Positions 1-24,958 of a stretch of 24,958 nt of DNA are shown piece after piece. The notes beneath the pieces are model-generated. The model made no database searches and was not told the origin of the DNA. It saw only the letters and a list, made by a program, of their open reading frames with translations. Made by a program: the position numbers and the translations under genes. Position 1 is the first letter of the stretch; every line of letters begins with the position of its first letter. Source of the stretch: a virus (Duplodnaviria; Caudoviricetes); the IMG/VR virus record IMGVR_UViG_3300037522_000162, positions 1 to 24,958 of that record; one strand, written 5' to 3'.

Positions 1-1
1 A

Positions 2-247
2 ATCGACACTACGCCGCAGAAGGGCACAGTTCGGGCTGCGGTCGAGGACCTGGGCAGGCTGCTCGCCGATGGTGTTCTGATCCACGACGGTGGTGCCGAT
101 CTGACCAGTCAGGTGCTGGCCTTGCGTACTTCACCCGGCGTGGATGGGCCGCGAGTTCGTTCGATGACTCCGGCCAGTGCTTTGAAAGCTGCGGCATGGG
201 CTGCCACTGCCGCCCGCATGAATGCGCTTCTACCGGCGATCTACTGA
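2..247 (+). CDS. Terminase large subunit, C-terminal fragment (5' truncated by window)
   Basis: Read manually, frame 2: IDTTPQKGTVRAAVEDLGRLLADGVLIHDGGADLTSQVLALRTSPGVDGPRVRSMTPASALKAAAWAATAARMNALLPAIY*. The LxHDG..L..QV and A.AWA pattern resembles terminase nuclease C-termini; lies directly upstream of portal. Confidence 0.75.
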   Translation: MDTTPQKGTVRAAVEDLGRLLADGVLIHDGGADLTSQVLALRTSPGVDGPRVRSMTPASALKAAAWAATAARMNALLPAIY

Positions 248-263
248 GAGGTTTGGGTGGGCC

Positions 264-1493
264 ATGGGTTTCTGGGACTGGCTCACCGGGGCTGGTGCGA
301 CTCCGAACGCGACGGTGGGCGACCCGGATAGTGTCGGGCCGACGTACACGCCGGGCGATCCGGATGGGTTCGAGCTCGAGGATGCCGAGTCGAGCAACAA
401 CCGGATGGCCGCGGTGGTCACGTCGCCGTGGGATGGGTGGCCGGCCAGTTGGGCCACGCCCGCGTGGGGGCAGATGGGCCCGAAGTTTGAGGAGCTCGTG
501 GACACGGCGTGGGCGGCGCTGGACCTGAACTCCTCGGTGCTCTCGGCGATGCCGGTGTACCGGACTCGTAATCGCGCAGTGTTGCCGCCGACGACGTGGA
601 TGATGAACCCGGATCCGACGATTTACACCTCCTGGCATGAGTTCGCCAAGCAGGTGTTCTGGGAGTTCCAACTCGGTGAGGCGTTCGTGCTTCCGATGGC
701 CCGAACTGCCGACAACCTGCCATACAACTTCCGGGTGATCCCGCAGTGGCTGATAAATGCAGAGATGCGGGACGGCCGCCGTGAGTACACTCTCGGTTCG
801 CTGGATGTGACGAGCGAGATTCTGCACATCCGGTACAAGTCGACGACGGACTCAGCGCGCGGCATCGGCCCGCTCGAGTCTGGCAAGGCCCGCCTGGTCG
901 CGGCCGGGGTGCTGGCCCGTTATGCGACGGAGATCGCCGAGGGTGGCGGCATCCCGTACTACGCACTCGAGGTGCCGCGGCGGCTGACCAAGACCGAAGC
1001 CGACGACCTGCTGCAACAATGGTGGGACTCGCGGACCCGGAACCTGGGCAAGCCAGCGGTGCTGTCCGGCGGGGTGACCGCCAAGCAGTTGCAGATGACG
1101 CCGCAGGACATGGCGCTGCTGGAGTTGGCGCAGTTCAACGAGTCGCGGATCGCGATCCTGCTCGGTGTGCCGCCGTTTTTGCTCGGGTTGCCGTCCGGCG
1201 GGGATTCGATGACCTACAGCAACGTGTCGAGCCTGTTCGACTTCCATGACCGGGCGGGTTTGAAGCCGAAAGCGGTGCACGTGATGTCGGCGTTGTCCGG
1301 TTGGGCGTTGCCGCGTGGCCAGTCGGCCGAGTTGAACCGCGATGAGTATTCACGGCCGGCGTTCAAGGAGCGGGCCGAGGCATACGAGAAGTTGGTGGCG
1401 ATCGGCGTGCTTGATCGTGAGGAGATCCGGACCATGGAGCGCTTCATCGGTACGGAGTCGGCCGAGGCGCTGACGGGAGGTGGCCGGTCGTGA
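264..1493 (+). CDS. Portal protein, HK97 family
   Basis: Motifs LGEAFV, ILHIRY, RGIGPLE, GKPAVLSGG, IAILLGVPPFLLG, TYSNV, EEIRTME. Start moved from ORF-track 222 (inside terminase) to ATG 264. Confidence 0.95.
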   Translation: MGFWDWLTGAGATPNATVGDPDSVGPTYTPGDPDGFELEDAESSNNRMAAVVTSPWDGWPASWATPAWGQMGPKFEELVDTAWAALDLNSSVLSAMPVYRTRNRAVLPPTTWMMNPDPTIYTSWHEFAKQVFWEFQLGEAFVLPMARTADNLPYNFRVIPQWLINAEMRDGRREYTLGSLDVTSEILHIRYKSTTDSARGIGPLESGKARLVAAGVLARYATEIAEGGGIPYYALEVPRRLTKTEADDLLQQWWDSRTRNLGKPAVLSGGVTAKQLQMTPQDMALLELAQFNESRIAILLGVPPFLLGLPSGGDSMTYSNVSSLFDFHDRAGLKPKAVHVMSALSGWALPRGQSAELNRDEYSRPAFKERAEAYEKLVAIGVLDREEIRTMERFIGTESAEALTGGGRS

Positions 1494-1633
1494 GACTCGA
1501 AGGCGAACTGGATGAACGTTTGGACTTCGTTCTATCGGTGATTGATCAAGTGCAACGGAACCGCACTTGGTGGCGTCGCTGGCTCTCGAACTTCGGTTGG
1601 TTCCTCGCGGGCGTTGCCCGTTGGAAGGAGTAG
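1490..1633 (+). CDS. Small hypothetical protein, 47 aa, Trp/Arg-rich amphipathic C-terminus
   Basis: Not in ORF track. GTG overlaps portal stop (GTGA), RBS GGGAGG at 1475-1480. MRLEGELDERLDFVLSVIDQVQRNRTWWRRWLSNFGWFLAGVARWKE*; fills the gap to the protease. Confidence 0.65.
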   Translation: MRLEGELDERLDFVLSVIDQVQRNRTWWRRWLSNFGWFLAGVARWKE

Positions 1634-1636
1634 ACC

Positions 1637-2377
1637 ATGCCGCTGAAGCGATGCGAAGCCGACGGCAAGCCCGGTTGGAAGTGGGGAGACGCCGGCAAGT
1701 GCTACGTCTACACGGCCGGCGACGAGGAGTCTGAGACGGCTGCCCGCAAGAAGGCGATGACGCAGGCGGCGGCGATGGGCGAGTTCCCAGGTACCGGTAA
1801 CCGCAGTCGGCCGACTAACGAACCGGTGGAGATCCGCGCGGCGCAACTGCTGGAGGTTGATTTTGCCGAGCGAATCATGGAGTTACTTGCAATCCCATAT
1901 GACCAGGAGGCAGTCGTTCCATACGGCGACCGGATGGTTATCGAGACTGTGGCGCCTGGTGCGTTCGATGGGATTGAAACTCGCGATGAGCATGTGTCAG
2001 CAAACCGCGATCATGATTATTCTCGCACCTTCGGCAAGGTTGTCTCTTGGCGCACTGATGATCCAGCTGGCCTGATTGCCAACGTGTATGTCTCGGATAC
2101 ACCACTCGGGAATGAGACATTGCGGCTGTCCGCAGATGGCATATTGAAACCATCGGTGGGCATGTTGGTCCGCCGGTCGGATCAGATCCTGCGAAAGGAA
2201 ACGCGCAGGATCAAGAGAGCTTTCATGGATCACTTAGCGCAGGTACCTAATCCTGCGTATCGAGGAGTAGGGGTGCTCGCCGTTCGGCAGGAACAGGGGC
2301 TCCCGACTGAGCAGGAAGCTGTTCAGCCCACACCCAATCTGGACAAGGTTCTCACTCTGCTCGGATTGCAGGACTGA
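1637..2377 (+). CDS. Prohead maturation protease (HK97 family) with extra N-terminal module
   Basis: ETVAPGAF, NRDHD (catalytic His), KPSVGM (catalytic Ser), VPNPAY; between portal and capsid; RBS AAGGAG. Confidence 0.9.
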   Translation: MPLKRCEADGKPGWKWGDAGKCYVYTAGDEESETAARKKAMTQAAAMGEFPGTGNRSRPTNEPVEIRAAQLLEVDFAERIMELLAIPYDQEAVVPYGDRMVIETVAPGAFDGIETRDEHVSANRDHDYSRTFGKVVSWRTDDPAGLIANVYVSDTPLGNETLRLSADGILKPSVGMLVRRSDQILRKETRRIKRAFMDHLAQVPNPAYRGVGVLAVRQEQGLPTEQEAVQPTPNLDKVLTLLGLQD

Positions 2378-2387
2378 GCTTGTCCAC

Positions 2388-2433
2388 CTGCCGCCGGTAG
2401 GGCGGTAGTCGCACGACGCTGGCAGGGCGTCGT
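2388..2433 (+). promoter_or_regulatory. Two tandem stem-loops in capsid gene leader
   Basis: CTGCCGCC-ggtag-GGCGGTAG (2388-2408) and ACGACGCT-ggcag-GGCGTCGT (2413-2433); 8-bp stems each with one G-U pair. Confidence 0.55.
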
Positions 2434-2470
2434 TCCTCATCAACCCCCGCTTCCTAGAAAGGGATGCATC

Positions 2471-3730
2471 ATGCCCACTGATCACACCGATCAGTCGGAT
2501 GCGATGATCGCCCGGTTGGAAGGCGAGCTCGAGGAGCGCAACGCCTTCAACCAGGGACTCATCGCCGCCGCACAAGAAGCCAGCCGCGACTTGTCCGACA
2601 ACGAGACTGAGTTGATCCAGACCTCCAAGGCTCGGATCGACAACATCAACGCGCAGCTCAAGACACTCGTCGAGTCCCGCTCAACGATGATCCAGGCTCG
2701 GGAGAAGGCCCGGGAGTACGGCCATGAGATGATGCGGCTTCGCCGCGAGGTCGACACCGGCCCGGTCGAGTACCGGTCCACCGGCGCCTACCTGGTGGAC
2801 TACATCGCCGCGCAGACCGGGTCGAAGTCGGCGATGGAGCGGCTCGAACTATTCACTCGCGCCGCCGCTCACCAGAAGACCTCGGACAACCTCGGCGTCA
2901 TTCCCGACCCGATCGTCGGCGGGGTTCTCAACTTCATCGATGCGGCCCGTCCGCTGGTGGCCTTCCTTGGGCCACGGGACATGCCGTCGGCTACCTGGTA
3001 TCGGCCGAAGGTCACTCAGCACACCACGGTCGCCGTCCAGGGTTCTGCCGGTGCGGCTGCGGATGAGAAGACCGAGTTGTCCAGCCAGAAGATGACCATC
3101 ACCCGGTTGACCGGCAATGCGGTCACCTACGGCGGCTACGTCAACGTGTCCCGGCAGAACCTGGACTTCTCGTCGCCGTCGATGCTCGACGCGATCGTCA
3201 ATGATCTGGCCGCGCAGTACGCGATCCAGACCGAGGCGGCTCTCGGTGCGGCGCTGATCGCCAGCACGAACACGGTCGAGCTCGGAGGCGCGGCAGGCAG
3301 TGCCACGGCGGCCGAACTCGCCACTGGGCTGTGGACCGCGGCGGCGAACATTTATACCGCCACCAAGGGACAGGGCCGGGTCGCGCTGGGTGTGCCGCCG
3401 TCGAAGCTCGGCGCGTGGGGTTCGGTGTTCGCGCCGGTCAACCCGCAGAACGCCCAGTCGACCGGCTTCAACGCCGGCGACTTCAACTCCGGTCTGGTCG
3501 GCAGCATCTCCGGCATCCCGGTGTACGTGTCCGCTGGGCTTTCCAGCGCACCGGCTACCACGTACGGGATCGTGCTCTCCTCGGCCGCGGTCGAGGTGTA
3601 CGAGCAGCGAGTCGGCCAGCTGCAGGCCACTGAGCCGTCGGTGCTGGGTGTGCAGGTCGCCTACGCGGGCTACTTCACGCCAATGACCGTCGAGACCGGC
3701 GGCGTCCAAGAGATCGTGAACGTGACGTGA
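2471..3730 (+). CDS. Major capsid protein, HK97 fold, with N-terminal coiled-coil delta (scaffold) domain
   Basis: 419 aa after protease; helical N-terminal ~100 aa (RDLSDNE...), then GVIPDPIVGGVLNFIDAARP, TYGGYVNVSRQ, GSISGIPVYVS; RBS AAAGGGA. Confidence 0.93.
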   Translation: MPTDHTDQSDAMIARLEGELEERNAFNQGLIAAAQEASRDLSDNETELIQTSKARIDNINAQLKTLVESRSTMIQAREKAREYGHEMMRLRREVDTGPVEYRSTGAYLVDYIAAQTGSKSAMERLELFTRAAAHQKTSDNLGVIPDPIVGGVLNFIDAARPLVAFLGPRDMPSATWYRPKVTQHTTVAVQGSAGAAADEKTELSSQKMTITRLTGNAVTYGGYVNVSRQNLDFSSPSMLDAIVNDLAAQYAIQTEAALGAALIASTNTVELGGAAGSATAAELATGLWTAAANIYTATKGQGRVALGVPPSKLGAWGSVFAPVNPQNAQSTGFNAGDFNSGLVGSISGIPVYVSAGLSSAPATTYGIVLSSAAVEVYEQRVGQLQATEPSVLGVQVAYAGYFTPMTVETGGVQEIVNVT

Positions 3731-4062
3731 TCGTCAACAAGTACGGGCGAGTGGCCGGGTCGATCGACCTGGCCCAGCTCGCCGACCTGTATGCGCAGGC
3801 AACGGATGAAGACCTCAAGGCGCACTTCCGGCAGGTCGCTGCCGAGAACGGTGCCAATCTCGATGAGGCCGAGCCTGAGTCGGAGTCGGGATCAGCGGCG
3901 GGGTCGGAGTCAGAGCCCGCTGAGGTCAAGGCATCCATGGCACTCAGCAAGGACGAACTGGTCGGCTTGGCCGAAGATGCCGGTCTCGGCACGCGGGAAG
4001 AGCTCGAGCAGTTCACCAAGCAGGACCTGGTCGACGAACTCAAGGCCAGCGAGGAGGACTGA
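3727..4062 (+). CDS. Acidic head-associated protein with C-terminal HeH/Rho-N-like helical motif
   Basis: GTGA-coupled to capsid; C-terminus LSKDELVGLAEDAGL...FTKQDLVDEL fits the helix-extension-helix pattern common after capsid genes. Confidence 0.6.
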   Translation: MIVNKYGRVAGSIDLAQLADLYAQATDEDLKAHFRQVAAENGANLDEAEPESESGSAAGSESEPAEVKASMALSKDELVGLAEDAGLGTREELEQFTKQDLVDELKASEED

Positions 4063-4065
4063 TTT

Positions 4066-4365
4066 ATGGCGACGACCACGTTCCGTGAGGACTACCTCGG
4101 CCGCGACCTGGTGACCCCGGCAAGCAACTCGCTCGATTCGCTCGGCCGGGCCACCACCTCGACTGCGGATTTCGTAGGCCGGCCATTGCGGCGGGTACTG
4201 CGGGCCAACACCACCGCTGTCACGTTGAACCAGGAGATCCAATTCACCGGTGGCGAGAAGTTCATCGTCACGGTGGCCGGCACCACGGCCGCCTCGGCTC
4301 CATCGGCTCCAGCTGTGGGCGCCACCGTGGCCGACGGAACGGCCACCCTGCTCCGGCAGAAGTGA
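4066..4365 (+). CDS. Putative head decoration/accessory virion protein
   Basis: RBS GAGGAGG; three DxxGR repeats (DYLGR, DSLGR, DFVGR) then a small beta module (VTVAGTTAASAP...GATVADGTAT). Function inferred from position. Confidence 0.55.
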   Translation: MATTTFREDYLGRDLVTPASNSLDSLGRATTSTADFVGRPLRRVLRANTTAVTLNQEIQFTGGEKFIVTVAGTTAASAPSAPAVGATVADGTATLLRQK

Positions 4366-4380
4366 CGGGAGAGGCGACCG

Positions 4381-5007
4381 GTGGCCATCGGCGACCCGTA
4401 TGTGACGGGCGAAGACCTGGCGGCGCGGCTGAACAAGCCGAACGACGGGTTCTTCGGCGACCTCGTCAATGCTGCGTCACGGGCCGTCGAGCTGTTCACC
4501 GGTCGCCAGTTCAACCGCACCGAGACAGCGGTAGCGCGGCGTTACCGTGCCGTCGATTGGTACCGTCTCGCCACGGATGACTTCTGGACTACGACGGATC
4601 TCGCCATCGATGTGGACGGCACGGCGTGGACTGTCGCCGACGTCGAGCCCCGGCCGTGGGACGGGGTCTACAACGGGCAGCCCGGCTGGCCGTTCTTCGA
4701 CCTGTTCACCGTGGACCGAGTCTGGCCATACACGACCCGCGGCCGCCGGGCGCTGATCACCATCACGGCCAAGTGGGGCTGGGAAGCGGTGCCAGAGCCC
4801 ATCAAGCAAGCGACGCTGGACGTGGCGCAGGACATCCAGGCGGGGATTTCAGTGGATGTCACCACTGAACAGGTCGGCGGCGTGGCGGTCACTGCACGGT
4901 CGCTGCGCACCGAGTCGATGGACCTGACGGGCTTGGTTTCGGGTAATCCTGCGGCGTTCCTGAGGGCGATCCCTTACGTTCGGGACTCGCCGATGGGGAT
5001 CGCCTGA
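4381..5007 (+). CDS. Head-to-tail adaptor (connector, gp6/gp15-like)
   Basis: YVT..DL, AASRAVELFTGRQF, ITITAKWGWEAVPEPIKQATL pattern; position. Confidence 0.85.
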   Translation: MAIGDPYVTGEDLAARLNKPNDGFFGDLVNAASRAVELFTGRQFNRTETAVARRYRAVDWYRLATDDFWTTTDLAIDVDGTAWTVADVEPRPWDGVYNGQPGWPFFDLFTVDRVWPYTTRGRRALITITAKWGWEAVPEPIKQATLDVAQDIQAGISVDVTTEQVGGVAVTARSLRTESMDLTGLVSGNPAAFLRAIPYVRDSPMGIA

Positions 5008-5345
5008 TGTACCTGCCGTTCCAGCTCCACGACACGTGCACGCGTCTACGCGCTACCGTCGCGGTCGGTGCATACGGTGCCGAGGTGCCAGATTGGACCG
5101 CGCCGGCCACGGTCGAGTTGGCGTGCGAGTTCCAGCCGATGACGGTTCAGGAAGACTTGGTGCAGCAGCAGCGCACCGAGTCGCAGTGGAAGGTGTTCCT
5201 GTACGCCGACGCCGACGTAGTGGCGACCGACCGGATCCGCTTCCGAGGCGTCGATTATGAGATCGACGGCCAGCCGAAGCGGTGGCGGCTGCGGGGCGGC
5301 GAGCATCACCTTGAGTTGGTGGTTCAGCTCGTCACCGGCGGCTAG
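5007..5345 (+). CDS. Head-to-tail stopper / head closure protein (SPP1 gp16-like)
   Basis: YGAEVPDW, ADVVATDRIRFRGVDYEIDGQP, HHLEL; TGATG-coupled to adaptor. Confidence 0.85.
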   Translation: MYLPFQLHDTCTRLRATVAVGAYGAEVPDWTAPATVELACEFQPMTVQEDLVQQQRTESQWKVFLYADADVVATDRIRFRGVDYEIDGQPKRWRLRGGEHHLELVVQLVTGG

Positions 5346-5614
5346 GGCTGCTCGTAGGCCCAGCCGTCACCGGTCGTGTACTTACCACCGAATCCCTCAG
5401 CGATCTCGACGAATGAGTCCCGCGCCGTGTTGTCGGCGAAGATGAGCAACCGTCCGCCGTCGCTGCAGTCGAACACCTCCTGAACGTACAGTTCGTCTGT
5501 TTCGCTCGCCGCGGGACTATCGCATCCGGATTGCTCGGCCGGCGATTGTTCGCTACCGCCACCGCAGGCAGTGAGCGAAGCCGCAAGCAGTAACCCTCCG
5601 AGGATCGTTCTCAT
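5342..5614 (-). CDS. Antisense-oriented lipoprotein, 90 aa
   Basis: MRTILGGLLLAASLTAC|GGG: signal peptide II with lipobox LTAC; RBS AAAGGGGG upstream of ATG 5614. Only the last 90 aa of ORF-track 5342..6223 are plausible. Confidence 0.85.
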   Translation of the reverse strand: MRTILGGLLLAASLTACGGGSEQSPAEQSGCDSPAASETDELYVQEVFDCSDGGRLLIFADNTARDSFVEIAEGFGGKYTTGDGWAYEQP

Positions 5615-5677
5615 GTCCGCCCCCTTTGTCGACACATTTACCACGTAGTACACGCGCTGGCTAGGGCAGGAGGTTAC

Positions 5678-6082
5678 ATGCCTGTCTCGCTGCTTCCTGA
5701 CGCGCTGGCGTTGACCCGTGAGGCCCTGCTTGCCCAAGCGTCGCTGACCGCGCTGGTCGGCACCCGCATCTACGACCGTATCCCCGGCTCGCCGACGTGG
5801 CCGCTGCTGGTGCTCACCGTGGTCGACGAGGTCGAACTCGAATGGCACACCGGCAACGCCCGCGTTCAGGTGGACGTGTGGGGTGCTGGGAATACGGCCA
5901 CCGATGCGGCGAACGCGCAGACCATCATCCGCACCGTGCGCGCCGTCACGCGTGATCTGCGCGGCTCGTGGACGGCGGGGGACATCTCCAACGCCGCGCC
6001 GGCGACCATCATCCCGAATCCGGACCCGACGACCGGCCGGGCGCGGTTCATCCTCGACCTGCTCATCGAAACCAACCCGTGA
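5678..6082 (+). CDS. Tail terminator / tail completion protein
   Basis: LTALVGTRIYDRIP...WP, RVQVDVWG; RBS AGGAGG; upstream of major tail protein. Confidence 0.85.
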   Translation: MPVSLLPDALALTREALLAQASLTALVGTRIYDRIPGSPTWPLLVLTVVDEVELEWHTGNARVQVDVWGAGNTATDAANAQTIIRTVRAVTRDLRGSWTAGDISNAAPATIIPNPDPTTGRARFILDLLIETNP

Positions 6083-6092
6083 GGAACACACA

Positions 6093-6326
6093 ATGGCTGA
6101 CAAGCCTGTGAACCCAGATGCCCCAGCCGGTACCGCGGACGACGCTGAGCGCGACGCTCTGGCCGAGTGGGGCGTGTACGTAGCCCTCGAGGCGATCGAC
6201 ATCGGCGGCGTCCGCGCGTTCAACCGCGGTGAAGCCGTCCCCGTCTCCCACGTCGAACGCGACGTGGTCAGCCCGGATCAGGTGGCCAAGCGCACCACCA
6301 AGGCCGGCCAAGAAGCCACCCAGTAG
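6093..6326 (+). CDS. Hypothetical protein, 77 aa, between terminator and major tail protein
   Basis: RBS GAGGA, ATG 6093; MADKPVNPDAP...WGVYVALEAIDIGGVRAFNRGEAVPVSHVE...; fills intergenic gap. Confidence 0.75.
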   Translation: MADKPVNPDAPAGTADDAERDALAEWGVYVALEAIDIGGVRAFNRGEAVPVSHVERDVVSPDQVAKRTTKAGQEATQ

Positions 6327-6342
6327 AAAGGGCTGACAACCG

Positions 6343-6933
6343 ATGCCTACCATCGCAACGCCGACGATCCTCAAGGATCCGGGTTACCTGTTCCGTGCCC
6401 CAATCGGCACTGCACTGCCCACGAACACGGTGGCCGGTTCTGTGTTCACCGATTCATGGGCGGCGGCATGGGTGCCGATCGGCGCCACCGAAGAAGGTTC
6501 GACCTTCTCCTACGAGATGACCTCCGAGGCCATCCGGGTCGCCGAGTTGTTCGATCCGATCGCCTACGCGGTTACCGAGGCGTCCGGCTCGTTCGCGTTC
6601 TCCATGGCCGACTACACGCTGGAGAAACTCAAGTATGCGATGAACGGCGGAACCATGACGCTGGTCTCCGGCACCGGGGCGACCGCGCTGACATCCCTGG
6701 AGCCGCCGGACCCGGCGGATGTAACCCGGAGCATGATCGGCTGGGAGTCGCTGGACGCCACCACACGGATCATCGCGCGCCAGTGCCTGAATGCATCGGC
6801 GATCGAATCGGCGTTCCGCCGCGCCCCGGACAAGGCGCTCATCCCGGTCCAGTTCAGTCTGGAGCGTCCCGCCGCTGCGAAGTCGTTCATCGTGTACTCG
6901 GCGGGTACTGCCCGCTCCGGGACGGTCGTGTGA
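6343..6933 (+). CDS. Major tail (tube) protein
   Basis: PGYLFRAPIGTALP, WVPIGATEEGSTFSYE pattern of actinophage tail tube proteins; 196 aa; position. Confidence 0.88.
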   Translation: MPTIATPTILKDPGYLFRAPIGTALPTNTVAGSVFTDSWAAAWVPIGATEEGSTFSYEMTSEAIRVAELFDPIAYAVTEASGSFAFSMADYTLEKLKYAMNGGTMTLVSGTGATALTSLEPPDPADVTRSMIGWESLDATTRIIARQCLNASAIESAFRRAPDKALIPVQFSLERPAAAKSFIVYSAGTARSGTVV

Positions 6934-6934
6934 C

Positions 6935-7372
6935 ATGAGCGGTGAGACCGTCGAGTTTCACGGCGAGACGTATCGCATTGCCGACAAGATCGGGCTGATG
7001 CCGTTGATGCGATTCGCGAAGACAGCCCAAGAAGGCGTCGATTCCAACGACATGGACGGCCTGGTCGCTATGTACGACCTGATGGAGCAGTGCCTAATCG
7101 ACGAGGACTGGGCTAAGTTCACCACCGCCGCCACCAAACACCGCGCTGACGGCGAGGAACTGATGGCCGTGGTCAAGCAGGCCATCGAGACAATGGCCGA
7201 GCGCCCTACCCAGCGGTCCTCCGACTCATCGGATGGGCCGCCGTCTATCAGTGGGAACTCGACGGCCGACTCGTCCTCGCTGGTTGTGCGCCGACTCGAG
7301 AAGCAAGGCCGACCGGATCTGGCGCTGCTGGTGCGCCGAACCGAGGCGGACCAGGCGGCCCGCGCCAGTTGA
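6935..7372 (+). CDS. Tail assembly chaperone (G-like)
   Basis: ATG 6935 just after tail gene stop; helical acidic domain then RPTQRSSDSSDGP..ST, typical of actinophage chaperones. Confidence 0.85.
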   Translation: MSGETVEFHGETYRIADKIGLMPLMRFAKTAQEGVDSNDMDGLVAMYDLMEQCLIDEDWAKFTTAATKHRADGEELMAVVKQAIETMAERPTQRSSDSSDGPPSISGNSTADSSSLVVRRLEKQGRPDLALLVRRTEADQAARAS

Positions 7373-7611
7373 GTTTCGGCGACGTCTGCGACGTCGTCTA
7401 TGCGCTGCTCGCTGACCGTGTCGAGGCTCGTGCGCTGGCGCACTATCAGGCGTCGGTGGCTTTGGCGATTGCGTCGAATGGCAAGAGCGAGATGGTCGAC
7501 CCGGACCATCAGCGGCAATTGTTTGACGAATGGCTGCTCGAGGAACTCAAGCCGGTTGAACCGGAGGACCAGGACCGCCAGGAGTTGTTGCGTGCGCTCG
7601 GGTTGAGGTGA
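7204..7611 (+). CDS. Tail assembly chaperone T segment, probably reached by -1 frameshift (GT fusion)
   Basis: -1 frame is open 7150-7611 with no ATG/GTG/TTG until TTG 7369; from 7204 reads PYPAVLRLIGWAAVYQWELDGRLVLAG...LSFGDVCDVVYALL...ELLRALGLR*. Confidence 0.7.
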   Translation, partial: PYPAVLRLIGWAAVYQWELDGRLVLAGCAPTREARPTGSGAAGAPNRGGPGGPRQLSFGDVCDVVYALLADRVEARALAHYQASVALAIASNGKSEMVDPDHQRQLFDEWLLEELKPVEPEDQDRQELLRALGLR

Positions 7612-7619
7612 AGCCGGCC

Positions 7620-7934
7620 ATGGCTGGATTACGTATCGGTCGGATCCGCCGGAACGCGATCGAAGCGCTCACTCAGGTGCCCGAGGTTAAGCGGCAGGTT
7701 CGCGTGGTGGCTCGTGAAGTGCAGAAGTTGGGCAAGTCGAATGCGGTACATGTGTCCGGCTTGATGCGCAGATCGATCAGGGTCGAGAGCGCCTTTGATC
7801 GCGGCATCGCTTTCTACCGGGTCGGCTGGGATACCCGGATCGCCTTCTGGGGTCCGCTAGTGGAACTCGGCACCGACGACACTCCGGCTCAACCTCATTT
7901 GCGGCCGGCTGCTGATGAGATCAACAACCGTTGA
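7620..7934 (+). CDS. HK97 gp10-like tail/neck component
   Basis: SGLMRRSI and LVELGTDDTPAQPHLRPA match the gp10-family TG.L..SI / VE.GT....AQP.LRPA pattern; ATG 7620 with GAGGTG (alternative GTG 7608). Confidence 0.82.
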   Translation: MAGLRIGRIRRNAIEALTQVPEVKRQVRVVAREVQKLGKSNAVHVSGLMRRSIRVESAFDRGIAFYRVGWDTRIAFWGPLVELGTDDTPAQPHLRPAADEINNR

Positions 7935-7953
7935 GACTTGAGGGGGCTGGCTG

Positions 7954-10371
7954 ATGGCGTCCCTCGCTGAAGTCTTTGTTGAGGTCAAGCCTGAGACCAA
8001 GAACTTCGGACCTGATCTGGCCAAGAAGATCAGGCGCGTCGATGCCCACAAGATGGGCATGGGAATGTCGAAGTCGTTCGGCGGCGGTTTCCGCACCGGC
8101 ATCGGCGGTGCCGCTCGTACCATGTTCGCGCCGATCGTTGCCGCGGCGGCAGCGGTCGGCGGCTTCTCGCTGTTCAAGGGGTTCGTCGAGGACGCGGCCG
8201 AGTCGGCGAAGATCAGCCGCCTGACCGCGCAGGTGATCAAGTCCACCGGCGGCGCGGCCAATGTCAGCGCCGATCAGGTCAACAAGCTGGCGACGGCGAT
8301 CTCCAACAAGACCGGCGTGGACGACGAGGCGATCCAGTCCGGGGCGAACCTGTTGCTGACGTTCAAGAACGTCCGCAACGAGGTCGGCAAGGGCAACGAC
8401 ATCTTCAACCAGGCCAACCAGATTGTCACCGACATGTCGGTCGCGTTGGGGCAGGACACCAAGTCCTCGGCGATCCAGTTGGGCAAGGCGCTGAACGACC
8501 CGATCAAGGGCGTCACCGCTCTGCAGCGGGTCGGCGTGTCGTTCACCAAGGAACAGAAGGAACAGATCAAGACCCTCGTCGAGTCTGGCGATGTGATGGC
8601 CGCCCAGAAACTCATCCTCGCCGAGCTCGGCGATGAGTTCGGCGGCGCGGCCGAGGCCGCAGCCGGCCCGATGGACAAGCTGAAGGTCATCGTCGGGAAC
8701 CTCGGCGAGCAGATTGGCGCCAAGATGCTGCCGTTCATCGAGGACGCCGCGAAGTGGCTCGGTGAGAATCTTCCGAAGGCGCTGGAAACCGCCGAGCGGA
8801 TCGGCGGGGAACTGTGGGATTCCTTCAAGACCAACGCCCTGCCGACGCTGAAGGAGCTATTCGGCTTCGTCAAGGACGAGGTCGTTCCCCGGCTGATCGA
8901 CTTCGGTAAGTGGATCAGGGAGAACAAGGACGTCATCCTGCCGTTCGTGGCGGCGATCGGGGCGGCCGTCATCGCCTTCAAGGCGTTCATGTTCATCAAG
9001 ACCGTCATCACCGCCGTGGCGGTGTTCAATGCGGTTCTGCTGGCGAACCCGATCGGGCTGGTCATCGGCGCCATCGCCGCGCTGGTCGTCGGCCTGGTCA
9101 TCGCCTACAAGAAGTCTGAGACGTTCCGCGACATCGTCGACGGCGTTTTCAAGTTCGTTGTCGAGTCGGCCAAGTCGATGTGGGAGAAGTTCCTCAAGCC
9201 GATCTTCGAGGCTTTCTCCGGAGCACTGGAGTTCGTCGGTGAGACCGCCGAGTCGATGTGGAACGACTTCCTCAAGCCAACATTCGACTTCATCGTCGAT
9301 GCTGCTGACTCTATGTGGAATCAGTTCCTCAAGCCCATCTTCAAGTCGTGGGTGACGACTTGGCTCACCGTTGTCGACACCATCCTGCAAGGCGCGGAGA
9401 AGGCGTTCGGCTGGGTGCCGGGGCTCGGCGAGAAGCTCGATGACGCGCACGACGCGTTCGAGGATTTCAAGCGGGAGGTCAACAACACTCTCGACGGGAT
9501 CAGCGACGAGGATATCAAGGTCAACGTCAAGACTTACGGCAACCTCGAGTTCGGCGGCGCGGGCGGTCGAGGCGGTGCCAGCGGCGCCGGGATTTCGATG
9601 GGTGTCGGCGGCGTCGGACCCCTGTCCGGTGTCACGTCGCACGCCAGCCAGGCCATGGGCGGCGCCCTGGACATCAAGACCCTGGGCTTGGACGCCAGCA
9701 AAATCTCCGATCTGGCCACCGACTTTGTCGGCCAGACGAAGGCCGCGGTGCAGAAGCAGATCGCCAAGGCGTTCGAGGCCGGCACGATGGGCCCGGCCGG
9801 GTTCCCGCTGCCGCGCGGCCGGTATCGGGTCGGGCGTGGTCCAGTCGGCCATGGTTACCCGGCGGTCGATTTCCCGGCTGCGATGGGCACGCCGATCTAT
9901 GCGGTGCGTTCGGGTGTGGTTACCGCTGCTCGGCGGCTGGCCACCTCATATGGCATCCACACGATCCTGGGCCATCCCGGCGGCTGGGGCAGCCTGTATG
10001 CGCACATGTCGCGGATGTTCGTCCGCAACGGTCAGTTCGTCCGGGCGGGCCAGCAGATCGGGCGAGTCGGCTCGACGGGCAACTCGACGGGTCCGCATCT
10101 GCACTTCGAGGCGCGGCGTAACGGGCGGCGGGTCAATCCGCGGTCGCTGATCTCATACGACAAGGGCGGCATGCTGCCCACGGGGATTTCGCTGGTGCAC
10201 AACGGGACCGGGCAGCCGGAGCCGGTGCGTCCGGCGGACATGCCGATACGCATACACCCCGCCGACATCTTGGCCATCGGCCAGGAGATGGGGCGCGTGG
10301 TCTTGTCCGGGATGGGCGCAGTACAGCGCGGATCGGCTCAGACGGCCGGCCTGTACTCGAGGAGCGGTTGA
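7954..10371 (+). CDS. Tape measure protein with C-terminal M23 peptidase domain
   Basis: MASLAEVFVEVKP start, QLGKALNDPIKGVTALQRVG, ANPIGLVIGAIAALV, W/F periodic repeats; C-terminal YAHMS...GQQIGRVGSTGNSTGPHLHFE. Confidence 0.95.
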   Translation: MASLAEVFVEVKPETKNFGPDLAKKIRRVDAHKMGMGMSKSFGGGFRTGIGGAARTMFAPIVAAAAAVGGFSLFKGFVEDAAESAKISRLTAQVIKSTGGAANVSADQVNKLATAISNKTGVDDEAIQSGANLLLTFKNVRNEVGKGNDIFNQANQIVTDMSVALGQDTKSSAIQLGKALNDPIKGVTALQRVGVSFTKEQKEQIKTLVESGDVMAAQKLILAELGDEFGGAAEAAAGPMDKLKVIVGNLGEQIGAKMLPFIEDAAKWLGENLPKALETAERIGGELWDSFKTNALPTLKELFGFVKDEVVPRLIDFGKWIRENKDVILPFVAAIGAAVIAFKAFMFIKTVITAVAVFNAVLLANPIGLVIGAIAALVVGLVIAYKKSETFRDIVDGVFKFVVESAKSMWEKFLKPIFEAFSGALEFVGETAESMWNDFLKPTFDFIVDAADSMWNQFLKPIFKSWVTTWLTVVDTILQGAEKAFGWVPGLGEKLDDAHDAFEDFKREVNNTLDGISDEDIKVNVKTYGNLEFGGAGGRGGASGAGISMGVGGVGPLSGVTSHASQAMGGALDIKTLGLDASKISDLATDFVGQTKAAVQKQIAKAFEAGTMGPAGFPLPRGRYRVGRGPVGHGYPAVDFPAAMGTPIYAVRSGVVTAARRLATSYGIHTILGHPGGWGSLYAHMSRMFVRNGQFVRAGQQIGRVGSTGNSTGPHLHFEARRNGRRVNPRSLISYDKGGMLPTGISLVHNGTGQPEPVRPADMPIRIHPADILAIGQEMGRVVLSGMGAVQRGSAQTAGLYSRSG
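9175..9342 (+). repeat. Three SMWxxFLKPxF repeats in tape measure protein
   Basis: Copies start at 9175, 9253 and 9310 (spacing 26 and 19 aa). Confidence 0.8.
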
Positions 10372-11780
10372 TGGCGTCGGTGATCCAGTTCGTGGATTCC
10401 ATCGCCGCGTCTCCGACGGTGCGACTGGATCTGAACAGCGCGAGCTCGAACCTGATGATCTCTGACAGTGGCATCGACTTGTCGCCGCCGCCGTTCCGCG
10501 AGGCCGTCGCGTCGACGCTGTTGCAGGATGGCGACCAGATCGCCGCGGGGGCGTTCGGCAACCGGACGCTGAAGCTGCCGCTCAAGCTGGTGTACGCAGC
10601 GTCGACCGACGCCGCGGCCACCGCGATCCAAAATCTGGCCCGCGAGTTGAACCGGCCGCGGAACATCCTGAAGGTGCAAGTGCACGGCGCCACGTCGCCA
10701 GTGTTCTTCCGCACCTTCCGGGCCCCGAGTTTCGTGCTGGGGATGCTGCGGCTGCTGCTCACCGCGAATACCGAGATCACCCTGGAGATCCCCGCCGAAC
10801 CTTTCGCTTACGGCCTGCTGGAGACCCCGGTGTCGGGTGTGACGGTGTCCGCGGACCCGGCGGCTGGCTCGAATGGTGGTTTCGTCGATGTGATCGGGGT
10901 GAAGGGCGATGTGGAGTCCCCGGCGCTGATTTCATTCCCGGCCAGCGTCGGCATATCCAACATAGTGTCGTTGTTCGCATCGCGCCGCCGCGGTACCCCC
11001 TCAGCGACGCCGTTCTATTTTCAAGCAGAGTCGATGACGCAGGGCACGGACACAACGACACAAGCCAACAGCGCGAGCTTCTCCGGTGCCGGCAACAACT
11101 ACTCGCGGGTCACATTCGCGACCGTCGCGTCGATGGCGACCCGTCTGTCCATGAGCGATCTGGGCACGCCTTCGGTGGACCTGCGTGGCACATATCGTGT
11201 GTTCCTGCGTTACCGGAAGAACACTGCCACGGATGACATCAACGTGTATCTGGCATGGGGTGGCTCAAGCTTCAACCCGATCGAGAACGACCCGGTCACG
11301 CTTCCGGATTCCATCGGCATAAGGATCGCGGACCTGGGACTGGTCACAGTCCCGCAAGGCCCTGACCCGGTGTACGACTTCCTCAGTGGTGTCGAGCTCG
11401 TCGTCGACGACGATTTCCAACTGTTGGTGTTGGCTGAGCGAACAGCCGGTACAGGAACGCTGGATCTGGACTATCTGTGGCTGGTGCCAGCGGATGACCG
11501 GATGGGTATGGTGTCGTGGCTGACCTCGGCATTCGCGTCGGTGTTCTGGCTGGATGCCTACGACAACTCGGTGCATGGCCGTAATGCGTCTGGTCAGGTG
11601 GCCTCGATTCGCACACCTAGCGTGATCGGCGGATTCCCGATGCTGACGCCAAACCAGGCGAATCGGATTTACATATTGCATCAAGTCGGGTCGGGCGCGG
11701 ACCATGCGATCACTGCGACGGCGTCGGTGTCACTGTCCTACTATCCGCGCTATCTGACTGTGCGCCCAGCGAGCACCTGA
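10371..11780 (+). CDS. Minor tail protein, distal tail (Dit)-like with inserted beta-sandwich region
   Basis: First gene after tape measure, TGATG-coupled; FGNRTLKLPL, AEPFAYG, DVIGVKGDVESPA, terminal LSYYPRYL. Confidence 0.75.
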   Translation: MASVIQFVDSIAASPTVRLDLNSASSNLMISDSGIDLSPPPFREAVASTLLQDGDQIAAGAFGNRTLKLPLKLVYAASTDAAATAIQNLARELNRPRNILKVQVHGATSPVFFRTFRAPSFVLGMLRLLLTANTEITLEIPAEPFAYGLLETPVSGVTVSADPAAGSNGGFVDVIGVKGDVESPALISFPASVGISNIVSLFASRRRGTPSATPFYFQAESMTQGTDTTTQANSASFSGAGNNYSRVTFATVASMATRLSMSDLGTPSVDLRGTYRVFLRYRKNTATDDINVYLAWGGSSFNPIENDPVTLPDSIGIRIADLGLVTVPQGPDPVYDFLSGVELVVDDDFQLLVLAERTAGTGTLDLDYLWLVPADDRMGMVSWLTSAFASVFWLDAYDNSVHGRNASGQVASIRTPSVIGGFPMLTPNQANRIYILHQVGSGADHAITATASVSLSYYPRYLTVRPAST

Positions 11781-13435
11781 TGACGCTGCCGATCCCGCTC
11801 ACCGTCAGATTAAAGACCGCCCGCGCCGACCGGCACGTCAAGAATGAGCTTCGTTCACTGCGGACTCGCAGTGTCCAGAACGGTGGGTTCGCACACGTCC
11901 AGTTCGCGCTTGATCGGCCGCTGACTCTGACGCCAGATGAGTTGGCTTACTTTGGTCATGTCTACGTCTACGATGAACGCAACGGCCAAGTTGTTGGTGA
12001 AGGTCGGACCGAGGATCTTGGACGCAGCGCCACGGGTGACGGTCAGGTGTGGGAGATAGCGGCGATAGGTCCAGCCGCACACGCCGCCGACGACGCGTTT
12101 CCCTACATTCCGATCGATTCGGAGGGCGAAAGGTGGTTGCCGTCCGAGTTCACCGCCAATCCGCGTTCGCGGACCCGTGTGGAGCAGACGAACCTGGACG
12201 ATGACATCTCAGCTGTCCGGTTGATGTGGGAAGCGAGCGCGACAATCACCAGCGTCGCCCCGGTGTCGACTATCGATGTCATCTATCGGGCCATCTATTA
12301 CGCCGGCGGTGAGGTCGCCCACATTCGGGCCGCGGTGAAAAATGGCCAGACCCATTCGAATCATGAGAACCGTATCGTGACCCGTCAGGCGCCGTCCGGC
12401 TCCACAAGCGTCGTGGCTAATGCGACGGTGTCGACCAGCGAGACCGTGATGGCTGCCTCGTTGGGCGGAACGAACGCCATCCCATCCGGGCATTCTGTGG
12501 TGTCGCTGCGTATGCAGCGAATCGCCGGCGGAACGACGACCCTGGGTGCTGGGGATGACAGCCAATACGGCGACTGGTACGGCATCTTCGTCCGCGCCAA
12601 ACTGAAGAATAAGGCCGGCATGGACATCACCACCGGTTACACCGACAGCTTCGTGTTCGCTCATGAGATCGTCGCCGATCTGCTCGGCCGATTTCTCCCG
12701 CTGTATGACGGGGCGAACGCGGTCATCGAGTCCACCACATATCATGTCGATCATCTCTGCTATCCGGGTGGTACGACAGCTCGGGAGGTGCTGGATCATC
12801 TGATCAGTCTCGAGCCGGGGTTCCAGTGGTTCGCGTGGGAGTCCAATAGCGCCGGCAAGCATCGGTTCGAGTGGGTAGCTCAGCCGACCACGGTGCGGTA
12901 TGAGGCCGATGTGGTCGACGGCTACGACGGACCCAGCAGCGCTGTTGATCTGTATAACAAAGCGCTGATCGCCTACACCGACTGGAAGGGCCGTTATCAC
13001 ACCGTCGCCGGCACACAGAGCGTGCAAGCGCTGACGGACGCGGGGATCACCCGCACGCTGCAGGTGGACCTCGGAAGTGAACGGTCGTCCGCCGCGAACG
13101 CCACTCAGGCCGGCGGCCAGCAACTGGCCGAATATGCCTCACCACCAAATGCAGGCACACTCACCATCGCCCGCCCGATCTACGATCACAACCGGGGCAC
13201 ATCGGTGATGCCGTGGGAGATCCGGCCGGGGAACCTGATCCGGGTGCGGGGCATCGCGCCGAACCTGAATTCGCTGAATGCGACCGACCGGGACGGGGTG
13301 ACTGTGTTCCGCATCGTCGCGGTCGACTACGACACCACGTCGGCGTCGGCGACGCTGGAGCTGGATTCGCATCCGTTGTCAGTGTCGCGGGCGTTGGCTG
13401 AGTTGGCGCGGCGCGGCCGGCGGCGACGGATCTGA
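11780..13435 (+). CDS. Minor tail protein, tail-tip hub (Tal-like)
   Basis: Second gene after tape measure, TGATG-coupled; GGFAHVQFAL, DLYNKALIAY, PWEIRPGNLIRVR, FRIVAVDYD...ATLELD. Confidence 0.72.
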   Translation: MTLPIPLTVRLKTARADRHVKNELRSLRTRSVQNGGFAHVQFALDRPLTLTPDELAYFGHVYVYDERNGQVVGEGRTEDLGRSATGDGQVWEIAAIGPAAHAADDAFPYIPIDSEGERWLPSEFTANPRSRTRVEQTNLDDDISAVRLMWEASATITSVAPVSTIDVIYRAIYYAGGEVAHIRAAVKNGQTHSNHENRIVTRQAPSGSTSVVANATVSTSETVMAASLGGTNAIPSGHSVVSLRMQRIAGGTTTLGAGDDSQYGDWYGIFVRAKLKNKAGMDITTGYTDSFVFAHEIVADLLGRFLPLYDGANAVIESTTYHVDHLCYPGGTTAREVLDHLISLEPGFQWFAWESNSAGKHRFEWVAQPTTVRYEADVVDGYDGPSSAVDLYNKALIAYTDWKGRYHTVAGTQSVQALTDAGITRTLQVDLGSERSSAANATQAGGQQLAEYASPPNAGTLTIARPIYDHNRGTSVMPWEIRPGNLIRVRGIAPNLNSLNATDRDGVTVFRIVAVDYDTTSASATLELDSHPLSVSRALAELARRGRRRRI

Positions 13436-13437
13436 GA

Positions 13438-13674
13438 TCAGCGGCCAGGATAAGCGATGGGCGCAGGTGGCAGAATCCCCGAGCCAGGTTCTCGCACGGA
13501 GTCCGGGTAGGGGATCGGCTCGGGCGGCAGGATGATGACGATCCGGTCGCGGCACTTGCTGATCGGCCAGTGGTGCTTGAGGCACACCTTGATCGGTGGC
13601 TTGGCCTCGGCCGGCGCTGTGCTGACACCGAAGACGATGAATGCGGCGACAAGGGCCGCGACGAGCTTACGCAT
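13438..13674 (-). CDS. Antisense-oriented secreted Pro-rich protein, 78 aa
   Basis: RBS AGGAGG; MRKLVAALVAAFIVFGVSTAPAEA|KPP: Sec signal with AxA site; mature part has two Cys and a Pro-rich tail. Confidence 0.8.
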   Translation of the reverse strand: MRKLVAALVAAFIVFGVSTAPAEAKPPIKVCLKHHWPISKCRDRIVIILPPEPIPYPDSVREPGSGILPPAPIAYPGR

Positions 13675-13709
13675 GGTGATCCCTCCTAAGGCTAAGTAGA
13701 TCACTTCTG

Positions 13710-13737
13710 ACTGTACGCGCATGACGGGATCTGTCAA
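13710..13737 (-). promoter_or_regulatory. Near-consensus SigA/sigma70-type promoter driving the antisense secreted-protein gene
   Basis: Minus strand TTGACA (13737-13732), 16-nt spacer, TACAGT (13715-13710), 35 nt upstream of ATG 13674. Confidence 0.75.
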
Positions 13738-13851
13738 TAGGGATCTTAGGCCCCGCCCCCGCGCCCACTCGGAAGTGGGGCCTTAGTCGCGGGGACGAGA
13801 CGAACCGAACGCTACACGGTCCGTGGCGATCTGATGGAGATGAGGGGAATC

Positions 13852-13980
13852 ATGTCTGACGAACGCGACCCGTACATCGATGTTCCACCACCGGACGAGT
13901 CAGACGGCCCACAGGAGCCGGTCGACCCGAACGAGCTCGAGGAAGAGTCGCACCCGACGGTGCCCGAGGGTGACGACTAG
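13852..13980 (+). CDS. Very acidic Pro-rich peptide, 42 aa, coupled to endolysin
   Basis: Not in ORF track. RBS GAGGGG; MSDERDPYIDVPPPDESDGPQEPVDPNELEEESHPTVPEGDD*; TAG overlaps endolysin GTG (TAGTG). Confidence 0.7.
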   Translation: MSDERDPYIDVPPPDESDGPQEPVDPNELEEESHPTVPEGDD

Positions 13981-14987
13981 TGCCGACCATCTACCTGCGC
14001 GGCGCCAACATCACCGCGCAGTGGTACGCCGACAACTACAGCGGCACGACGTTCCCGCGGGTCGACAAATTCCTGATCCACACCACCGAGACCGGCGGCT
14101 GGCCCGGCTACAGCGCGGGAGCGTCGGCGCCGAACGCCACCTACTACCCGAAGTTCCGGCAGATACGCCAGCACTTCGGCATCAACCGCTCGGCCCGCGC
14201 ACTGCGCGACCCATCGTCCACGTTGGTGCGGGAGAACCGTGACAACGTGTTCCAGTTGGAGATCATCTGCTATAGCGAGTACCGCCTGGCAGTGGAGCGG
14301 GGCGGGCTGTGGGTCGGGGATCTGACCACCAGTCACCTGCGGGACATCGCGGCGATGATTCTGCAGTGTCACCGCGACTGGGATCTGCCGATTCAGTCGA
14401 GCGTGACGTGGCGGGAGGGCCGCAAAACCTGGTACAACGACGTGCGGCTGTCCGGCCCACAGTTCGATGCCTACCGGGGCATTCTCGGCCATGTCCACGC
14501 CTCCGGCAATGACCACTGGGATCCGGGCGGTTTCCGGTATTCCAAGCTCGAGGCCGCGCTGAACTATCAGCTTGTCAACCATCCCGTCTACGGCGGCGGC
14601 GTGAGCATCCCGCCACCCGGCGACATCGGCGGTGGCATCGACCCGGAGGACGATATGACCCCAGAAGAGCACGACGCCCTCATGGCTATCCGCGGCATCG
14701 CGCTGGACATCCGTAGCGACACCCGGTCGCCGATCACACGACTGACCGACGGCGGATCCAACACCCCGCGCGAGATATTGGCCGCAGTGCACAAGTTCAC
14801 AGCGGAGACCCGAAACTCCCTCACTGAACTGATCGGCCAGCTCGATCAGGCGGCGCTGATCGAGGCCATCGCTAATGCGGTGGTGGGCAAGTTCCCGAAC
14901 GGCGGATCCGCCTCGATCGACCTGGCCACGGTGAAGCAGGGTGTTCGCGACGTGCTGCTCGAGGGCGTCGCAGACGAGCCGGCGTAG
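13980..14987 (+). CDS. Endolysin, N-acetylmuramoyl-L-alanine amidase (Amidase_2-like) with helical C-terminal domain
   Basis: IHTTE, QHF..NRSARAL, FQLEII, GILGHVH..GNDHWDPG Zn-amidase motifs as in actinophage endolysins. Confidence 0.9.
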   Translation: MPTIYLRGANITAQWYADNYSGTTFPRVDKFLIHTTETGGWPGYSAGASAPNATYYPKFRQIRQHFGINRSARALRDPSSTLVRENRDNVFQLEIICYSEYRLAVERGGLWVGDLTTSHLRDIAAMILQCHRDWDLPIQSSVTWREGRKTWYNDVRLSGPQFDAYRGILGHVHASGNDHWDPGGFRYSKLEAALNYQLVNHPVYGGGVSIPPPGDIGGGIDPEDDMTPEEHDALMAIRGIALDIRSDTRSPITRLTDGGSNTPREILAAVHKFTAETRNSLTELIGQLDQAALIEAIANAVVGKFPNGGSASIDLATVKQGVRDVLLEGVADEPA

Positions 14988-14990
14988 ACC

Positions 14991-15437
14991 GTGATCCTGT
15001 CCCCGAACGAGATGGCGTGGTGCCTGCTGCAGGCGGGATTCACACCCGAGCAGGCCGAGGTGGGTGTGGCGGTCGGGCTGGCCGAGTCCGGCGGCGATAC
15101 TGAGGTGCTGGGTAAGCGCGCCACAACCGACCCGGCGTACGGCAACCACGACCACGGCTGGCTGCAGATCAGCAACAAGTGGCACGCCGCGAAGATCCAG
15201 GCCACCCCCGACTGGCGTGACCCGGTCGTGAACGCCCGGCTGGCCAAGCAGGTGTTCGACGAGACCGAGCGGATCCATCGCAGCAAAGGGTTGGTGCCGG
15301 ACGGCTGGAAGGCGTGGGCGGTGTACAACTCGGGCAGTCACGCGAAGTATCTGCCGGCCGCGGACTTGGCGATGGCCGCCCCGTGGCCGCCGCCGCGCAC
15401 CACCCGGTCGATGCTTAGTCGGTTACGTCAGCGATGA
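14991..15437 (+). CDS. Lytic transglycosylase / lysozyme-like protein (SLT-like)
   Basis: AVGLAESGG (catalytic Glu), DHGWLQI, DPVVNARLA, GWKAWAVYNSG. Confidence 0.85.
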   Translation: MILSPNEMAWCLLQAGFTPEQAEVGVAVGLAESGGDTEVLGKRATTDPAYGNHDHGWLQISNKWHAAKIQATPDWRDPVVNARLAKQVFDETERIHRSKGLVPDGWKAWAVYNSGSHAKYLPAADLAMAAPWPPPRTTRSMLSRLRQR

Positions 15438-15443
15438 GCCGGT

Positions 15444-15659
15444 GTGATGGCCGTCGTGCGCCGTAGGGCGCTTCGCACCATCCGCGGCGCGGCACCTGAC
15501 CGCGGGGTGTGCACGGTATGCGGGCGGGAGCGGCCGCTGGCGTTCGCCACCGGTTACATCAAACGGCACCGCGTCAGCGGGCAGCCGTGCCCGGGAGGTG
15601 CCCGGCCGCCTGCTGGGTCGGCGGCCGAGCAGACCGTACGCACCGACGAGCGACTCTGA
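15444..15659 (+). CDS. Small basic Zn-ribbon-like protein
   Basis: CTVCGR...GYIKRH......CPGG (C-x2-C...H...C). Confidence 0.65.
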   Translation: MMAVVRRRALRTIRGAAPDRGVCTVCGRERPLAFATGYIKRHRVSGQPCPGGARPPAGSAAEQTVRTDERL

Positions 15660-15677
15660 GCGGGGGGGAGCAAATGC

Positions 15678-16076
15678 GTGGAGATTCCAGAGTGGTCCAC
15701 CCTCATTCCCGGCGCAGGATTTTTCGGGCTGCTGGTCTTCCTAGTCCTGCATTTGATGCGTCAGGCGTCCGGTGACCGTGGCGATTACCAAAGTGTCTTA
15801 CGCGATCTTCGCAAGCAGCACGCCGATGAGATGAAGGAAGAACGCGAGCAGCACGCCGACGATATCCGCGAGATCACGGCTCGCCACGACGCACAGATCC
15901 AGGACTTGCGTTCACAGATAGGTGTCCTGCGCGCTGAGGTCATCGACCTGCGTGAGGACGTCGAGCAGGAACGCAAGGCTAGGTGGGCCGCCGAAGACGC
16001 CGCCGCCCGCTATCGGCGCATGATCAACGGCGTCGGTGATGTCGTGGAAGAGGGCGGGGTCAATGATTCGACGTAA
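15678..16076 (+). CDS. Membrane protein, N-terminal TM plus long coiled coil (lysis cassette accessory)
   Basis: Hydrophobic [19 protein letters not shown] followed by charged helical repeats; RBS GGAG. Confidence 0.8.
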
Positions 16077-16746
16077 CCCGCTGCCCACCAGCCGCAGCCA
16101 CCGGCTCACGATCATTCTGCTCGCTCTGCTGCTGTTGCTGGTCGGGTGGATCCTGTTCGACCGGTCCACCTCGCAACGCTCGGCTCAGCTGGCTACCGAC
16201 AACGCCGCGTCGATCGCCGCTCAGGTTCGGGCCGCGTGCGAGCGCCGGGGTCTGACCGCGATAGAGCTCGGGGATCTGTGCCGGCAGGCCGAGGAAGTGG
16301 AAGAACGGCCGGCCGAGATCATCCCCGGCCCGCCGGGCCCACCTGGACCGCCCGGCAGGGATTCCACCGTTCCCGGTCCGACCGGCCCGCGAGGCTTCCC
16401 CGGCTCGATGGGAATCCAAGGCCCGCCCGGGCCGCCGGGCGCCAGCGTCGAAGGCCCGCAAGGCCCCGCCGGGGAGAGCGTCCAGGGGCCACAGGGGCCC
16501 GCTGGAGAGCCCGGTGCGCCCGGGCCGCAGGGTGAGCCGGGAGAGTCCATCGTCGGCCCTCCTGGACCCGCTGGTGCGGACGGCGCGGACGGTCGCGGCA
16601 TCGCCTCGGTCAAGTTCGTCAACGGCGGCGACTGCCGCATGGTCATCACCTACGACAAGCCTGATGCGAACGGAGATACCGAGCAGGTGATCGGCGGGAT
16701 GCCCGCGAGCATGTGCAAGACCGAAGAGGCAGCGCCAACCGAATGA
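16063..16746 (+). CDS. Membrane-anchored collagen-like protein
   Basis: [20 protein letters not shown], helical segment with Cys pair, interrupted Gly-X-Y run (about 16324-16599), C-terminal GRGIASV...C domain. Confidence 0.85.
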
Positions 16747-16925
16747 AATTGAGCAAACTCCGCTCTGAGTTGATGTTTCAAGCGCAGCACATCACTCATG
16801 TCGCATCAAAGTCCGAACAGGTCGGCGCGCTGCTCGCGATCCACCGGCTGGTGTCGCTGGAGTTGCGCCGCGAGGGCGTGGTCCTGCCATGCCAAACCGA
16901 GAACGAACCACCTGAGGAGCCGTGA
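16743..16925 (+). CDS. Hypothetical protein, 60 aa
   Basis: ATGA overlap with collagen gene and TGATG overlap with next gene; [16 protein letters not shown]...EPPEEP*. Confidence 0.6.
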
Positions 16926-17062
16926 TGTTCGCCGTAATCGCCGCTGTGCTCATCTTCCTGGCCGCCGTCGGTGTCAACGCCGACGCTGTCGACCTGTTCC
17001 TGCTGGGGCTCGCGTTCCTGGCGTTGCACTTTGCCTGGGACTTCAGTCCCTGGCACCGATGA
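16925..17062 (+). CDS. Small two-TM membrane protein, 45 aa
   Basis: Not in ORF track. RBS GAGGAG; [45 protein letters not shown]. Confidence 0.8.
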   Translation: MFAVIAAVLIFLAAVGVNADAVDLFLLGLAFLALHFAWDFSPWHR

Positions 17063-17075
17063 AGGGGGATTCACC

Positions 17076-17312
17076 ATGCTCACTGCCGCTTTCTGGAAGG
17101 CCGCCGCCGAACGAGCAGTAAAAACCTTCGCGCAGGCGTTCGCCGCGTTCCTCGTCGCCGACGCGACCGGAATCCTCGAGGTCGACTGGGTCAAGGGCGC
17201 CTCGATCGCCGGACTGGCCACGCTGCTGTCCGTGCTCACCTCGGTCGGTTCGGATGCGATGACGACTGGGACGGGTCCATCGCTGACCGATGTGGAGAAG
17301 CTGAGTGGTTAG
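17076..17312 (+). CDS. Holin, r1t family
   Basis: FWKAAAERAVKTFAQ...VDW...LLSVLTS signature; RBS AAGGGGG; ATG 17076. Confidence 0.92.
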   Translation: MLTAAFWKAAAERAVKTFAQAFAAFLVADATGILEVDWVKGASIAGLATLLSVLTSVGSDAMTTGTGPSLTDVEKLSG

Positions 17313-17775
17313 GCGCGTCCTGCTGCTCGTTGCTGTCCTGTTGTTCGCCACAGCATCAAGTGCGCACGGACTCGAATGCCGAGTCCAACAGCCCCCGATC
17401 AGTGCGGCCGAGTTGAATGCCGTCGATCCGGTCGCGCCGCTCTATCAGGGCCAACCGGGTACCTGGTACTACGAGGTGTCCGGTGGTACCCCCGGCGGGC
17501 AGTACATCGGCGAATTGAATTGGGCTAAGGACCCGTCGAACAACGCGCACGCCAATGTCGGCGCGCTGCTGGACGAGAACGGCCATGACCTGGTCGTGTT
17601 GCCGCGCTACTGGCAGCCGGACGGGACGCTGCCCGGCTACTTCGCGTTCTGGGATCGGTTCAACCCGATCAGCGGTTTCGTGGCCACGCCCGGGGCGTTC
17701 TCGATCCACCTGTACCCGGCCGACCGCAAGCAGGCGAGCGGCAACACCAAGTGCTTCGGCGAGGTGATCGACTGA
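17305..17775 (+). CDS. Secreted protein, 156 aa, unknown function
   Basis: MVRRVLLLVAVLLFATASSAHG|LEC signal peptide; aromatic-rich beta-type mature region with Cys near both ends. Confidence 0.75.
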   Translation: MVRRVLLLVAVLLFATASSAHGLECRVQQPPISAAELNAVDPVAPLYQGQPGTWYYEVSGGTPGGQYIGELNWAKDPSNNAHANVGALLDENGHDLVVLPRYWQPDGTLPGYFAFWDRFNPISGFVATPGAFSIHLYPADRKQASGNTKCFGEVID

Positions 17776-17987
17776 TGCCTTGTGCCCGCGGTTGCTGCGA
17801 AACCCAGGCCGAGCACTACCGCTCGCTGCTGTTCCTCGACCCGAATCGCAAGCAGCTGCGGAAAGTCACTACCGACGTGCATGACCACCACAAGGTGGAC
17901 GTCACTGAACGCTGGGATGGCCAGGACGTGACGGTCAAACCAGAACCCATCAAGATCAAGGCTGAGGAGTTACGCCGTGGCAACTAG
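17775..17987 (+). CDS. Hypothetical protein, 70 aa, N-terminal Cys/His cluster
   Basis: TGATG-coupled, RBS GAGGTG; MPCARGCCETQAEHYRS... Confidence 0.7.
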   Translation: MPCARGCCETQAEHYRSLLFLDPNRKQLRKVTTDVHDHHKVDVTERWDGQDVTVKPEPIKIKAEELRRGN

Positions 17988-18171
17988 CCGTGAGACGGCG
18001 GCGGTCGACCAGTTGGTGGCCGCCAAGGACGCGTACCGCGAGGACCCGTCCGACGAGAATCGCAAGGCCCGGGATGCCGCGGTCAAGAAGGTGCAGAAGA
18101 TCCGTGCCGAGGAACGCGAGGGCCGCACCGGTCTGAGCATTGGCGGCGACGCAGAGCAGACGGGAGTCTGA
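17977..18171 (+). CDS. Hypothetical helical protein, 64 aa
   Basis: RBS GAGGAG, GTG start; charged helical hairpin AKDAYREDPSDENRKARDAA. Confidence 0.75.
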   Translation: MATSRETAAVDQLVAAKDAYREDPSDENRKARDAAVKKVQKIRAEEREGRTGLSIGGDAEQTGV

Positions 18172-18174
18172 GTC

Positions 18175-18630
18175 ATGGCCTGGACCGCATCGGGACTGTA
18201 CTACCTGACCTTCCGTGATCTCCTCGACACGTCCGGTCTTGTGCTCAACCTAGACCTGGAGACGCACAAGCTGGCGCTCTACACCAATACCGAGACGCCG
18301 AACTTCTCCACTGAGACCGCGTACGCGACGCCCAATGAGGTGACCGGCACGAACTGGGCGGCCGGCGGTGTGGCACTCACCGGCACGACAGTGTCGGAGT
18401 CGCCGGCCGGTTCGCTGATGTTCGACGCGACCGATGTGTCCGTGGCGTCCACTACGTTGCCCGGTGTGCGTGGCTGCAAGATCTATGCTGACGCGCTGAC
18501 GACACCAACAGCGGATGCACTGATCGTCGGGGTGAACTTCGGCGCCGACTACGCGACGACGAATGGCACGTTCGCCATTGCGTGGGCGGGTGCGGGCATC
18601 TTCGCCATCGACTTGACGCCAGGCGGATGA
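18175..18630 (+). CDS. Virion structural protein of fibre module (minor tail component)
   Basis: KLALYT, NEVTGTNWAAGGVAL, FDATDV, NFGADY.TTNGTF.I.W...GIF: pattern I recognise from phage proteins that head fibre gene clusters. Confidence 0.7.
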   Translation: MAWTASGLYYLTFRDLLDTSGLVLNLDLETHKLALYTNTETPNFSTETAYATPNEVTGTNWAAGGVALTGTTVSESPAGSLMFDATDVSVASTTLPGVRGCKIYADALTTPTADALIVGVNFGADYATTNGTFAIAWAGAGIFAIDLTPGG

Positions 18631-18818
18631 TCGTTTCCCGCCGCGGATTCGTCCTCGGCATCGTCGGCGTGATCGTCACGCACCACCGCCCGAACCACAG
18701 GGGCGGGCCGACGCCGACCCCAACCCCGACGGAGCCGCCGGCATGGCCAGCGTTCGTGACAGGCCGGTCATTCGTCGGCGGCCCCGACCTGGTCGGCGGA
18801 AACCTGACAGGAGGCTGA
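18627..18818 (+). CDS. Small protein, 63 aa: twin-arginine-like N-terminus, PT linker, Gly-rich C-terminal motif
   Basis: ATGA overlap; MIVSRRGFVLGIVGVIVTHHRPNHRGGPTPTPTPTEPPAWPAFVTGRSFVGGPDLVGGNLTGG*; ends 2 nt before next gene. Confidence 0.65.
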   Translation: MIVSRRGFVLGIVGVIVTHHRPNHRGGPTPTPTPTEPPAWPAFVTGRSFVGGPDLVGGNLTGG

Positions 18819-18820
18819 GC

Positions 18821-19483
18821 GTGGCTGCTCAATATCCCAGTACGGTGCCCAGCTTCTCGGGAATGGTTGGCACATCAACCGACCCGTTGTCCGCACCGAG
18901 CCACGTGACGCTCGAGCAGAAGCAGGCCGACGAGATCGTGGCGCTAGCCACACTCGGTGGCGGGCTCAAGCACCAGTTCGGCTCGGGCCTGTGGTATTCG
19001 CCGCCGTTCATGGCATCCATCTCTGCGCAAACCAACTCAGTCGGGGATGTGCGGCTGTTCCGGATGGACTTCCCGCCGGGCACCACGGTCACCGGCCTGG
19101 GCATCAACGTCGCCACCGGCGGTGCCGCCGGGGCAACCAAGACGCTGCTCATCTACAACGACAACGGAACGAGCTCATATCCGACGACGTTGCAGAAGGC
19201 GACCGCGGCGCTGGACACGACGACGGCCGGAGTCAAGTCCGAGACTTTTACGGCTGAGGATGTCAGCGGTGTTCGCTGGATCGGCACGCTGACATTGACG
19301 GCAACGTCGCTCCTGTCCGGCTGCTCGAGCGGCCTGTACGCCGTCGGCGCGACCAGCATCGCCATTGCCAACGTGGTGTGGTCCGGCTATATCCAGACTG
19401 GGCAGTCCTCGGCTCCTGCCACATTCACGTCGACTCGGACGCCGATCAACGGCCTGGACCGGGTCTTCGTCCAAATCGGCTAG
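18821..19483 (+). CDS. Putative tail fibre / receptor-binding protein, 220 aa
   Basis: RBS GGAGG, GTG 18821; N-terminal YP....F...DPLSAPSH...DEIVAL anchor-like segment followed by a beta-sandwich-like domain. Confidence 0.65.
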   Translation: MAAQYPSTVPSFSGMVGTSTDPLSAPSHVTLEQKQADEIVALATLGGGLKHQFGSGLWYSPPFMASISAQTNSVGDVRLFRMDFPPGTTVTGLGINVATGGAAGATKTLLIYNDNGTSSYPTTLQKATAALDTTTAGVKSETFTAEDVSGVRWIGTLTLTATSLLSGCSSGLYAVGATSIAIANVVWSGYIQTGQSSAPATFTSTRTPINGLDRVFVQIG

Positions 19484-19492
19484 GAGGCGGCC

Positions 19493-21085
19493 ATGCCGTT
19501 CAAGATCCCCAATGTTGCCGGACTCACCCATGCCGGTCAGGCCCGGGTCACCGAGACCGACTTCGACATCATCGCCGCCGGCATCCACGACTATGGCATC
19601 AACACCGGTTGCCAGGTCACCACCACCGGTGCCGCCAACGGATCCGTCACCGTCGCTACAGGCATCGCGTTGGTCAACGGCGTGTACGTCAACATCGTCG
19701 CTGGGAACGTGGCGCTCAACGCCAACGCCAGCGGAAACGATCGCATCGATCTCATCACCGTCGACGACATCGGCACCGAGGCTGCGGTCGTAGGTACCCC
19801 CGGCGCAGTGCCCCTGCTGCCGGACATCCCGTCCGACCGCACTGTGCTCGCCGCGGTGTACGTGCCCAACGGGTTCACGACCGGCACTACTGTCACCGCC
19901 GACCAGATCGTCGACAAGCGGGTGTTCCAACGCACCGGCGACTTCCAGGGCCACAATGTCCTCGACTATGGCGCCGTCGGCGACTCCAGCCACGCCACCT
20001 TCGGCGCGGGCACCGACGACACGGCTGCCATCCAGGCCGCGTACACCGCAGCGCAGGAGGCCGGCGGGTTCGGCGTGGTCGTGTTCCCCGGAAACCGTAC
20101 CTATCGCATCACCGACACCATCGAATGTCAGACCGACCTGACCAAGCAGTCGGTATGGACCTGGGGCGTCGGATCAATGGGATTCAACCGGGTCGTGAAC
20201 ATGCCCAACATCGCGTGGGGCGGTGCCGCCGGTGGCACTATGTTCAACTCCGAAGCGTCTGGGCCGAACCTGCAAGCCGCGCTGTTCCGCAACGTACGCT
20301 TCGCCGGGCTGAACGTCGCCAATACTGCGATCCGCTTCGGCCCTTCCGGCACCAACTTCGCGAAAATCGACACCGGCACCGGACTTGACGAGGTCCACAT
20401 GGGCGCCTTTGCCGGCAACGGCATCCAGATTGACAGCGTCGGCGCAACAAACTTCTGGATTCGCGGTGGTCGATGGGACCGCATCGCTGGATATGCCATC
20501 TATATGAAGGTCGCCAGCCAGACGTTCGTGTCGATCCGTGACGTTACCTGGGACGCCTGGGACGCGATCCTGGTCGACGCGGCCAAGGGGTTCGTCCACT
20601 TCGACGCCGGAGTCCACGCCATCGAGGGCGCCAACAACACCCACTATGTGATGGCCCATTTTGACGGAGTCCACTTCGAGTCCGGTGGACTGTCCGACCA
20701 AGTGCCAACCGCCAGCGAGACGGCAGGTCGTCGCGGGATCATCAAGTGCACGATCGACAACACCGAGGTCATCGTCCAACACAAGATCGCGATGACGAAC
20801 TGTCAGGTCCTCGGCTGGAACAGCGGTGACGACTCGCATTGTCTGATCCAAATGGACGGCGGCGCGAGCGACGCCGAGCGCAAGGCGCGGTTGAACTTCA
20901 ACGGTCGCAATCTGTTCGGCTTCAACGGTGACGGGTCAGCGGCCACCGGGCATGTGATCCCGTTCGGGAACATGGGCCTGACTAACCCCGATCCGGGGGA
21001 CGAGTATCAGGAGTTGACACACCGGTTCTCCGGTGGCGGCGTCACCGCGAGCCGCTATCCGCGAGTGTGGAACAACACCGCCTGA
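19493..21085 (+). CDS. Tailspike-like protein with pectate-lyase-3 / parallel beta-helix domain (putative depolymerase)
   Basis: NVLDYGAVGD...DDTAAIQAA...GVVVFPG..YRIT motif after an N-terminal anchor domain (GCQVT, VTVATG, RIDLI); RBS AGGAGG. Confidence 0.85.
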   Translation: MPFKIPNVAGLTHAGQARVTETDFDIIAAGIHDYGINTGCQVTTTGAANGSVTVATGIALVNGVYVNIVAGNVALNANASGNDRIDLITVDDIGTEAAVVGTPGAVPLLPDIPSDRTVLAAVYVPNGFTTGTTVTADQIVDKRVFQRTGDFQGHNVLDYGAVGDSSHATFGAGTDDTAAIQAAYTAAQEAGGFGVVVFPGNRTYRITDTIECQTDLTKQSVWTWGVGSMGFNRVVNMPNIAWGGAAGGTMFNSEASGPNLQAALFRNVRFAGLNVANTAIRFGPSGTNFAKIDTGTGLDEVHMGAFAGNGIQIDSVGATNFWIRGGRWDRIAGYAIYMKVASQTFVSIRDVTWDAWDAILVDAAKGFVHFDAGVHAIEGANNTHYVMAHFDGVHFESGGLSDQVPTASETAGRRGIIKCTIDNTEVIVQHKIAMTNCQVLGWNSGDDSHCLIQMDGGASDAERKARLNFNGRNLFGFNGDGSAATGHVIPFGNMGLTNPDPGDEYQELTHRFSGGGVTASRYPRVWNNTA

Positions 21086-21097
21086 TCGGGGGATGCC

Positions 21098-22228
21098 GTG
21101 ACGCTGACCCTGGTCGCCACGCCTACCAGTTACCAAGCTTCCGCTAACAGCGTCAGTTCTGCTTTCCCTTCCGGCTATTCGGTCACCGCCGACGACCTGG
21201 CCTGTCTGGTCGTCATGTCCAAGCATCGCACCGAGACGAATGGTCCATCCGAACCGAGCGGCTGGCCCCAGGTGGGGACCGGGCTCGGCGGCATCACCGG
21301 CTCCGGCGTTGATCAAGGCAAGATTCGCATCACCGTGTTCGAGCGGGTTTTGCAGGCCGGCGACGCCGCGCCCAGCGTCGGTCAGCAAGGCGGCCAGGGG
21401 AACTTTCTGGCCGCCGCCATCTATGTGTTCCGCAAGAGCGCGGCAGGCACATACGAGACCGTGCTGGACGTGCTGTCCGAGGAGACCGCGGGAACGTCCT
21501 GGTCCGAGGTGATGGCCGGGGTACCGGACTGGCTCGCCGACGATCATCTGGTGCTGCCGTCCGGTGCGCGAACCGACTCGGTCACCGGGTTCACGGTGGG
21601 ATCACTGACCGCCACCGGGCTAACGATCAGCGCGATCACCGAGGACTTCGACGCCGGCACCACTCAGGGTGACGACGCGCGGCTGACCAGCGCGCGCGCC
21701 ACGGTCACCGCGGGGCCGCCGACGGTGGCGCCGACCCGGGCGCTGACCATCACCGGCGTGTCCTCGGCCGGGGCGATGGGCATCCTGCGCGTCCGGCACG
21801 TGGCCGCCGGCGAGAACGCTTCGATCGACGCAGTCACCGTCGCCGTTGCAGCATCGGTGCCGTCGGTACTCGTGTCGACGGGAGAGGCAGCATCAGCGTT
21901 CATCGTCGGATCATCGATGGTCGGTAGTGGCGACCAGCTCGGTGTCGGCGGCACGACCGACGAGGACGCCTGGCTGTTCCCGCTGGTCATCGCGGCGCGG
22001 GCCACGATCCCGACGCCACTGCTGTGGGGTCCACCGTCGGGGCTTACGGCGACCCCGCTGTCGAGCTCGAGCATTCGGCTGACGTGGAATGCGGTATTGG
22101 CCGCGGACGGCTATGACGTGGAACGCGACGGCGTCGTAGTGGCGCAGAGCGTGATCGGCACCCAATACGACGACATCGACCTGGCCGCGTCCACAGAGTA
22201 CGACTACAGGGTGCGAGCCGTCCGATGA
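21098..22228 (+). CDS. Fibre-module protein with C-terminal FN3 domain lacking its last strand
   Basis: N-terminal beta domain (DDL..LVV, PSGW), two 22-aa fibre repeats, then PPSGLTATPLSSSSIRLTWNAV..ADGYDVERDG...YDDIDLAASTEYDYRVRAVR*. Confidence 0.8.
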   Translation: MTLTLVATPTSYQASANSVSSAFPSGYSVTADDLACLVVMSKHRTETNGPSEPSGWPQVGTGLGGITGSGVDQGKIRITVFERVLQAGDAAPSVGQQGGQGNFLAAAIYVFRKSAAGTYETVLDVLSEETAGTSWSEVMAGVPDWLADDHLVLPSGARTDSVTGFTVGSLTATGLTISAITEDFDAGTTQGDDARLTSARATVTAGPPTVAPTRALTITGVSSAGAMGILRVRHVAAGENASIDAVTVAVAASVPSVLVSTGEAASAFIVGSSMVGSGDQLGVGGTTDEDAWLFPLVIAARATIPTPLLWGPPSGLTATPLSSSSIRLTWNAVLAADGYDVERDGVVVAQSVIGTQYDDIDLAASTEYDYRVRAVR

Positions 22229-22557
22229 GATGGCGCATCTTCTACGGCGACGGATCGACGTTCTCCGACGCCGACGGCCCGCCGTCACAGGCTCCCGCAC
22301 TGAACGTTCAGATCATCATCGTCCGTGACGATGACCCGAACAGCCAACTTGGGCGGTACCCGGTGCACCGGTTCGACTACTACTGGTGGGACGATCCGGA
22401 ATGGTTCGGCGGCGACTTGTTCGGCCTGTTCGACTATCTGGCCCGCCCCGGCGACAAGCGGGTGCTGTTTGGTCGGACGATTGCCAACGCTGACCATCAG
22501 GCGATTATTGATCGTGCGCTGGCCGACCCTGACATGATCAGGAGGCCGAGTCGATGA
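22225..22557 (+). CDS. Hypothetical protein, 110 aa, possibly a fibre assembly factor
   Basis: ATGA-coupled on both sides; WRIFYGDGSTF..DG...AP, DYYWW, GLFDYL, VLFGR; aromatic/acidic globular composition unlike the neighbouring fibres. Confidence 0.75.
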   Translation: MRWRIFYGDGSTFSDADGPPSQAPALNVQIIIVRDDDPNSQLGRYPVHRFDYYWWDDPEWFGGDLFGLFDYLARPGDKRVLFGRTIANADHQAIIDRALADPDMIRRPSR

Positions 22558-24290
22558 CCCATATCAATCCGAACTCGGCACAAGTCGGCTTCCGAGGCCG
22601 AGCGGATGACACGGCCCTGCTCAATGCCGCATTCGGCGGTGGAGATCCCGCGCTAAATACGGGCTGGTCGCAGGATGCCGATGTAATCTTCCGGGTTCGG
22701 TTCGCGGTAGAGGAGAACGCGGGCGCGGAAGCCGTCGTAAGCGGTCAGCTCGAGGCGAATCTGAACGGTGGCACATTTCAAAATGTCACCACTACCTCAA
22801 CGATCGTCAAGGCTGTCGCATCATCGCAGTTCGCCGACAACGACACGACGTCGGATCTTGCCCTCGGCGGCGCTGGTGGCTTCGTCAGCGGCCACGGATC
22901 AGAGACTGGCAATCCAACCGATATCGCACTGACCAGCCAGCACACCGAGTTTGAGTATGCACTACAGATCGTCGGTGCGGATGTCGCCAACGGCAACACA
23001 ATCGTAGTCCGGCTGGCCGGTTTGAACAGCTATACGGTTGCCGGCCCGACGCTGACCGTCACCGGCGTGGCCCTGAATGCCACCGTGGAGCCGTCCGTGG
23101 TCGCCGCGGTGGCCTCGGTCCCGGCTCCGACCGTGATCGTTCCGGTGCCAGCCGGGGCGTGGGGTTCGTCGGTCACCACGTGGGGCGACGCGACTCGGTC
23201 CTGGACGGGCACGACTCTTGACGCCGGTGGCGCCACAGTTACCCCGGCCACCGTGCAGGCTGCGGCGAGCATCGGTTCGCCAACGGTCCGCGAACTGTCG
23301 GAATGGTCCGACGTCGTGTCGGCGACCACCGAGGCGGAGACCTCCGGAGACGCCACCGTCACCCCGGCACGGGTGCTGGCCACGGCGCTCATCCCGGCAG
23401 TCACCGTCACCGTCGGGGTAACCGTCTCCGCGACCACCGTCGCCGCATCATCGTCCGTCGGCGCGCCGACAGTCGAAGCCGGCGGCGCCGCCAACGTCAC
23501 ACCGGCCACCGTCGCAGCCGCAGCCTCGATCGGCGCACCAGCAGTGTCGACCGGGGCGGGCGTTCAACCAACCACGGTCGCCGCTGCGGCGTCCATAGGC
23601 GCGCCGATAGTCACCGTCGGTGGTTCCGCCACCGTCGAGCCTGGCGTGGTCTCAGCGACCGCCACAGTGCCAGCGGTGACCGTTTCTGCCGGGTCCACGA
23701 CCGCACCAGATACCGTCGCCTCCACCGCCGCGATTCCATCGGTCACGATCTCGGCAGGATCGACGGTCTCACCGGCCAGCGTGACGGGCACGGCCACCAT
23801 CGGCACACCGACGCTGTCCGCCGGGACCACCGTCACACCCACCGCCGTGGCCGGCACCGCATCGGTCCCGACGCCTGGCGTGTCTGCTGGCGGATCAGCG
23901 ACCGTCGTCCCGGCAACCGTCACTGCGACGGTCAGCGTCGGCAGCCCGGCCATCATCACCGGGCAGACCATCACCGCGACCACGGTCGCCACAACGACCA
24001 CCATCCCGGCGCCGACGGTGACCGGATCGGTGACGATCGCGCCGAGCGTCGTAGCGGCGACGACGAGCCTCCCAGCACCGACCGTGACTACGACCGGCGA
24101 CGTGCTCATCACCCCGGCGACGATCACCGCGACCGCCAGCATCCCGACGGTGGTCATCGAGGCCGGCGTCCTGACCACACCGCCAGAACGTATGCTCGTC
24201 GTCCCTGCCGAAAACCGTATTGCTGTTGTTCCTGCGGAAGCTCGCATAGCTATCGTTCCTGCGGAAGTGAGAGAGTCGGTGATCGCGTGA
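22554..24290 (+). CDS. Long Thr/Ala/Val-rich repeat fibre protein, 578 aa
   Basis: RBS AGGAGG; N-terminal beta domain (FRVRF, TEFEYALQI), about 14 repeats of ~22 aa, C-terminal RxxVVPAE repeats. Confidence 0.8.
   Translation: MTHINPNSAQVGFRGRADDTALLNAAFGGGDPALNTGWSQDADVIFRVRFAVEENAGAEAVVSGQLEANLNGGTFQNVTTTSTIVKAVASSQFADNDTTSDLALGGAGGFVSGHGSETGNPTDIALTSQHTEFEYALQIVGADVANGNTIVVRLAGLNSYTVAGPTLTVTGVALNATVEPSVVAAVASVPAPTVIVPVPAGAWGSSVTTWGDATRSWTGTTLDAGGATVTPATVQAAASIGSPTVRELSEWSDVVSATTEAETSGDATVTPARVLATALIPAVTVTVGVTVSATTVAASSSVGAPTVEAGGAANVTPATVAAAASIGAPAVSTGAGVQPTTVAAAASIGAPIVTVGGSATVEPGVVSATATVPAVTVSAGSTTAPDTVASTAAIPSVTISAGSTVSPASVTGTATIGTPTLSAGTTVTPTAVAGTASVPTPGVSAGGSATVVPATVTATVSVGSPAIITGQTITATTVATTTTIPAPTVTGSVTIAPSVVAATTSLPAPTVTTTGDVLITPATITATASIPTVVIEAGVLTTPPERMLVVPAENRIAVVPAEARIAIVPAEVRESVIA
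23073..24167 (+). repeat. About 14 degenerate ~22-aa repeats, consensus ATVTPATVAAxASIxAPTV
   Basis: Counted by eye, from LNATVEPSVVAAVASVPAPTV to DVLITPATITATASIPTVVI. Confidence 0.8.
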
Positions 24291-24559
24291 GCATCTACAT
24301 CAAGGACCCCGATGCTGTGCTTGATTACGGCCGCGACTGGGTGGACTGGCTCGCCACCGGCGATAGCATCACCAGCCACAGCGTGGCGGTCGAGTCCGGC
24401 AATGTGGTGAAGGACTCGGACAGTCTGGCCGGCACCATAGTCAGGGCATGGATCTCTGGCGGCACCGAAGGCACCGACGCCACCGTGCGGTTCCGGGTCA
24501 CCACCGCGCAAGGCCGCACCGACGACCGCACCATCTACCTGAAGGTGCGCAGTCGCTAG
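24287..24559 (+). CDS. Fibre-tail adaptor-like protein, 90 aa
   Basis: GTGA overlap; MSIYIKDPDAVLDYGRDWVDWLATGDSI...WISGG...VTTAQGRTDDRTI..KV, the KDP..LDY..DW family. Only this end of ORF-track 23303..24559 is plausible. Confidence 0.8.
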   Translation: MSIYIKDPDAVLDYGRDWVDWLATGDSITSHSVAVESGNVVKDSDSLAGTIVRAWISGGTEGTDATVRFRVTTAQGRTDDRTIYLKVRSR

Positions 24560-24560
24560 A

Positions 24561-24660
24561 CGCCGCCCGTTCCCCCCAGGCGGCGGTATGAAGGCCGCCG
24601 CCCGGTCATCCCCTCGCACCGGGCGGCGGTCCACCCCTTCTCTCGACCGGGGGGAGGTGA
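24561..24660 (+). promoter_or_regulatory. Three consecutive stem-loops, the last covering the RBS of the downstream peptide gene
   Basis: CGCCGCC/GGCGGCG (24561-24585); CCGCCGCCCGGT/ACCGGGCGGCGG (24595-24629, 12 bp perfect); CACCCCTTCTCTC can pair imperfectly with GGGGGGAGGTG (24632-24659). Confidence 0.65.
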
Positions 24661-24664
24661 AACC

Positions 24665-24826
24665 ATGAAGCGCCTCATCGCCGCCGCCGCGCTCAGCTTC
24701 ATCGTGCTCGGCTCCGGCGCCACGATCGCCGACGCTGTCCCCGGCCCGGGCAACAGCAACCAGTGTGCCCCCGGCCAGCACGGAAACGACGAACCCGCAT
24801 TCCGCCCCGCCGCCTGCGACAAGTGA
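24665..24826 (+). CDS. Secreted peptide precursor, 53 aa, two Cys in mature part
   Basis: Not in ORF track. RBS GGAGGTG; MKRLIAAAALSFIVLGSGATIADA|VPGPGNSNQCAPGQHGNDEPAFRPAACDK*. Confidence 0.8.
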   Translation: MKRLIAAAALSFIVLGSGATIADAVPGPGNSNQCAPGQHGNDEPAFRPAACDK

Positions 24827-24840
24827 CCCCGACAACACAA

Positions 24841-24888
24841 GGCCCCGGCCACGCCACCCCCTAAGTGACGCCGCCGGGGCCGGTTTGT
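24841..24888 (+). terminator. Probable intrinsic terminator
   Basis: GGCCCCGGC (24841-24849) / GCCGGGGCC (24873-24881) followed by GGTTTGT; long loop and weak U-tract. Confidence 0.55.
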
Positions 24889-24958
24889 GCTGCCTAGGTG
24901 CGCCACTCTTCCCGCCAGCCCGGCCGCCCGGCGAGCGGCTGGGCCAGCAGGCGGATCG

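Follow-up and report, generated by a model that had tools for sequence, protein, structure and literature searches.

A divided FN3 domain in a siphovirus-like genome

Why should a phage gene stop before its last domain is complete, and why should the missing strand lie inside a neighbouring gene? This question is raised by the window analysed here, a stretch of 24,958 nucleotides from a viral genome (IMG/VR record IMGVR_UViG_3300037522_000162). The late-region genes encode a portal, prohead protease, capsid, connector, tail tube, tape measure protein and holin, and are those of a siphovirus-like phage. The capsid protein has its best cultured match in Mycobacterium phage MooMoo (56%) and the G+C content of the window is ~65%, both of which point to a likely actinobacterial host. 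Between a putative endolysin and the holin lie an SLT_3 lysozyme-like gene and a collagen-repeat gene (14991-16746). Downstream of the holin is a module comprising a 151-aa gene (18175..18630), two more genes and four genes designated A, B, C and D; the 151-aa gene and genes A to D, with all their features, are on the + strand. As relatives suggest, the reading frame at 18743-19483 probably starts near 18830 (GTG, VAAQYP) and not at 18743. A 530-aa protein (19493-21085) with a weak pectate-lyase-like match (E 1e-4) is kept in close relatives and is a possible tailspike.

Protein A (21098..22228; 376 aa) consists of a head domain (21098..21799), two rope-type repeats (21818..22021; repeat 1 at 21818-21883, a 30-aa insert and repeat 2 at 21974-22021) and a C-terminal FN3 domain, the acceptor (22031..22225). 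The head, a candidate receptor-binding domain in the first-pass annotation, yielded no match in Pfam or PHROG and no credible PDB match; alignment places it in a family that recurs N-terminally in rope-module proteins. The FN3 domain has strands A-F, with a Trp in B, a Tyr in C and a Tyr in F. As the first-pass annotation had read it, the translation ends EYDYRVRAVR and is followed directly by TGA, and this stop codon after F leaves no seventh strand, G, in the same chain. Pfam fn3 (PF00041) matches aa 312-375 of A over model positions 2-69 of 84 (E 7.6e-5) with 23.3 bits, which lies below the curated cut-off of 25 that the relatives L056 and L024 pass.

Protein C (22554..24290; 578 aa), a putative rope, carries a head, 2 repeats, an orphan strand G, 12 further repeats and a C-terminal triple motif. 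The strand missing from A was indeed found at 23292-23330 (ELSEWSDVVSATT), in the frame of 22554-24290, and Pfam fn3 gives no match in C, in agreement with the earlier statement that C holds no other FN3 sequence. Together with a conserved Arg, the strand makes up the donor (23289..23330; R-x-x-S-x-W-S-x-x-V-S-A-T-T), a single internal strand between repeats at aa 246-259 of 578. Aligned to an HMM of 350 intact FN3 domains, A spans positions 3-65 of 87 and the C peptide, weak alone (E 0.006), spans 69-85; the two pieces complement each other and leave 3 residues uncovered at the F-G turn. Moreover, a matrix made from 22 in-cis G strands, taken from intact FN3 domains of other, unrelated loci, ranks position 23298 first of the 37,468 six-frame positions in the window, at 19.6 bits against 14.3 for the next. 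Therefore, the likeness of the C peptide to strand G is more than chance.

Gene B (22225..22557; 110 aa) lies between A and C and has 65 homologues, none of them named; the first-pass annotation had passed over it, as it had the 12 later repeats of C and the gp77-like gene D. It was found in 9 of the loci searched and is missing from several split-FN3 loci, among them L052, L056, L058 and L062; gene B is not required for the FN3 split. One relative (L002:5614-6333) has an extra reading frame between A and B, and there the split is undisturbed. In comparison with the close relatives L003-L005, the C head and gene B (22554-23070) are more divergent than their neighbours on either side, A and the rope, as if they were perhaps exchanged as a cassette among close relatives.

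Acceptor and donor are conserved and occur together

The first-pass annotation had allowed for a split that is unique to this genome. This is not the case: acceptor and donor co-occur in at least 13 clusters (70% identity), counted with L058/L059 and L028/L029 as duplicates, and in one held-out locus. A profile HMM built on the truncated domain was searched against the window and a further 44 loci, drawn from viral, metagenome and genome collections. Its scores are bimodal: 30 domains, from 28 loci, reach at least 85 bits, and 55 domains do not exceed 59 bits and are mostly ordinary FN3 domains with strand G in cis. All but one of the 30 high-scoring domains end no more than 4 residues after strand F, with varied tails of 0-4 residues; the exception, in L061, continues into an apiosidase-like domain without a G strand. 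None of 1,387 FN3 domains in 120 multi-FN3 proteins ends within 6 residues of F. Pairwise identity among the 28 aligned acceptors has a median of 47%, and a 70% threshold divides them into 22 clusters; the N-terminal parts of the acceptor proteins range from ~200 to >1,000 residues. In L061 (10195-12951) a single 918-aa chain holds the donor, then the acceptor, then the apiosidase-like domain; this chain could complement itself, link head to tail with others of its kind or serve an upstream 1,144-aa acceptor.

Of the 28 acceptor loci, 19 have an orphan G strand within an adjacent repeat protein, on a list compiled by hand from matrix scans and locus inspection. The donor is present in every acceptor locus with more than 5 kb downstream (12/12), and the 9 donor-less loci have less than 4.6 kb. 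The independent matrix ranks the donor first in 17 of the 19 loci (2 of them ties) and second in L051, and the L028 donor was found by eye. The donor forms an insert of 15-19 residues that separates two repeats, though the repeat units differ completely between loci. Across 20 aligned donors, R is kept in 19 (K once), W in 19, S in 18 and TT in 18, and the flanks vary. Arg is outside the 8 commonest residues at the corresponding position of 851 intact FN3 domains. The number of pieces also differs, L062 having two acceptors and two donor-like strands and L056 one acceptor and three donors.

A further 80 viral loci were chosen by the 151-aa putative bead gene alone (best 80 of 99). A repeat (rope) protein is present in 61 of them, nearly always with a 22-aa period, and here the two halves co-occur strictly: 4 rope loci carry both acceptor and donor and 57 carry neither (Fisher p 2e-6, treating loci as unrelated). 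One 16.6-bit donor match on a short minus-strand frame was counted as noise, true donors scoring 28-42. Three of the four loci with both halves are training relatives, whilst the fourth, L076, was held out and is positive for both.

These counts bear on the explanation that the halves do not bind at all, with the A-F domain folding alone, homodimerising or taking a strand from the host or from elsewhere in the virion, and the peptide being a relic of rearrangement. The weakest case for a functional pair, L024, fits this, there being no rope gene within 3.6 kb after its acceptor. A relic would nevertheless not be expected to retain R, W, S and TT in ropes whose repeat units are unrelated, to occur in two or three copies in some ropes, or to be absent from 57/57 rope loci that have no acceptor, and we regard this explanation as unlikely.

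Among the 80 loci chosen by the bead gene, a second cut in FN3 was found in L069 (5666-7978), L080 (10469-15190) and L109 (10475-14335). In these loci the head protein ends after strand C (A-B-C) and the rope holds internal C'-E-F-G half-domains, in two copies in L080 and L109. Two further matches of the second-cut query carried intact domains.

Strand exchange that follows cleavage at an Arg is known from type V pili. Similarly, C could be cut at the conserved Arg before the donor binds, so that A would continue the C-terminal part end to end in an unbranched fibre. Arg or Lys does precede the strand in 20/20 donors and is rare there in intact FN3, and the layout of A in the window group resembles that of the C portion which cleavage would set free. 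However, a salt bridge would account for the conserved Arg as well, three donors in one rope (L056) would mean fragmentation, and the second cut type likewise uses an internal half-domain. Moreover, apart from the prohead protease and an M23 domain carried by the tape measure protein, nothing protease-like was seen. Such cleavage is thus quite improbable.

Repeats probably do not pair A and C in register

In the window, A and C have the parallel layout that had been described: a 22-aa repeat, an insert of 29-30 aa, a second repeat and then FN3 strands A-F (A) or strand G (C). No homology was detected between the N-terminal heads of the two proteins (local score 41 against a shuffled mean of 40). 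C has 14 repeats in all, with a spacing of mostly 22 or 24 aa, and the 12 that follow the donor (23352..24167; 22-24 aa each) form a predicted bead-docking stem. From this layout it had been proposed that A and C co-assemble in register through their shared repeats, zipping into a two-chain stalk locked by the FN3 domain. The window group suits the proposal, since 2 repeats with a matching spacing of 50-51 aa precede both halves (2/2 before FN3/before donor in the window, L020 and L049), and A and C share a repeat type within most loci. However, the counts are unequal in most other relatives: 2/4 in L051 and L054, 12/5 in L052, 2/5 in L053 and L061, 2/3 in L055, 0/(2,3,10) in L056, 1/2 in L058, 3/1 in L060, 7/13 in L028 and 11/6 in L021 (L030 is cut and L062 was left uncounted by the script). 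Furthermore, the same repeats occur in the 57 rope loci without a split FN3, so that most ropes have no such partner, and a shared repeat type is also expected if both proteins bind the same bead. This part of the first-pass annotation was therefore not borne out, and pairing in register is very unlikely. It is more plausible that the repeats serve gp80-like bead dimers as docking sites.

Joining of the halves at the DNA or RNA level (excision, splicing or a ribosome hop) into an intact FN3 is largely refuted and highly improbable: GTCCG stands at both ends in the window and a join would be in frame, but the junction letters and the tails (0-4 residues, varied) are not conserved among acceptors, the donor precedes the acceptor in L061, the joined product would miss part of the F-G turn and, as a weak point, the listed contigs of 4 related runs contain no such joint.

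Putative bead and adaptor genes of the module

The 151-aa protein (phrog_644) is predicted to have a gp80-like fold, similar to that of whisker proteins, and is the putative bead subunit; the beads of L052, L053, L056, L059, L060, L062 and L033 belong to Pfam Gp80. Bead type and repeat type vary together: phrog_644 members accompany Pro-containing 22-aa repeats (L063-L142), and Pfam Gp80 beads accompany repeats of 20-21 aa (L052, L053, L056, L058, L060 and L062). Gene D (24287..24559; 90 aa) encodes a gp77-like fibre-tail adaptor, matching Pfam Gp77 (E 4e-26) and PDB 8jou_D (E 5e-10). The triple motif at the C-terminus of C (24180..24287), a 9-aa unit with V-P-A-E-x-R, is the likely anchor for this adaptor. 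Among 58 complete ropes, L121 alone has both a C-terminal V-P-A-E-x-R motif and a gp77 homologue and 57 have neither, the motif having been chosen after L121 was seen. At 24180-24559, close relatives (L003-L005) swap the rope C-terminal tail and the following adaptor-like gene together.

The bead family extends to the satellite phage MiniFlayer (OQ357865; L170:5186-10334), whose gp6 is a member (E 1e-28) and whose gp8 resembles a rope with LamG domains and without FN3; the gp6/gp8 module may form the fibres with which, in the account of PMC10690885, the satellite grips the neck of its helper. The cultured Gordonia phage Orchid (KU998253; L171:6944-9028) has a bead (gp37) and a repeat protein (gp38) with no FN3, and is a tractable model of the basic rope-and-bead module.

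A predicted branch point on a rope-and-bead fibre

Given that relatives keep the split, and that acceptor and donor occur together in different clusters, completion of the FN3 domain in trans, as first proposed for this locus, is likely to be the function of the split; the physical binding itself is a prediction. We consider it likely that A docks on C in this way; it would then form a lateral branch on a predicted rope-and-bead fibre of GP4 type. C would be the rope, held to gp77-like adaptors by the triple motif at its C-terminus. One bead dimer would bind to each repeat of 20-24 aa, and beads would coat the repeats of both proteins. A has the same repeats and no anchor tail, and would be attached to C by accepting strand G into its own FN3 domain. 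In an FN3 domain the N-terminus and the F-G loop share one pole, so that the N-terminal parts of both A and C would emerge from one side of the joint and the 12-repeat stem from the opposite side, giving a Y-shaped fibre tip that bears two different heads. The number of branches on each rope would depend on its donor count.

In principle the joint would resemble donor-strand complementation in chaperone-usher pili, in which an Ig-like domain without strand G takes it from the N-terminal extension of another chain; the subunits polymerise, and a chaperone and an usher are needed. Similarly, A has a domain without strand G and the strand lies in another chain. In contrast to the pili, the donor is internal, between repeats, and the fold is FN3, and no chaperone or usher gene was found among the 29 window proteins scanned (the contig may be incomplete).

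Fibre I of GP4 consists of a gp77 adaptor, gp80 dimers and a rope, and the whiskers of Bas63 and Sf14 and the fibres of A1002 are likewise chain-like, with the rope completing the incomplete beta-sandwiches of the beads (PMC13730344, PMC12609058). In A1002 the rope has about 226-268 residues for 11 dimers (PMC13730344), by our own arithmetic 21-24 residues per dimer. Like these fibres, the window has a gp77 homologue, a predicted gp80-like bead and a long rope with ~20-24 residues per unit. Whereas they have one rope each in these accounts, the window has a second repeat-bearing protein that likely branches off via the split FN3, and its module lies in a siphovirus-like genome, unlike those chain-like fibres. 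The word fibronectin occurs in neither PMC13730344 nor PMC12609058. A1002 also has a split nozzle that is completed by strands in trans (PMC13730344), and a different bead-chain neck fibre is the subject of PMC10966104.

The first-pass annotation did not know the arrangement as a described phage mechanism. This holds for an FN3 branch point on a rope fibre, none having been found in a literature search that covered few subscription papers. It does not hold for completion in trans as such: in Lactococcus phage Tuc2009, a C-terminal BppU hairpin of 25 residues completes the beta-sandwich of BppA domain 2, the composite being titin-like (PMC4742702). As there, an accessory head protein would hang on a structural protein that completes its C-terminal beta-sandwich; the BppA head is carbohydrate-binding-like (PMC4742702). 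The donor differs, being a C-terminal two-strand hairpin in Tuc2009 and a single internal FN3 strand, in 1-3 copies per rope, in the family of the window. The predicted split-FN3 joint combines two known principles. Moreover, a natural 14-residue internal tag that is predicted to complete a 65-residue domain could serve as a protein-assembly pair.

On balance, we lean slightly towards a broader view in which widespread uncultured siphoviruses build rope-and-bead fibres that branch like a tree from a kit of plug-in parts. If so, orphan FN3 pieces between rope repeats would be sockets, the heads would be separately encoded, freely swapped and terminated by the partial FN3 that fits, the number of inserts would program the branches, and the joint would have arisen at least twice in one module, with cuts between F and G and between C and C'. 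Known rope-and-bead fibres are described as single ropes; an encoded branch point would explain several variable heads per attachment site, as well as the exchange of heads by recombination without touching the anchor. It would also provide a rule by which a large class of unannotated repeat-rich tail genes may be read, as rope, bead, adaptor and branch.
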